A program made the translations under genes and the position numbers. Shown here one piece after another: positions 1 to 64,000 of a DNA stretch of 64,000 nt. The stretch is from contig BK006945.2 of NCBI GenBank assembly GCA_000146045.2, positions 160,001 to 224,000 of the forward strand. Reading direction: 5' to 3'. Below the pieces are notes generated by a model that did no database searches, had not been told where the DNA came from, and saw only the letters and a list, made by a program, of their open reading frames with translations. The DNA comes from TPA_inf: Saccharomyces (taxonomy: Eukaryota). Numbering within the stretch: the first letter of the stretch is position 1; every line of letters begins with the position of its first letter.

Positions 1-10682: not shown

Positions 10683-10704
10683 ATATATATATATATATAT
10701 ATAT
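10683..10704. repeat. (AT)11 dinucleotide microsatellite
   Basis: Perfect AT repeat between YLR012C and GAT3. Confidence 0.9.
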
Positions 10705-11338
10705 GTATATGTTCCCCGAGACAATGGTTTTATTTCCAAAAAAAGTGTAAGTAAGTTATTTTCTGTGTATAAAAAAATAAAAGAAGCCAGATGAAGTGCC
10801 AGGTGGCGTACCAGGACTTCAGCTTTCTTTAGTTTGCATAATGAAAGTATCACTTACAGCTCCCTTGAAGGATTAGACGCTATTAACCCCGATGAAAACG
10901 CATCAACAAAACCTTTAACACAGTACTTATTTGGTGCAATACATACTCACACAAACACCTGTAGAAAATCCCCTTATATGAAAATCCCTTTTTTTTCTTG
11001 GCAAGTATTTCTGATAAAATGCGGACAACATTACCTGCTTAGCCGCCTGCCACAGAAAATAAGTAGGCTTCTCTGTAAAATGGAATAATAGGCTAGAGGT
11101 CAAAAACCTCCTCTTCAGTCATATCTATGTTTTTAAGGGTCTAGGGTCCAATTTGATGGAAAAGAACAAATGGTCGAGCATGTTAATTAATATTTGTTGC
11201 TCTGTTTGAAGAGTATATTATAAGACGAGAGGTTCTTTGAGGGAGCTTATCTTACCTTTTCTTGATTTGAAACAATTTCATTAAATGTAAACAATTATCA
11301 ACTAGAAGCAAATATAAAGCCAGAAGGAAGAATTTGCT

Positions 11339-11764
11339 ATGAACATTAAGACTTTGTGTCATCCAGAATATAAAAGAATCTCCGTTGAATCGTTATTGAA
11401 TCCGGTAGAGGAGACAATAGACTGCGAAAAACCTCACTCTCAAACAAAAATCAATACTGCTAAACCCATTAGTGCATCTTTGTATGTCACAACGAATAAT
11501 ACTGCTGTTGTTCAGCACAATGTCCAAAAGAGGAAAGGCGTCACCAGGAGATGTCCACAGTGTGCGGTGATAAAAACTTCTCCGCAATGGAGAGAGGGTC
11601 CTGATGGAGAGGTGACATTGTGTAATGCCTGTGGATTATTTTATAGAAAAATATTTTTGGTTTTTGGCAAGGATCTGGCAAAACGGTACTTTAACGAAAT
11701 AAAAGGTGTGAGCGTCAAACGAAAAGTTCCAAAGAGCCTCTATGGAGTTACAAGAACGCGTTAA
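11339..11764 (+). CDS. GAT3: GATA-type zinc finger protein
   Basis: 141 aa. ATG at 11339. Single GATA finger CPQCAVIKTSPQWREGPDGEVTLCNACGLFYRK. Confidence 0.88.
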   Translation: MNIKTLCHPEYKRISVESLLNPVEETIDCEKPHSQTKINTAKPISASLYVTTNNTAVVQHNVQKRKGVTRRCPQCAVIKTSPQWREGPDGEVTLCNACGLFYRKIFLVFGKDLAKRYFNEIKGVSVKRKVPKSLYGVTRTR

Positions 11765-12015
11765 GAGAATTTATTTCTGCTCGGAATGTTATATACTTAT
11801 GTCAAAGCAGTGATTATACATTTATCGACTTTAAACAGTTGATAACGAACATTATGTGTTATTCGAAAGTCAAAGTGCCATACAAAACAAGTGGTTTCTC
11901 AGTTCTTGCAATTTTTCTTTATCAGCGTAGTCCCAGAAAAAAAAATCATCACTGGAAATGTAAGATGAATTCAAGTATCAAGTGCCGTTGGTATTATAGT
12001 TTATCAATTAATACG

Positions 12016-12018
<3 letters not shown>

Positions 12019-12050
<32 letters not shown>
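12019..12050. repeat. (AT)16 dinucleotide microsatellite
   Basis: Perfect AT repeat in the GAT3/PPR1 3' intergenic region. Confidence 0.9.
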
Positions 12051-12052
<2 letters not shown>

Positions 12053-12267
12053 CTATAGTGGCATACTTCTCAATGGACTGTTGCTTCTATCATTTTATAC
12101 ATGCGTTCAACTTTGAAGATTATCACAAAAACCTCAAACTTTTCAATTAATCTGCCCCGGTCATTTAAGTTAGCTCTTTTAGGACTCTCATGTTTTCAAA
12201 AAATAGATTGAAAAGAGCATTGGTGGCCCTACTTTCAATCCATTGATCATGATTCTTCGAGCTATCG

Positions 12268-14982
12268 CTAAAATATTCCACCGGATTCAGAGTTCTTTCC
12301 TTTACTGATATCGTAAGAAGACTCGCCTTCGTTTCCGTTACCAGACCTGACAAAAAACTCATCCCATACAGATCCCGAAGTAACCTGGAAAAGGATATCC
12401 ATGATATCTTGATTATTGGTATACGACTGGCAATTCAATGCAGAAGACGTATTTGTAGAAGCACTTTCATTTATCACTTGATTACCTTCGCTTACATCTA
12501 AAGTATTAAACTGGGAAACATTGCTGTGTTTTTCCAGTTCGGTAAAAAATTCATCTAGAGGTATATCAAAAGGTGCTTTTTCTTCAAAATTGGTTCTATT
12601 AAAAACCTTGTTATCAAAAGTACCGTCGTCAAAACCAAGTACGTTCGTTTTTTTATCATAACTTGACATGCGGTTTGCCTGAGAGGTTAGGGGATTTGAA
12701 TCCGAAAATATCCCTTTGGCATCATTTATTTGCATAAATTTTAACTTTATTACAACTGATGATAAAATTTTGTAACTCGTGTAACAGGTTTTCGCAGATT
12801 CGCAAAAACCTATCAGATTCTTCAGTACTATCAACACTTTTTCAGTGTACTCTGACACTTTTTCTTGACAATCATTTATGTTGTTTTTTGAGTAAAAATT
12901 TACGTAAAGGTAAGTCATACCTGTCATGAACATGTTATGAACTGCTACCCACGTGTAACCAATTTTTTTATTGACACAAAGATTGTAAAATACGTCTATG
13001 GTGCCCTTCGTACTGTCCAGGACAATTTTAAAAGCGGTATCATTCAAAGTAGGGAATTTTGGAGAAAGTCCATAAAGAATGCTCTTCGAGTAATGATAGT
13101 TCAGATCAAACCAGATGCTGTTAAATTTGCAATTCATCATCTCAAAGTTTTTGGGAACGTCCACTTGGAACCAACGCTCAAGCTCATTGTAGGTTTCAAT
13201 CCGCCAGCTCTCGAGATCCATAAACCTCCTCGGCAATTCTGCACCGGGCGCGTAGAGTATTCTCACTATACTAGCTTGGATTCTTCTGATTTTATACATG
13301 GCCAATGCGATAACTTTTGAAGACGGATTTGGGCTTGGTAAGTCTGAGTAGTCGTCAATTTCTCGGTTAGTTAATGTGATGAAGGAATCGTCCAAAAGGC
13401 TAGGATACCTGGTGGTGATGCTTTCTTCAGGTATACCAAAAGGTCGACCAAAATACGAGCAAATTTGCCGATCTAAGGAGTAAACGCACCAAAATAGACG
13501 CCTGCGTATTTCTCTGGTAAAGGCGTCATAATTTTTATTAATTTTTTCCGAATGTAGTCCTAGGTCAACCGTTAGTCTTAGTACAGAACCCATAGTATAC
13601 CAAACACCGGGGACATTAGGTCTCATTATTGAATAGATTACCATGAGCAAAGTGCCTGCCAATGCCTCCAACCTGTCTGAAGATGAAAATAAAGATGCAA
13701 TATATTTAGTAGCGCGTCTCTTATATGTCGCGACAGTAGTAATATCTGACTTAAGTACCTGCGTAGCATGGCCAATAGCAAATATAATGTTTAAAAAAAA
13801 ATAAGGTATGTGAAATTTTGTCGGTAGTTCAACTATCGGACGCATGTTGACTTTTTGAGATGTCTCCCAAGTGTCATACCATGGAACATCCACGGAAGAG
13901 CATACGTCAATCTTCTCAGTAACGTTCTCCCTTTTTGGTTCAGTATGCGCACTAAAAGCACTGGTAATTGGAATTTCGAACGCGCTATTTATGCCTGTCT
14001 GATCAGATGCCAATGCAATATTGGGATTCCAGGGACCATAAATAGGTTCAAAGTATTTTTTCAGGAAAAGTTCTCTATGCAGCAAAGGTAACTGGGAATT
14101 AGTATCTACAAAAAACCTGGATATCATAACTTCAGCGGCATGTCGAGGTGGTAGTTCCAATGGATCAAAGTGTGGATTGTTTTCAGCCTCTGCATATCCA
14201 TTGTATTTCTGTTCCCTTTGTTTAATATCTTCATCCAGAACGTCATCTCCGGAATCTTGACGAAAATTAGTTGCCGTGAAGACTAATTTCGCAAAGGAAA
14301 TACCCGATGAATCTCCTAAAAAAGAGTTAAAACTACTTTCTCTCATCGTGCCCAGCGCACTGATCTCCTTATTACATCGGCGTAGCTCTTCCGCTCTTGC
14401 ATCTGAAGTCATAGGGCTGCCTGTCTCGGGTAATAAAGCGCTACCATCTTGTTTTTTTGAGTTTACCAGAAATTCCTTGCGTTGTACATTTATAGTCTGT
14501 GGGCTTGCCATAGACTTGCTCGTTATAGCTGAGGATGCCATAGAATTCCCTTTCTGAACCAAATAATCCGCCAATAAGCCATTATGTGGCAATATTCCCT
14601 CTTCTCCCAAAGATGAAACTGAACTGTACTTTTTCAAATCAAAAGGTTCATCATCACTTGTAGCAGGTATATTTCCTCGTATTTTCGTGGGATCTACTCC
14701 ATATTCTTTCAACACACGCATCATGACAGCCAATCTATCTTCCAGAAAAAAGACGTAAGATCTTGGAACGTCCTTTCCGGTGGCTGGGTCCAAAGAAACA
14801 CATGGTACCTCTAATTTTGCACACCTCTTACAGCTAGGAAACTCCTGATCACATTTAATTTTTTTCAATCGACATCGTTTACATGCAGTTCTAGATTTGG
14901 AAATTCCTATATTAGGAGAATCTCCTCTTTTTGATAAATCTGTTCTATTACTTTTTTTGGAGTTAAATTTTTTCTGCTTCAT
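12268..14982 (-). CDS. PPR1: Zn2Cys6 binuclear-cluster transcription activator of pyrimidine (URA) genes
   Basis: 904 aa. ATG confirmed. N-terminal CKRCRLKKIKCDQEFPSCKRCAKLEVPC Zn2Cys6 motif. Fungal transcription-factor middle homology region. Confidence 0.92.
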   Translation of the reverse strand: MKQKKFNSKKSNRTDLSKRGDSPNIGISKSRTACKRCRLKKIKCDQEFPSCKRCAKLEVPCVSLDPATGKDVPRSYVFFLEDRLAVMMRVLKEYGVDPTKIRGNIPATSDDEPFDLKKYSSVSSLGEEGILPHNGLLADYLVQKGNSMASSAITSKSMASPQTINVQRKEFLVNSKKQDGSALLPETGSPMTSDARAEELRRCNKEISALGTMRESSFNSFLGDSSGISFAKLVFTATNFRQDSGDDVLDEDIKQREQKYNGYAEAENNPHFDPLELPPRHAAEVMISRFFVDTNSQLPLLHRELFLKKYFEPIYGPWNPNIALASDQTGINSAFEIPITSAFSAHTEPKRENVTEKIDVCSSVDVPWYDTWETSQKVNMRPIVELPTKFHIPYFFLNIIFAIGHATQVLKSDITTVATYKRRATKYIASLFSSSDRLEALAGTLLMVIYSIMRPNVPGVWYTMGSVLRLTVDLGLHSEKINKNYDAFTREIRRRLFWCVYSLDRQICSYFGRPFGIPEESITTRYPSLLDDSFITLTNREIDDYSDLPSPNPSSKVIALAMYKIRRIQASIVRILYAPGAELPRRFMDLESWRIETYNELERWFQVDVPKNFEMMNCKFNSIWFDLNYHYSKSILYGLSPKFPTLNDTAFKIVLDSTKGTIDVFYNLCVNKKIGYTWVAVHNMFMTGMTYLYVNFYSKNNINDCQEKVSEYTEKVLIVLKNLIGFCESAKTCYTSYKILSSVVIKLKFMQINDAKGIFSDSNPLTSQANRMSSYDKKTNVLGFDDGTFDNKVFNRTNFEEKAPFDIPLDEFFTELEKHSNVSQFNTLDVSEGNQVINESASTNTSSALNCQSYTNNQDIMDILFQVTSGSVWDEFFVRSGNGNEGESSYDISKGKNSESGGIF

Positions 14983-15226
14983 GATTTAATCATCATCTTC
15001 GTATGTTTTATGTACTCTAAAGGGTTACTCCTGTGCGAATAAAGCAAACCACTTTACGTTACTAAAATTTTTCACATTTGGTATTGTGAGTATTTTATGA
15101 AGCTCATCGCGGTAAAAGAAAAAAATAGAGAATCTGTGATTATAGTTTAAAAAGGATGTAGACAAAGGATATCAGCGATAAAGGTGGCCATAATTGGACG
15201 AAGACAAATAATTCACTTCCTTAATA

Positions 15227-16744
15227 ATGAAGTTGGGTATTATACCTTACCAGGAAGGTACTGATATTGTTTACAAGAATGCTCTCCAGGGTCAGCAAGA
15301 AGGGAAGAGACCTAATTTACCACAGATGGAAGCAACGCACCAAATCAAGTCATCGGTTCAGGGTACAAGTTATGAGTTTGTCCGCACAGAAGATATTCCA
15401 TTGAATCGAAGACATTTTGTGTACAGACCGTGTTCCGCAAATCCCTTTTTCACTATTTTGGGGTATGGCTGTACAGAATACCCATTTGACCACTCTGGAA
15501 TGAGCGTCATGGACAGATCTGAAGGGTTGTCAATTAGTCGAGATGGAAATGATCTGGTAAGTGTCCCGGATCAATACGGTTGGAGAACTGCAAGAAGCGA
15601 TGTGTGTATTAAAGAAGGAATGACGTATTGGGAAGTGGAGGTAATTCGTGGAGGAAACAAGAAATTCGCAGACGGTGTTAATAATAAGGAAAATGCTGAT
15701 GATTCAGTAGACGAAGTACAAAGTGGCATATACGAAAAAATGCACAAACAAGTGAATGACACCCCGCATCTACGATTTGGAGTTTGCAGAAGAGAGGCCA
15801 GTTTAGAGGCTCCCGTAGGGTTTGATGTGTACGGGTATGGTATTAGAGACATTTCGTTAGAATCTATCCACGAAGGAAAATTGAATTGCGTCCTAGAAAA
15901 TGGTTCGCCATTGAAAGAGGGTGATAAAATCGGATTTCTACTGAGTCTTCCTAGCATTCATACACAAATCAAACAAGCTAAGGAGTTTACCAAAAGAAGA
16001 ATTTTTGCACTGAACTCCCATATGGATACGATGAATGAACCATGGAGAGAAGATGCTGAGAATGGGCCTTCAAGGAAAAAATTAAAACAAGAGACAACGA
16101 ACAAAGAATTTCAAAGGGCGCTATTAGAAGATATTGAATATAACGACGTCGTCCGCGATCAAATCGCCATCAGGTATAAGAACCAGTTGTTCTTTGAGGC
16201 AACGGACTATGTAAAGACAACGAAACCGGAATATTATTCTTCTGATAAGAGGGAAAGGCAAGACTATTACCAGTTAGAGGATTCATATCTTGCTATCTTT
16301 CAAAATGGTAAGTACCTAGGCAAAGCATTTGAAAATTTAAAGCCGTTGTTACCACCGTTCAGTGAGTTACAATACAATGAAAAGTTCTATCTTGGATATT
16401 GGCAACATGGTGAAGCTCGTGATGAGTCCAATGATAAAAACACAACCAGTGCCAAAAAGAAAAAGCAGCAACAAAAGAAAAAGAAGGGATTGATACTCAG
16501 AAACAAATACGTAAATAATAACAAACTGGGTTACTATCCAACAATCAGCTGTTTTAACGGTGGAACAGCGAGGATAATTAGTGAAGAAGATAAATTGGAG
16601 TACCTCGATCAAATCCGATCAGCTTACTGTGTTGACGGGAATTCAAAAGTTAACACACTGGATACATTGTACAAAGAACAGATAGCTGAAGACATAGTAT
16701 GGGATATAATCGATGAGTTGGAGCAAATTGCCCTACAGCAATAA
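15227..16744 (+). CDS. BRE2: COMPASS (Set1C) subunit with SPRY domain
   Basis: 505 aa. ATG at 15227. Matches recalled Bre2 (MKLGIIPYQEGTDIVYKNALQGQ...). Confidence 0.88.
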   Translation: MKLGIIPYQEGTDIVYKNALQGQQEGKRPNLPQMEATHQIKSSVQGTSYEFVRTEDIPLNRRHFVYRPCSANPFFTILGYGCTEYPFDHSGMSVMDRSEGLSISRDGNDLVSVPDQYGWRTARSDVCIKEGMTYWEVEVIRGGNKKFADGVNNKENADDSVDEVQSGIYEKMHKQVNDTPHLRFGVCRREASLEAPVGFDVYGYGIRDISLESIHEGKLNCVLENGSPLKEGDKIGFLLSLPSIHTQIKQAKEFTKRRIFALNSHMDTMNEPWREDAENGPSRKKLKQETTNKEFQRALLEDIEYNDVVRDQIAIRYKNQLFFEATDYVKTTKPEYYSSDKRERQDYYQLEDSYLAIFQNGKYLGKAFENLKPLLPPFSELQYNEKFYLGYWQHGEARDESNDKNTTSAKKKKQQQKKKKGLILRNKYVNNNKLGYYPTISCFNGGTARIISEEDKLEYLDQIRSAYCVDGNSKVNTLDTLYKEQIAEDIVWDIIDELEQIALQQ

Positions 16745-16801
16745 AGCAGCATTCAAAGAAGAATAATTAAAACACACTGAAAGTGTGTTTCTTATATATG
16801 G

Positions 16802-17416
16802 TTATACATTCATGAAGATGAGTTCGTAATCGTTATCTTCTTCAAATTCTGAAAGTGTAAGGACGTCACCACTTCGTAGCTCTATATATCTCGCTCCAGG
16901 AATTACAACGTTGTTCAAACATGTCCCATTGGACGAATCCAAATCCATTACATAACATTTCAAAATGCCACGAACGTTCCTGAACTGGATGACGCAGTGC
17001 TGCTTTGAGGATGTTTCTTCGGGTATACCAATGTCTGCGACAACGATCTCCGTTCTATCGTCGAGATCTGTATCCAGACTGTGGCCCAGTTCACGACCGA
17101 CTAAATAACAGCTCCTGCCGTTCAAATCGTATCTTTTCCACGGTCCTTTATCCTTGTCATTCTTTCTGTATATCACTAGTTCATACATAGTCCTATCTCG
17201 CGCCTCCAGTCCTAGCATATCCATGTAGTTATCTGGAGAAATAGCGTCCTGCGGCTCCACATGTTTTAAAGCTATACCTTCTTTGTTATTCGACTCCAGC
17301 TCTAACAGACCGGAAGGGCTGAAGTCTGGCATAATATCGATGTACTGCGATTTGAATTTCTTGTCATCATGGCCATAATTTCTGGTGTTATAAGGTCTTT
17401 TGCGTCTGTGAAACAT
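16802..17416 (-). CDS. PML1: RES complex subunit with FHA domain
   Basis: Track ORF starts at TTG (17428). The first ATG at 17416 gives 204 aa starting MFHRRKRPYNTRNYG. C-terminal FHA-like region (CYLVGRE...GTCLNNVVIPGARYIELRSGDVLTL). Confidence 0.88.
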   Translation of the reverse strand: MFHRRKRPYNTRNYGHDDKKFKSQYIDIMPDFSPSGLLELESNNKEGIALKHVEPQDAISPDNYMDMLGLEARDRTMYELVIYRKNDKDKGPWKRYDLNGRSCYLVGRELGHSLDTDLDDRTEIVVADIGIPEETSSKQHCVIQFRNVRGILKCYVMDLDSSNGTCLNNVVIPGARYIELRSGDVLTLSEFEEDNDYELIFMNV

Positions 17417-17607
17417 GTCTATACGCAAATGGAGTCGGAAATGAAGTACACCATGCTTGCTGTGGCTTTTACGTTATACCAAGGCTTCTATTGTAGGACG
17501 CCTTTATTGTCAATTATGTGAAAAGAAAGCAAAAAAAAGAAAAAGAAAAATGAAAAAAGATGAACGTGTGAATGAAAAAAAACTATTTCGAGATGAGATG
17601 AGATTAA

Positions 17608-18621
17608 ATGAACAGGATTAAGAATACATTTTCTGTTGCTAAGAGATTAAAACTAAGCAAAGTTATGACGAACTCAGAATTACCGAGCATATTCGAAGGA
17701 ACTGTTGATTTAGGGATTATTGGTGGTACAGGTTTATATAACCTTGACTGTCTGGAGCCCATCGCTTTGCTTCCACCCATGGTAACACCATGGGGTACCA
17801 CATCGTCTCCTGTCACAATCTCTCAGTTCGTAGGAACTAACAGCCACTTTCACGTTGCGTTCATAGCCAGACACGGTATTAACCACGAATACCCACCCAC
17901 TAAAGTCCCATTTAGAGCAAACATGGCGGCCTTAAAGAACTTAAATTGTAAAGCCGTTCTTTCTTTTAGTGCCGTGGGGTCTTTACAACCCCATATAAAG
18001 CCTAGAGATTTTGTGTTACCACAGCAAATAATCGACAGAACTAAAGGCATAAGACATTCTTCATATTTCAACGATGAAGGCTTGGTAGGTCACGTTGGTT
18101 TCGGACAGCCGTTCTCTCAAAAATTCGCAGAGTATATCTATCAATTCAAGAACGAGATAACAAATCCTGAATCCGAAGAACCGTGCCATTTGCATTACGA
18201 CAAGGATATGACCGTTGTGTGTATGGAAGGCCCACAATTCTCCACGCGCGCTGAATCCAAGATGTACAGAATGTTTGGTGGCCATGTTATTAACATGAGT
18301 GTTATTCCAGAAGCCAAATTGGCGCGTGAGTGTGAGCTGCCTTACCAGATGATTTGTATGTCTACCGATTACGACGCATGGAGAGATGAGGCAGAACCTG
18401 TTACCGTAGAAACCGTTATTGGTAATTTGACGAATAATGGGCGCAATGCAAATATTTTAGCTTCTAAGATCATCGTCTCAATGGCCAAGGAAATCCCAGA
18501 GTTCATGCATACTGGCGATGGGCTGCGCGGTTCCATCAAGAAATCTATCTCTACCAAACCAGAGGCTATGTCCAAGGAAACCTTAGAAAGACTAAGATAC
18601 TTATTTCCAAACTATTGGTAA
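17608..18621 (+). CDS. MEU1: 5'-methylthioadenosine phosphorylase (PNP/MTAP family)
   Basis: 337 aa. ATG at 17608. Carries the MTAP signature residues (GIIGGTGLY...MSTDYDAW). Confidence 0.92.
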
Positions 18622-18706
18622 TGGTTGCCGCTAATCATATGTAAAATATAAATAGGAGAGAAAACATATATAGCTATGGAAAGTATTAAATGTTTTTTTG
18701 CTGTTT

Positions 18707-19606
18707 TTATATTTTCCCCCTTGGGGACTGTGAGTTCATCATATATGCATATTTGCTACTTGGAATGTAGCCCTTCCTAGTTACAGGGGTATGCGGCGAG
18801 TTATTGTCATTGTTAGCGCTCACTAATGTGCTACTGATACCGCTATGCCTCTGCAGTGTGCCAAATACATTCTTTGTGTGTAAGGATTGAGATTGTAGTT
18901 TCGTCTGTTCCTCCGCCATTTCCCTTTGTCTTGCTTTCAAAGGCGTCTCTAAGCCTTTGAAGAGATATGCTGGATGATTTTTGAGATTTGTTTGAGGAAT
19001 ATGTGTTTTGTTCTGTGCCATTTGGCTGATCTTAGAAGTGGATACGTAGTGGGGGTGTTGTGGCTGCAACCCAGTATCGACAGATGATTGCATGTCTACC
19101 CCCAGGAGCTTCTTTTGCCTGTCAGTGAGATTCAAATCACTTACTTTGACGGTGGATAAGAGCTTCCAAAGAGAAAACAGTATATTGAGCGAGATTAATA
19201 GGTGGAACAAGTAGTCAAGAAGTTCTGCATTCAACCAACTGAACGTGGTGTGATATATGATGTTAGCCTTCTTTAACGTGTGAAATGTCAACATGTACAG
19301 ATGGATTCTGGATAGCCGGTTGCAAAACTGTCTCCCAACATGAGTGTTGTTCCAAAAGAACTTGATGAACTTCACCAGCAGGTTCCAGAACGCAAACGCA
19401 ATTACGTTTGTCATAATTCTCTGCGTCTCCATTTCCTTGTTTACCGTTCGCCGTGATAGCTCCTTGAGCACAGGACTTTCAAAGTTGCCCAATTTAAACA
19501 TTGGTGTGTCATTTTGTGATTGTGATGAGGGTTTGCTGTCTGTGTCCGGCAATGGTCCCGGCACGTCATTATCGTCCAGGCCCAATTGGCCCGCCTGAAT
19601 CTTCAT
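18707..19606 (-). CDS. POM34: Nuclear pore integral membrane protein
   Basis: 299 aa. ATG confirmed. Two predicted transmembrane segments (AFAFWNLLVKFIKFFW and LLISLNILFSLWKLL). Confidence 0.88.
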   Translation of the reverse strand: MKIQAGQLGLDDNDVPGPLPDTDSKPSSQSQNDTPMFKLGNFESPVLKELSRRTVNKEMETQRIMTNVIAFAFWNLLVKFIKFFWNNTHVGRQFCNRLSRIHLYMLTFHTLKKANIIYHTTFSWLNAELLDYLFHLLISLNILFSLWKLLSTVKVSDLNLTDRQKKLLGVDMQSSVDTGLQPQHPHYVSTSKISQMAQNKTHIPQTNLKNHPAYLFKGLETPLKARQREMAEEQTKLQSQSLHTKNVFGTLQRHSGISSTLVSANNDNNSPHTPVTRKGYIPSSKYAYMMNSQSPRGKI

Positions 19607-20287
19607 AGTTCCCTCTATTATTTTTTTGCCTCTGCGGATATATTAAAAGTCTGTATATTGTCAAGTTCTTATAATATAAATCTTTTTGTTCATCATAACC
19701 ATCTTATTAATTGTTATTATTTCTATCATTATTACTATTAGCACAAATTTCATTTTTTTTTTTTTTCATTTTTCTTTAGACTTTAGCCCTAATTAGACCT
19801 GAGAAATATTATTATAACCTGAGAAAGGTTTATAAAAAGAACATTATAACCTACAAAAAAGATACTTAAACCCTGAAGTTAATAGGTTTGGACCCTCTTT
19901 TTTTTTTTTTGCTTTTTTTTAGAAAACCTCAGTATTCACAGTCTAAGGAACAGATAAAGAGAAGCTTTATGAAAGCAGTCCACAGTGCCACGAACTTTGA
20001 CATATATAATTGACTTGTGGGGGCTACCGACTGGCTTATATTTCTAAAATTTAGAGATTTGATTATCTTTTTCGCAGCGCGTAAAAGAAACCCACGAAGC
20101 ATCGCTTAATTTACACATATTCTTCGTTCTCCCCTTTTGGAGAGGATTTAAGCTAAGATATATCTTTCTTCGAGCGCAGTGCTGCTTTTGAGTTCTTTCG
20201 TTTTAATTTTCCACTTATTTGGCAATAAAAACTGAGTGAAGAGTGCTTCTCTGTCTGTTTTAGGGAGCTTTTTCAGATCATCATCAG

Positions 20288-21481
20288 ATGGGATTTATAG
20301 CAAATATACTGTGCTGTTCTTCAGATACTTCCAAAACACATCGTCAACGCCAACCACCAGAAACTAATCACAACCGCAACCGCAACCGTAAGCACAGTTC
20401 AAACAAAGCTCAAACTCAGGGTCGTAAGCAGAAGGCTACTCCAAACGGCGACAAGATGCAATATTCCACACCGGAGATCCTTTTGTCTAGTTCCGATTCA
20501 GGCAGCAATGCGGGTTCCAAGACAATGCAGGAGAATGGGAATAGCGGCAATGGAAAACTAGCACCTTTATCAAGAGATCACTCCAACAACTCGTACGATG
20601 AGGAGAAAGAATATGAAGATTATAATGAAGGAGACGTAGAAATGACGGAGGTTAACAATGCCGGAGAAGAAGAAGAAGAAGATGACGAAGCAAAAGAAAA
20701 GCAAGACCATGTCGTTCATGAATATAACGTTGACGCAGATAGAAATTCCAGTATTAATGACGAGGCGCCACCACAACAGGGTCTGTATCAGGTGGGTCAA
20801 GAAGATATGAATCCACAATATGTCGCCAGCAGTCCTGATAATGATTTAAACTTGATACCTACAACGGAGGAGGACTTCTCTGACCTGACGCATTTGCAAC
20901 CAGACCAGTACCATGCCCCCGGATACGACACTCTGCTACCACCCAAGTTGCAAGAATTTCAACAGAAAAAATGTCTGATATTGGATCTAGACGAAACTTT
21001 GGTACATTCTTCCTTTAAATATATGCATTCAGCTGATTTCGTTTTGCCCGTCGAAATCGATGATCAAGTTCACAATGTCTATGTTATTAAGAGGCCAGGC
21101 GTCGATGAGTTCTTGAACAGGGTGAGTCAACTATACGAAGTTGTTGTGTTCACGGCAAGTGTTTCGAGGTATGCAAACCCCCTTTTAGATACGTTGGACC
21201 CTAATGGAACCATCCATCATCGATTATTCAGAGAAGCTTGTTATAACTACGAAGGTAACTACATCAAGAACTTATCGCAGATCGGAAGACCATTGTCCGA
21301 AACAATCATCTTAGATAATTCGCCGGCCTCTTACATCTTTCATCCGCAACATGCTGTTCCGATATCTTCTTGGTTCTCTGATACTCATGATAATGAGTTA
21401 CTAGATATTATCCCACTTTTGGAGGACCTTTCATCAGGAAACGTGTTGGATGTGGGGAGCGTGTTGGATGTGACGATATAG
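20288..21481 (+). CDS. PSR2: Plasma-membrane FCP1/NIF-type (HAD) phosphatase
   Basis: 397 aa. ATG at 20288. N-terminal MG...CC lipidation motif ([12 protein letters not shown]). DxDxT catalytic motif [12 protein letters not shown] of the FCP/NIF family. Confidence 0.9.
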
Positions 21482-21788
21482 ATTTCTCAGTAACATAAAA
21501 AGCAGGCTCTTTTTATTACCCCCCCCTTCGGTTATATGTTTGGACGAACTCATGTTTCTCTTTTTATACAGAAGACTTCACCGGATATTTATAAACTTAA
21601 TGAATTAATTTGCTTATTACATGTATCAATTGTACTTTACGTGTAACATCTACAGATACATATATCCGTATATACTAGCATATATATAAATATATACTCT
21701 ATACATATATCTATTTATTATGCTTTTCTTTCCTCTTTTTATGGCATATTATATTTTACAAAGAAACCACAAAGAAAAAACTTTTACC

Positions 21789-23405
21789 TCACCTTGCATT
21801 AGGAAACCTCAAATTTTCTATCATTGGCTTACCAATTCTATCTATAACATCATGCGCCCATAAAACGTCCAGATGGGAATACTCATCAATATACCAGATT
21901 TTGTACACTGCATTTGCTTCATGATTAATGAAGTGATTAATTAATCGTTCACCATCTACTAATCTATCTTGCTTTGGAATAAACATTATAATGTGTGGAA
22001 ATTCTTCACTATTTTGTCTTTTCGGATTTAAGTGTAGTTTGTTGTTATCCAAATTATTGCCACTGTCATCATCATTCTTGGCAATAGGAAACCATGTCTT
22101 TTTATCTGGAAAAATTTTCTCTGCACCCTTCTTAAAACTTAGCTTATTAGGAAGAGGTGACAACCACCATTGCATTAGTTTGACGGAAATATGGACTGGT
22201 GAAAATAAGAAATTTCGGTCCCTTAAAACTCTATCCCATAAGACATCGTTCCAATCAAATAGGTAGTTAAACATGATGTATGAGAGGAACGAAAAAATCT
22301 TGGTCCCAACCATTAGTTTTCTCATTGTCATCATAAGAGGTATAAACGATCTTCTACCAAAGTACCACGGAGAATCAATACCTTTTGCCATTAGCCTCAC
22401 AAATGCTTTTTCATCCAATAAAGGTCCAGGGTACACTGCAGGTGCCAAAGCAACAAAGTTTTCCAGCTTATCGACTAATTTAAAATCACTTGCGTATAGT
22501 TTCTCACCGTTGACAAGCCCCATAAACCCTTGTGTTGTACCTTGTGAATGCGCCACGAGCGATAGTTTAGCATATCCGGTACTATCAAGTACATAATTTA
22601 TAAGTGCTTTTAAATCGTATTGAACCATCTGGTGCATATCCCAATCCCATTTTTTGGAATGATCATTACCTAATTTTTTCATGTTCCACTTGGCATTTAA
22701 GCCACATCTGTTATTCCCCAACCAAACATCAAATCCAGATTCATAAAGGAAGTATGCCAGAGATTTTCTACCTGAAGATGCGAAGGCCCCGCAACTTTGC
22801 AAAAGACCGTGTAATAGCAAAATGGGTTCACGTTTCACTTCCTCTACGCCATCGTTTAACCTGGACTTGAAGTGCCACAAATCAATGATAAAACCGTCGT
22901 CTGTCTCCACCTCAAATTCTTCAATATCAATACCATACTCTTTATAATAGTACTTTAAGTCAGGTACCAGCTTGGTATCCTCCGCAAGCGCAATGTTTTG
23001 GAAGGGATTCTCTGCAGCATATGGGGCTTGGTTCACATTCGTTTCCATTTTAATATTAGCATTTCCATCACCGTTCTCTGATAAAGAGGCATTACTAGTC
23101 ATGGACAGCTTGCTAGTCACAGTACGGTCATATTCAATATTATTTTCCTGATCCCGCTGTAAATCTAAGGGCGTTGTGGAAGATATTGACAAAGGTCTAG
23201 AGTGACGTGCTGGTCGTTTCTTCTTCTTGTCATTTGGCTGGATCTTGGTTCTCGAACTTCTTGTATCTCTTGGATCATTTTTATGTTGGAAATGAACTGT
23301 CACGTAATTCTTCCATAGTGACAAAATGAATAACCCCGTCATAAACGAAGTGAGAATTATTGCGCTCACCAACCGCTGAACCTCATCAACCACCTTATTT
23401 ACCAT
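21789..23405 (-). CDS. YEH2: Steryl ester hydrolase (alpha/beta-hydrolase lipase)
   Basis: 538 aa. ATG confirmed. GxSxG lipase motif (VAHSQGTTQGF). N-terminal transmembrane segment. Confidence 0.9.
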   Translation of the reverse strand: MVNKVVDEVQRLVSAIILTSFMTGLFILSLWKNYVTVHFQHKNDPRDTRSSRTKIQPNDKKKKRPARHSRPLSISSTTPLDLQRDQENNIEYDRTVTSKLSMTSNASLSENGDGNANIKMETNVNQAPYAAENPFQNIALAEDTKLVPDLKYYYKEYGIDIEEFEVETDDGFIIDLWHFKSRLNDGVEEVKREPILLLHGLLQSCGAFASSGRKSLAYFLYESGFDVWLGNNRCGLNAKWNMKKLGNDHSKKWDWDMHQMVQYDLKALINYVLDSTGYAKLSLVAHSQGTTQGFMGLVNGEKLYASDFKLVDKLENFVALAPAVYPGPLLDEKAFVRLMAKGIDSPWYFGRRSFIPLMMTMRKLMVGTKIFSFLSYIMFNYLFDWNDVLWDRVLRDRNFLFSPVHISVKLMQWWLSPLPNKLSFKKGAEKIFPDKKTWFPIAKNDDDSGNNLDNNKLHLNPKRQNSEEFPHIIMFIPKQDRLVDGERLINHFINHEANAVYKIWYIDEYSHLDVLWAHDVIDRIGKPMIENLRFPNAR

Positions 23406-23622
23406 GCTTATCGTAAAGGTGCCACGGGGATCCCAATGATAGTTGAGTATTTCCCAACAATTTTAATTATACCTTTGATGAGAAACATTTGCGTACTATT
23501 TGTGTGAAAAAAAATGAAGAACTTAATGCGCGAATTATTGGGATAACAACGCCAATGGTGAATCAAAATATTAACAATGACAAAAAGAATGGGCTATTTT
23601 TGTACAAAATACTGTTGCAAAT

Positions 23623-24162
23623 ATGATATCATATGAATTCCAAACTCATCTACCGAAAGGAAAAGATAGCTCATTGAACGCTTCATCCGAAAACAAAGAA
23701 TTGTATGTACAAGCCACGCACTTTAATAACACAATTCTATTGCAAATCAGACTAAATGGGGAAATGGATTCCACCTATGAGGTATCTTCAAAAGGACTAA
23801 ACCCAATTCTCGATATCAACGTACCACTGGCAGGAAACCTAGGAAACACGGGTGGCGATTATGACGATGAGGAAGAAGAATTTGTAAGAGACCATTTATC
23901 TGATTATCAAGTGGTTACCAAGTTGGGAGATAGTGCCGATCCTAAAGTACCCGTGGTATGCGTACAGATTGCCGAACTATATAGGAGAGTTATTCTACCA
24001 GAAGTGAGCGGTACGATGGCCCAAGACAACATGCAATTCAGCTTGCTGATATCCATGAGCAGTAAGATATGGAGAGCAACGAAGGAACAAAGCGCTGACG
24101 ATAATGATTTTGGCAAATTAGTTTTTGTGTTAAAGTGTATCAAAGATATGTATGCAAAGTGA
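23623..24162 (+). CDS. IRC25: Proteasome assembly chaperone (Poc3/Irc25)
   Basis: 179 aa. ATG at 23623. Matches recalled Irc25/Poc3. Confidence 0.85.
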   Translation: MISYEFQTHLPKGKDSSLNASSENKELYVQATHFNNTILLQIRLNGEMDSTYEVSSKGLNPILDINVPLAGNLGNTGGDYDDEEEEFVRDHLSDYQVVTKLGDSADPKVPVVCVQIAELYRRVILPEVSGTMAQDNMQFSLLISMSSKIWRATKEQSADDNDFGKLVFVLKCIKDMYAK

Positions 24163-24173
24163 TTCTATATAAA

Positions 24174-24926
24174 TTAGTTATGCGTTGTATTATCTATGAC
24201 TGCCATATCCAAGACTTGCACAGTTCCCTTTTTATCACATAGGGTCATCAAATCTCTATAATTGACAGGATCGATAAGACCTGTACATGTCCAAGGATCC
24301 AATTCCGGCTTCGTTGACTCTCCAGGCGATGAAGCTATCAATTTACTAATCTTCTCAATAAGTTCGGGTTGTCTAGATGGCTCACTTATGGCCACTTTGA
24401 CTTTCATCTTCGCCCTTACTATTGGAATAATTTGCTTAGAAACCAATAATTTGATAGCCTCTAAAGCTTGCAATTTGGCAGGTTTGTTAATAACAGGGCT
24501 GAACTTCAGTTCCTGTAAAGCTTTGTGGATCATTGTGGGCGGATATCTTTTCTTTGACACAGGATTTATACATTTAGCGCTAACTATTGTAAGCATTTCG
24601 TTATTAACTTTATTAAGCATTAATTGTCTTTCTTTTTCCGATAATTGAATCTCTCCCTTATGCATGATCTCCTCGATGACATCATCAACATTTGTAGTCC
24701 CGAAACACTTTTGTAGATCTTCCTTATTAGCAACCAAGCCTTTCGAAACATTCATGAAAACTTGATGTATCTGCAGCACTTCATCCAGATCTTTTTCAAT
24801 TCCTTTTCGATAGTCTTGGACCTTATTTTGGTAGCACGCGACTTCAAATCTCTTGCGAGCCTTTTTTAATCTCACTAATGAAACATTAGTTAACTTAATC
24901 TGTCCCGACGGTTGATTGATAGGCAT
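24174..24926 (-). CDS. SDO1: SBDS-family ribosome maturation factor
   Basis: 250 aa. ATG confirmed. SBDS N-terminal FYSH domain (MPINQPSGQIKLTNVSLVRLKKARKRFEVACYQNKV). Convergent with IRC25, with only 11 bp between their stop codons. Confidence 0.9.
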   Translation of the reverse strand: MPINQPSGQIKLTNVSLVRLKKARKRFEVACYQNKVQDYRKGIEKDLDEVLQIHQVFMNVSKGLVANKEDLQKCFGTTNVDDVIEEIMHKGEIQLSEKERQLMLNKVNNEMLTIVSAKCINPVSKKRYPPTMIHKALQELKFSPVINKPAKLQALEAIKLLVSKQIIPIVRAKMKVKVAISEPSRQPELIEKISKLIASSPGESTKPELDPWTCTGLIDPVNYRDLMTLCDKKGTVQVLDMAVIDNTTHN

Positions 24927-25497
24927 TGCGTGTTTTACCTTTTCTTTCTCAGAACTATTTTAGTAAAAATTTTAAAAACTTTTACTACTGCATGAAATCA
25001 CTTAAGTTCGGCCTAGAAAAATTTTTTCATGAACATTATTATATATACAAGGCACTGAGCAGAACAATACACGCTAAGTTTTGTTCTTTCATGAGGTCAT
25101 AATAAGTTAAATAACAGTCAATACATAAATGCAAAACTAAAAGTACACAGTTTTATTATTTTCTTTTCGTCGTAATGTAGTTTTTATAATCAGTCAACTT
25201 TTTTTTTGCTTTTAGATTTCGTTTGTTCCTTTTGTCTTTGGATCCAAAGTTTCTTGAAAATGTAGCCAAAACAATGCCAGCAGGAATATCGAAAAAGATG
25301 GGTATAATATAAGTAAAAAAAAAATTTTAACAATGAAATAATACAGGAGAATTCGTGGTTTACAATTTCTGGTTTTTTTCGAAATTGCTATGTGGCTTCT
25401 CCAACAATGTAATTGTAGGCTTTTCTTTCTTTTAAGTCCGTTTATCGTATACAGAAAAAGTGCAGGATGTTGTAAGTAAAGGTAGTCAGTCATACCA

Positions 25498-27129
25498 TCA
25501 TGACAAAATCCACCTCTTGGCAAACATATCTAAAATAGCTCTATAATGGCCGATGACACCCAACACTACGAAGAAATGCCAAAAAGTGTGCGAACAACCA
25601 AAATAGTCAACCCACCATAGAGATTTAAATGATTTGGCATGAGACGGACAGGAACTGCATTTGGAATGGGCTGTTGGCACCTCTCTAAAATGAATTTCCC
25701 TTTGCTTTGTGATGATTTCTAAATCAGTAGATAATTCGTAGTTTGTTGGAATGGTCTTATCAACCTGAACGTCAGATCTGAACCGTTCAGGAATGAACGA
25801 ACCGTAAAATACCACACCAACCAAATACCAAACAACAGATTTGTATGTGACGGGGCTAAATAGCGTTGCAGCATAATGAAGATCAGTCAAAAATATCAAA
25901 TGTAAAAACGACAATACACCCATAGTAGCCAGCAAAATGAAGAATCTAATTCTTAATGGCCTTGCTTCAGGTCTATCAAAGCGAGGCGACCAATTCATAA
26001 ACACACCAAATACACCCAGCGCCAGAGAAATACTCATGTAAGTGTACATCGCCCAGTAACATGAATACATGGTAACAAACTCCGTTGTCAATATCGAAGC
26101 TGTAATTAAGATCGTAATACCGCTATAGTCGACACACGCAAATTTAGAACGTAGCTTCAAGAAGGACGTTCCGTTGAAAGTATGCCAAAACACGGAGCTT
26201 AGCATACATTTCAACGCAGCTGCCAAAAACATGAAAACAATCCATCTAGCCTGTGGTGGAACCTGGGAATTCCGCCAAACTTCAGACTGAGGGAAATCGT
26301 AAATTGCCAAGTAGATTATATAAATGGCTCCTAACAAATGAGACCAAATATTTGAAGTTTCATTATGCCAGCCGTACCAGTTAAAGATAGACAACAAAGA
26401 TTTGGAATGGGTATTGTAAAACCTATAGCCATGGATTATGTATCTGTTTTCCCTCCATGGGAATGGCAACTGATAATAATGTAAATGTTGAGTTTCACCT
26501 AGACTATACGCTTTGCCATGGTTGTATGAGTTTATAAAAGACTTGATATCGGTAGTAGGATTCAAAGGTTCTTCAATGAGGATTTCCGTCTTTACCATGG
26601 ATTTTCTCATTGGACCGCAATAGTCTTTCACGCTGGAAATATAATTGTTTTCCTCTTTGATTTTTGTATCATTGAGACGACTTGTTGGGGAACGTAACGA
26701 GGACTTCGCTTGAGAACATACAGTTGAAGATGAAGACACCAGTGAAGTGGATGTAGAAGCATTGTTAAGCTTGAAAGTAGCGACTGAATTCACCAAAGTG
26801 GCTGCATCTGAATCTCCCAGTGAAAACTGAGATTCTGTATTCAGAGACTTGCCACTGTTTCTTTTGTACACAGAACTTGTTACTTCCTTTTCTTTTGTTG
26901 GACGAATTATCTCCAAATCATCATACCGCCCACTTTCAGAGTGTTTAACACTTTCATCAATAGTTGAAAATGGATGAGGAACGAATTTTGAGTAGTTGTA
27001 ATTATAGATGGATTTACCGGATTTTTTCACCTTCTGAAAATTGTCCACACCCTTCTGCTTTAGCCTTGATAGAGATCCCATGGGTGAGGGTATATACTGA
27101 GTTAAGCTTTTGCTTGACGAGTCCATCAT
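25498..27129 (-). CDS. IZH3: PAQR/Hly-III family seven-transmembrane membrane protein
   Basis: 543 aa. ATG confirmed. Long Ser-rich N-terminal extension, then a 7-TM core with the PAQR His motifs (HLLGAIYIIYLAIYDF...HTFNGTSF...HFFVVLGVIGH). Confidence 0.88.
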   Translation of the reverse strand: MMDSSSKSLTQYIPSPMGSLSRLKQKGVDNFQKVKKSGKSIYNYNYSKFVPHPFSTIDESVKHSESGRYDDLEIIRPTKEKEVTSSVYKRNSGKSLNTESQFSLGDSDAATLVNSVATFKLNNASTSTSLVSSSSTVCSQAKSSLRSPTSRLNDTKIKEENNYISSVKDYCGPMRKSMVKTEILIEEPLNPTTDIKSFINSYNHGKAYSLGETQHLHYYQLPFPWRENRYIIHGYRFYNTHSKSLLSIFNWYGWHNETSNIWSHLLGAIYIIYLAIYDFPQSEVWRNSQVPPQARWIVFMFLAAALKCMLSSVFWHTFNGTSFLKLRSKFACVDYSGITILITASILTTEFVTMYSCYWAMYTYMSISLALGVFGVFMNWSPRFDRPEARPLRIRFFILLATMGVLSFLHLIFLTDLHYAATLFSPVTYKSVVWYLVGVVFYGSFIPERFRSDVQVDKTIPTNYELSTDLEIITKQREIHFREVPTAHSKCSSCPSHAKSFKSLWWVDYFGCSHTFWHFFVVLGVIGHYRAILDMFAKRWILS

Positions 27130-27662
27130 GTACTTAATTTGATTGTCTGTTGGGATGTGAACTATTTTTCAGCTTATCTGCGTTGCAGCTTCTTCTTTGT
27201 CCACTTTACAATGGCTAAACTTTACCAGACGACAAAACAAGTGTAGAATTTGAATCAACTGTGTCCTAAAGAAAAAATAATGTCCAAAAACTCTTATTAT
27301 AAAACGAGTAAACCACCACTTCGCTCGAATCGCCAAGCTTTCTAGATGTACACCCACGCTGTGTCACCTTATGACTATATACCTTATCCATCAACACTTT
27401 CTCCATTTCCTGCAGGGTAAAAAGAAAAGTGAAGTCACCCTGCACTATACGAGCTTCAGCCCATACCCCACACTAAAACATTTCTTTTTCTGCGGCATTT
27501 CTTTTTTTTTCGGTCCGTCCCTGTCCCTTCCCACGAGAAAGCGTAATGATCCTCGACCCTACCCCACTTCCCCACGCCAATTAAAACAGATAAAATTTCT
27601 TTTGATTTTTCGGATACGCTAATTTCGTAGCAATTTTGAATGACTAGACATTTGTTGGATAA

Positions 27663-30600
27663 CTACATAGTCTCCCACCCACCAAGATCTGCACTGCCGT
27701 CCGTTAGTCGGAACACTATGTGCGGAATCATGTTGCCAAAAACAATCTCATTCGCTAGATTCGCGTATCTCGCCCGATTCAAATAGACGGGAGTACCGAA
27801 TTTGTAGTCTTCGTTGGTCTCTCCGTATTTACTTAGATAAGGTGCAGCATAAAATGTACCTCTTTTGCCGTATGACAGATATATCGCATTTGTGCCGGTC
27901 ATTAAGAAAACTCCGTAAGCGGAGGTGATTTCGCATCCATTTCTCATATGATCAGTACATTCCCCCTGTAAATAACCTTGCAGTGCTATGCTTTTTTGAA
28001 TATGGCATTTTTGGCCACACAACAAGCATACTGCGATTTCGTATTTATCACATTTATTCGATATTTCATCATTATCAAGGGAAAATTTGGAAAGGTTCAA
28101 TGGTAGTTCGATAAGCTGGATATGCTCTGGTGAAGGATATGCTCTTGTGTTTATGTTCTGCACCATGTCATATATTACTTGCTGAATTCTCAAATTATCA
28201 TTACCATCATTATACCTTTCTATATTTTGTGTTAGTTCGTTGTAGAAAAAATCCTTCAAAAAGTGAGTTAAATTGGGTAATTTAAAATACCGGAAAATAA
28301 GCTCTATTTCACGCTGTTTGACGTCCATGAAATTATTGCTGCGGTTATTATTATTATCACCATCACCATCATCATCATACTGAATGTTGAATAATAAGAA
28401 GGTTCTTCTACAAAAAATGGACAATGACTCTAGTAATAGAGAGCATATAAAGTCTTTAATTTTCTCTAAACTTGTAAAATCAAACCGAACGTCGTCTGGT
28501 TTAAAGAGATCAACATACTTTTTAAAAGTATTGAATAGATATGAAAAGCTTGTCGATGGTTCCTCAGATCCGTTTGATGATATTTTGATTTTATTTCGAC
28601 AGTCTTTGTAAAAGTTTACTCTCATCATATCTCTTGCAAGCAACAGTAGTAGTTGATGGAACCTTCTTTTGAACATTTCATAGATACATAGGTTAGGCGG
28701 TTGCGGGGTTTTTCCTCCATCAATATTATCAAAATTTTGACTCATATACAAAAGTAGATTCACATTATTACCCTTTATTAGAAACTCATTCCAATTCCAT
28801 ATTTTACGAGAGATTTCGCTGCTGAATGTTTTTGAATTAACAAATTTTTTGTAAATAAACGACTTTAGCTCACAAACTAAATGTAAGGTTAAAATGCACT
28901 GACTGGATATTCTTTCCATATTCACTATTTTTCCTTCCTTTTTGTGCGATCTTAATCTGAGCTCAGTATTTGAAATAGTATTAATAAAAACACTATTAAC
29001 AACTTTATATGCATCTTCGATAGTCGTGACTTTTTTACCCTGAAGATCACCTAGAATCATCGCTGCTTTAATACAAATAGAGCTCATTGGGTCAAGGTTT
29101 TCTTCCGCTTCACTTCGCTTTTCAATACACATAAAAAACTGGCTCGAAGTTCTCTTATCTATATCATTTGTTTTTGGTAGAAATGAATTACTTAAGGAAT
29201 TGCATACGGGACAATATATCAACCCTGAACCATACGATAATGGAATATTTTTTGTAGTTTGGTTTTGTATTCCGCGAATCGACTTCATATGGCCACTTAA
29301 ACATTTGGTATGAGACCCATGCCCGCATGCTCTTAATACTGGTTCACAGCTAGTAAATTTCAATCTCGTTCCATCATCATCCTGGGGGTTTTCTTGGATT
29401 GCACTGTCTTTTGTTTGCTTACCACTGAACAGCGAATTTATTCTATTAACATCTGTAGGATTCGTAAAATCAATTCCATGATCACATATGTTCCGTTCTT
29501 GGTATGAAAAATAAACAAATACATCGTCATCCTTCGGCATCTTGCAAAATACGCAATCATCATCGCAGCAACTGTTGATTGTGTTACTACTATTCTCTGC
29601 ATTTATTCTAGTGGGAGATAAACTAGGTGATGTGGTTCTGGGTGTACTAATATCGGAAGTATCTACACTATTGTTTTCCATGAATTTCATTTGCTGTTGA
29701 GCCAACTTCTTCATTAATTTTTTCTTTCTCAATCGAGCAAGATGTTTTTTCCTTTCAAATTCTTTATCCTTGTGGCTTTTATCTTCCTTTGTAGGCCACA
29801 ATATTCCTGGTGTATATGACGTGGTTTGCTCCCTCAAATAACTGTTTACATTTACGTGAGGCGCTGTTTCCATTAAATACCTGAAAATTTCCCTAATCTT
29901 ACCATGAGATTCCGAAAAATTATCCTTCAACAAACAGTAATACAGGATAGAACCAATGCTGTGGTAATGACAGAATTCTGTGTCCACAATTGCGTATTCA
30001 TGCCACAGTATCCCCATAAATTCATTCAGATTATTAACCACGCATAAATGAATCAAATGAACCACTCTCGGCAATAAATTGTCATAATCATATTTTATAA
30101 TGTGATCTAAAGTATTTTTCAAAAATAAACCAAAAGTATTCACTGATGATATTGAATACAGCCCAGAAAATAATGTATTCTTCAACAAATCTTTAACCTT
30201 TTTTGCTGGTACAAAAGTATCTTCATATTTCATTTTCTTCAAATTTGCCATATTCAGCCTGATATTTTTCTCTACATCATACCTCCTACTGGAAGACAAC
30301 CCTATATAATAAGGATCAATCTCATCTTTATACTTTTCTTTCAACACGAAAATGCCATTGTCAGTCAAGCTTACAGGAGAAGTGTAATTGGCGTATTTTT
30401 CGAGATATATATCAAATGAAGGGTGCTTGGTGATATGTTCTGGAATACAGTTAACAATTTGTGCGTAAGAGCATGTATCAAAGCAAAGGGCATGAATTAT
30501 TTCTGATTTGAACGTTCTCTCGAAGCCTTCCTTTGATGATTTCATGACCAATGATCTCACTTCAGTAAGCAATTGAATCAATAACAGAATGCATTCATTA

Positions 30601-33281
30601 ACAACGGCTACAGTTGTTTCTGTATCAGGATAATCATACATAGGTACACCATTTGCCCAGTGCTTCAAACCCCACCTTGAGAGGTAAGTAACCATCAGTT
30701 CATCAGGATTGCACATTGCCATACTAAATTGCACATTGAAAATGTCACTAATATAAGTAAATTCTCGCATACTGTATTTTGTATACATCCGGGCCTGGTG
30801 AGTAATTGGAGTTCCGTTTCTTACCCAGAAACCGACGTTTATTTGCCCGATTAGGACTAGGGTTGACAAAGCAGATTCTGATATATATAAAGCCTTCTGC
30901 TTATCTTGAAAAACTTCGAAGAGATTAATGTAGTTTGTCAAAGAAGCAGGAATTGGCTCATATCTACCACATTGACTCCATTGAATAACAAATTTGAACA
31001 AATATGACATTGGATTGAAAAAATACTGTGTATTTACACCTACCTGGAAATTAATAGTCTCTGCGACATAATTGCATATCGTCTCTCTGACTGTAGACAA
31101 AGTCGCTTTGTTCGAATCATTTTCATTCGTTGATGCGTTATCAGGTGATATAGCTTTTCTAGAATTGGTTAGTGATTCAAATTCCCTGGTTTGAGCAACA
31201 TCAAGTAGTTTAAGGACGATTTGCTTACGGAAAGCCGCATCTTTGACCAAAGATATACTACGTGTGTATCCATCTGTCATTATTAGTATTGATGAGAAAA
31301 AAAAATAAAATGCAGAAAAATCAAAGTTTTCAACCTCCACGTGTTCTTTAGTTTCCCTTTTCAATGGCAGCACGTTACTGAATTCAGAGAAGGACTCAAT
31401 TATTGCGTTAAAAATTGCCTCATTTGAAAGTAGTTCTTCCGGAACAGTGTTCGCTGACATTATCGTACAAAGGTCTTTAAAGCAAATAATTGTCCTTCGA
31501 TTTCGTATTGTTTCGGTGGGCAACTTAAAGCCATTGTATAAAGAGATGGGCAAATATGACATCAAGTCTTCTGGATTGAATGCCATGAGAGTAAAAGCAA
31601 ATCTAATAGTTCGTTCAATGAATCCCGAGCTTATAGTCATATTTGCTATGCTGGGGTCTTGGAAAGTGTATTGCCCTAATATACTCATAAGAGTTACCTG
31701 ACATTCTTTAGCATCTGATGCAACTGCATCATACAAGACCGATAGATAAACATCAATATATTGTGCGGCAAGAAACTTTCTGCTTTCATCCCTTAACGAG
31801 AATAATGACGCCATGATCTTTAACATTTTGAATTTAGATTTTTTTGAGAGGATATTAATAGAATTGATGATAATATATTGGAATCTAGATCCATAGAAAT
31901 TGTAGAAATGGCTTACTGTGTTCGGCGAATGGGCTCTGATCAACCTTTCATTGTAATTAGTGAGTATTTTTGAAATTCTTTCGTCTTCAATGTTCTCTAA
32001 TGACCAAGGTTTAAACCATGATTCATCACTATCTTCGTTAGATATTAAGAATCCACCTAATAAGTTAATCTTAGAAAAGTCAGGATTGGTATTTGTGGGA
32101 GATACTCTCATTTTAGAAAAATGGGAATACCAAACATCTAGCATGGAAATTCTAAGAGCATATTTATTTTGCAAAGACGTGGCCGCCTTAAAGCACAGAG
32201 AATATAACCAATCTGTTAAATCATCTGTTAACTTTCTCTTGAATATATCATCCGCTTTTCTTACATGAACTACTATGTTTTCCTTTTGAAACTCCTTGGC
32301 TATTTGATCTATTTCGAAAAAATTCTCACTTTGTAGCACAGTCACTACATCGTGTGAATCTTCTAAAGCCTTCGTTATTGAGATTGCATATTCAACCGGT
32401 GTATTCAAAATTCTTGTTATTGTAGATGCTAAATCCATGTAGTGTACGTTACACTCTTCTTCTTCGATTTGAATAGCCCACTCCATATGTGCTTCTTTTC
32501 TCGTATTGGACCAATTGTTATCAAAGAAAACAAAATTTTCATCATTGACCAATGGTTCACATTCGTGTTTTTCCATTATATCATCAGTAATGCTGTTTTG
32601 ATTAGGATGCATTAGGGAGGATGCTTTTCTCTCGCTTGAATGGGCTTCTGCCTCCTCTTTGTATGAAACAGTTACATCAATTAAAAAATCCAGAACATAA
32701 TTCAATAGGGAGATTACGTTTTCATCATCGGTTACGTTACTATTGTCGTTAGAAATAGGAATATTATTTAATTCGTTCTTGCACTTGAACGCGTCGCTTG
32801 GGTCATTAAAGGCAAAGGGGTCACCACAATGGCATATTCTGCCTTCTGGGCGCATTACCACTTTAGCAACATAAGAATGATTTACATGTTTTTCTTTATC
32901 GAAACAAAGCTCACATATTTCATACAATGGATTTGTGGAGCACGTAAAACAGTAATAAATTGTCTCAGAGGGGAAGCATAAACGCGTACACGCTGTTCCA
33001 ATATGCATATTACCCACAGAGTGGTGGTCATTCTCGAACTCCAGGGTCCTCCACTTTCTTCCATTTAGTATGTCTCTGTACTTTTCGTTTTCCCAGGCTT
33101 CAGAATTGAGTATTGAAACGAGAGAGCGCCAGTTTATATCGTTATCACTATGCTTAAGGCGTAGATTTAAGGTTTTCCATAGTAAATAACTAGTGGTTTC
33201 GCTATATTCGCATTTCGCGAGTTTGGGGAGCTCGGTAAGAAAATCTCTTATATTGGTTATAGACAGGTCAGAATCTTCCAT
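27663..33281 (-). CDS. UBR2: UBR-box E3 ubiquitin ligase
   Basis: 1872 aa. ATG confirmed. N-terminal UBR box (CTRLCFPSETIYYCFTCSTNPLYEICELCFDKEKHVNHSY). C-terminal RING-like region and autoinhibitory domain. Confidence 0.92.
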   Translation of the reverse strand: MEDSDLSITNIRDFLTELPKLAKCEYSETTSYLLWKTLNLRLKHSDNDINWRSLVSILNSEAWENEKYRDILNGRKWRTLEFENDHHSVGNMHIGTACTRLCFPSETIYYCFTCSTNPLYEICELCFDKEKHVNHSYVAKVVMRPEGRICHCGDPFAFNDPSDAFKCKNELNNIPISNDNSNVTDDENVISLLNYVLDFLIDVTVSYKEEAEAHSSERKASSLMHPNQNSITDDIMEKHECEPLVNDENFVFFDNNWSNTRKEAHMEWAIQIEEEECNVHYMDLASTITRILNTPVEYAISITKALEDSHDVVTVLQSENFFEIDQIAKEFQKENIVVHVRKADDIFKRKLTDDLTDWLYSLCFKAATSLQNKYALRISMLDVWYSHFSKMRVSPTNTNPDFSKINLLGGFLISNEDSDESWFKPWSLENIEDERISKILTNYNERLIRAHSPNTVSHFYNFYGSRFQYIIINSINILSKKSKFKMLKIMASLFSLRDESRKFLAAQYIDVYLSVLYDAVASDAKECQVTLMSILGQYTFQDPSIANMTISSGFIERTIRFAFTLMAFNPEDLMSYLPISLYNGFKLPTETIRNRRTIICFKDLCTIMSANTVPEELLSNEAIFNAIIESFSEFSNVLPLKRETKEHVEVENFDFSAFYFFFSSILIMTDGYTRSISLVKDAAFRKQIVLKLLDVAQTREFESLTNSRKAISPDNASTNENDSNKATLSTVRETICNYVAETINFQVGVNTQYFFNPMSYLFKFVIQWSQCGRYEPIPASLTNYINLFEVFQDKQKALYISESALSTLVLIGQINVGFWVRNGTPITHQARMYTKYSMREFTYISDIFNVQFSMAMCNPDELMVTYLSRWGLKHWANGVPMYDYPDTETTVAVVNECILLLIQLLTEVRSLVMKSSKEGFERTFKSEIIHALCFDTCSYAQIVNCIPEHITKHPSFDIYLEKYANYTSPVSLTDNGIFVLKEKYKDEIDPYYIGLSSSRRYDVEKNIRLNMANLKKMKYEDTFVPAKKVKDLLKNTLFSGLYSISSVNTFGLFLKNTLDHIIKYDYDNLLPRVVHLIHLCVVNNLNEFMGILWHEYAIVDTEFCHYHSIGSILYYCLLKDNFSESHGKIREIFRYLMETAPHVNVNSYLREQTTSYTPGILWPTKEDKSHKDKEFERKKHLARLRKKKLMKKLAQQQMKFMENNSVDTSDISTPRTTSPSLSPTRINAENSSNTINSCCDDDCVFCKMPKDDDVFVYFSYQERNICDHGIDFTNPTDVNRINSLFSGKQTKDSAIQENPQDDDGTRLKFTSCEPVLRACGHGSHTKCLSGHMKSIRGIQNQTTKNIPLSYGSGLIYCPVCNSLSNSFLPKTNDIDKRTSSQFFMCIEKRSEAEENLDPMSSICIKAAMILGDLQGKKVTTIEDAYKVVNSVFINTISNTELRLRSHKKEGKIVNMERISSQCILTLHLVCELKSFIYKKFVNSKTFSSEISRKIWNWNEFLIKGNNVNLLLYMSQNFDNIDGGKTPQPPNLCIYEMFKRRFHQLLLLLARDMMRVNFYKDCRNKIKISSNGSEEPSTSFSYLFNTFKKYVDLFKPDDVRFDFTSLEKIKDFICSLLLESLSIFCRRTFLLFNIQYDDDGDGDNNNNRSNNFMDVKQREIELIFRYFKLPNLTHFLKDFFYNELTQNIERYNDGNDNLRIQQVIYDMVQNINTRAYPSPEHIQLIELPLNLSKFSLDNDEISNKCDKYEIAVCLLCGQKCHIQKSIALQGYLQGECTDHMRNGCEITSAYGVFLMTGTNAIYLSYGKRGTFYAAPYLSKYGETNEDYKFGTPVYLNRARYANLANEIVFGNMIPHIVFRLTDGSADLGGWETM

Positions 33282-34451
33282 GCGTGCTTGTTAAGTAGCT
33301 ATTAATTTAGTTAACGAATCTTACCTTTACTATCAGAGACGAGTAAATGATAATAATTAGAAAAAAAAGCCGGCTCTTTTTTTTAAAAAGCTTGAGCAAC
33401 TTTTTTTTTTTATAGAGTTGTTAGTAATATGCCAAGCAATTGAAAGTATGAATGCGTTGATTATTGGGTTTCTCCCCACAGCTGTACATTGACGATGCTC
33501 TTTATTGATATCGCCTAAAAGTTCAACAAACGCCACTGGAAATTGCCGCCGTTGTCACCACAACGTGATAAGTGATGGTGTGCTTTTTGCACATCTAGTG
33601 AAGAAACGGGCAATTAGGATCTAGGACCAGTAACACTTGCCCCGCAAATATTATAACATGGGCCTTATGATTGCTCGGTTTGTTACATCTAACATCCTAA
33701 GAAGTGAGTGGCATGAATACGTAGCTATATGTAGATTGAAAATTGATGAGTCGAGTCATCACCTTCCTCTAAACGGGGGATAAATTTTGGCGGTATTTTC
33801 CCTAATTTTATTCTTCGTTATGTCAGCCATGTGAGACTAATTAATTCAAGTTTTGACTTACAATTGCGGCTTCGTCGGAAATCAGTATTACGTATAAACT
33901 GTGTACCATAAAATTGGCGTACTCGGTATTGTTTATACTAAGCCGGCCATTCTAGTGATTTCGCCTCTATAAATGGTTGTTATTCGAGTATAATATTTCA
34001 ACCGCATCAAAGAAAGAGGTAGATAGCTTGCGTTCAACACCGTTCTTTTCTTTCCCCCTTAATTTAGCGCTTGGCGGTTATGCTATGGTGACAGTTAACT
34101 TTTTTAATTATAGGATGACTTGTCATATTGTTATATGCCGCATACTTATGTAAAGTAGTTATTGAGGTGGGGGTGAGCAGAGTAACGACAACGATGGAGT
34201 TCCGTAACTAACCAATGCTTAATGTTGGTAAGTAATAGCAAATATATATACTACATAGCTTTTGTTATATGCATCATTTTATACGATTCATGTTCGACCC
34301 TTTTGATAAAAGATGGGATTTTTAAATAAGTCGGTGGGTGATTTCGAATCATGAATAGTTGGCAGAGCAGGGGAAGTACGAGCTTCTAAAGGGTAAGATA
34401 TTGTATTTCGGACGGAAGCAGCAGAAACATAACAGTATTGATAAATAAGGC

Positions 34452-35174
34452 ATGTGGTCATCACTTTTTGGTTGGACATCAAGTAATGCCAAGAATAAAG
34501 AGTCACCAACAAAGGCCATAGTGCGGTTGAGGGAGCATATCAACCTTCTATCCAAAAAGCAATCGCATTTACGTACTCAAATTACAAATCAAGAGAATGA
34601 AGCTAGAATCTTTTTGACGAAGGGCAATAAAGTAATGGCGAAGAATGCACTTAAAAAGAAGAAGACAATCGAACAACTTTTAAGTAAGGTAGAAGGCACA
34701 ATGGAGTCTATGGAACAGCAGCTATTCTCTATAGAAAGTGCAAACTTAAATCTAGAGACAATGAGGGCTATGCAGGAAGGTGCTAAGGCAATGAAAACTA
34801 TTCACAGTGGCCTTGACATAGATAAAGTGGATGAAACTATGGACGAGATAAGGGAGCAAGTCGAATTAGGAGATGAAATAAGCGACGCTATATCCAGGCC
34901 TTTAATTACTGGGGCAAACGAGGTGGATGAAGATGAGCTGGACGAGGAATTGGACATGCTGGCTCAAGAAAATGCTAACCAAGAAACGTCCAAGATCGTT
35001 AATAATAATGTTAATGCGGCGCCTATCTCAGAGAACAAAGTCTCACTACCTAGTGTTCCAAGTAATAAAATTAAACAAAGTGAGAACTCTGTGAAGGACG
35101 GGGAAGAGGAAGAGGATGAAGAAGATGAAGATGAAAAAGCATTAAGAGAACTACAAGCAGAAATGGGGCTTTGA
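34452..35174 (+). CDS. SNF7: ESCRT-III subunit (Snf7/CHMP4)
   Basis: 240 aa. ATG at 34452. Coiled-coil Snf7 family with acidic C-terminus. Confidence 0.93.
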   Translation: MWSSLFGWTSSNAKNKESPTKAIVRLREHINLLSKKQSHLRTQITNQENEARIFLTKGNKVMAKNALKKKKTIEQLLSKVEGTMESMEQQLFSIESANLNLETMRAMQEGAKAMKTIHSGLDIDKVDETMDEIREQVELGDEISDAISRPLITGANEVDEDELDEELDMLAQENANQETSKIVNNNVNAAPISENKVSLPSVPSNKIKQSENSVKDGEEEEDEEDEDEKALRELQAEMGL

Positions 35175-35449
35175 ACGTGTTCTATGCGGTTTAGATGAAA
35201 GAAAAAAAAAAGGTGTTCTTACTTTCCATGTTCTGTATACGCTCTTTTATATACATGAAGTTCATAATGCTAAGTCATAATTAATAGTTTTTATTTTTTT
35301 GTTGTCTTTTTTTTTTGCGTTCATAGGTATAGAAGGGAATGTGCATTCATTATTTTTATCTGTTATTGCTATATTATTGTACAGAAAAGATGAGAGAAGG
35401 AAAAAAAATAAATAATCAAATATGTATCTTTTTTTCTTTTACTTTGCTT

Positions 35450-36472
35450 TTAATTGACTAAAACCCAAATAACGAAAAATACAAAGATTATAAAAAAAAC
35501 CTTTGCGGCTAACCATCTATTACTCTTTATCCTGTCGAAGTATTTCAAAAGTTCCCTTTGAGCACCACTAATGTTTAAATCGATGTCGTCTACGTTTGCA
35601 TCAATCCTTTGGATTACTTCGCCCTGTTCTTGAACCATGGAGGCCAGTTGTTGGAAGAGATTTCCCACTTCCTGGATTGTGGATTCTATTGTCTCCACCG
35701 CCCTATTTCTTTCTTGTAAGTAGACGTTATTGGATAACTGTCCCTCTTCCATTAACATTAGTTGAGAGTCGTTTTGAGGGAAAGACAGTTCTCCTTGGTT
35801 GGACGAGTTGTTATTCTTTTCTGAGGATTCATCTAGTAGTGAGGTCATGAATGGGTTGGAGTTGTTATACGTGGTCAAGTCCGCGGCGTGATTGCTTTGC
35901 GTTTGGTCATCAGCTGGTGCATGTCCAGTGTCGGTGGTTAGTTTTTGCCATCTGTCTTTGTTAGCCATTTCTAGTCGTTGCCTTTCCTCCAATACGTCTT
36001 TAAAACTTCCTGATATGTTTTTCATTTGCGTGTTTAAAAGATTTACGACATTTTTGGAGTGCTGTACGGCACTAGGTTGCTTAGAAGATTGATTTGATGT
36101 GTTGCCATTCACGTCGGTTTTCTTGAGCTGACTTAATTGCACTAAACTTTGTTCGATGGCATAAATCTTCCTTTTGATCAAAAATGATAGCTCGGCAATC
36201 TCTACAGGGTTGTCATTGAACATCGGTTTCCTTTTGGCCAGCACTGCTAATTTCGATAATAATTGTGCGGTGGATGAAATTTCGTGAGCTATGCCAGAAG
36301 CCTTTTTTTGAAACTCAGAGACACTTTTCCCATTGCCGGTTGTGTTGTTGGCAAAGTTTTCACTTTCTTTCTCTTGTAGACGTTCCCTCTGCTGTTCTCT
36401 AAAGTTTTTGTTTCTTTTCTTGTAACTCAACACACTTTGTTGAAATTCTGAAGTTCTATCCTTTATGTTCAT
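35450..36472 (-). CDS. SED5: cis-Golgi syntaxin (t-SNARE) with C-terminal transmembrane anchor
   Basis: 340 aa. ATG confirmed. Q-SNARE motif followed by C-terminal transmembrane segment (KVFFIIFVFFVIWVLVN). Confidence 0.92.
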   Translation of the reverse strand: MNIKDRTSEFQQSVLSYKKRNKNFREQQRERLQEKESENFANNTTGNGKSVSEFQKKASGIAHEISSTAQLLSKLAVLAKRKPMFNDNPVEIAELSFLIKRKIYAIEQSLVQLSQLKKTDVNGNTSNQSSKQPSAVQHSKNVVNLLNTQMKNISGSFKDVLEERQRLEMANKDRWQKLTTDTGHAPADDQTQSNHAADLTTYNNSNPFMTSLLDESSEKNNNSSNQGELSFPQNDSQLMLMEEGQLSNNVYLQERNRAVETIESTIQEVGNLFQQLASMVQEQGEVIQRIDANVDDIDLNISGAQRELLKYFDRIKSNRWLAAKVFFIIFVFFVIWVLVN

Positions 36473-36828
36473 GGGAGTTGTGTGGTATGGTGAAATGGTC
36501 GTTGGAAACAGAGGTGGAATAAAATATATACAGTAAAGAGTGGGTGATTTCCGTTCAAAGGTCTAACAGGAGCGTCGATGCGGCGGTAGGATTTTTTTTT
36601 TTTTTTCAATTTCTATATTGACATTATTATCATAATGATTGTTTCGAATATGCCCTTTCGCCTCGCCTCGATCAATAAACCTACCCGGATATTACAACAA
36701 CATAATAATACACCTGTGAAGGTAAAGAAAGAGCATTTCTCTTTTTTTTATTTTTTTTTTTTTTTACTTTCTTTACATTAAAAAAAATATGAAGAGTGTA
36801 ATAGGTAAGTATAAGTATTATTTAATCA

Positions 36829-38085
36829 TTACAATTTAGCTTCAATAGTATAGAAGCGCACCACTTCATCAATGGCTTTAGCCACGTATTCCACGTTTCC
36901 TTGATTCAATCCAGCAATAGAAGCTCTACCTGAGGCAACCAAGTAAACTGCGTGGGTTTCTTCAAGTCGTTTAACCATTTGAGGAGTCAATCCTGTAAAG
37001 GAGAACATCCCGCATTGATTTACTATATGATCCCAGTTGCCAGGAGTGCCCAACTTGACTAAATGGTCTCTTAATGCGTGCCTCATTTTCGTAATTCTGG
37101 AGGACATGGTAACCATATCCTTGTGCCACTGTTCCGTTAATTCTGGCGTTTCCAACAGTTTAGCGACAATCTTAGCGCCGTAGGCGGGTGGGTTGGACAC
37201 TTCACTACGAATGATTTTGGCCAATTGAGATGTAACAGCAGGCTTTATAGTTTTGTTTTGAGCTTGTTTTGTAAGTGCTAGATGGAAACAACCTACACGC
37301 TCACCGTACATACCGGCGTTCTTGGCAAAGGACTGACAGACAAAGACGGGAGAGACCGTTGAAAGCTTCTCCACACCTAGACGCACAGCATAGGCATCCT
37401 TGTCCAAATCTCCAGTGGCAAACCCTTGGTAGGCGGTGTCAAATAAGGCGATGTGGTTCTTTGAGGCGATAGCATCAACGATTTGAACCCATTGTTCACT
37501 AGTAGGGTCCAGACCAGTTGGGTTATGGGCGCAAGAGTGCAGAACGAAAATGGAGCCCTCTGGAGCTTTTTGAATAGCATTTAGAAAGCCGTTTAGGTCC
37601 AAAGACTTAGTTTCGTTGGCCCAGTAAGGGTAAGTCGCCGTTTTCAAGCCTTGATTCTCAAAAATGGCCATGTGGTTGGCCCAAGTAGGCTTAGACAAAT
37701 AGACCAGTTTATCTGGGAAGAATTTTGAAAAAAACTTCGCAGATATATGAAGAGCACCCGTACCAGACAGTGATTGTACTGAGATTACTCTGTCTTCCTG
37801 AAAGGCATCGGATTGCGTACCGAAGATGATCTTGGCGGCGTTAGATGTCAAACTTGGCAGACCGGTAATACCGAGGTATTCATGGTTGTAGGAGCTGTCG
37901 TTATGAATTAGCTTTTCGGCGGCTTTAACACTTGGCAAGACCCATGGTTTACCGTTGTCGTCTCTGTAGGCCCCGATACCCAAGTCGACCTTGGTAGCAC
38001 GTTGATCTTGCCCGTACCTTTGCTTAATACCAAAAAGGGCATCAGGGGGCAGCAATTCGATGTTATTGAACAGAGTGGCAGACAT
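36829..38085 (-). CDS. AAT2: Aspartate aminotransferase, cytosolic/peroxisomal (PLP-dependent class I)
   Basis: Track ORF starts at GTG (38169). The canonical ATG at 38085 gives 418 aa starting MSATLFNNIELLPPD. PLP-lysine motif SFAKNAGMYGERVG. C-terminal -AKL PTS1. A further in-frame ATG lies at 38127, +14 codons upstream. Confidence 0.9.
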   Translation of the reverse strand: MSATLFNNIELLPPDALFGIKQRYGQDQRATKVDLGIGAYRDDNGKPWVLPSVKAAEKLIHNDSSYNHEYLGITGLPSLTSNAAKIIFGTQSDAFQEDRVISVQSLSGTGALHISAKFFSKFFPDKLVYLSKPTWANHMAIFENQGLKTATYPYWANETKSLDLNGFLNAIQKAPEGSIFVLHSCAHNPTGLDPTSEQWVQIVDAIASKNHIALFDTAYQGFATGDLDKDAYAVRLGVEKLSTVSPVFVCQSFAKNAGMYGERVGCFHLALTKQAQNKTIKPAVTSQLAKIIRSEVSNPPAYGAKIVAKLLETPELTEQWHKDMVTMSSRITKMRHALRDHLVKLGTPGNWDHIVNQCGMFSFTGLTPQMVKRLEETHAVYLVASGRASIAGLNQGNVEYVAKAIDEVVRFYTIEAKL

Positions 38086-38682
38086 TATCGCTCTTGTGTT
38101 CTTGTATTCCTGTGTTCTTTTGTTCATTAGAATTTGGACGGTTGCGCTTTCCCTTCTTAAAGTATCCACATACGTTTATATACCGACGTGCAAGGCGACA
38201 AGGTAAATGAGGCCGATCACGCTGACTCACTCGGTCCGACTCTCGGCGATCGTTATTCACGAAGACGAAAGATAGCCATTTCCAGTGGTGACCATTAGTA
38301 TTGACAATATGTACATCGCATTAAACAGTAAGAAAACATTAATATTCCGTCAGGAATTCCTGTAAATTGCTCTTACTACAAACCTGCAATGCCCATATCA
38401 TCATATTCAAAGTAAAAATTTCATTTTCCGTAATTATTCTTATCTTTGGGTGCTTTGTGGCAGCTACTGGAGTAATTGTGTATAATAGATGCCACTAGTG
38501 CAGTTAAATGAAATATCCTACATTGAGAGTTTAAAAAATTGCCTCCTTGTATGTTTCTTGTAAATAATGATTTTATGTCCTTCTAGCGTAGTAACCCTAA
38601 ACCATCAGCGGCTATTATTAACATTGTTACCCTGACAGTGCTTTTTTATTTCAAGAAAAATTTTCCTTTAGATTCTCTCGCC

Positions 38683-38690
38683 TATATAAA
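38683..38690 (+). promoter_or_regulatory. TATA box (TATATAAA) about 95 bp upstream of the snR30 5' end
   Basis: Consensus TATA sequence at the expected distance from the Pol II snoRNA start. Confidence 0.45.
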
Positions 38691-38783
38691 CACTTTGAAA
38701 CTCTCATCGTCGTGCATTTAACTTCTATGGTAAACTTCTTTTCCCATTCAAGTTTCTCTTTGCTTATTTGTAAAAAAAAAAGT

Positions 38784-39392
38784 AACCATAGTCTCGTGCT
38801 AGTTCGGTACTATACAGGGAAGGGAAGTCACTCGCATACGTGTGTGTGCATTTCTTGCTATTGCTGCTTAGCTTCTCTAAAACACTGGGCTAGCGTTTTT
38901 CAACGCTCGAGAGGCAGAGTCTCAAGGAGCCTCCAATGGGCCTCACGTATTCATCTAGATGGCGCTTCGGACAACGGCATCACATAAGAGATGCAGCTCC
39001 TGACTTCTCCTCTGATCTTCGTGATCAGAGTTTTGAGTCGTCAGACTACGAGCAGTTTCTCTTAGTCGTTGCATCGGGTGCTGTTGCCTTAACGATGTGT
39101 ATATGGGGTTCGGGGGCTGTTGCCATGATATATATGGATGAGACAGAAGTGGCCCCGTTGACGAGTTTAACTTAGATTAAGTAGGACGCATGATCTTGAG
39201 CTCTTTTCCTATACTTTGTCCTATGGCCAGCTTTCTCCTTATTACGAAGAGATTGCGGGATGTGGGTGCAGAGTGGGAAAATCTGAGTTCGGTCATCTTT
39301 GTTGTTCGTCCTACCGCAGTATATTCCTAAACACTATGAAATGACCCTAGTTGGTCCATGATCATTTGGGTAAAACCATACTGCAGACATCT
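38784..39392 (+). ncRNA. SNR30: H/ACA box snoRNA snR30 (U17 homolog), essential for 18S rRNA processing
   Basis: Starts AACCATAGTCTCGTGCTAGTTCGG. The 3' hairpin internal loop carries the conserved m1 motif ATATTCCTA (39320-39328) and m2 motif AAACCAT (39373-39379), which pair with 18S ES6. ACA box at 39387-39389, 3 nt from the end. About 606 nt. Lies on the + strand in the 1.45-kb ORF-free gap between AAT2 and ADE16. Confidence 0.85.
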
Positions 39393-39539
39393 CTATAATT
39401 CACATATTCACATCTTGTCCTCTCGCAGAAGAGGAAGGCCTTTGACGTAGAAAATTAAGTAAATCGTATACGTTTACGTATATACACTTGTATTCAGCTA
39501 TATATGTTGTTTCTGTTCTTCTCATAAAATGTACCCTAC

Positions 39540-41315
39540 TTAGTGGTGGAATAAACGAATTGGGTTCTCCACGTAGACGATATCAAATGAATCCGCCGCT
39601 TGGAAGACAACTTTGTCCATGACAGACCCCGAAGGAGCCGTGATGAACTTTACACCAGACTGCACAGCTCTATAAACGTTGTCTGGGAAGGGAAAGAACG
39701 CATCGGATGATAACGATACATTGTTTAATTTGCTTAACCATTCTAGTCTTTCTTCTTTGGTGAAAGGTTCAGGGACTTCTTCAAATTTGCTTTCGTAATC
39801 CACCTTTTCCGGGCCTTCTATTCTTTGCCCTGTAACAAAAAGATCAATCGCATTCGACTTGTCCGCTCTCTTAATTCCCTTGGCCCACTTCATGTTCAAA
39901 ACCTTTGGATGTTGTCTCAACCACCAGTTGTCCGTCTTGTCACCAGCTAATCTGGTACAGTGTATACGCGATTGTTGGCCGGCCCCAAGCCCCACAACCA
40001 TACCATTCTTTGCGTAGCAAACAGAATTTGATTGTGTGTATTTTAAAACCAGCGTAGCAACAGTTAGATCGATAACGGCTTGCTCGGTAAGTGCTTTGTT
40101 TTTGGAGACAATTTCTTTGAAAGTGGATTGGTTTATGATCGCATCGTTTCTCTTTTGTTGTAACGTTACGCCAAAAACCTCTCGGGATTCCATTTGGCCA
40201 GGAACATAGTTTGGATCGATTTGTAAAATACAGTATTTTCCGTTTTTCTTCTTAGATAGTATATTCAATGCCTCTGGTTCATACCCTGGAGCAATAACAC
40301 CATCGGAAACTTCTTTAGAGATGATTTTTGCAGTGGCGACATCTACAATATTGGACAATGCAATGAAATCACCAAAGGATGACATCCTATCTGCACCACG
40401 GGCCCTAGCGTATGCGCATGCCAATGGTGATAAATCCTCCATATCATTCACAAAATAAACTTGTCTTTCCACATCGGATAATGGAAGTCCCACAGCAGCA
40501 CCTGCTGGAGAAACGTGCTTGAACGATGCTGCCGCAGGCAAGTTCAATGATGCAGATAACTCTTTCACTAAGGGCCATGAGTTCAAGGCATCCAAAAGAT
40601 TTATATATCCTGGTGTACCGCAGAGCACTTTGAAGGGCAACTCCTCCTGCTGAGTGATATAAGCTTGTGCAGGTCTTTGGTGGGGATTACAACCATATCT
40701 TAGCGGTAATTGGGCTTTCCCTTCGGAGTACTGTTTCCTGAAAAAGTCAGAAATGGCCGCATCATAATCGGCCGTATGTTCAAACGCCTTAAGTGCAAAT
40801 CTATTTCTTAAATCCTGAGAAATTTCACCGTCCTTAGACAGGTCTTGCAGAAAGATAGAATAGTCATTAGGGTCTGAAAGAATAGTCACTCTGGAATGGT
40901 TCTTTGCGGCTGCTCTCAACAAAGTCACACCGCCAATGTCGATCTCCTCTACAGCTTCTTGAACTGTAACACCAATTTTAGCCACAGTTTCTTTGAACGG
41001 ATATAGATTACATACAACAAAATCCACCTTATCAATGTGCTGCTCTTTTAAATCTTTTTCATCGCCCTCTAAATTTCTGGCAAGAATACCTGCATGCACA
41101 GCAGGGTGAAGAGTCTTGACTCTACCCCCTAGCATTTCTGGTGCATGCGTAATTGAAGAAACATCGTCGACCGGAAAACCAGCTTCTCTGACCATGTTGG
41201 CCGTACCACCGGATGCTAGGATACGAACATTGTTCTCTACCAATCCCTTGGCTAAGTCTAATAAACCTGTCTTATCATAAACTGACAAGATCGCAGTCTT
41301 GGTATATTTGCCCAT
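39540..41315 (-). CDS. ADE16: Bifunctional AICAR transformylase / IMP cyclohydrolase (PurH)
   Basis: 591 aa. ATG confirmed. N-terminal MGS-like and AICARFT/IMPCHase domains ([25 protein letters not shown]...). Confidence 0.92.
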
Positions 41316-41975
41316 TTTTAGCTCTTTTGTTTTTTGTCCCTATTTATGGTATATTTGGATTCTTTGTTTGGAATGGGGTATTGATTAGATCTTGAATGTT
41401 ATCTAATCGCTAAAAAGAGCAAGAAAAAAACACAAATGCTGAAAACTGGAAAAAAGGACGATCTATTTGCCAATTATTAAGGCTTATTCTTAAAGTGGAA
41501 ATAGCCCTCTCTTTTGCTTTTCTTGAGTTTTATCTAATGGCTCTAATAAGGAAAAACGGGAAGAAAAGGAAAGAAAAAAAATACAAGAAAATAAGGTGCG
41601 ACTAAAAAGAACATGGTGTTAATTTATGCGGCGGAGAAATTTACTTGAGCGTAAAGATATTATATATAAGTATTATGGTAGTGCCACCACCTATGTAAGC
41701 TGCTAGCATTGGTATACGTAGAACAATTAGGACTCCCTCGTCCGCTCCTTGATACAGGTAGATAAGTTCTGCCTGAGGGGAGGATTGAGAAGAGGGGGTA
41801 GGGGTTTGCTTGATAGCAGAATAAAAGTACAGCTCTAGGTCTATAAAAAAAAAAATTGGTTAAAGAAAAAATATACAGGTTTGTATATAGAATCATTAAT
41901 TAAAAAGATAATAGTATAAAACACATCAGATAAACAAAAGTTTGCCCAATAAAATTATATTTTCCATCAACCAGC

Positions 41976-42590
41976 TTATTTTCTGTATCTCCACAAGGAC
42001 AAAGTGTTTTGTCTCTTCCAGGTCTTTCTTCTACCAGCCTTGGTGTTGTTGAATTTGTGACCCTTGTTGATACCTCTGGATTTCTTACCAGTGGCAGTCA
42101 AACCTCTAGCTTCACGGTGCTTGTGAACTGGGTCACAGATCCAGTTGTAACGAGCATCTCTTCTGATAGCCTTGTGTTGAGGGTCGACCAAGATAACTTC
42201 GAAGTACTTGTAAGTAGAATCTTGGTTAACCCAGTAGGAGTTCAAGACTCTCAAGTTAGCGGCACGACGACCAACTCTTTCTTCAGCGGTAGCTCTCAAG
42301 GATCTTTGGTATTTCAATTCATTGACACCTTGGTTAGTTGGCTTACCGTAAGTAGCACCCTTTGGAACAGGTCTCTTTCTGTTACCACGTCTAACTCTGA
42401 CACGGTAGATAACGAAACCTTGCTTAGCTTTGTAACCCAATCTTCTAGCCTTGTCTGGTCTAGTTGGTCTAGCGGCTCTGTGAATGACATTCTTTTGTCT
42501 GTATTCCCAGACTCTGACTCTTTGCAAGAATCTCAAAACATCAGATTGCTTCTTTCTTTGCAATTCTTCCAAATATTTGTAGGCACCCAT
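41976..42590 (-). CDS. RPL15A: 60S ribosomal protein L15 (eL15)
   Basis: 204 aa. ATG confirmed. Starts [32 protein letters not shown]. Intronless. Confidence 0.93.
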
Positions 42591-43289
42591 TGCTGATTTA
42601 TTTGTTTGATCGTGGTTTTCTTAGATTGTAAAAGAATTACTTAAGGATAGGGAAAGAAACGTGAGAAATAGCAGTTAAATGTACCGGTGGTAAAAATGCA
42701 ATGCCATCATTCTTTGTTACCAAGCAAAAGTGAGAAATCTTGAAAAATTTTAGCACCTTTGAAAATTTTGCGTCAGCTCCAAGAAATTTCAGAAAATATA
42801 TTCGACAGCTTTAAATCCGTACATTTATCAAAAAAAGAATATAATATCATGTTTGACGATGTATGCTATGTAAATCATGTCATAATACGCATCAATTGAT
42901 ACTACAAATGCATCTCGGATAGAGACATTGTCATGATAATCGCAACACATGTCGCACCTGGTGCATGTTCTGAACCTTAACACTAAATATTTAAACGTCA
43001 TGTAGGGTGCGAGTCCATCTCATTCTTGCCCAATAAATTTTAGAAACACCCTCTTATGAAGGGCGGCAAAACATATTAAGTAAGTGTCGATTGTTAAACA
43101 CTTCCCCTTTTTTTATGCATAGTAAAAGGTACAAAGAAAATAGCGTACCGTCCTTAAATCAATATAGAAATATAATGAAAAAATAAGTGCTTTGATAAGA
43201 ATATCTTGAATACAAATTAAGAAGTGTATATTTATAGATATTTTCGTTTCAGCTTGTGTCTGTGTGTGGCCTTATATGTAATATATGAG

Positions 43290-44081
43290 ATGGAAGGTGA
43301 ACAAATTATGGAGTATGTTCAAGAGACACCGATCATTCCAAAAAGGATTATCCATTATTCGATTCCAAAACAAATGATCACAAAGCCCGCTCCCCATGTC
43401 GAGATGACGTTGGTAGCTAATACTTTTCGGGACATGGACTTGCCGCAGCATCCGGTTATCCATGATTGTTGGCAAAATAAAGAGTACTCAACTCAAAGAT
43501 ATTCAGGAAATGTGGCTCAACAGAGATTAAGTTTTGAGGAACATCCAAATGAAGAGTGTCAAAATTCTGTTGGGTTAATCAAGAGAGTGAGTACTTTCTT
43601 TAAAAAGAGGCCATTGTCTCGAAAGAATAGCATAAAGTCAATCGGTGACGTAAAATCGGAGGCACGTAACCGGGGAGAAGGCCTCCTGGGTGAAGTTGAT
43701 AATCTTAACGAGCAGAATGTCCGAGAAAACCTGACTAGTGAACATGAAAAGAGTCCTGAAGGAGATTCCAAAAGGTATGGCCTGTTCTCCTTTGAAGAGA
43801 CCCCCCCTATACAAGTGTTGGAGCAGGGCAATATCAATTCTGAGCTTTCTTCATTTAAAAACACTTCTTTGGCGGAAAACAAACGCTCTTCTGACAGCTT
43901 CGTTTCGTTAAAACCGGGTGAAGATGAACATAGCCCTTTAGAGATTAGTACGTGTGGTAATTTGACTGAAAGAGAGGATTTGCAATCTGGCGAAGAACGG
44001 TTTGACTCAGCAGCCCAAAATATAAAGGTAGCTTCGATGAAGGAAAAAAAAAAAATCTTCAAAGGGAACAAAACAGATTAA
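43290..44081 (+). CDS. Uncharacterized protein (YLR030W)
   Basis: Track ORF starts at GTG (43224). The first ATG at 43290 gives 263 aa starting MEGEQIMEYVQETPIIPKR. The CDS ends just after an A12 tract (44044-44055). Confidence 0.7.
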   Translation: MEGEQIMEYVQETPIIPKRIIHYSIPKQMITKPAPHVEMTLVANTFRDMDLPQHPVIHDCWQNKEYSTQRYSGNVAQQRLSFEEHPNEECQNSVGLIKRVSTFFKKRPLSRKNSIKSIGDVKSEARNRGEGLLGEVDNLNEQNVRENLTSEHEKSPEGDSKRYGLFSFEETPPIQVLEQGNINSELSSFKNTSLAENKRSSDSFVSLKPGEDEHSPLEISTCGNLTEREDLQSGEERFDSAAQNIKVASMKEKKKIFKGNKTD

Positions 44082-44224
44082 TCACTGAGATTATACGCCT
44101 CGAAAACATACTAAATAAGCATAGGAAGGCTGAAGCTAAGAATAATATTAACAAACTTGAAAAGAAGTTGAGTGAAACAGATGGTTTTACATCTGTAAAC
44201 ACATCAGTTCCAGTAACTCCTATT

Positions 44225-44785
44225 ATGCCGGTCTTAAATACGAGAACTTCTTATCCCAATATCGACTTTCATGGTACTAAGGTTTCTGATGTTCTAGATG
44301 CCTTTGAATTTGAAAAGCATGATGATCCCTTAAGGGATAAATGGAACACTTTACAGTTTTTGGAAAAGAGCTTTGAATCTAAATTTGAATCTGCATCAGA
44401 GTTAATCCAAGGAGGCGAGCTAGCTGCTATTAAAGAAAGAAATTTTCAATTAGCCAAACTAAATAATCTTTGCTTTCGGGTACGAGAGTCCATCAAAAGA
44501 AGACAAGACCTGGAGAAAAAGTTAAGAACTTTATCGCAGGACACTGACAACGAATTGCTTTTTCTGATGTTGGAAAATGAGAGAAGAAAGAAAAGTTCAG
44601 TGATAATAGAGTTTCTTTCTGAGATAATCAGAGAGAAATCCAAAAGATTAACTGCAGAAGAGCAAGGCTTTGTAAATCAAAATGAAGTAAAACCCCTCAT
44701 TCTGGACCTTTCTGCACGGATAAATAGATTGAATTCTATTCTAGAAACAAAAAATACTTGTATTAGAAGATTAAGTAATCAATAA
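44225..44785 (+). CDS. Uncharacterized protein (YLR031W), probably the C-terminal half of an ancestral single gene with YLR030W
   Basis: Track ORF starts at TTG (44168). The first ATG at 44225 gives 186 aa starting MPVLNTRTSYPN. The same reading frame is open continuously back to 44006, so it overlaps the end of YLR030W. Confidence 0.65.
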   Translation: MPVLNTRTSYPNIDFHGTKVSDVLDAFEFEKHDDPLRDKWNTLQFLEKSFESKFESASELIQGGELAAIKERNFQLAKLNNLCFRVRESIKRRQDLEKKLRTLSQDTDNELLFLMLENERRKKSSVIIEFLSEIIREKSKRLTAEEQGFVNQNEVKPLILDLSARINRLNSILETKNTCIRRLSNQ

Positions 44786-44990
44786 GTAGTTAAATTTTCA
44801 TAAATTATTACTTTCTTACATGTTAGTTGGCGCGTCGTCTGGCTGAAAATTTTACGCGTCATAAACCCTTAACTTTTCCACACATTATTCCTTACTGCTA
44901 AGCGCATTGCTCACTTGAAAGTAAATTATCTACAAAGTTACATTATCAAAAGGCCTTAGAAACACACCTAAAGTCTTACAGTATCACAAT

Positions 44991-47900
44991 ATGAGTCATA
45001 TTGAACAGGAAGAAAGGAAGAGGTTTTTTAACGATGACCTTGACACTTCAGAAACATCGTTAAACTTCAAATCTGAGAATAAAGAGTCGTTTTTATTTGC
45101 AAATAGTCATAATGATGATGATGATGATGTTGTTGTATCAGTGAGTGATACAACAGAAGGAGAGGGAGACCGATCTATTGTGCCAGTCAGGCGAGAAATA
45201 GAAGAAGAAGGCCAGAATCAGTTTATTACAGAGCTTTTAAGGATTATTCCAGAAATGCCAAAGGATCTTGTGATGGAACTTAATGAAAAATTCGGCAGTC
45301 AGGAGGAAGGGCTCTCTTTAGCATTATCACATTACTTTGATCACAATAGCGGGACGTCTATCAGCAAAATACCGTCTTCCCCGAATCAACTAAATACACT
45401 CTCAGATACCTCAAATTCAACCTTGTCCCCATCTTCATTCCATCCTAAAAGAAGAAGAATATACGGGTTCAGAAACCAAACACGATTAGAAGATAAAGTT
45501 ACTTGGAAAAGATTTATAGGTGCTTTGCAAGTCACTGGTATGGCTACCAGACCCACCGTCAGGCCCTTGAAGTACGGCTCTCAGATGAAGCTAAAGAGAT
45601 CAAGTGAAGAGATTTCTGCTACTAAAGTATATGACTCACGTGGTAGAAAGAAAGCGTCCATGGCTAGTTTGGTAAGAATTTTTGATATCCAATATGATAG
45701 AGAAATTGGCAGAGTTTCGGAAGACATTGCTCAAATACTATACCCTCTTTTAAGTTCACACGAAATAAGTTTTGAAGTTACATTGATTTTTTGTGATAAT
45801 AAACGGTTGAGTATAGGTGATAGCTTTATTCTACAATTGGATTGCTTTTTAACATCTCTCATTTTTGAGGAACGTAATGATGGAGAATCCTTGATGAAAA
45901 GAAGACGTACAGAGGGAGGAAATAAAAGAGAGAAAGACAATGGAAATTTTGGAAGAACATTGACTGAAACTGATGAAGAGCTAGAAAGCCGCTCGAAAAG
46001 ACTGGCTCTACTAAAGTTATTTGATAAATTGAGGCTAAAGCCTATTTTGGACGAGCAGAAGGCATTAGAAAAGCATAAAATAGAGCTTAATAGTGACCCC
46101 GAAATCATTGATTTAGATAACGACGAGATTTGCTCTAATCAAGTGACTGAAGTCCATAACAATCTCCGAGATACTCAGCACGAAGAAGAAACAATGAACT
46201 TGAATCAATTGAAAACATTTTATAAGGCCGCACAATCATCAGAATCTTTAAAAAGTTTGCCTGAAACAGAACCTTCTCGCGATGTCTTCAAGCTAGAACT
46301 AAGAAATTATCAAAAGCAAGGTCTTACTTGGATGCTAAGGAGGGAGCAAGAGTTTGCCAAAGCAGCCTCTGATGGTGAGGCTTCAGAAACGGGTGCTAAT
46401 ATGATAAACCCATTATGGAAGCAGTTCAAATGGCCAAATGATATGTCGTGGGCAGCTCAAAATTTGCAGCAGGACCATGTAAACGTTGAAGATGGCATAT
46501 TCTTTTATGCGAACTTACATTCTGGTGAATTTTCGCTAGCAAAACCTATATTAAAAACTATGATAAAGGGTGGCATATTATCAGATGAAATGGGGTTGGG
46601 TAAAACAGTGGCAGCGTATTCTTTAGTTTTATCTTGTCCTCACGATAGTGATGTTGTTGACAAGAAACTGTTTGATATTGAGAACACAGCAGTCTCAGAT
46701 AATCTTCCAAGCACTTGGCAAGATAATAAGAAACCATATGCTTCAAAAACAACGCTAATCGTGGTCCCAATGTCTTTGTTAACGCAGTGGAGTAACGAGT
46801 TTACAAAAGCTAATAATTCCCCCGATATGTATCATGAGGTGTATTATGGTGGGAATGTTTCCAGTTTGAAAACCCTATTAACCAAGACAAAAACCCCTCC
46901 AACTGTAGTCCTTACTACATATGGTATTGTTCAAAATGAATGGACTAAACATTCCAAGGGAAGGATGACAGATGAGGACGTCAATATATCTTCAGGCTTA
47001 TTTTCTGTCAATTTTTATCGCATAATAATCGACGAGGGTCATAACATTAGAAACAGAACGACAGTTACATCTAAAGCAGTCATGGCTTTACAAGGCAAAT
47101 GTAAATGGGTTTTAACAGGAACACCAATTATTAACAGGCTTGACGATTTATACAGTCTGGTTAAGTTTTTAGAGTTAGATCCCTGGCGGCAAATTAATTA
47201 CTGGAAGACCTTTGTATCAACGCCTTTTGAGAGTAAAAATTACAAACAAGCATTTGATGTGGTGAATGCAATTCTGGAACCCGTATTGTTAAGAAGGACA
47301 AAACAAATGAAAGATAAAGATGGTAAGCCATTAGTAGAGTTGCCACCAAAGGAGGTCGTTATTAAAAGACTTCCCTTCAGTAAATCTCAAGATCTTCTAT
47401 ACAAGTTTCTGTTGGATAAGGCTGAAGTTTCTGTTAAATCGGGTATTGCACGCGGTGATTTATTGAAAAAGTACTCCACTATCCTTGTCCATATTTTAAG
47501 ATTGAGGCAAGTCTGTTGCCATCCCGGTCTTATTGGGAGTCAAGATGAGAACGATGAGGATTTATCTAAAAATAATAAATTGGTTACGGAACAAACGGTG
47601 GAGCTTGACTCTTTAATGCGTGTTGTTTCCGAGAGATTCGATAACTCATTTTCTAAGGAGGAATTAGATGCAATGATACAAAGATTAAAAGTTAAATATC
47701 CAGACAATAAATCGTTTCAGTCCTTAGAGTGCTCCATCTGCACAACGGAACCTATGGATTTGGACAAGGCTTTATTTACAGAATGCGGCCACAGTTTTTG
47801 TGAGAAATGTTTATTTGAATATATTGAGTTTCAGAACAGTAAGAATTTGGGTTTAAAGTGCCCCAATTGCCGTAACCAAATAGACGCTTGTCGGTTGTTG

Positions 47901-48500
47901 GCATTGGTACAAACGAATAGCAACTCGAAAAATTTGGAATTCAAACCATATTCACCAGCCTCCAAATCAAGCAAAATCACTGCTTTATTGAAGGAGCTTC
48001 AATTGCTACAGGATAGTTCGGCAGGCGAACAAGTTGTCATTTTTTCCCAATTTTCTACATACTTGGATATCCTGGAGAAAGAGCTAACTCATACTTTCTC
48101 AAAAGATGTTGCAAAAATTTATAAATTCGATGGACGTCTCTCATTAAAAGAAAGAACTAGTGTATTAGCAGATTTTGCCGTTAAAGACTATAGCAGGCAA
48201 AAAATCCTATTACTCTCGCTGAAGGCTGGTGGCGTGGGTTTGAATCTAACGTGTGCTTCCCACGCTTATATGATGGACCCATGGTGGTCGCCCAGTATGG
48301 AAGATCAGGCAATCGATAGACTGCATAGAATTGGCCAGACAAACAGCGTCAAAGTTATGAGATTTATCATACAAGATAGCATAGAAGAAAAAATGCTACG
48401 CATTCAAGAAAAGAAGAGAACCATCGGTGAGGCCATGGACACAGACGAAGACGAGAGAAGAAAAAGGAGAATTGAAGAAATCCAGATGCTGTTTGAATAG
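44991..48500 (+). CDS. RAD5: SNF2-family DNA helicase / RING E3 ubiquitin ligase for error-free post-replication repair
   Basis: 1169 aa. N-terminal HIRAN region. SNF2 ATPase motifs (GILSDEMGLGKT; DEGHNIRN). C3HC4 RING (CSICTTEP...CGHSFCEKC...CPNCR) embedded in the helicase C-terminal domain. Confidence 0.93.
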   Translation: MSHIEQEERKRFFNDDLDTSETSLNFKSENKESFLFANSHNDDDDDVVVSVSDTTEGEGDRSIVPVRREIEEEGQNQFITELLRIIPEMPKDLVMELNEKFGSQEEGLSLALSHYFDHNSGTSISKIPSSPNQLNTLSDTSNSTLSPSSFHPKRRRIYGFRNQTRLEDKVTWKRFIGALQVTGMATRPTVRPLKYGSQMKLKRSSEEISATKVYDSRGRKKASMASLVRIFDIQYDREIGRVSEDIAQILYPLLSSHEISFEVTLIFCDNKRLSIGDSFILQLDCFLTSLIFEERNDGESLMKRRRTEGGNKREKDNGNFGRTLTETDEELESRSKRLALLKLFDKLRLKPILDEQKALEKHKIELNSDPEIIDLDNDEICSNQVTEVHNNLRDTQHEEETMNLNQLKTFYKAAQSSESLKSLPETEPSRDVFKLELRNYQKQGLTWMLRREQEFAKAASDGEASETGANMINPLWKQFKWPNDMSWAAQNLQQDHVNVEDGIFFYANLHSGEFSLAKPILKTMIKGGILSDEMGLGKTVAAYSLVLSCPHDSDVVDKKLFDIENTAVSDNLPSTWQDNKKPYASKTTLIVVPMSLLTQWSNEFTKANNSPDMYHEVYYGGNVSSLKTLLTKTKTPPTVVLTTYGIVQNEWTKHSKGRMTDEDVNISSGLFSVNFYRIIIDEGHNIRNRTTVTSKAVMALQGKCKWVLTGTPIINRLDDLYSLVKFLELDPWRQINYWKTFVSTPFESKNYKQAFDVVNAILEPVLLRRTKQMKDKDGKPLVELPPKEVVIKRLPFSKSQDLLYKFLLDKAEVSVKSGIARGDLLKKYSTILVHILRLRQVCCHPGLIGSQDENDEDLSKNNKLVTEQTVELDSLMRVVSERFDNSFSKEELDAMIQRLKVKYPDNKSFQSLECSICTTEPMDLDKALFTECGHSFCEKCLFEYIEFQNSKNLGLKCPNCRNQIDACRLLALVQTNSNSKNLEFKPYSPASKSSKITALLKELQLLQDSSAGEQVVIFSQFSTYLDILEKELTHTFSKDVAKIYKFDGRLSLKERTSVLADFAVKDYSRQKILLLSLKAGGVGLNLTCASHAYMMDPWWSPSMEDQAIDRLHRIGQTNSVKVMRFIIQDSIEEKMLRIQEKKRTIGEAMDTDEDERRKRRIEEIQMLFE

Positions 48501-48760
48501 TCATACCACATACTCATATATAAAGACTTTATTTATTATTATTTTCAACCCGAAAGAACTAATTATTCTTCAGCTACTTCATGCAACTTCTATTATCTTC
48601 CTTTTCCGTTACCCGTATTTTTAAGTTGCAATTATTAAAAAAACAATTAAGAAAATAAAACAGCGCCATAAGGCATGGACGATAGAAATACGAAGACGAA
48701 GAAAATCATCATCAGTCGGGATCAAATAAGAGATAATTTTGAAAATCGAAAGTTTTCATT

Positions 48761-50269
48761 ATGACAGAAAGTGTAGGTGGAAATAAACTAGTAGATTTTT
48801 TGGTAAATGTTCAATCCATTTTGAATGCTGCCTCTGTGAAATGTCATGTAGTAGATGAAAGTTTTCCAGCCAAGTTCTTTGAGAAAAATCCGGATAAGAT
48901 ATATGAATCATATTGTAAATTCATTAAAAATAGAAGTAACTCTGAAGGTTTGATACGTAATGAAGATAAATTAGTTTTGACAACTATCAATAAGAGGTTT
49001 GAAAATGGAGAGTACGAACCCATACAAGGTGGGTTTTATAAGCTGTATCACGACATTAAGCTGGTTTGTACAATCCTCATTCACTTTTATCCTCAGGGTA
49101 CAAGAAACTACCAATTAGTCGACAAGTTCTACAAATTTTCTTCAGAGCTTTTATTACGAGAATGTTGTAGGATAGGAATTGCTCTAACGCAAACTAATAA
49201 TATTAAATCAAGAAGTGGTAAGTTGTTGAGCGGAAACGAGATGGATGAATACGACGATGACGATGCAACAGAACTAGACAAAATAATCTCTTATGATTTT
49301 ATTAAGATTTCTATGAATTACACAGTGCCGATTTCTCAAACATATCAGATAAGAACGAAGGATATGGACCTTTTTTCTTCGATAATTTCTAAATCTAATC
49401 TTGACAAAAGACCTCATGAACTTCCTAATACAAACTTCAAAATAAACAACGTCTTACCTCAAACTGATATAGAAAACGAAGCTCCAAGATTAGGATTTGT
49501 AGGCGCTAATACTAGTAATATTCCGGACCCTACGTTACCACCAACTGAAATGATGACTAGATTTTTGCATCCAAATTGGTATGCTTTACCTACAACCGTC
49601 TGGCTAAAATATGGTAATTATAATTCTTGGGCACCTTCCTTTAATGAAAACGGCACCGTTGTGGATTCGACAACAAGGGGTCTTATTTGGCTTGAAAGAA
49701 TTGGTTATATGGACTTGTATGAAAAAAATGAAAAGAAAGTAAAACAAGAAGAATTACTGAACACGAATGAAGAAGGCATAAACAGGAAGCAGAACGATGA
49801 AAACAACAAAAATGTTGACGGCAAAAGCAATGGCGTTCAGGACGATGGTGGTGATAATGATAATGATGCGACTATCGCTTCTGCAAATTCAGAGAGTACT
49901 GAGAATAAGGAACAATTCATAATCAAGCTTCAAAACTTATATAATTGGACACCATCTAATTACATTGGAGATGACGAAATTGAGAACTTTCGAAATGGCA
50001 CACCAGATAAGTTGGTTTCAGACTCTCTCTTAAAACTTAAAAGACTTAGAAAGGAGAGGATTTTAAATAAAGTTTTGAAGCCTACTACGGAGGAACGAGA
50101 ATTATACTTCAAAGTGAAAAGAATACTAAAGGAGGTTATCTTAGCAAAGAAGGTTTCCAAGGTTCCTATAAACAATGTAAGGGCCTTTCCAGTATTACAA
50201 ACAAACTATAATGGTAGCATACCTGTGGTAAGGGCGCAACCAGGTCGTAAACGGAAACACAAGAAATAA
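48761..50269 (+). CDS. RSC58: RSC chromatin remodeling complex subunit
   Basis: 502 aa. ATG at 48761. Matches recalled Rsc58. Confidence 0.85.
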   Translation: MTESVGGNKLVDFLVNVQSILNAASVKCHVVDESFPAKFFEKNPDKIYESYCKFIKNRSNSEGLIRNEDKLVLTTINKRFENGEYEPIQGGFYKLYHDIKLVCTILIHFYPQGTRNYQLVDKFYKFSSELLLRECCRIGIALTQTNNIKSRSGKLLSGNEMDEYDDDDATELDKIISYDFIKISMNYTVPISQTYQIRTKDMDLFSSIISKSNLDKRPHELPNTNFKINNVLPQTDIENEAPRLGFVGANTSNIPDPTLPPTEMMTRFLHPNWYALPTTVWLKYGNYNSWAPSFNENGTVVDSTTRGLIWLERIGYMDLYEKNEKKVKQEELLNTNEEGINRKQNDENNKNVDGKSNGVQDDGGDNDNDATIASANSESTENKEQFIIKLQNLYNWTPSNYIGDDEIENFRNGTPDKLVSDSLLKLKRLRKERILNKVLKPTTEERELYFKVKRILKEVILAKKVSKVPINNVRAFPVLQTNYNGSIPVVRAQPGRKRKHKK

Positions 50270-50511
50270 ATAGTGTCAGCGGTAGTGGAATCAAAGATAA
50301 ATAATGAATTATCTTTGTTTTAGTTTCATGAAAGCTCATCAAGTCTTTTTTGACTAATGTATGTTTATATTTTGATATTAGATAAAGTATGCATTTGTTC
50401 TGAAGGCTATGCATACGTAAGTATATACTTGGGTTGTATTATGCAGAATAAAGAAATGAGAGAAAACAAGAATCGAGAGAAAACGACACACTTGACAATA
50501 AATAGGTTCCA

Positions 50512-51933
50512 TTAAAAATGGATGTCGGCACCTAAGAGATAGGAAATCACCAAATAGCAATTCAAGCTCCCGATTAAAGCCCATACGAAAACAGAGGTAT
50601 AGGTCAACAAACGACTGTTAGTAAAATCAACTATTTTACTGTGCTTGGAGTTCAATGGAGTGGTTTCATCAGCAATGGCGTTAACATCGGCAGGTGCTCT
50701 TACCACACCATTTTCGTCATGAACAACCATCAACTTTCTATTTGCGGTAAAATAAATTAAAGGAGCGGATACGATTGGTAAAATTAAGGACAAGACCACT
50801 TGAGAAAAATTCAAAATATCTGAAATTCCCTTTTCCCCCATGGTTAAAGTAACAAATAAACATGGTACAATGGCAATCAATCTGGTGCACAATCTTGTGG
50901 CCCAAGGTGGTAAAGACCACTGTAAAAATCCCTCAGAAACGATTTGCCCGGCAAGTGTACAGATGATACCGGCAGATTGACCAGAACATAACATGGCCAA
51001 TGCAAAGATTAACCCTGCCGCAGGAGATATGTAGTGGACCAGTAATTTGTAAATAGATAACAAATCAGCATCCTCTGCCTCAGGTTGGCCTGATAAAGTA
51101 GCACCTGCAACAATTAAAATAGCGGAATTAACAAAGGTGGCAATTAAGAACAAAGAAATGATTAGTTCAGCGTACGCATAGTTTAACGTATATTTTATAG
51201 CGCTTAAACTTGGGCGGGCATTAACCTTACCGTATTTCTTCAAATCGTAATCGTGCAATCTTGGTTTAACAATGGATGAGCCCAAGTATAATGAATGAGG
51301 CATCACAGTGGCACCTAAGATACCCAATGAAATGTAAAGAGCTTGTTGTTCCTTAAAAATGATATTTGAAGGCAAAAACCCTTTAAACAATTCAGCTTTG
51401 TCTGGGATTGAAACTTTAAACAGCTCCAAAACAAAGCAAATGCAAGTTCCAATGACCAAAATCCCAACGCCAAATTCGAAAACCCTAACTTTTTTTAAGG
51501 ACTGGCCGTTTGGTGTGTAGAACATTAAAATTACCAAAACATCTAGCACCGTTAATAAGACACCCCAAGTTAGTGGTATTTTGAAAAGAATTTGTAAAGC
51601 GATGGCAGTGCCTACAACCTCGGCCAGATCAGTAGCAATGATTGCCACTTCAGCGAAAAGGTAAAGGGTATAGTTTAGCTTTTTAGGCAAATTATGACGA
51701 CAGTTTTCAGCCAAATCATAGCCAGTGATAGTACCCAGCTTCACACAGAGACATTGCAAAAGTACGGCAAAAATGTTGGATATAAAAATAGAGAATAATA
51801 AGGTATATTTGTATTGAGCACCACCGGAAACACTAGTGGCATAATTTCCTGGGTCCATATAAGCCACACTGACTAATATCCCTGGCCCAATAAATTTGGC
51901 AAATTTTTGAAGAATCTGCATATAAGATCGCAT
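50512..51933 (-). CDS. SMF3: Nramp-family divalent metal (iron) transporter, vacuolar
   Basis: 473 aa. ATG confirmed. Nramp consensus (GPGILVSVAYMDPGNYATSVSGGAQYKYTLL). Multiple transmembrane segments. Confidence 0.92.
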   Translation of the reverse strand: MRSYMQILQKFAKFIGPGILVSVAYMDPGNYATSVSGGAQYKYTLLFSIFISNIFAVLLQCLCVKLGTITGYDLAENCRHNLPKKLNYTLYLFAEVAIIATDLAEVVGTAIALQILFKIPLTWGVLLTVLDVLVILMFYTPNGQSLKKVRVFEFGVGILVIGTCICFVLELFKVSIPDKAELFKGFLPSNIIFKEQQALYISLGILGATVMPHSLYLGSSIVKPRLHDYDLKKYGKVNARPSLSAIKYTLNYAYAELIISLFLIATFVNSAILIVAGATLSGQPEAEDADLLSIYKLLVHYISPAAGLIFALAMLCSGQSAGIICTLAGQIVSEGFLQWSLPPWATRLCTRLIAIVPCLFVTLTMGEKGISDILNFSQVVLSLILPIVSAPLIYFTANRKLMVVHDENGVVRAPADVNAIADETTPLNSKHSKIVDFTNSRLLTYTSVFVWALIGSLNCYLVISYLLGADIHF

Positions 51934-52368
51934 TTTTTTTCTCTTGTGATGCTACTACTGTTATCAATTAGCTTGGAAGAACGATATATTTAAAGGAGTT
52001 CAGAAGGAAATAATAGTTTGGGTATGACAACTGAAAAAAAAAATGAACTAATATATAAAGGAACCCCGTATATTTATGTGGAGTGATCTTTGTCTTCTAG
52101 CTCCTTTGAAATAAATATTCAATTATGCAACCTCACAGAATCAGATGAATGAGATATATACAGTATAAATACCTTTAGTCGCATGACAACAGGATGTCGT
52201 AACAATGCAATATTAGAGCATTTTTAAGTTGACCCAAAACGGAAATTTCAAGGTGCGGAAACTGGAAGAGAGGCAGGGCGGGCAACAGGGTGCGGTTACC
52301 ATGAGTTACAAACAATGGTCTATTATGAAGTAATCTATTGTGCTGAGTGGTGATAGTGCACCCGATCA

Positions 52369-54456
52369 TCAGGGGCTGTCTGGCGTGAAGAGGCACCATT
52401 CATTTGTCGTGGCTTCAATGTGTCCCGGTTTCTTCACATGCGCTCGCAAGGCTTGCAAAAGACTGGAAGAAGGGCTTGTGGCATCGTCCCTCGATCGTAA
52501 CCACAGAGTTTCTTTGGCAAAGTTATCGCTGTCATGCTTAACAATTTTTTCATTCTTCAGGGTATAGACGTAGTTGTTGGTATACTCGGAAAAATGCATG
52601 AGTTTCGGCCTTGTTTTGTGCATGCAGGATGCTTTCTTTATATAATTATCAGTTACTTTTTTTTTCGAATTTCGTGGAATGGTCATGTCCACGGTATTGT
52701 TTCTTTTACCGTAGGTTTGCTGAAGCTTTATTAGTTCCTTTTTTTCTGTATTTGAAAGCTGTCTTTCGTTGGGCATTCCCCTTTTATTGGCATCTCCACA
52801 GCTAGTACGTTTGGCCTCAAGTAAGTTTTCGCTCAGTTTCTTGTTGACGTTTCTTATTTTTGTGATCATAAAAGGATTAGAAATAGAAGCGTCCTTAGAA
52901 AGTTCTAAATCCTCGTTCTCTGGAATAGTTTCTATATAGTTATAAGTTAATGACGAGGGTAATGTTGAGGATCCAGCTCCTGCTACTTCACTATTTTCGC
53001 TTAGTTCTTGTTGGAAATTATGTCGCCAATTAGTACTGTCCTCGGAAGCCATAGACCCGGAACTCGAGCTTCTATAACTTGAAATGGTCAGCTGAGTTTG
53101 TTCGTCAAGAGCTTTATCCTCGCTAAATTTTGTAGGTGAAGGAGTAGCAGCGACAATGGTCGTATTCTCTAAGTTTGCTTCATCGTAAAAAGTTGGTACT
53201 ATCAAATCTGAGTTTTTTTGTGGGATGTCAGTCTTGTCTTTACCACTAACAGCACCACAGCCCTTTGATATTTCATTCTCTGCGTCGGGTGTAGGTATCA
53301 CCAGTGCGGGAGAAGTTTTTTCGTTGATAGAAGGCTGAACATGTTTATCTCCCAGCATATTTGTTTCGATGCCAATTCTCTCCTCCAATAACAACTTTAA
53401 CTTATTCTCTATCTTCTTAAATATCACTTCAAAACTTTTGATCATCACGTCATTTTTCTCTGGTTCGATATTTACGTCAAGAAGCTTTGTATCGCAATTT
53501 AAATTAATAAACCAAACCATAGGATCTAGTAAAGAGAAATCTCTATAGATTGACGATAGTAACTTAGAAATAGTCTTCCCCGTCTCCAAGTTCAAAGATA
53601 GCGCTCTCTCATTAACAGATAAAAATTTAAATCGTCTCTTTATATTAATAACGTCAGATTCTGGCACCATCCTCGGTAAGATCAAATCTAAATTTATTTT
53701 TTCGTCGATAACAAAGTTTTCTTCTACAATAAAGTTCAGCGGCACAGGCTTTTTTAGTCTAGCTAGTAGGGACAAACTTCTAGCTCTAGAAATCTTAGGG
53801 TCTAACGTTTCTTGCATTTGTTTACGCTCTATGGCACCATTTTTTTGTAATGACACCAACGAAAAATAAAACCGAATATTTCTATGAATTAGAGAATAAT
53901 GGTTTATTAAATAGATTAGTTCATCGAATGTTTTTCTTGGCCTCGAAGAAATTTCGAGATACCTTGCTCGTAACCCTCCCAGAAGTTTCCTTAATATTAC
54001 TGTAGTCCCCACGGGACAAGATACCTTGTACCTTTTTCCATTGGTAATACCACCCTTACTATCAACTAACCATTTTTCTCCAATGACATCATCTGCAGTT
54101 TTTGTTTCAACCTGCATTGAGCCTTTCTGGTTACACAAGTTTGACAAAAGAAACAATGCTTCACCTCTGAATCCAAGAGTAGTCAGAATCGAAATATCTC
54201 CGAGACTACTCATCTTTGATGTGGTGTATTCCAAGCACATAGAAGGTCTGTCGATAATATCCACACCTGATCCATCGTCCTTGACTGATATATATTCACA
54301 TCCTCCCGTAGTGGAATCTACATCGATGAATACTTTTTTAGCACCCGAATCGATGCTATTATCTAATAATTCCCTTACAGCAGCTACCGGACCGTAAATA
54401 AAGGAACTAGAAACAATCTTCCATTGGGATTCTGGAGATAACTGATGTATAGTCAT
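52369..54456 (-). CDS. MLH2: MutL homolog (mismatch repair) with N-terminal GHKL ATPase
   Basis: 695 aa. ATG confirmed. GHKL Bergerat-fold motifs ([11 protein letters not shown]; DDGSG; GFRGEAL). Confidence 0.9.
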
Positions 54457-54882
54457 CCAAAACTATGAAAAGGCGTCTGTTCCTCAAACCGAGATGATGG
54501 GATGTGAAATAACTTTATATGTTTATAAAAGTGATTACTTTTTCTTGTATGGGCGCCAAAAAAGGGCCATGTATATGAGGGATATGGACGACAGTGAGAT
54601 TATTTAAATAGCAAAGACTACAGTAAAAGCAAAAAAGCATTGTGCCAGGGCAATATAGCGAGCACTACTTAAACCCAAATTAGGTGACAAGTGAAAGGTT
54701 TGTTATGCGCAAAACTTATAGATAATGCAGAAGGTAATCTTTTCTGCTGTACTATATGTTCACATTGCAGTGTTACGAATAAATATAAGGATATATAGCT
54801 CTGCTTAAGGGGTTTTCTTGGAATCGAGTCGAGTTATTCTAGAAATTGTTAAAAATAAAGGAGAATAAAAGTAAAAAATAAA

Positions 54883-54955
54883 TGGACGCAACCGGAATCG
54901 AACCGATGACCTCTTCCTTGCAAGGGAAGCGCGCTACCAACTGCGCCATGTGCCC
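54883..54955 (-). tRNA. tA(UGC): tRNA-Ala (anticodon UGC)
   Basis: Reverse complement reads GGGCACATGGCGCAGTTGGTAGCGCGCTTCCCTTGCAAGGAAGAGGTCATCGGTTCGATTCCGGTTGCGTCCA. Anticodon loop CTTGCAA. T6 terminator immediately 3' (plus 54873-54878). Confidence 0.9.
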
Positions 54956-55079
54956 TAAAACGCGTACAAAGGAGAGGAAATTATTTGACTACTTAGTACT
55001 GTTTTCATAGGTAAACCCTCCACTGTGGCTAAGATGAGTGTTATTCTTCAACCTCATAGAAAGCACGCATGTTACTTTC

Positions 55080-55417
55080 TGAGATATATGTGGGTAATTA
55101 GATAATTGTTGGGATTCCATTGTTGATAAAGGCTATAATATTAGGTATACAGAATATACTAGAAGTTCTCCTCGAGGATATAGGAATCCTCAAAATGGAA
55201 TCTATATTTCTACATACTAATATTACGATTATTCCTCATTCCGTTTTATATGTTTATATTCATTGATCCTATTACATTATCAATCCTTGCGTTTCAGCTT
55301 CCTCTAACATCGATGACAGCTTCTCATAACTTATGTCATCATCTTAACACCGTATATGATAATATATTGATAATATAACTATTAGTTGATAGACGATAGT
55401 GGATTTTTATTCCAACA
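55080..55417 (-). repeat. Ty1 3' LTR (delta)
   Basis: Near-identical to the 5' LTR over the aligned stretch, with about 1 mismatch. TG...CA termini. Confidence 0.9.
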
Positions 55418-55439
55418 TACCACCCATAATGTAATAGAT

Positions 55440-58400
55440 CTAATGAATCCATTTGTTTGTTAATAGTTTGAATGTTTTTATCGGAAGAGGTTTGGTCATT
55501 ACGTCTGCAATATTCTTTTTGGTTTCGATATAGCATACGTGCAGATGATTTCCTGATACTTCATCTCTTAGTCTCATTGCTTTAGTACCAAAAAATCTGT
55601 TTCTAAATTTCTCTTCATTATTGGATATAATTATACTGATTGTAGATTTACTGTCGGTTAGTAATCCTTTAGTAATTGGTTTCTTGTTAAGTTCTTGCAC
55701 AAGGTGACTGAGGTTATTTAATAATGGGACAGATTCACTTATCGCGTGTATTTCTGCTTCCGTAGTTGAAGTACATGTTAATGAAGCCTTGGTGGACTTT
55801 CCTCCAATTACTTTTCCATTAAGTAAATATATGTTGCCAATTTGTGATTTATAATACGGTTGGTTACCATACGATGCATCGCTTATAACAACTAATTTAT
55901 TTGTTGGCTTAACAGGTTTGCTTTTGTGCCATATTAATTGCTTATCTCTCGTATTCCATATGAACTGTATCAATTCATATGTCATATCTAACACTTGCTT
56001 GGACGGAAATAGTATATGTTGTGCAAGTGTGTTGATGTAGTATAATAGGTCAAATCTAAATTTATATCCAACATATGATGCTAGACCTATCAGCTTTTGC
56101 ATTTCATGTACCTTCATTTTGTAATCATCTTCTTCTAGCTCTAGTTCTTGCTGGTCTATATATAGACCTGGTTGACCTGGAGCGCTAAGTTTCCTTCCTT
56201 TTGGGTTCAAAGGTACGTTTAGTTTGGGTATTTTTTCAGTTAATGAGTTTTCCATACCTAATTTCATGTATTTACCTCTTTGATATTTGATTTCTAAGCC
56301 AAGTATGTCGTACTGAATTTCGTTATCACTTTCACCCAGATTTATTATCTTTGTATCGTATTGTTTCTTGAGTGTTGTTATGATTTTCTTATTTGCATTT
56401 AAGTCTTTGCTGAACAATATCATATCATCAACGAATAAGCAAATTGTTACTTGACTATTCTTAAATACGCATGACCATCCACGAACTTCTTCCATACCAC
56501 ACTGTTTTATCAGGTATGATTTGATAGTTTCGTACCAGTTCGCTCCACTTTGTTTCAATCCATAAAGTGATTTCTTCAAACGTATTAACTTATCATTCAT
56601 TCCTAAATGTGGTGGAGGTCTTATGTATAGTTCTTCTTTGATGTCTGCATACAAATATGCCGAAGATATGTCTAATTGTGTAATATAGTAGTTATTGTCT
56701 GATGCAAGTGACAGGGATGTCATTAATGCATAGTGATGTACGGTATTGGATTGCATGCCTGGGTCGTAAGTGTCAGGATGTTGAATATCACCTCTTGCAA
56801 CAAATCTAGCTTTATGAGTACCGCCACGTTTCCTGTTAAAGATAAACATTGAATTTATTACTCTTTTGGGGTCTATTTCTTTTCTGTCATAATATCTGTC
56901 AGTGTCCCAAGTTTTCATCTTCAACAGTTGATTGACTTCTTTGTGGTATGCCTGGATATATTTTTCTTTTTCTTTAATATCTTTATTATAGGTGATTGCC
57001 TCATCGTATCGTAAGGTAGTTCGTATTGGTTTGATTGATTTTACTGCTTTTACAGCTGCAATCAGGTGAATTCGTTTCTTCGATCTCGGAGGTTCTAAAC
57101 TACGCATATTCTTAGTATTCCATGTGTCTCGTGATACCTTAATTTCAGTTTCATTATCTTCTAATGATCTTTTCTTACTGTTGATAGTAGTATAGGCATT
57201 AGAGTCACCAATACCACCCAAACTGGAATTAGTTTGATGAGAATTTATCGGTGGGAGTTCTTTAAAGGAGTCTGATAATTCGGTAGGAGGTTCTGGAGGC
57301 AGATCGGGGAGTGGAAGATCAGCGATAATAGATTCCTCTGTATTCTCCTTAGGACAGGTATCTGACGTTTTGATAGGAACGACGTGGTGTAGTGAATTAC
57401 TTTCTGATGAGGAAGTATCGATCGAAGGTGAACGGTGTATGATCCTTTTCTCAGTCTCCTGTTCGCTTGTCTGCGGAACAGTTTTATTATTGGTACCACC
57501 CGTACTGGATATTGGTACGTTTGTATGATTAGTCTCATTGTCACTGTACGAGTCTGAGTGTCTGAAATCTTTAGATTTACTGGCGTGCGACGACTCATGT
57601 GTGTTAGATTGGGACATGGGAGCAAGTAAAGGAACATCTAATCTATGCATACCACCCGAACCGGTACTCTCGATATCGGAAATTTGGGGGGTGCTAGATC
57701 TCTTCTTAGATGGAAGAATATTAGATTCAGATATGTTGGGGTCAACTTCTCTGGGTGCGCGAATATTGGTTTTGGAAACACGTTTCGAATCTTCAGTATG
57801 AGTTGACGGAGGTGTGGAATCGGTTGGACTCACAGCTTTTGAAAGGACATTTCTCGGTTGCTCAGGATGTAGTTCGATGTCAGATTGGAAGTCATGGTCA
57901 GATTCTATGTTAAGATCATCGGATTGTTGGATCTCATTTGACGCAATGAACGATTGATATGAAGCAGTTAAACGGTTTAAGTCTTCATCGAAAGTGAGTG
58001 CGTCGTAATTGAATTGATCTAATCTGGATTCCTTGCCCTGAAGAATAACATAGTTAGTTGTATCTACTGTCTTCTTTAAGGATGGAAGATAGATGATATA
58101 TCCATAAGAGTTTCGAGACGGATGTAGAGCGTAGCCTGGGATGCCACGAGGATGTATTTTGGAGTTAGGGTTGTGATCATTGACGATAACAGGTTGACCG
58201 AAAGGTAACAAAGTACTGATATCAAGTCCTGCCAAGCCAGCATGTTGTCTTGCAGATTTTTTGCTTTTAGGTGAAGCTAGTGAATTTCTCACAATAGTAG
58301 AAAATTCGATTGCAGAGAACCATAAATGGTTCGGTAAACCACTACATTGCAGTTGAGTACGGCAGTCATCTAATAAGGTACGGTTGAGCCGTTCAGCGAC

Positions 58401-59402
58401 TCCATGTGCTCGGGAATCCGCTGTGGTTGTATAGCATGGAGTTATACCATTTTTTTCAAGGAATTTATGGAGAGTTCTGTTAGTATACTCAGAACCACGG
58501 TCCATTTGTATAACCAAGACACTGGCCTGAAACTGGTTTTTAATAAAAGCTAGTATCGTAGTAAAAACATCGAGGATAGAGTCCTCGCGACGGTCGTGTA
58601 ATGGATAAACCCAACGGAATTTTGTTGTCTCATCAGTAAATGAGATGAAATAGGATGGTGCACTTTTTGGTAGGTTGTGAACTGGACCAAATATGTCAGT
58701 ATGTAGGTATTGAAAGGGTTCGTATGAATTTTGGTATTTTAGTCGTGAACCTTTGATATGTCTGTGTTTGGTGCTTTTGCCGATTAAACAATCAGGACAT
58801 TGATAGTCAATAGCACTAGACCAGTCGACATCTGATTCGTTAAAATACGTGATGGTGTTATTTTTAAGTGAGTATCGAATTGTCTGTGCATTGGCATGCG
58901 CAAGCATTCGATGAATGAAAGGATAAGGATATTTGCGTGTACTTTCACTTGTATGGACATTATTGATGGTGGGTACGGAGATATTTGATGGAAGCAAGTA
59001 CTTTTTAGATACCCAGTAAAAGTCTCCATATTTTACGATAGGTGCAAGTACAGTGCCGTCAGACCGTTCTAAGACGTTTTTGGTAAAGCATGCTGTGATA
59101 TCTACTGCAGCCAATTCATTCAAACTGAGTAAGTCATAGGCTATGTTAGGAGTGTGCAATACCTTTATTGATGTTTTGGTGTTGTCCTGGAAGTGAAATT
59201 GTAGGTCACCAATAGCGTTAATTGGTATATTTCTTTTTTGAGCATCAACTACGTTTATGTCAGGATTAGATGATGCTGAGTGTATGTGATGAGCAGATCT
59301 TATAAGGGTTCGTGATGCTCCTGAATCGAGAAGGAGGTGTCCAGGGAGTTCATCATCAGAATGATTAGTATGATTTACTGTAGATTCAGTAAGTTTCTGG
59401 CC
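55440..59402 (-). CDS. TYB: Ty1 TYB (Pol: protease, integrase, reverse transcriptase, RNase H), expressed as a Gag-Pol fusion by +1 frameshift
   Basis: The +1 frame is open from the CTTAGGC heptamer ([33 protein letters not shown]...) down to the stop at 55440. The track ORF 55440..59159 is simply the part downstream of the first TTG/GTG. Domains occur in Ty1/copia order (DSGAS protease, HHCC/DDE integrase, YVDDM reverse transcriptase). Confidence 0.88.
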
Positions 59403-60708
59403 TAAGATGAAGGTCGTGCTTATTGTTCAATTGAATCGGTTCAGTAGTTGATTTACTGATGGAATCGTTGTCCGTGCTGGGAGAGTTATTAGATGTGGAT
59501 ACATTGTGAGCCCTGGCTGTTTTCGATTTCGAATTATTTGTTTTTTGAGGATTCCGAGCTATAACTTTGGGTTTGGTTGTATTCGTATAGCTGCGAGAAT
59601 CATTCTTCTCATCACTCGGATTTCTCCTGTAATTAGGTTTGCTGTTTCTCGATCCCTGTTGTTCTTCATAAATAGCATGGATATCTAAGAACAGTTCAGC
59701 GACTGTCATATTTAGATGTCGATGACGTGTGTAGCGTAAAAATTTATATTCGCCAGATAGACCTCTCATAATTAATTGGCATGCGACCTTGTTATTGATA
59801 TGAATGCCATTATTGTTCAGTCTGTCGATAATGTTTGTGACTTTTGTTTCAAATGCATCTGCAGGTGTACTGCCATTATATTGCAAATTTGCCAGGGTCA
59901 CAATGTCGTTTGCCTCTTGGGTATCAGATTGCATTTTTTCAATACTTTTGGAAAGAATTTTCATGATATCCGTATAATCAACGGATAGGATGTCTTTGAC
60001 CCAGGTAGGTAGGAATTGAGAGGGAGCAAATATTTGAAAAGTGTTATACAAGAAGGTGAGTTCATCATCAGTGATCTGACGTACGGGTTTTCCGTTTACT
60101 GTCGGAATAATACCACCGAGATTCGAGTTTTGTAAAAATTTGATGTATGTTTTAACCCAATTTGGAAAATCATTAGGTGAGGTTAACATTGGTGGTGGTC
60201 TGACATATTTTTTAGTGGATGTCATATCAGAGTCCGCTGAGGATGAATCAGTAAATGTATTACCTGACTCAGGTGATGGAGTGCTCAGAGGCGTTCCAAC
60301 TGATGATGGATACTGCGGAAACTGTGATTGTGGCCCAGGTGGAAAGTACATAGGCGACATTTGATAAGGTGTATACGGAATCATAGATGGGTGTCCGTAA
60401 AATGACCAACCAGATGGATTGGCTTGGTTTTGGGTCATCATGCACTGCTGTGGGTACGGCCCATTCTGTGGAGGTGGTACTGAAGCAGGTTGAGGAGAGG
60501 CATGATGGGGGTTCTCTGGAACAGCTGATGAAGCAGGTGTTGTTGTCTGTTGAGAGTTAGCCTTAGTGGAAGCCTTATCATATTCTTGAATTTTGGAAGC
60601 TGAAACGTCTAACGGATCTTGATTTGTGTGGACTTCCTTAGAAGTAACCGAAGCACAGGCGCTACCATGAGATATATGTGGGTAATTAGATAATTGTTGG
60701 GATTCCAT
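59386..60708 (-). CDS. TYA: Ty1 TYA (Gag, capsid) ORF, 440 aa
   Basis: Starts MESQQLS and ends ...[10 protein letters not shown]. The N-terminus differs from canonical Ty1-H3 Gag in several blocks ([27 protein letters not shown]). Confidence 0.9.
59400..59406 (-). promoter_or_regulatory. Ty1 +1 programmed ribosomal frameshift heptamer CUU-AGG-C
   Basis: rc of 59400-59406 is CTTAGGC. It lies in the TYA frame as Leu-Arg, 5 codons before the TYA stop. Confidence 0.85.
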
Positions 60709-61005
60709 TGTTGATAGAGGCTATAATATTAGGTATACAGAATATACTAGAAGTTCTCCTCGAGGATATAGGAATCCTCAAAATGGAATCTATATTTCTA
60801 CATACTAATATTACGATTATTCCTCATTCCGTTTTATATGTTTATATTCATTGATCCTATTACATTATCAATCCTTGCGTTTCAGCTTCCTCTAACATCG
60901 ATGACAGCTTCTCATAACTTATGTCATCATCTTAACACCGTATATGATAATATATTGATAATATAACTATTAGTTGATAGACGATAGTGGATTTTTATTC
61001 CAACA
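60668..61005 (-). repeat. Ty1 5' LTR (delta)
   Basis: rc reads TGTTGGAATAAAAATCCACTATCG...TATCTCA. Contains the TYA ATG. Confidence 0.9.
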
Positions 61006-61037
61006 CTTTCATACGTAACGGGGGTAATATTACTAGC

Positions 61038-61311
61038 TGTTAGAATAAGAGTCAACGATCATAATTGACTAGTAACGCAAATACTACTAAACAGATGATG
61101 TTTTAGAGTTTCATTCTAACAAATTGATAATGTAGTAGAATAATGAATGACAAAGTATAAAAGAAAGGAAGACAAAGTGATTTTATTATCAGAACTATCA
61201 ACTCCCTTTCGTGAATTCCAAGACTGTTGAGGAGAACTTCTAGTATATTTTGTATACCTAATATCAACAACGAAATCCCAACAATTAATACGAAGTTCAC
61301 CCATTTTCTGA
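61038..61311 (+). repeat. Degenerate solo delta LTR (Ty1/Ty2 family remnant), about 274 bp
   Basis: Starts TGTTAGAATA and contains ...GGAGAACTTCTAGTATATTTTGTATACCTAATAT...AATCCCAACAATTA...TTCACCCATTTTCTGA, which matches the 3' half of delta with divergence and an internal deletion. Directly abuts the Ty1 insertion. Confidence 0.6.
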
Positions 61312-61520
61312 TAATTGTTACGTGCAAATAATAGAACTACTTTTGTCGAGGTGTAATCTCGTATTCAAACTATATAGTAAATTATTCTCAATGGTCGAGT
61401 AATGCAAGAAGATGATATTGAATACTTTGCGTAACTTTACCAATTATCCAATATGCAACAGTAAAATGATACCTTCACATTTCAAGCTAATTCCAAAATA
61501 ATACATATTAGGTAAAATCC

Positions 61521-62132
61521 TCAATTTAATTGCCCGGTTTTACCTTCAGACATCGCTCCCTTTCCATTGACACATCTATACCCTTCAATGAACCCGCTAT
61601 GTAATATCAACGCATCGTAAAAATAGAATAATAATGCAGTAGTACATATCCAGCCTAGCTGCAATCTAAATAGCTGTGATAGTCGGTGTAAATTAATAGT
61701 TTGGTCAGTTTTAAAAAAAAACCTAATTTTGGTACAAAAGTAGAAGCTGAAAGCAGTCATTGATACCAATAACAAATACTTTAGCTGAAACCATTTAGGA
61801 TACTTTTTTCTGGCAGCACAGCTGGGACATACTACCTTCGAACATCTCTTTGGCTTTGTTTTATTTTCATTTTTAAAATGACCGTTCTTTCGATATAAAA
61901 AGAAAACTATAATAACGAGGGAAATTGTTACCGCCCCCAGAATCATATCTATGATCTTAATGATGATTGCTTTTGGGTACTTTTCAATCAAATTATCTAC
62001 TGATGGCACCATAAAACAATTTATAAAATAAAGGCTACAAACGGCCTTTGTTAATTTTTCTATAATTAATAAGGAATTAGACTTTGGGATCTCATCTTGG
62101 CTTTCTGTCGCACTAAGTTCTGCCTCTTTCAT
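61521..62132 (-). CDS. Predicted multi-pass membrane protein of unknown function (YLR036C)
   Basis: 203 aa. ATG confirmed. Several hydrophobic segments (LVIIVFFLY; LLVSMTAFSFYF; ICTTALLFYFY). Confidence 0.7.
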   Translation of the reverse strand: MKEAELSATESQDEIPKSNSLLIIEKLTKAVCSLYFINCFMVPSVDNLIEKYPKAIIIKIIDMILGAVTISLVIIVFFLYRKNGHFKNENKTKPKRCSKVVCPSCAARKKYPKWFQLKYLLLVSMTAFSFYFCTKIRFFFKTDQTINLHRLSQLFRLQLGWICTTALLFYFYDALILHSGFIEGYRCVNGKGAMSEGKTGQLN

Positions 62133-62684
62133 TATTTCCTATACTTTGAAGGAGAAAGTAAACTTTAACGGCAAGTTCCTGTCTTAACTACCTTTTAGTT
62201 CTCGTGTGTTGTGAAGGGCCTTTGAGGAAAAACTCGAAAGTTTGTTCCGTACTTTTAAACTTTCAATTTTTTACCAAAAAGGCTATTTACCGCTTTATGG
62301 GAAGATCATGGCAAGTCAAATCCACGTTAAATGGAACAAGATTAACTTGCCACAGATCAAATGCTGAATTGAAGAGAAGTTTTAAGCATTAAGATTCTTA
62401 ATATGATCATTAATATATCAGTACGTGTCTCAACTGGAATCGTATAAGGTTCTTGTAAGTACAAATTGTATGCAGAAATTTAAATGCGAGAACAAAACTT
62501 GAATCTCCCCCCGCATTTAAAAAATATCTTTTTGAACACAGTGCAACTGATTAAAAGTACCTGTAATACATATATATGTTTGTATACGTATGTATATCTA
62601 ATTATTTCTTACCGTCAAATCATAATTATTTTTATCCGTTCGTAAAGCAATCCAGTGCTAAATACCAATTGTGAGGCCATCGGC

Positions 62685-63059
62685 TTAGTTTGGAACAGCA
62701 GTGTAGATACCGTCCTTGGATAGAGCGCTGGAGATAGCTGGTCTCAATCTGGTGGAGTACCATGGGACACCAGTGATGACTCTAGTGACTTGATCAGCGG
62801 GAATACCAGTCAACATAGTGGTGAAATCACCGTAGTTGAAAACAGCTTCAGCAATTTCAACTGGGTAAGTTTCAGTTGGATGAGCAGCTTGGAACATATA
62901 GTATTCAGCCAAATGAGCTCTGATATCTGAGACGTAGACACCTAATTCGACCAGGTTAACTCTTTCGTCAGAGGGAGATAAAGTAGTGGTGGCTGGGGCA
63001 GCAGCGACACCAGCAGCAATAGCAGCGACACCAGCAACAATTGAAGTTAGTTTGACCAT
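62685..63059 (-). CDS. PAU23: Seripauperin (PAU/DAN family cell-wall mannoprotein)
   Basis: 124 aa. ATG confirmed. Signal peptide [20 protein letters not shown]. Conserved PAU core ([33 protein letters not shown]). Confidence 0.88.
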
Positions 63060-63498
63060 TTTTTTCGATTGAACTTTTGTAGATCTTTTTAGTGAAGATG
63101 TGAGCTCACTCGAATGTAAATAACAATGCCAAATTGTCGGAAAGAGTTAATCAAAGCTGCTCTATTTATATGCCGTTTTTTAATAAGCGACGGACGAACA
63201 GATAAATTGTTGAATAGCTATTTCACTGCTGATATTTCTCTTACTTGGGCTCCCCTATCCCATACTCTTCACCACTACAAATATGCAGTTGCCCTTTCTT
63301 CAACAATGCTTTTTTTATAGATCTCGTATACGGATCCGCGCCTTTGTACTACCTATATCTTATTATGATATATACAGGAGCACAGGAATGTTCGGTACAG
63401 GGATGATACCTTTAAAGGAAGTTTTGGCATGCCTTGACAACTTCAATTAATCTTTGGCCAAGAAAATGAACCAGAAATCAAATTTTATTCTGTGCCCT

Positions 63499-63506
63499 CT
63501 GAACGA
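63499..63506 (-). promoter_or_regulatory. AR1 anaerobic response element (TCGTTCAG) in the PAU23 promoter
   Basis: Plus strand reads CTGAACGA, whose rc is TCGTTCAG. This matches the Upc2/Ecm22-bound AR1 consensus TCGTTYAG of DAN/TIR/PAU genes. It lies about 440 bp upstream of the PAU23 ATG. Confidence 0.45.
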
Positions 63507-64000
63507 GGGCAATATCCAATGTTTGACACTAAACGGTTGTCAGGAGAAAAATTGAATGTTTCCCAAATCAGAAACATTAAAATCCCTCTATATGATCAGA
63601 GGAGTCGTACCTGTTAGGGTATGAGCGAGGAAACGTGATTGAGAGTTATAAACTGACCATACGAAGAGTTACGGCCATTGATTGGGTTCATGACACCCAG
63701 GGAAGTTTCTTTTGGATTAAAATCACAAGTCTTGCAATTGCTGTATGTATTGCATGAGTGAAGTAGTTGGCATCTAATGGATACCCACTTAGGGAGTTTA
63801 TGGATGAATCTTGTCTTCATAGGGTAGCTCGAGAGTGTTTTTTAATCTAGTGATATCCACTTAGCTAAGCGCGGCTGGAGATACAATATTTACAAAGGCA
63901 ATTTCAAAAGTAGGAGCGTTTTCAAAGGCCTGCTCCATTCTCCGTTGAGGTAGTAGAAGCAAATATAAACGGTTAATCTTGCTGTTTTCCTTGTTTTGTC

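Follow-up and report, generated by a model that had tools for sequence, protein, structure and literature searches.

The window analysed here, a stretch of 64 kb, contains between two minus-strand genes a gap of about 1.45 kb that appears empty apart from two small mechanical ORFs, which raises the question of what this interval encodes. The initial annotation had proposed the snoRNA snR30, flanked by AAT2 and ADE16, and both flanks were verified. AAT2 (36829..38085, - strand) encodes an aspartate aminotransferase of 418 aa (Pfam Aminotran_1_2, E = 1.3e-78) and is divergent from the proposed RNA gene. The exact AAT2 protein is present on S. cerevisiae genomes, it has 99% identity to an S. cerevisiae protein, and AAT2 is the name given to its orthologues. 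On the other side, a convergent gene (39540..41315, - strand) encodes an AICAR transformylase/IMP cyclohydrolase of 591 aa with matches to Pfam AICARFT_IMPCHas (E = 1.1e-86) and MGS, and an ADE16-type neighbour was also seen in S. cerevisiae genome loci. We take this gene to be ADE16 rather than its paralogue ADE17 on the basis of its adjacency to AAT2 and its length of 591 aa. Bounded by the AAT2 ATG (38085) and the ADE16 stop (39540), the gap covers 38086..39539 or 1454 bp, in agreement with the 1.45 kb originally given. The start at 38170 that had been given with it (38170..39539, 1370 bp) has to be corrected, as a GTG-extended mechanical ORF, and not AAT2, ends there; the true ATG of AAT2 lies at 38085.

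Identification of SNR30

The covariance-model search that had been proposed along with the snR30 assignment gave an unequivocal result. RF01271 (snR30, clan CL00078) matched 38784..39392 on the + strand with 739.7 bits (E = 8e-229) over model positions 1-612, that is, in full length and not truncated. The score is approx. nine times the gathering score of 80 bits, and snR30 was the best and only Rfam family for this RNA. With an E value of this size the arrangement is far beyond chance. It is thus virtually certain that 38784..39392 is SNR30, the S. cerevisiae gene for the box H/ACA snoRNA snR30. The minimum free energy (MFE) of the RNA was -207.9 kcal/mol (z = -4.67 against shuffles).

The RNA begins with AACCATAGTCTCGTGC at 38784. 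The published forward and reverse primers for in vitro transcription of snR30 map exactly to 38784 and 39392, so that the Rfam match and the published full-length construct share both ends. The initial annotation had predicted an RNA of about 606 nt in which 3 nt follow the ACA box. The box was found as predicted at 39387..39389 (+ strand; Rfam match and sequence), followed by TCT, and is invariant in four genera, but the predicted span of the mature RNA to ACA+3 is 609 nt: counted from 38784, 606 nt stop at 39389, where the ACA box itself ends, and 609 nt reach 39392. For S. cerevisiae snR30, 606 nt is also the length usually quoted in the literature, in which the numbering is 1 lower than counting from 38784. 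In all other respects (m1, m2, H box, ACA box, 7-nt spacing and neighbours) the gene is the one already described, and each sequence feature named in the initial annotation was present at or beside its assigned position.

Knowledge of SNR30 dates back to 1988, and genetics (2004-2009) and cryo-EM (2025) have since resolved how it works; the literature on it reportedly includes work by Bally et al. from 1988 and Atzorn et al. from 2004, and further comprises Fayet-Lebaron et al. 2009 (PMC2664660) and Fischer et al. 2025 (PMC12095548). The gene is already known and extensively studied, and nothing about it is new here.

Domain architecture of the RNA

The aligned Rfam consensus runs in the order leader hairpin, large 5′ hairpin, single-stranded H-box hinge, internal hairpin, 3′ hairpin and ACA tail. 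It therefore shows the hairpin-hinge-hairpin-tail layout of an H/ACA RNA that the initial annotation had anticipated, with AGAUUA as H box. The 5′ leader of approx. 41 nt (38784..38824, + strand) contains a small hairpin at Rfam model positions 9-37, and a leader of 41 nt has been described for snR30 in a review (PMC7601244). Its 5′ end, AACCAUAG, is kept across the four genera. The extended 5′ hairpin domain follows at 38825..39172 (+ strand), with approximate boundaries taken from the outer helix of the Rfam model (~42 to 392). According to the literature this domain is dispensable for viability. Its length differs among the genera, N. castellii and T. globosa having lost large segments of it, while its base (AUGGAUGAGACAGAAGUNGCCCCGUUGACGAG) is nearly invariant in the four-genus comparison.

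The H box (39174..39179, + strand; DNA AGATTA, consensus ANANNA) is single-stranded in the Rfam structure and is the sole ANANNA match within the hinge. The surrounding UUAGAU(U/C)AAGU was present in four out of four genera. In the cryo-EM structure, the 5′ copy of Cbf5 binds the H box (PMC12095548). The internal hairpin occupies 39181..39314 (+ strand; Rfam model positions 400-533), and its helix contains many compensatory pairs in the consensus fold of four orthologues. The published delta-5′ construct begins at 39182 and the delta-5′/delta-IH construct at 39316.

The 3′ hairpin and its complementarity to 18S rRNA

The 3′ hairpin, the essential functional domain, spans 39316..39384 (+ strand) in the Rfam structure. 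It consists of a basal stem (GCAGUAU/AUACUGC), an internal loop with m1 and m2, an upper stem and a distal element. The m1 motif ATATTCCTA (RNA AUAUUCCUA, as defined in Table 1 of PMC7601244) was matched exactly at 39321..39329 (+ strand) and occurs once on the + strand of the window, where ~0.24 copies are expected. The m2 motif AAACCAT (RNA AAACCAU) was located at 39373..39379 (+ strand); with 10 copies on the + strand of the window, this heptamer is common and meaningless on its own. [quoted passage not shown] The Rfam structure agrees with this, as described in PMC2664660, and places one on each strand of the loop, both on the basal side and adjoining the basal stem. The loop strands comprise 10 nt on the 5′ side (AUUCCUAAAC) and 6 nt on the 3′ side (AAAACC) and both abut the 7-bp basal stem, into which the outer two nucleotides of m1 and of m2 extend.

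MFE folding differs from the Rfam and literature loop in that it forms a helix between CCUAA(A) in m1 and UUUGGG in the upper stem. Since part of m1 is paired in the MFE structure, it is the comparative model and the published structures, and not MFE folding, that argue for an open m1/m2 loop in the 3′ hairpin.

The proposed complementarity of m1 and m2 to expansion segment 6 (ES6) of 18S rRNA was found as two exact 6-bp matches. The sequence of 18S 798-846 was taken from primers printed in PMC9176245; the window holds no rDNA of the organism itself. UAUUCC (39322-39327, in m1) forms a perfect 6-bp helix with rm1 GGAAUA (18S 801-806), and AAACCA (39373-39378, in m2) forms one with rm2 UGGUUU (18S 836-841). 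The reverse complements of rm1 and rm2 each occur once in the RNA, that of rm1 inside m1. When the m2 strand was submitted to RNAduplex against 18S 798-846, a bulged alternative at ~818-830 was favoured, because UUUGGUU occurs twice in the 18S fragment; the perfect 6-bp match exists solely at 836-841.

The distance from the end of m2 (39379) to the start of the ACA box (39387) is 7 nt, and a spacing of 7 nt between the m1/m2 element and ACA has been described as an invariant rule (PMC2664660). The same study names C561-G566/C572-A577 as the distal element (PMC2664660), which is reported to be essential for 18S processing, but not for rRNA binding. After the 1-nt numbering offset, our own mapping places it at 39345-39350 and 39356-39361 (CCCUAG...CCAUGA, 39345..39361, + strand). 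These sequences are mostly conserved in the four genera.

A generic H/ACA layout with H box, ACA box and a 3′ hairpin with internal loop is also compatible with a conventional pseudouridylation guide that merely resembles snR30. The canonical guides snR34 and snR5 have the same hairpin-hinge-hairpin-tail, the same H and ACA boxes and the same core of Cbf5, Nop10, Nhp2 and Gar1. However, the guide-type arrangement of a bipartite element in a distal pocket with the target U 14-15 nt from H/ACA was not found in the 3′ hairpin: the complementary elements are basal and lie 7 nt from ACA, and their partners in 18S are two motifs separated by ~30 nt instead of sequence flanking a target U. snR30 also differs from the canonical guides by its extra internal hairpin and leader. 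No snR30-dependent pseudouridine is known in rRNA. According to the cryo-EM work, the RNP is dormant for pseudouridylation, presents no uridine to Cbf5 and has one copy of Gar1 (PMC12095548). Together with a score of ~9× the gathering threshold for the only Rfam family matched, this makes a mere guide snoRNA exceedingly improbable, and the RNA is treated as snR30 in the following.

Conservation of the locus and of the RNA

snR30 was found beside an ADE16/17-like gene in T. globosa (183.5 bits), H. naganishii (171.4 bits) and N. castellii (156.6 bits). Upstream of AAT2, a rearranged gene order was seen in all of N. glabratus, V. polyspora, L. nothofagi and a Logan yeast; the Rfam scan covered only N. 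glabratus among these four and detected no snR30 at its locus (L005).

On the four-genus alignment, the 3′ hairpin has a mean column identity of ~90%, and 94.4% of the cells can pair, compared to 18-47% with the partners slid. Its basal stem contains one compensatory change, from A-U to G-C. With four sequences, the covariation of the 3′ hairpin was not statistically distinguishable from shuffles (111 out of 500 reached the observed score) and is uninformative because the hairpin is almost invariant among them. The consensus fold of the four full-length RNAs is more informative than this single compensatory pair: 22 of its 100 pairs show compensatory double changes.

Within S. cerevisiae, one variable site was counted in the 609-nt RNA across eight other copies versus eight in the 845-nt flanks. 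Four S. cerevisiae assemblies carry exactly this RNA sequence, and four metagenome contigs match it with an identity of at least 99.5%. These values bear on whether the locus could be a pseudogene or a degenerate SNR30 copy, a reading for which no support was found. Against it stand, besides the near identity among the copies, the full-length match with every functional element intact, the shared position of snR30 in three other genera and the absence of a second copy from the 64-kb window in the Rfam scan. A non-functional copy is thus extremely unlikely, and the locus is regarded as the functional SNR30.

Apart from S. cerevisiae copies, a metagenome scan with the conserved 25-mer from the 3′ end recovered a single yeast, which is much more distant, and none of the Saccharomyces sensu stricto relatives that were sought with it. 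As a separate observation, a diverged yeast homologue whose 3′ hairpin is expanded by an insertion of ~129 nt was missed by the Rfam snR30 model.

The overlapping small ORFs

Two mechanical ORFs on the + strand overlap SNR30, one of 91 aa with a GTG start (38712..38987) and one of 79 aa with an ATG start (38936..39175). Both had been described as non-coding and as lying inside this interval. Both do lie within the gap and the 79-aa ORF is located wholly within snR30, but the 91-aa ORF is not: 72 nt separate its start from the downstream 5′ end of the RNA, which is also preceded by the first ATG of this ORF (38727).

The existence of these ORFs allows the reading that the gap encodes one or two small proteins and that the RNA-family match is secondary. 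Automatic gene callers list the 79-aa ORF and an ORF of 46 aa on Logan contigs, and tblastn found similar patches of 16-20 aa in three orthologous loci. These patches, however, fall on stretches of the RNA whose nucleotides are invariant, and outside them neither ORF has a counterpart. The frames of both ORFs are unconserved in the snR30 loci of T. globosa, H. naganishii and N. castellii. For the 91-aa ORF, the orthologues contain just short similar patches, one of them with an in-frame stop. For the 79-aa ORF, the similarity is limited to the last ~20 codons, which coincide with a conserved RNA block, and the remainder is deleted or frame-shifted. The ORF region is removed or shifted by deletions of >100 nt in N. 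castellii and T. globosa and by smaller indels of varying length. The T. globosa snR30 contains no ATG ORF of >16 aa, and an 80-aa ORF in N. castellii begins where the S. cerevisiae ORF ends.

A Pfam search with the 91-aa and 79-aa ORFs gave no family above the threshold, and no gene is called at their positions in NCBI-annotated S. cerevisiae genomes. The GTG start of the 91-aa ORF, with its first ATG upstream of the RNA, and the description of snR30 as a nucleolar RNA in the literature likewise oppose a protein-coding gap. A protein-coding role in place of snR30 is therefore very improbable; 38712..38987 and 38936..39175 are not genes, as the initial annotation had held.

This comparison, which excludes conservation across genera, leaves a young peptide restricted to the species as a highly unlikely reading, in which the 79-aa ORF or the 46-aa ORF (39190..39330) would be translated at a low level from a cytoplasmic or precursor transcript to give a Saccharomyces-specific micropeptide. 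The 91-aa and 79-aa ORFs should be suppressed on the ORF track, and the "empty" 1.45-kb gap is now explained by the snoRNA gene. Automatic callers emit "proteins" from snR30 such as the 79-aa and 46-aa ORFs, and such calls reach protein databases.

Function of snR30

Among the box H/ACA snoRNAs of yeast, snR30 is the only essential one; it corresponds to U17/SNORA73 in vertebrates. It is a non-coding RNA needed for the production of the small ribosomal subunit, and the locus adds no new biology to this. Its protein binding, essentiality, chaperone role and processing role are taken from the literature. snR30 is required for cleavage at A0/A1/A2 and for the accumulation of 18S rRNA, and its gene is essential (PMC2664660, PMC7601244, PMC12095548). 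Cryo-EM revealed the box H/ACA core Cbf5, Nop10, Nhp2 and Gar1 on the RNA (PMC12095548), and published compensatory mutagenesis is likewise in favour of the snR30 assignment.

According to this literature, the RNA carries two Cbf5-Nop10-Nhp2 modules, with the single Gar1 copy on the 3′ module, and acts without guiding pseudouridylation. m1 and m2 at the basal side of the loop pair with the separated rm1 and rm2 in ES6 of the pre-18S rRNA, and this pairing keeps both ES6 and the platform subdomain immature in their folding. It also recruits Utp23, Krr1 and Kri1 and is needed for the cleavages A0, A1 and A2, and hence for making 18S rRNA.

Vertebrate U17 is intron-encoded; yeast SNR30, unlike it, is an independent unit between protein-coding genes. 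Vertebrate U17/E1 (SNORA73) shares the identical m1 (AUAUUCCUA) and m2 (AAACCAU) with the yeast RNA (PMC7601244, Table 1), and the two agree further in how the 3′ hairpin is built, in the 7-nt distance to ACA and in their role in 18S processing (PMC7601244, PMC2664660). With ~205-220 nt, a compact 5′ domain and a small internal hairpin, it is much shorter than the yeast RNA, which is approx. three times as long.

Upstream region and 3′ flank

SNR30 is an independent unit between AAT2 (divergent) and ADE16 (convergent). An element about 95 bp upstream of the RNA had been noted, and the candidate TATA box TATATAAA was indeed located at 38683..38690 (+ strand), 94-101 bp upstream of 38784. This octamer has eight copies on the + strand of the window and is common and meaningless alone; in its position here, it suggests that a TATA-containing Pol II promoter may drive SNR30. 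A scan of the gap for bacterial-type promoters and terminators gave counts no different from those of shuffles and is inapplicable to a eukaryotic Pol II gene.

Further upstream, AACCCTAA (38593..38600, + strand), a Tbf1-type motif, has a single match in the 698-bp upstream region and is a candidate element of the snoRNA promoter, to which Tbf1 might bind. According to PMC4138321, which refers to Preti et al. 2010, the primary transcription factors of S. cerevisiae snoRNAs are TBF1 and RAP1.

The 3′ flank (39393..39539, + strand), which is convergent with ADE16, contains matches to candidate Nrd1/Nab3 termination motifs, namely, UCUU at 39413 and 39517, CUUG at 39414 and 39487, and GUAA/GUAG at 39447 and 39459. 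By analogy with what is generally known about 3′-end formation of snoRNAs, these motifs could serve as the terminator of SNR30.

Identity and extent of snR30

The gap between AAT2 and ADE16 contains the already known SNR30 gene. When the whole window was scanned with Rfam 15, RF01271 (snR30) matched 38784..39392 (+) with 739.7 bits (E 8e-229), far above the gathering score of 80 for this family. The match spans model positions 1-612 without truncation and was the sole non-tRNA match in the window; tRNA-Ser(AGA) lies at 7943-8026 (-) and tRNA-Ala(UGC) at 54883-54955 (-). The snR30 proposed in the initial annotation was thus confirmed by the covariance-model search that it had suggested.

Direct reading of the interval and a motif script placed the 5' end, AACCATAGTCTCGTGC, at 38784 (+). 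The snR30 F and R primers of PMC9176245 fall exactly on 38784 and 39392 and therefore, the Rfam span corresponds to the full-length snR30 used by experimentalists. The whole RNA has a minimum free energy (MFE) of -207.9 kcal/mol, with z = -4.67 compared to dinucleotide shuffles. A length of about 606 nt with the ACA box 3 nt from the end had been claimed, but these values are incompatible when counted from 38784. The ACA box is indeed followed by three bases, and the length is corrected to 609 nt, as nucleotide 606 is the last A of ACA. Literature numbering (m1 537-545, m2 589-595) is 1 lower than the count from 38784.

H/ACA architecture and pairing with 18S rRNA

In the Rfam alignment, snR30 begins with a short leader hairpin and the very large domain of the 5' hairpin; these are followed by a hinge, an internal hairpin (about 39181-39314), a 3' hairpin (39316-39384) and the tail AGACAUCU, in which the motif script also found ACA at 39387-39389 (all +). 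The single-stranded hinge between the 5' domain and the internal hairpin holds AGAUUA at 39174-39179 (+), its only ANANNA match, as the H box of the expected hairpin-hinge-hairpin layout. This agrees with the leader/5' hairpin/H box/internal hairpin/3' hairpin/ACA architecture of yeast snR30 (PMC7601244).

Exact matches were found by script for m1 (ATATTCCTA, 39321-39329) and m2 (AAACCAT, 39373-39379), both on the + strand. The 64-kb window contains m1 once on each strand. With 10 and 8 + strand copies, respectively, m2 and the candidate TATA box TATATAAA are common in the window, so that neither proves anything alone and a model was needed to judge the whole arrangement. The Rfam structure gives the 3' hairpin a basal stem of 7 bp (GCAGUAU/AUACUGC) and above it an internal loop with AUUCCUAAAC on the 5' strand and AAAACC on the 3' strand. 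[quoted passage not shown] MFE folding alone joins CCUAAA of m1 to UUUGGG and closes part of the motif; the open loop therefore rests on comparative and experimental structure and not on MFE. The gap between the end of m2 and ACA is 7 nt, a spacing described as invariant and functionally important (PMC2664660).

As rDNA is absent from the 64-kb window, 18S 798-846 (CAUGGAAUAAUAGAAUAGGACGUUUGGUUCUAUUUUGUUGGUUUCUAGG) was rebuilt from two primers of PMC9176245, Rm1 F and Rm2 R; in that paper, rm1 is 801-806 (GGAAUA) and rm2 836-841 (UGGUUU). UAUUCC and AAACCA are the exact reverse complements of rm1 and rm2; the 609-nt RNA contains each of them once, within m1 and m2, respectively, and the anticipated complementarity to ES6 was thereby found. 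In published work, snR30 pairs with rm1 and rm2 of ES6 through m1 and m2. Folding of the published-primer sequence gave a 13-bp hairpin for 18S 806-836 between rm1 and rm2, which agrees with the three-way junction observed by cryo-EM (PMC12095548). Compensatory snR30/18S mutations restored 18S processing (PMC2664660). The H box and the ACA box each bind one Cbf5-Nop10-Nhp2 module, and a single copy of Gar1 sits on the 3' module; the snR30 RNP is a chaperone of the platform/ES6 subdomain that recruits Krr1, Utp23 and Kri1, and its release is a Krr1-dependent step (PMC12095548).

Conservation in yeasts

AAT2 loci of other yeasts were fetched for comparison. RF01271 matched in Torulaspora globosa (444 nt, 183.5 bits), Huiozyma naganishii (589 nt, 171.4 bits) and Naumovozyma castellii (476 nt, 156.6 bits), in each case on the opposite strand just past the stop codon of an ADE16/17-like gene, like in the window. 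A length of 589 nt is also given for Kazachstania naganishii snR30 (PMC7601244). Over the last ~90 nt, identity in the four genera was 90%: no change was seen in m2, the ACA box or the 7-nt spacing between them, m1 differs at its last base alone (A or G), and the H-box region UUAGAU(U/C)AAGU is conserved. The Rfam structure of the 3' hairpin pairs 94.4% of cells compared to 18-47% with partners slid, and its basal stem shows one compensatory change (A-U to G-C). Since this hairpin is almost invariant, the shuffle control of covariation is uninformative for it. Folded jointly, the four full-length RNAs, whose mean identity is 66%, give a consensus of 100 pairs. Compensatory double changes occur in 22 of these, most of which belong to the internal hairpin or the base of the 5' domain.

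Across eight further S. cerevisiae copies, a single site varies within the 609-nt RNA, versus eight in 845 nt of flanks within the gap. This sole polymorphism inside snR30 is at 39043 (+), A in the window and G, the Rfam consensus base, in three metagenome contigs; pairing is kept either way (A-U or G-U). Upstream of AAT2, gene order is rearranged in V. polyspora, L. nothofagi and N. glabratus, and the ADE16-SNR30-AAT2 arrangement is thus not universal in Saccharomycetaceae. N. glabratus has GCN1 upstream of AAT2, and the Rfam scan found no snR30 in this AAT2 locus.

The two small ORFs

Two + strand ORFs had been called non-coding and placed inside the RNA. This position holds for the 79-aa ORF (38936..39175, ATG start), which is wholly within the 5' hairpin domain, but not for the 91-aa ORF (38712..38987, GTG start), which starts 72 nt before the RNA 5' end and whose first ATG (38727) also precedes the transcript. 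Neither had a significant Pfam match, and NCBI-annotated S. cerevisiae genomes have no gene calls in this region. The longest sense-strand ATG ORF is 16 aa in T. globosa snR30, 57 aa at another position in H. naganishii, and 80 aa in N. castellii, where it begins at the end of the S. cerevisiae ORF. Against the orthologues, tblastn gave only patches of 16-20 aa matching invariant RNA blocks, one with an in-frame stop. In the alignment, N. castellii and T. globosa have deletions of >100 nt across the region of the ORFs, with smaller indels of variable length elsewhere. Together, these results support the view that both ORFs are probably non-coding. Automatic calls on two Logan S. cerevisiae contigs (L001/L003) list the 79-aa ORF (2911-3150) and a 46-aa ORF (39190..39330; 2756-2896 on the contigs), both inside snR30. 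They exemplify a route by which ncRNA genes can add spurious proteins to large protein collections.

Flanking elements and neighbouring genes

The TATATAAA claimed about 95 bp upstream was located at 38683-38690 (+), 94-101 bp before 38784, as a candidate TATA box. The upstream region has one copy of AACCCTAA, presumably a Tbf1-type site, at 38593-38600 (+), which is 90 bp ahead of the TATA box. An A10 run (38772-38781, +) lies just before the RNA 5' end. TBF1 and RAP1 are named as the main snoRNA transcription factors of S. cerevisiae in the statement of PMC4138321 citing Preti et al. 2010. AACCCTAA and the A10 run fit known yeast snoRNA promoters and are regarded as candidate elements. The 147 bp downstream contain Nab3/Nrd1-type motifs (UCUU/CUUG and GUAA/GUAG); the roles of the motifs flanking snR30 are putative.

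AAT2 (418 aa, -, true ATG at 38085) is a class I/II aminotransferase (Pfam E 1.3e-78); the exact protein occurs on S. cerevisiae genome assemblies beside the same neighbours, and its orthologues are named AAT2. On these grounds the window is assigned to S. cerevisiae. ADE16 (591 aa, 39540..41315, -) is an AICAR transformylase/IMP cyclohydrolase (Pfam E 1.1e-86). SNR30 and AAT2 are divergent and 698 bp apart, SNR30 and ADE16 convergent with 147 bp between 3' ends. The initial annotation named both neighbours of the interval 38170-39539 correctly, but placed the start of the gap at a position, 38170, where a GTG-extended mechanical ORF and not AAT2 ends. Beyond AAT2 lies a SED5-like SNARE/syntaxin-5-like protein (340 aa, 35450..36472, -) and beyond ADE16 a ribosomal protein L15e gene (204 aa, 41976..42590, -), with Pfam labels taken from matching genome loci. 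Both fit the S. cerevisiae context of chromosome XII, to which we take the region to belong, with AAT2 as YLR027C and ADE16 as YLR028C.

Diverged homologue in metagenome contigs

A diverged yeast snR30 homologue was observed in metagenome contig ERZ794949 (L012:6061-6311, +), and the same element in ERZ794946 (L013) and ERZ794936 (L015). In L012, m1, m2, ACA with three following bases and the distal CCUAGUUGGCCAAUGAUCAUUUGGG block are all intact, the 3' hairpin has an insertion of ~129 nt, and the 5' domain is barely recognisable. With 21.6 bits on RF01271, under the gathering score of 80, it would escape standard annotation. A snR71 C/D snoRNA is located ~1.2 kb upstream.

Follow-up and report, generated by a model that had tools for sequence, protein, structure and literature searches.

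YLR030W and YLR031W are two neighboring open reading frames on the forward strand of the window, the whole 64,000-nt stretch of DNA that was analyzed. The locus was identified by the gene that comes after YLR031W at 44991-48500, which is RAD5, coding for a 1169-aa HIRAN/SNF2/RING protein on chromosome XII of Saccharomyces cerevisiae. YLR030W is read in frame 0 from an ATG at 43290 to a TAA ending at 44081 and encodes 263 aa (C-terminus ...ASMKEKKKIFKGNKTD, followed by the stop codon). An uninterrupted run of 12 adenines (A12) lies near its 3' end, with the stop codon 26 nt downstream; positions 44044-44057 of the window should correspond to about 204,044-204,057 on chromosome XII. Frame 2, the frame of YLR031W, contains a TGA at 44003-44005 and is then open from 44006 across the A12 run to a TAA at 44783-44785, and its first ATG, at 44225, starts the 186-aa YLR031W. 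The two frames overlap by 76 nt, the A12 run lies inside this overlap, and a -1 shift would be needed to join them. A preliminary description of this region had given these coordinates, the position of the A12 run and the opening of frame 2 from 44006 to 44785, all of which hold, and had rightly calculated that one additional base or the loss of two would fuse the frames. The features of the locus are collected in Table 1.

Table 1. Features of the YLR030W/YLR031W locus, with positions counted from the first nucleotide of the window.
Feature	Position	Strand	Basis or remark
Putative ancestral single gene, 498 codons when intact; two ORFs in the reference annotation	43290..44785	+	Orthologues, synteny
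N-terminal 255 codons in common with the intact protein (YLR030W part)	43290..44054	+	Alignment, dN/dS
A12 homopolymer, coding for E-K-K-K-(I)	44044..44055	+	A12 in intact alleles too; A11 or A13 in some assemblies
Lesion site: single T, compared with TT in intact alleles (ATT = Ile256)	44056..44057	+	DNA alignment with L001
Out-of-frame tail IFKGNKTD and premature TAA (44079-44081)	44055..44081	+	Tail missing from every intact protein
56 frame-2 codons, not annotated as frame-2 coding; coding in the intact gene	44057..44224	+	Cross-species conservation
C-terminal 186 codons (YLR031W), helical domain with homology to the Epo1-family C-terminus	44225..44785	+	hmmsearch, hhalign

The opening of frame 2 ahead of YLR031W is longer than expected by chance. 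Upstream of the YLR031W ATG, frame 2 runs for 73 codons without a stop, for which a probability of ~0.004 was calculated from local base composition, and stop-free runs of at least 73 codons make up only 1.7% of all such runs in the window. The first 25 nt of the interval 44057-44224 are inside the out-of-frame tail of YLR030W, and the remainder is annotated as intergenic. The position of the homopolymer is also unusual, as the window contains 14 homopolymers of at least 10 nt, and A12 is the sole one located within an ATG-initiated ORF of at least 150 aa, a class of ORF that covers 71% of the window.

A conceptual fusion of YLR030W and YLR031W (499 aa) was used as a query against a large protein collection and was matched over 100% of its length by single proteins of 470-508 aa from five other Saccharomyces lineages. 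These are S. mikatae (P0009, 497 aa), S. uvarum (P0010 and P0012, 498 and 508 aa), S. eubayanus (P0011, 498 aa), S. kudriavzevii (P0013, 470 aa) and a relative with 77% identity (P0008, 506 aa), which is regarded as S. paradoxus-like solely from its intermediate divergence (dS to S. cerevisiae of 0.55, compared with 0.92 for S. mikatae). A search of this kind had been advised in the preliminary description; it returned single proteins and not two distinct orthologues, and together with the 498-aa intact alleles found within S. cerevisiae it bears out the proposal of one split gene of about 495 aa. Gene order agrees across the genus: RPL15 lies upstream of the gene in each of the four species identified by name, and RAD5 lies downstream in four of the five other lineages, the exception being S. 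kudriavzevii, in which the contig ends just past the gene.

Multi-species alignment showed that conservation is continuous through the junction of the two ORFs (...KEKKK-[I/M/F/N]-LQxEQNRLIxEIIRLENILNxHRK...), and the other species do not share the start Met of YLR031W. Pairwise Nei-Gojobori estimates were made for three segments, giving dN/dS values of 0.21-0.34 for the N-terminal 255 codons, 0.28-0.73 for 57 linker codons (of which 56 correspond to 44057-44224, out of frame or intergenic in S288C) and, for the YLR031W part, 0.13-0.17 in pairs with S. cerevisiae or the S. paradoxus-like sequence and 0.48 between S. eubayanus and S. uvarum. As judged from these substitution ratios, purifying selection is shown to act on the N-terminal part, the linker and the C-terminal part. 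The homopolymer itself is less constant: S. cerevisiae shares an unbroken A12 with the S. paradoxus-like sequence alone, with A7GA4 in S. mikatae, A10 in S. eubayanus and A7 in S. kudriavzevii.

Within S. cerevisiae, the lesion can be placed at a single nucleotide. In a pairwise DNA alignment, the junction reads GG-A12-T-CTTCAAAGGG in the window and GG-A12-TT-CTTCAAAGGG in the intact allele L001. The number of adenines is equal, and intact alleles carry A12-TT-CTTC where the window carries A12-T-CTTC, one T being missing 3' of the run. The codons ...GAA AAA AAA AAA ATT CTT CAA... of the intact gene become ...GAA AAA AAA AAA ATC TTC AAA... in the window. In this respect the preliminary description has to be amended: it had sought the lesion in an extra or lost A and predicted a junction of ...KEKKKK-NLQREQ..., but intact alleles also have A12, the missing base is a T, and the intact junction is ...KEKKK-I-LQREQ.... 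Its suggestion of counting A's across strains would have mis-scored the reference as wild type.

Eight loci (L001 and L008-L014) carry A12-TT and are open throughout. At least three frameshift alleles were found among S. cerevisiae loci, namely A12-T (the window, L006, L015, L029 and ten Logan contigs), A13-TT (L004 and L007, on two clearly different haplotypes) and A11-TT (L005 and L030). Intact alleles amounted to 8 of 13 non-reference NCBI and Logan loci in the survey that preceded a targeted look-up, a strain sample that is small and biased, with ten loci picked for encoding a protein identical to YLR031W of S288C. A look-up of the protein cluster found the intact 498-aa S. cerevisiae protein deposited for YJM789, EC1118 and R103, and for many strains assembled from long reads. 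One intact S. cerevisiae protein, P0001, has 520 aa, or 498 aa counted from the ATG, and is 99% identical to the fused query. Judging by these sequences, most of the other S. cerevisiae strains in the sample, like the five other Saccharomyces lineages, have an intact gene. The idea of a pseudogenization specific to the reference strain, raised in the preliminary description, thus survives as a lineage pseudogenization, but the allele is not private to the reference, being present also in L006, L015 and L029.

Whether the missing T could be an error of the reference sequence has to be considered, as indels beside homopolymers are a classic class of error, and a sequencing indel had been one of the explanations put forward earlier. 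The assembly collection contains the exact truncated ORF, with its frameshift-specific tail, in 51 blocks (its length of 285 aa there is that of the ORF as called by a prokaryote-style gene caller). A12-T was present in 10 of 10 Logan contigs examined, which derive from separate sequencing runs and are de novo unitig assemblies, and in three independent NCBI assemblies (L006, L015 and L029). A sequencing or assembly error would need one reference-guided assembly step common to all those runs, and its probability is practically negligible; the presence of the identical truncated protein in these 51 blocks, which come from independent assemblies, excludes a sequencing error in the reference.

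The A12-T allele appears to be young. L008, which is intact, is the same as the window across 43090-44985 (1.9 kb), with the missing T as the sole difference, and on the basis of this match A12-T is one very recent event, without secondary decay. Among the other carriers of A12-T, L015 and L029 have the ORF sequence of the window unchanged, and L006 has one substitution in it. A route in two steps can also be imagined, in which slippage in the A run first turned A12-TT into A11-TT and a T-to-A change at the boundary then produced A12-T. Its intermediate does exist in L005 and L030, and L030, on a haplotype nearly identical to that of S288C, has one other ORF difference from the window. However, L008 with A12-TT is equally close to the window, and two events would be invoked where deletion of one T suffices, making this route unlikely. 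Deletion of a single T, the preferred origin, is presumably due to slippage or misalignment during replication where A12 meets TT. The description of the A tract as a slippage hotspot was apt, given the A11-TT and A13-TT alleles of other assemblies, although some A11 and A13 alleles, taken from long-read assemblies, could be homopolymer-length errors. L007 (A13-TT) belongs to the CP0064xx record series, as do YJM-named strain records; this series is presumably a short-read strain panel.

At the protein level, a Pfam scan of three full-length orthologues gave no family match. Short conserved motifs (KEYSTQ, RLSFEEH, GLIKRV..FFKK and GLFSFEETPP) are present in the N-terminal 255 residues. An AlphaFold2 (AF2) model built from a seven-sequence alignment is weak overall (mean pLDDT 45.9) and good for helix positions only. 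In this model, residues 1-245 are predicted to be disordered (pLDDT <50), a confident helix is predicted at 250-286 (pLDDT ~80-89), beginning at the lysine tract, and more helices are predicted within 346-496. The conserved motif downstream of the junction (LQxEQNRLIxEIIRLENILNxHRK), encoded by 44057-44224, belongs to the first of these helices. The frameshift falls at the start of this conserved predicted helix, which is encoded by neither of the two S288C ORFs.

Ylr031w has been named a sequence homologue of Epo1p (PMC4284228). Epo1p (YMR124W, 943 aa) is a polarisome-associated protein that tethers cortical endoplasmic reticulum (ER) to the bud tip, and its residues 761-943 (CC2/CC3) bind Pea2p, Bem3p and Scs2p (PMC4284228). 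A profile of seven orthologues, compared with 1.84 billion representative sequences, retrieved 17 proteins in all. Besides the orthologue cluster and a few short fragments, the matches were proteins of ~790-1090 aa aligned at their C-termini; hmmsearch gave E values of 1e-10 to 1e-4 against the C-termini of proteins of 900-990 aa. In a profile-profile comparison with hhalign, the YLR031W part was aligned with residues ~748-936 of an Epo1-like protein over 165 columns (98.5% probability, E 1.5e-15). Residues 1-320 reached a probability of only 2% against the Epo1 family with permissive hhalign settings, and the default comparison also recovered the C-terminal domain only. The possibility that both halves are colinear with Epo1 was considered and rejected, the profile-profile similarity being confined to the C-terminal domain. 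On these profile comparisons, homology to the Epo1 family is limited to the C-terminal ~165 aa, in the YLR031W part. The protein encoded by YLR030W/YLR031W thus resembles Epo1p in these ~165 residues, which can be aligned to the helical C-terminus of the Epo1 family, and differs from it in that the intact protein, at 498 aa, is half the size of Epo1p and its N-terminal 320 residues are without detectable similarity. The Epo1-family relatives retrieved are likewise larger, at 789-990 aa. Membership of YLR030W in a sporulation-induced gene set suggests a further difference, in the time of action.

Taken together, YLR030W and YLR031W are interpreted as one protein-coding gene, with 498 codons when intact, of which the S288C lineage carries a recent loss-of-function allele. 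A probability of about 0.93 is given to this reading, which draws on sequence comparison. One T has been deleted from the TT directly 3' of the coding A12 run. Translation from the YLR030W ATG then leaves the ancestral frame after Lys255, adds eight unrelated residues and ends at the premature stop. The 56 helix-coding codons and the Epo1-like C-terminal domain are cut off from the N-terminal half, and YLR031W represents the longest ATG-initiated remnant of the ancestral frame. The S288C mRNA would be a premature-stop transcript, probably sensitive to nonsense-mediated decay (NMD), and the A12-T allele is expected to be functionally null or strongly hypomorphic. Two features count against this reading, in that YLR031W has its own ATG and the fragments are without further lesions, the latter being explained by the recency of the mutation; the separate fragments might keep some function.

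A frameshift in a long A run could also be decoded, so that the full-length protein would be the intended product in S288C through programmed -1 frameshifting, ribosome sliding or transcriptional slippage, and programmed slippage had been among the earlier suggestions. The run offers a perfect slippery heptamer in frame 0, A AAA AAA (within GAA AAA AAA AAA ATC), and the shift needed is -1. Runs of at least A11 are known to make ribosomes slide and lose frame (PMC4363877), and polyA tracks lead to stalls and shifts of frame in a wide range of organisms (PMC5263891), so incidental low-level rescue is plausible. However, no stable fold was predicted downstream: for the 95 nt at 44056-44150, the minimum free energy (MFE) was -7.5 kcal/mol, with a z-score of +0.42 and 128 of 200 shuffled sequences doing as well. 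All relatives and the intact S. cerevisiae alleles are in one frame, the two-frame layout is not conserved, and the T deletion sits on a haplotype otherwise identical to that of the intact L008. The locus is comparable with programmed -1 sites, such as gag-pol of the yeast L-A virus, in having an X XXY YYZ heptamer and a downstream ORF in the -1 frame, but it differs from them in the absence of a stimulatory structure and of a conserved layout. It likewise resembles coding polyA tracks (PMC4363877, PMC5263891), the intact gene having an in-frame A12 at or above the sliding length of A11, whereas the uninterrupted A12, being missing in the other four species, does not resemble a conserved regulatory element. 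With the downstream fold unremarkable and the relatives in frame, the suggestion of programmed slippage finds no support, and decoding as the intended route to the S288C product is extremely unlikely. Nothing suggests designed recoding, and incidental low-level slippage may occur.

Functional gene fission would be another way to account for two ORFs, with the halves independently expressed as two proteins in the S288C lineage. Both YLR030W and YLR031W are intact ORFs with an ATG, and a ylr030w knock-out has a synthetic spore-wall phenotype, though in SK1 (PMC3744438). Against this, the start Met of YLR031W is specific to S. cerevisiae among the species aligned, both products lack the conserved helix encoded between the ORFs, and the gap from the YLR030W stop to the YLR031W ATG is only 143 nt and leaves no promoter-sized spacer. 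The mutation is also too recent for adaptation, and deleting ylr031w left the outcome of the Epo1 assay unchanged (PMC4284228). Fission of this type is judged very unlikely.

It could further be proposed that the A12/TT tract is a hypermutable on/off switch of a sporulation-induced Epo1 paralogue, with -1 ribosome sliding or slippage of RNA polymerase on the run restoring a little full-length protein in split strains, which would make this a phase-variable or leaky gene and not a dead one. The several frameshift alleles noted above, with A13-TT occurring on two haplotypes, fit such a view, which is nevertheless considered unlikely. The preferred reading is that A12-T is an ordinary strain-specific null allele of a single gene.

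Clues about the role of this gene come from studies of sporulation and of ER tethering. YLR030W belongs to a set of 301 sporulation-induced genes that were knocked out in SK1, and in this strain the ylr030w knock-out combined with a dtr1 deletion lowered dityrosine fluorescence (PMC3744438). Given this induction and the genetic interaction with dtr1 seen in SK1 (PMC3744438), the function of the YLR030W/YLR031W gene may lie in sporulation. The effect examined upon deletion of ylr031w in the Epo1 assay was on ER-bud-tip tethering (PMC4284228). From its homology, the intact protein might act via its Epo1-like C-terminal helices, perhaps in sporulation. The Ndt80 middle-sporulation element CRCAAAW was also searched for, and one copy was found upstream, at 42766-42772 on the reverse strand; the window contains 45 copies compared with 56 expected, and with no enrichment in the window the motif was dropped as evidence for sporulation control.

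The split of YLR030W and YLR031W belongs to a known type of event. In a study by Dietrich, Magwene and McCusker, 'potential null alleles' of S288c are described that have one stop codon or frameshift and originally received two names, for example YDL037C/YDL039C (IMI1) (PMC12157680). YLR030W/YLR031W shares with this class a single ORF in other strains and other Saccharomyces species, fragments annotated as two uncharacterized genes in S288c, and one lesion that is reversible by one mutation. It differs from IMI1 in the nature of this lesion: where IMI1 has a stop codon, YLR030W/YLR031W has lost one nucleotide next to an A12 run within the coding sequence. The intact 498-aa protein is already present in public annotation as 'YLR030W-like protein' and as EC1118_1L10_1024p, and the papers searched that name either ORF do not discuss the split of this pair.

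The chief worth of the finding lies in the correction of annotation and of experimental design. Both reference ORFs are fragments of one gene, and large-scale data in which each is scored as a gene of its own are misleading. Negative results in S288C-derived strains may merely reflect a gene that is already broken, and the absence of an effect of ylr031w deletion on tethering (PMC4284228) says little if the strain used carries the split allele. For the species as a whole, the long coding A run emerges as a recurrent frameshift site within S. cerevisiae.

An N-terminal extension of 22 codons, initiated at a GTG upstream of the YLR030W ATG (MYIYRYFRFSLCLCVALYVIYE), appears in ORF listings and in the Logan proteins (285/520 aa), but it arises artefactually, from calling ORFs with the bacterial code, and in orthologues the start is the ATG, not the upstream GTG. 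In the CP0064xx/CP0063xx-series chromosome XII records (L008-L014), the ORF is intact (A12-TT), yet only the 186-aa YLR031W is annotated, without YLR030W; EC1118 has two overlapping entries, one of 498 aa and one of 186 aa. These 186-aa entries are annotation-transfer artefacts of the S288C model.

Within this lysine-rich gene, long A runs in the coding sequence seem to arise and disappear. The S. mikatae orthologue (L003) has an interrupted tract at the junction (A7GA4), and a separate A11 run, without interruption, close to the 5' end of the gene (about 1578-1588, codons about 26-30; ...GGTTCC-A11-TTACA..., coding for PKKKI). Five other homopolymer runs of the window lie outside long ORFs (see table), and four of them form two pairs spaced about 150 bp (19753/19898 and 36592/36751) that may flank promoters or nucleosome-free regions. 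The Ndt80 element core, about 520 bp upstream of the YLR030W ATG, is a motif that showed no enrichment when counted across the window.

The A12-T split allele is also present in two Logan contigs, L025 and L027 (SRR12125346, SRR5284325), which differ from the window in two 28-bp blocks of YLR030W, where all changes are synonymous. This recoding looks like a designed, PCRTag-style one from a synthetic chromosome, possibly Sc2.0 synXII. The two-ORF layout was retained in the design.

Features of the locus and of the window (window positions)
Feature	Position or locus	Strand	Remark
GTG-initiated extension	43224-43289		22 codons
Homopolymer runs, 13-16 nt (five)	1652-1667, 19753-19766, 19898-19910, 36592-36606, 36751-36765		all outside long ORFs
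CGCAAAA, Ndt80 middle-sporulation-element core	42766-42772	-	one copy, RPL15A-YLR030W intergenic region
Recoded 28-bp blocks, YLR030W	43676-43703, 43892-43919		L025/L027, window equivalents
Single changes, YLR031W (n=2)	44275, 44479		L025/L027, window equivalents
Intron-bridged gene models	L004, L005, L029, L030		strains with frameshifted allele

In automatic NCBI gene models of S. cerevisiae (proteins P0002, P0003, P0004-P0006 and P0034), a spurious intron spans the frameshift, giving proteins of 436-477 aa without the junction region. In frameshifted strains, a null allele is masked by these intron-bridged models.

Follow-up and report, generated by a model that had tools for sequence, protein, structure and literature searches.

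Ty1-LR1, a recent, polymorphic and structurally intact canonical Ty1 of yeast chromosome XII, carries the majority Gag N-terminal haplotype

Ty1/2 hybrids, defined by a Ty2-derived LTR-U3 (~240 bp) together with a Ty2-derived 3' TYB segment, account for 18 of the 32 Ty1 copies of S. cerevisiae S288C (PMC4022208). As Czaja et al. 2020 (PMC7055915) use the term, canonical Ty1 includes both the Gag form of the element described here, Ty1-LR1, and the H3-like form of Ty1-A and Ty1-JR2. The closest copies are the Ty1-DR5 group and Ty1-OR, DR3, ML1, BR and H, whose Gags are identical to that of LR1 or differ by 1-2 residues and carry the same NYPH, IQEYD and PASVPP blocks. The H3-like form shares Gag residues 80-440, the architecture and the frameshift site with LR1 and differs at 12-13 residues between positions 8 and 79. 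Ty1-prime (Ty1-BL, Ty1-DR2) has the same architecture and a similar U3 type (94% for the LTR of L033), whereas its Gag is only 77% identical. The hybrids have Ty1 gag and most of pol in common with LR1, which lacks their Ty2 U3 and 3' TYB. Ty2 belongs to the same superfamily and has the same primer-binding site and LTRs ~84% identical to those of LR1, but identity is only 50% in Gag and 73.6% over the entire element.

The element lies in a window of 64,000 nucleotides, the whole stretch of DNA analysed, and is almost certainly the S288C canonical Ty1 at chrXII 215,081-221,006, a recent, polymorphic and intact insertion whose Gag N-terminus is the majority mosaic haplotype. Its Gag-Pol is UniRef100_Q12088, "Transposon Ty1-LR1 Gag-Pol polyprotein" of S. 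cerevisiae S288C (UniProt Q12088), and all five flanking proteins tested (RAD5, RSC58, SMF3, MLH2 and YLR036C) agree exactly with S288C. File S2 of Carr et al. 2012 lists it as chrXII_u19 (215081-221006, minus strand, Full, Active, Polymorphic) and scores it in 4 of 26 strains (273614N, S288c, W303 and YS4); Hoang et al. are also cited for its identity. The name YLRCTy1-1 is given in the same file to chrXII:475975-481898 and does not apply to Ty1-LR1. The two LTRs carry the annotation names YLRCdelta2 and YLRCdelta3. The ORF is presumably YLR035C-A. An exact look-up of the 1,239-aa Pol ORF in a gene-position index returned no record; this says nothing, since that index also lacks other S288C reference proteins (the Ty1-JR2 and Ty1-BL Gags). 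The finding is real but ordinary, the element being an already catalogued S288C Ty1.

The features of the locus are collected in Table 1. The span first proposed from the letters alone, 55075-61010, corresponds to the element plus both copies of the CTTTC duplication, which is perfect as had been claimed. The direct LTRs have the length expected for Ty1 (~334-338 bp), TG...CA ends and a 5-bp duplication; TGGTAGCGCC is found at the 5' LTR junction and the polypurine tract TGGGTGGTA at the 3' LTR junction, and TYA and TYB overlap, with CUU-AGG-C as the +1 frameshift site. Pfam domains follow in the order TYA (Gag residues 17-400), Pol_BBD (459-533), rve (663-763), SH3_retrovirus (829-890) and RVT_2 (1281-1487), the last four numbered on Gag-Pol. 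The claim that primer-binding site, polypurine tract and heptamer are intact and both frames open was borne out, all three motifs being in place and translation giving a 440-aa Gag and a 1,755-aa +1 fusion with zero internal stops. At the level of sequence, the copy is intact, with complete cis elements and reading frames.

Table 1. Features of the Ty1-LR1 locus (positions in the window)
Feature	Position	Strand	Details
tRNA-Ala(UGC)	54883-54955	-	ARAGORN; Rfam RF00005, 65.4 bits; same orientation as Ty1
Target-site duplication CTTTC, tRNA-proximal	55075-55079	.	One CTTTC only at the empty site (10 other strains)
Whole Ty1 element	55080-61005	-	5,926 bp; Ty1/copia LTR retrotransposon, Pseudoviridae
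3' LTR	55080-55417	-	338 bp; TG...CA ends; T at LTR position 289
Polypurine tract TGGGTGGTA	55418-55426	-	Abuts 3' LTR
TYB (Pol) frame past the +1 shift	55440-59402	-	Order PR-IN-RT-RH; stop codon ends at 55440
Second, internal TGGGTGGTA copy (putative central PPT)	57212-57220	-	Sequence match
TYA (Gag) ORF	59386-60708	-	440 aa; ATG within 5' LTR
Frameshift heptamer CTTAGGC (CUU-AGG-C)	59400-59406	-	In gag frame
Primer-binding site TGGTAGCGCC	60658-60667	-	Directly abuts 5' LTR
5' LTR	60668-61005	-	338 bp; C at LTR position 289 (window 60717)
Target-site duplication CTTTC, distal	61006-61010	.	Sequence; single CTTTC at the empty site
Solo delta YLRWdelta4, old, degenerate	61007-61306	+	Abuts the insertion, outside the element

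By analogy with established Ty1 biology, transcription would start in the 5' LTR, Gag translation would begin at the ATG within the LTR and a +1 ribosomal frameshift at the heptamer would yield Gag-Pol. Gag particles would then package the RNA. Initiator tRNA-Met is expected to prime the minus strand at the primer-binding site, the pairing being taken from the literature, and the polypurine tracts would prime the plus strand, with a role for the central tract as in published Ty1 biology. Integrase would insert the cDNA upstream of a Pol III gene, within the nucleosomal window, through the AC40-integrase targeting described in the literature. Since Gag has a canonical C-terminal half, the p22/p18 copy-number-control factor should be encoded by the copy as well, the function of p22 being known from the literature; Met249 and Met259, the p22 internal starts according to published work, are retained.

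The genomic setting is as the sequence-only reading had described it. The element has YLR036C to one side and MLH2 with tRNA-Ala(UGC) to the other, and its nearest base lies 125 bp upstream of the 5' end of the tRNA gene, so that the proposed insertion about 125 bp 5' of a Pol III gene, in the classic Ty1 window, was confirmed by measurement. Apart from this tRNA, Rfam gave no match over 54000-62500. BLAST picks up 61123-61287 of YLRWdelta4 at 72.5% identity to the LTR; File S2 of Carr et al. places this solo delta at chrXII:221008-221307 and scores it as fixed (25 of 25 strains).

The presence of the insertion was compared across strains. Ten loci from other strains (L001-L010) have exactly this site without an interruption and with only one CTTTC, which speaks against a chance arrangement, the empty-site 31-mer being GCACGCATGTTACTTTCATACGTAACGGGGG; the intergenic length there is 1,133 bp, that is 7,064 minus 5,931. 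The insertion was absent from 10 of 10 sampled strains having the identical YLR036C protein. The site is occupied in three assemblies (L011, L012 and L021), in one of which (L012, GCA_000976245.2) the insertion is collapsed to an LTR and a 100-N gap, which makes it unusable for the four variant sites discussed below. Short-read contigs with S288C-type MLH2 end ~456 bp upstream of MLH2 (L014-L018) or sooner (L019, L020), and say nothing on occupancy because they break at or before the tRNA gene. The proposed check of presence and absence thus gave a polymorphic site, empty in all ten sampled strains and occupied in the three assemblies and in the 4 of 26 strains of Carr et al. 2012. Full alignment of the two 338-bp LTRs gave exactly one mismatch, at LTR position 289 (C at window 60717, T at 55368), in line with the difference of about one base noticed at first. 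The copy is young because its LTRs are one base apart at most. Combined, these results uphold the view of a recent copy: the insertion is recent and insertionally polymorphic, with a 5-bp duplication and LTRs that are identical or one base apart.

The Gag N-terminus had been singled out as differing from Ty1-H3 in short blocks. Compared with the form carrying QHSP, TEECE and TAQSHS, an N-terminus that we take to be the Ty1-H3 sequence, the LR1 Gag has 13 residue changes in three blocks (residues 8-11, 40-44 and 74-79) and zero differences over residues 80-440. The block differences are therefore real; what did not hold is that they are unusual, this being the commonest Gag in the genome. In our collection the QHSP/TEECE/TAQSHS form is the Gag of Ty1-A, and the Ty1-JR2 Gag is one residue nearer to LR1. 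The 440 residues of LR1 Gag are identical to those of the Ty1-DR5 Gag, and the UniRef100 entry has six members with at least four S288C accessions; the three blocks are common to Ty1-OR, DR3, ML1, BR and H. Gag identity is 97.0% to Ty1-A and 99.8% to Ty1-OR, and 97.0-99.8% to the S288C canonical Gags, which LR1 joins in one 90% cluster, with residues 80-440 equal to both Ty1-A and Ty1-JR2. At least four to six reference copies have precisely the LR1 Gag, which is the majority haplotype in the genome. Canonical Ty1 is polymorphic at the N-terminus as a mosaic of three blocks; the "variant" is one of the haplotypes, and seems variant only because Ty1-H3 served as the standard. Copies from other strains with the exact LR1 Gag are 95.1-97.8% identical over their full length and have the same LTR type. 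LR1 differs from same-Gag canonical copies by its insertion site, its Pol mosaic and four private single-base differences, and it is without the Ty2-like 3' TYB tracts that every copy compared has. Pol had been called near-canonical, which is not simply so: it is a mosaic, as in all Ty1 copies examined.

The same three blocks had led to the proposal that the element is a Ty1-prime member or a Ty1/Ty2 hybrid whose odd Gag N-terminus is a recombinant segment. Block C of Gag is indeed identical to Ty2 in protein and DNA over ~20 nt, and a 150-bp RT tract (element 4557-4706, window 56300-56449) matches Ty2 at 99-100% identity; this tract is not diagnostic for LR1, since seven of eight other Ty1 copies also have it. 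In nucleotide sequence, the H3-like form matches Ty1-prime exactly in two of its three blocks; the LR1 blocks show no such identity. Alignment of Gag against the H3-like, Ty1-prime and Ty2 references (97%, 77% and 50%) bore out the block differences and spoke against the subfamily reading: the differences from the Ty1-prime Gags (Ty1-BL and Ty1-DR2), which mark a highly divergent gag, and from Ty2 run along the entire protein, and the first 300 nt of gag, short blocks apart, match neither family. The segments that define a hybrid are not of Ty2 origin either. With L030 as the Ty2 reference (its Gag clusters with Ty2-C and Ty2-OR2), U3 windows show 75-85% identity to the Ty2 LTR, as against 100% for the control L025, and element 4807-5556 is 82-91% identical to Ty2, as against 99-100% for the controls L030 and L031. 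Taken together, U3 and 3' TYB are 74-91% identical to Ty2, compared with 96-100% in L022-L026, L030 and L031. Over the last ~100 bp every copy reaches 97% identity, which leaves no differing copy by which to judge the "short 60-bp hybrid" type, and a per-element hybrid list was not found in the supplements of PMC4022208. On the Gag identities and the non-Ty2 U3 and 3' TYB, the Ty1-prime or hybrid reading was rejected, and we regard it as highly improbable.

The single LTR mismatch was considered together with the same insertion in the two usable assemblies, L021 (11.5 kb compared; W303-type, RAD5 G535R) and L011 (21.6 kb; RAD5 wild type). Each is exactly four substitutions off the window, all inside Ty1 and all private to the window (60717, 57018, 56824 and 56701). 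One is the sole LTR mismatch, two are missense changes in RT and the remaining one is synonymous; the window has C, T, G and C at these positions, as against T, A, A and T. At all four sites the base in L011 and L021 is that of every other copy, and four real mutations in 6 kb with zero in the flanks are implausible at laboratory-scale divergence. That the LTR mismatch and the three other private bases are uncorrected reference errors, the true LTR divergence being zero, is in our estimate somewhat short of an even chance. Polishing of long-read assemblies with short reads can replace the private bases of a repeat copy by the family consensus, which would yield an identical pattern at the four sites; moreover, C at 60717 was already present in sacCer2 (alignment of Carr et al.), and ectopic gene conversion in the other lineages would also account for the pattern. 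We only tentatively consider that the four bases represent either a real repeat-confined event in S288C or four errors in the reference of an under-annotated Ty1. If real, they would point to something unusual confined to the repeat, for example a mutagenic episode, or ectopic conversion by a donor outside the sample.

The two missense changes, D1295G and L1336S, also bear on transposition competence, which was assessed by the intactness of the sequence and by how well homologues tolerate these two RT residues. Both lie inside RVT_2. Neither occurs in ten non-orthologous Ty1 copies, in five further Gag-Pol proteins of S288C or in the L011/L021 ortholog, and L1336S is ten residues ahead of the motif-A aspartate. 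An outwardly intact copy made transposition-defective by these substitutions nevertheless seems unlikely. Among the best 150 Ty1/copia-type RT representatives, G occupies position 1295 in 22 of 147 aligned stretches (~15%) and S position 1336 in 26 of 182 (~14%). Neither column is strongly conserved, and the FVDD motif and the motif-A aspartate are unaltered, as are all other domains.

Ty1 is the most thoroughly studied retrotransposon of yeast, and Ty1-LR1, a catalogued copy with textbook features, is of small significance in itself. Since the H3-like haplotype is in the minority in S288C, Ty1-H3 is a poor yardstick for "variants" of the Gag N-terminus. One paper states that the GAG of Ty1-LR1 is lost. 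Annotation of the locus is inconsistent, databases listing the ORF and two LTRs and no Ty1 feature; such annotation, together with up to four doubtful reference bases, could mislead copy-specific analyses.

The element is a complete LTR retrotransposon of 5,926 bp on the minus strand (window 61005 down to 55080, read from 54700-61500), with the termini TGTTGG...TCTCA. Alignment of its two LTRs is gapless and contains a single differing column, LTR position 289, where the 5' LTR has C and the 3' LTR has T. The primer-binding site TGGTAGCGCC immediately follows the 5' LTR, the polypurine tract TGGGTGGTA lies just before the 3' LTR and an additional copy of TGGGTGGTA is found within pol. Once the A of the frameshift heptamer is skipped, Gag-Pol comprises 1,755 residues and ends at 55440 with no internal stops, the order of its Pfam domains being TYA, Pol_BBD, rve, SH3_retrovirus and RVT_2. 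The nearest base of the element lies 125 bp upstream of the 5' end of tRNA-Ala(UGC). Every feature listed in the sequence-only reading (LTRs, CTTTC duplication, primer-binding site, polypurine tract, heptamer, open frames and tRNA spacing) was correct, and this anatomy and spacing support its view of an intact, tRNA-targeted copy.

Features of Ty1-LR1 and its surroundings (window coordinates)
Feature	Position	Strand	Remarks
Target-site duplication CTTTC	55075-79 and 61006-10		both flanks of Ty1-LR1
5' LTR	60668-61005	minus	338 bp
3' LTR	55080-55417	minus	338 bp
Gag ORF	60708-59386	minus	440 codons; ATG within 5' LTR
Frameshift heptamer CTTAGGC	59406-59400	minus	in gag frame
Additional polypurine tract copy	57220-57212		within pol
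Ty2-identical tract	56300-56449		element 4557-4706, 150 bp, RT region
tRNA-Ala(UGC)	54883-54955	minus	same strand as Ty1-LR1; ARAGORN and Rfam
MLH2	52369-54456
YLR036C	61521-62132
YLRWdelta4	61007-61306	plus	BLAST-detectable at 61123-61287
tRNA-Ser(AGA)	7943-8026	minus
Base difference	60717		C in window, T in L011/L021; sole LTR mismatch
Base difference	57018		T in window, A in L011/L021; synonymous
Base difference	56824		G in window, A in L011/L021; G1295D (window state D1295G)
Base difference	56701		C in window, T in L011/L021; S1336L (window state L1336S)

By exact-sequence look-up, Gag-Pol corresponds to UniRef100_Q12088, 'Transposon Ty1-LR1 Gag-Pol polyprotein' of S. cerevisiae S288C, and the neighbours RAD5, RSC58, SMF3, MLH2 and YLR036C are exact S288C proteins. 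Ty1-LR1 is thus a reference-genome Ty1 that is already catalogued, and for this reason the element in itself is of low interest. File S2 of Carr et al. 2012 lists it as chrXII_u19 (chrXII:215081-221006, minus strand), classed as 'Full, Active', with YLRCdelta2 and YLRCdelta3 as its only SGD names (PMC3511429). Its length and strand agree with this entry, which puts the window at about chrXII:160,002-224,001. The SGD name YLRCTy1-1 was ruled out, as it denotes chrXII:475975-481898. Ty1-LR1 is under-annotated; it had to be added as an unannotated Ty1 by Hoang 2010, and a 2024 paper states that the GAG sequence of YLR035C-A was lost (PMC11258251), whereas the 440-aa gag ORF is intact in the window.

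The spacer between YLR036C and MLH2 measures 1,133 bp in 10 other-strain loci encoding an identical YLR036C protein, which is the window spacer of 7,064 bp minus 5,931 bp, and the reconstructed empty site GCACGCATGTTACTTTCATACGTAACGGGGG, carrying a single CTTTC, has an exact match in 10/10 of these loci. The insertion is present in three loci from strains with an S288C-type MLH2 protein, L011 (GCA_947370305.1), L012 (GCA_000976245.2, where it is collapsed to an LTR and an N gap) and L021 (GCA_016858165.1). L021 carries the RAD5 substitution G535R, which we take to be the W303 marker, making this locus W303-type. The occurrence of both single-CTTTC empty sites and occupied loci shows that integration really did produce the CTTTC duplication and that the copy is young and segregating, which bears out the proposal of a recent insertion. 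Carr et al. 2012 likewise scored chrXII_u19 as 'Polymorphic', present in 4/26 strains (273614N, S288c, W303 and YS4; PMC3511429). An old degenerate solo delta, YLRWdelta4, adjoins Ty1-LR1 and is fixed in 25/25 strains (Carr 2012, PMC3511429); the region upstream of tRNA-Ala(UGC) has therefore been hit at least two times. Near the second Pol III gene of the window, tRNA-Ser(AGA), BLAST with the Ty1 LTR as sole query detected no LTR-like sequence.

The Gag N-terminus had been read as variant and possibly Ty1-prime-like. LR1 Gag differs from the QHSP/TEECE/TAQSHS form (named Ty1-A Gag in the collection, with Ty1-JR2 one residue away, and presumably the Ty1-H3 sequence) at 13 residues, all within three blocks at aa 8-11, 40-44 and 74-79, and the two are identical over residues 80-440. 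In contrast, Ty1-prime Gag (Ty1-BL, Ty1-DR2) and Ty2 Gag are 77% and 50% identical to LR1 Gag, with differences throughout the protein, which does not support the Ty1-prime-like reading. The exact LR1 Gag falls in a UniRef100 entry with six members and has at least four S288C accessions, its three blocks also occur in Ty1-OR, DR3, ML1, BR and H, and mixed combinations are found in JR1, GR2 and ER1. The blocks are thus a mosaic polymorphism within canonical Ty1, and most of the retrieved S288C copies have the LR1 haplotype. Over the first 300 nt of gag (L032:46-345, an H3-like form, compared with L033:6001-6300, a Ty1-prime), the first two blocks of the H3-like form are identical in DNA to Ty1-prime, so it is the H3-like N-terminus, not that of LR1, that shares sequence with Ty1-prime there. 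The third block of LR1 is identical to Ty2 DNA over ~20 nt. Template switching between co-packaged RNAs is expected to leave short patches like these; for the 32 copies, Carr et al. inferred a minimum of 41 recombination events (PMC3511429).

The other proposed origin was a Ty1/Ty2 hybrid. By definition, such hybrids have taken both their U3 (~240 bp) and a 3' TYB segment from Ty2, and they make up 18/32 S288C Ty1 copies (Bleykasten-Grosshans et al. 2013, PMC4022208). Ty1-LR1 and eight other Ty1 copies with its Gag were compared with the Ty2 element of locus L030 (Gag of 438 aa, same cluster as Ty2-C and Ty2-OR2). The identity of LR1 to Ty2 was 75-85% in U3 and 82-91% in 3' TYB (element 4807-5556), well below the 96-100% of the positive controls (L025 in U3, L030 and L031 in the last 1.3 kb, L022-L024 at 4857-5106), which speaks against a hybrid. 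Over the final ~100 bp upstream of the LTR, every copy shows 97% identity to Ty2, which leaves no contrasting sequence, and LR1 may therefore still belong to the 'short 60-bp hybrid' class. The sole Ty2-identical tract in LR1 (99-100%), in the RT region, is common to 7 of the 8 other copies, L026 having a 76-77% alternative, which suggests that an old exchange between Ty1 and Ty2 (or between Ty1 and Ty1-prime) gave rise to the present majority state. For the testable features, LR1 has the fewest Ty2-like tracts of all copies compared. The scaffolds L030 (40-11586) and L031, labelled metagenome assemblies, carry a Ty2-LTR-Ty1 tandem with one common LTR and Ty2-type outer LTRs, resembling the Ty2-Ty1 tandem of chromosome IV (PMC4022208).

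Comparison of the same insertion between L021 and the window revealed exactly four base differences over 11,468 bp, and the same four are the only substitutions in 21,639 bp of L011, which has in addition eight gap openings, six of them indels within the YLR036C-MLH2 spacer. Indels apart, the flanks are 100% identical and all four substitutions lie inside Ty1. At these sites the non-window state is present in 10/10 non-orthologous Ty1 copies and in another five Gag-Pol proteins from S288C, so the window bases are private singletons among the copies examined. They may be real private changes or residual errors in the reference; alternatively, polishing of the newer L011 and L021 assemblies may have replaced such bases by the family consensus. 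Two of the four are missense and fall within the RVT_2 domain. Across the 150 best Ty1/copia-type RT representatives, column 1295 has G in 22/147 aligned stretches and column 1336 has S in 26/182, neither column being strongly conserved, so that D1295G and L1336S are unlikely to be inactivating.

Ty1-LR1 is presumably competent for transposition. Its anatomy and integration footprint were observed directly, and from established Ty1 biology we infer the steps of its life cycle. Transcription would be driven by the LTR, translation would shift by +1 at CUU-AGG-C, where the rare AGG codon would make the ribosome pause, and virus-like particles would be assembled. Initiator tRNA-Met would prime reverse transcription at the primer-binding site, the plus strand would be primed at both polypurine tracts and integrase would insert the DNA upstream of Pol III genes. 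The p22/p18 copy-number-control factor would be made from internal starts at Met249 and Met259, both present in LR1 Gag.

Ty1/Ty2 Gag or Pol were also found, among the protein clusters, in records labelled Streptococcus uberis, Eggerthella sinensis, Flavonifractor plautii and Parabacteroides merdae, most likely yeast DNA contaminating bacterial assemblies.
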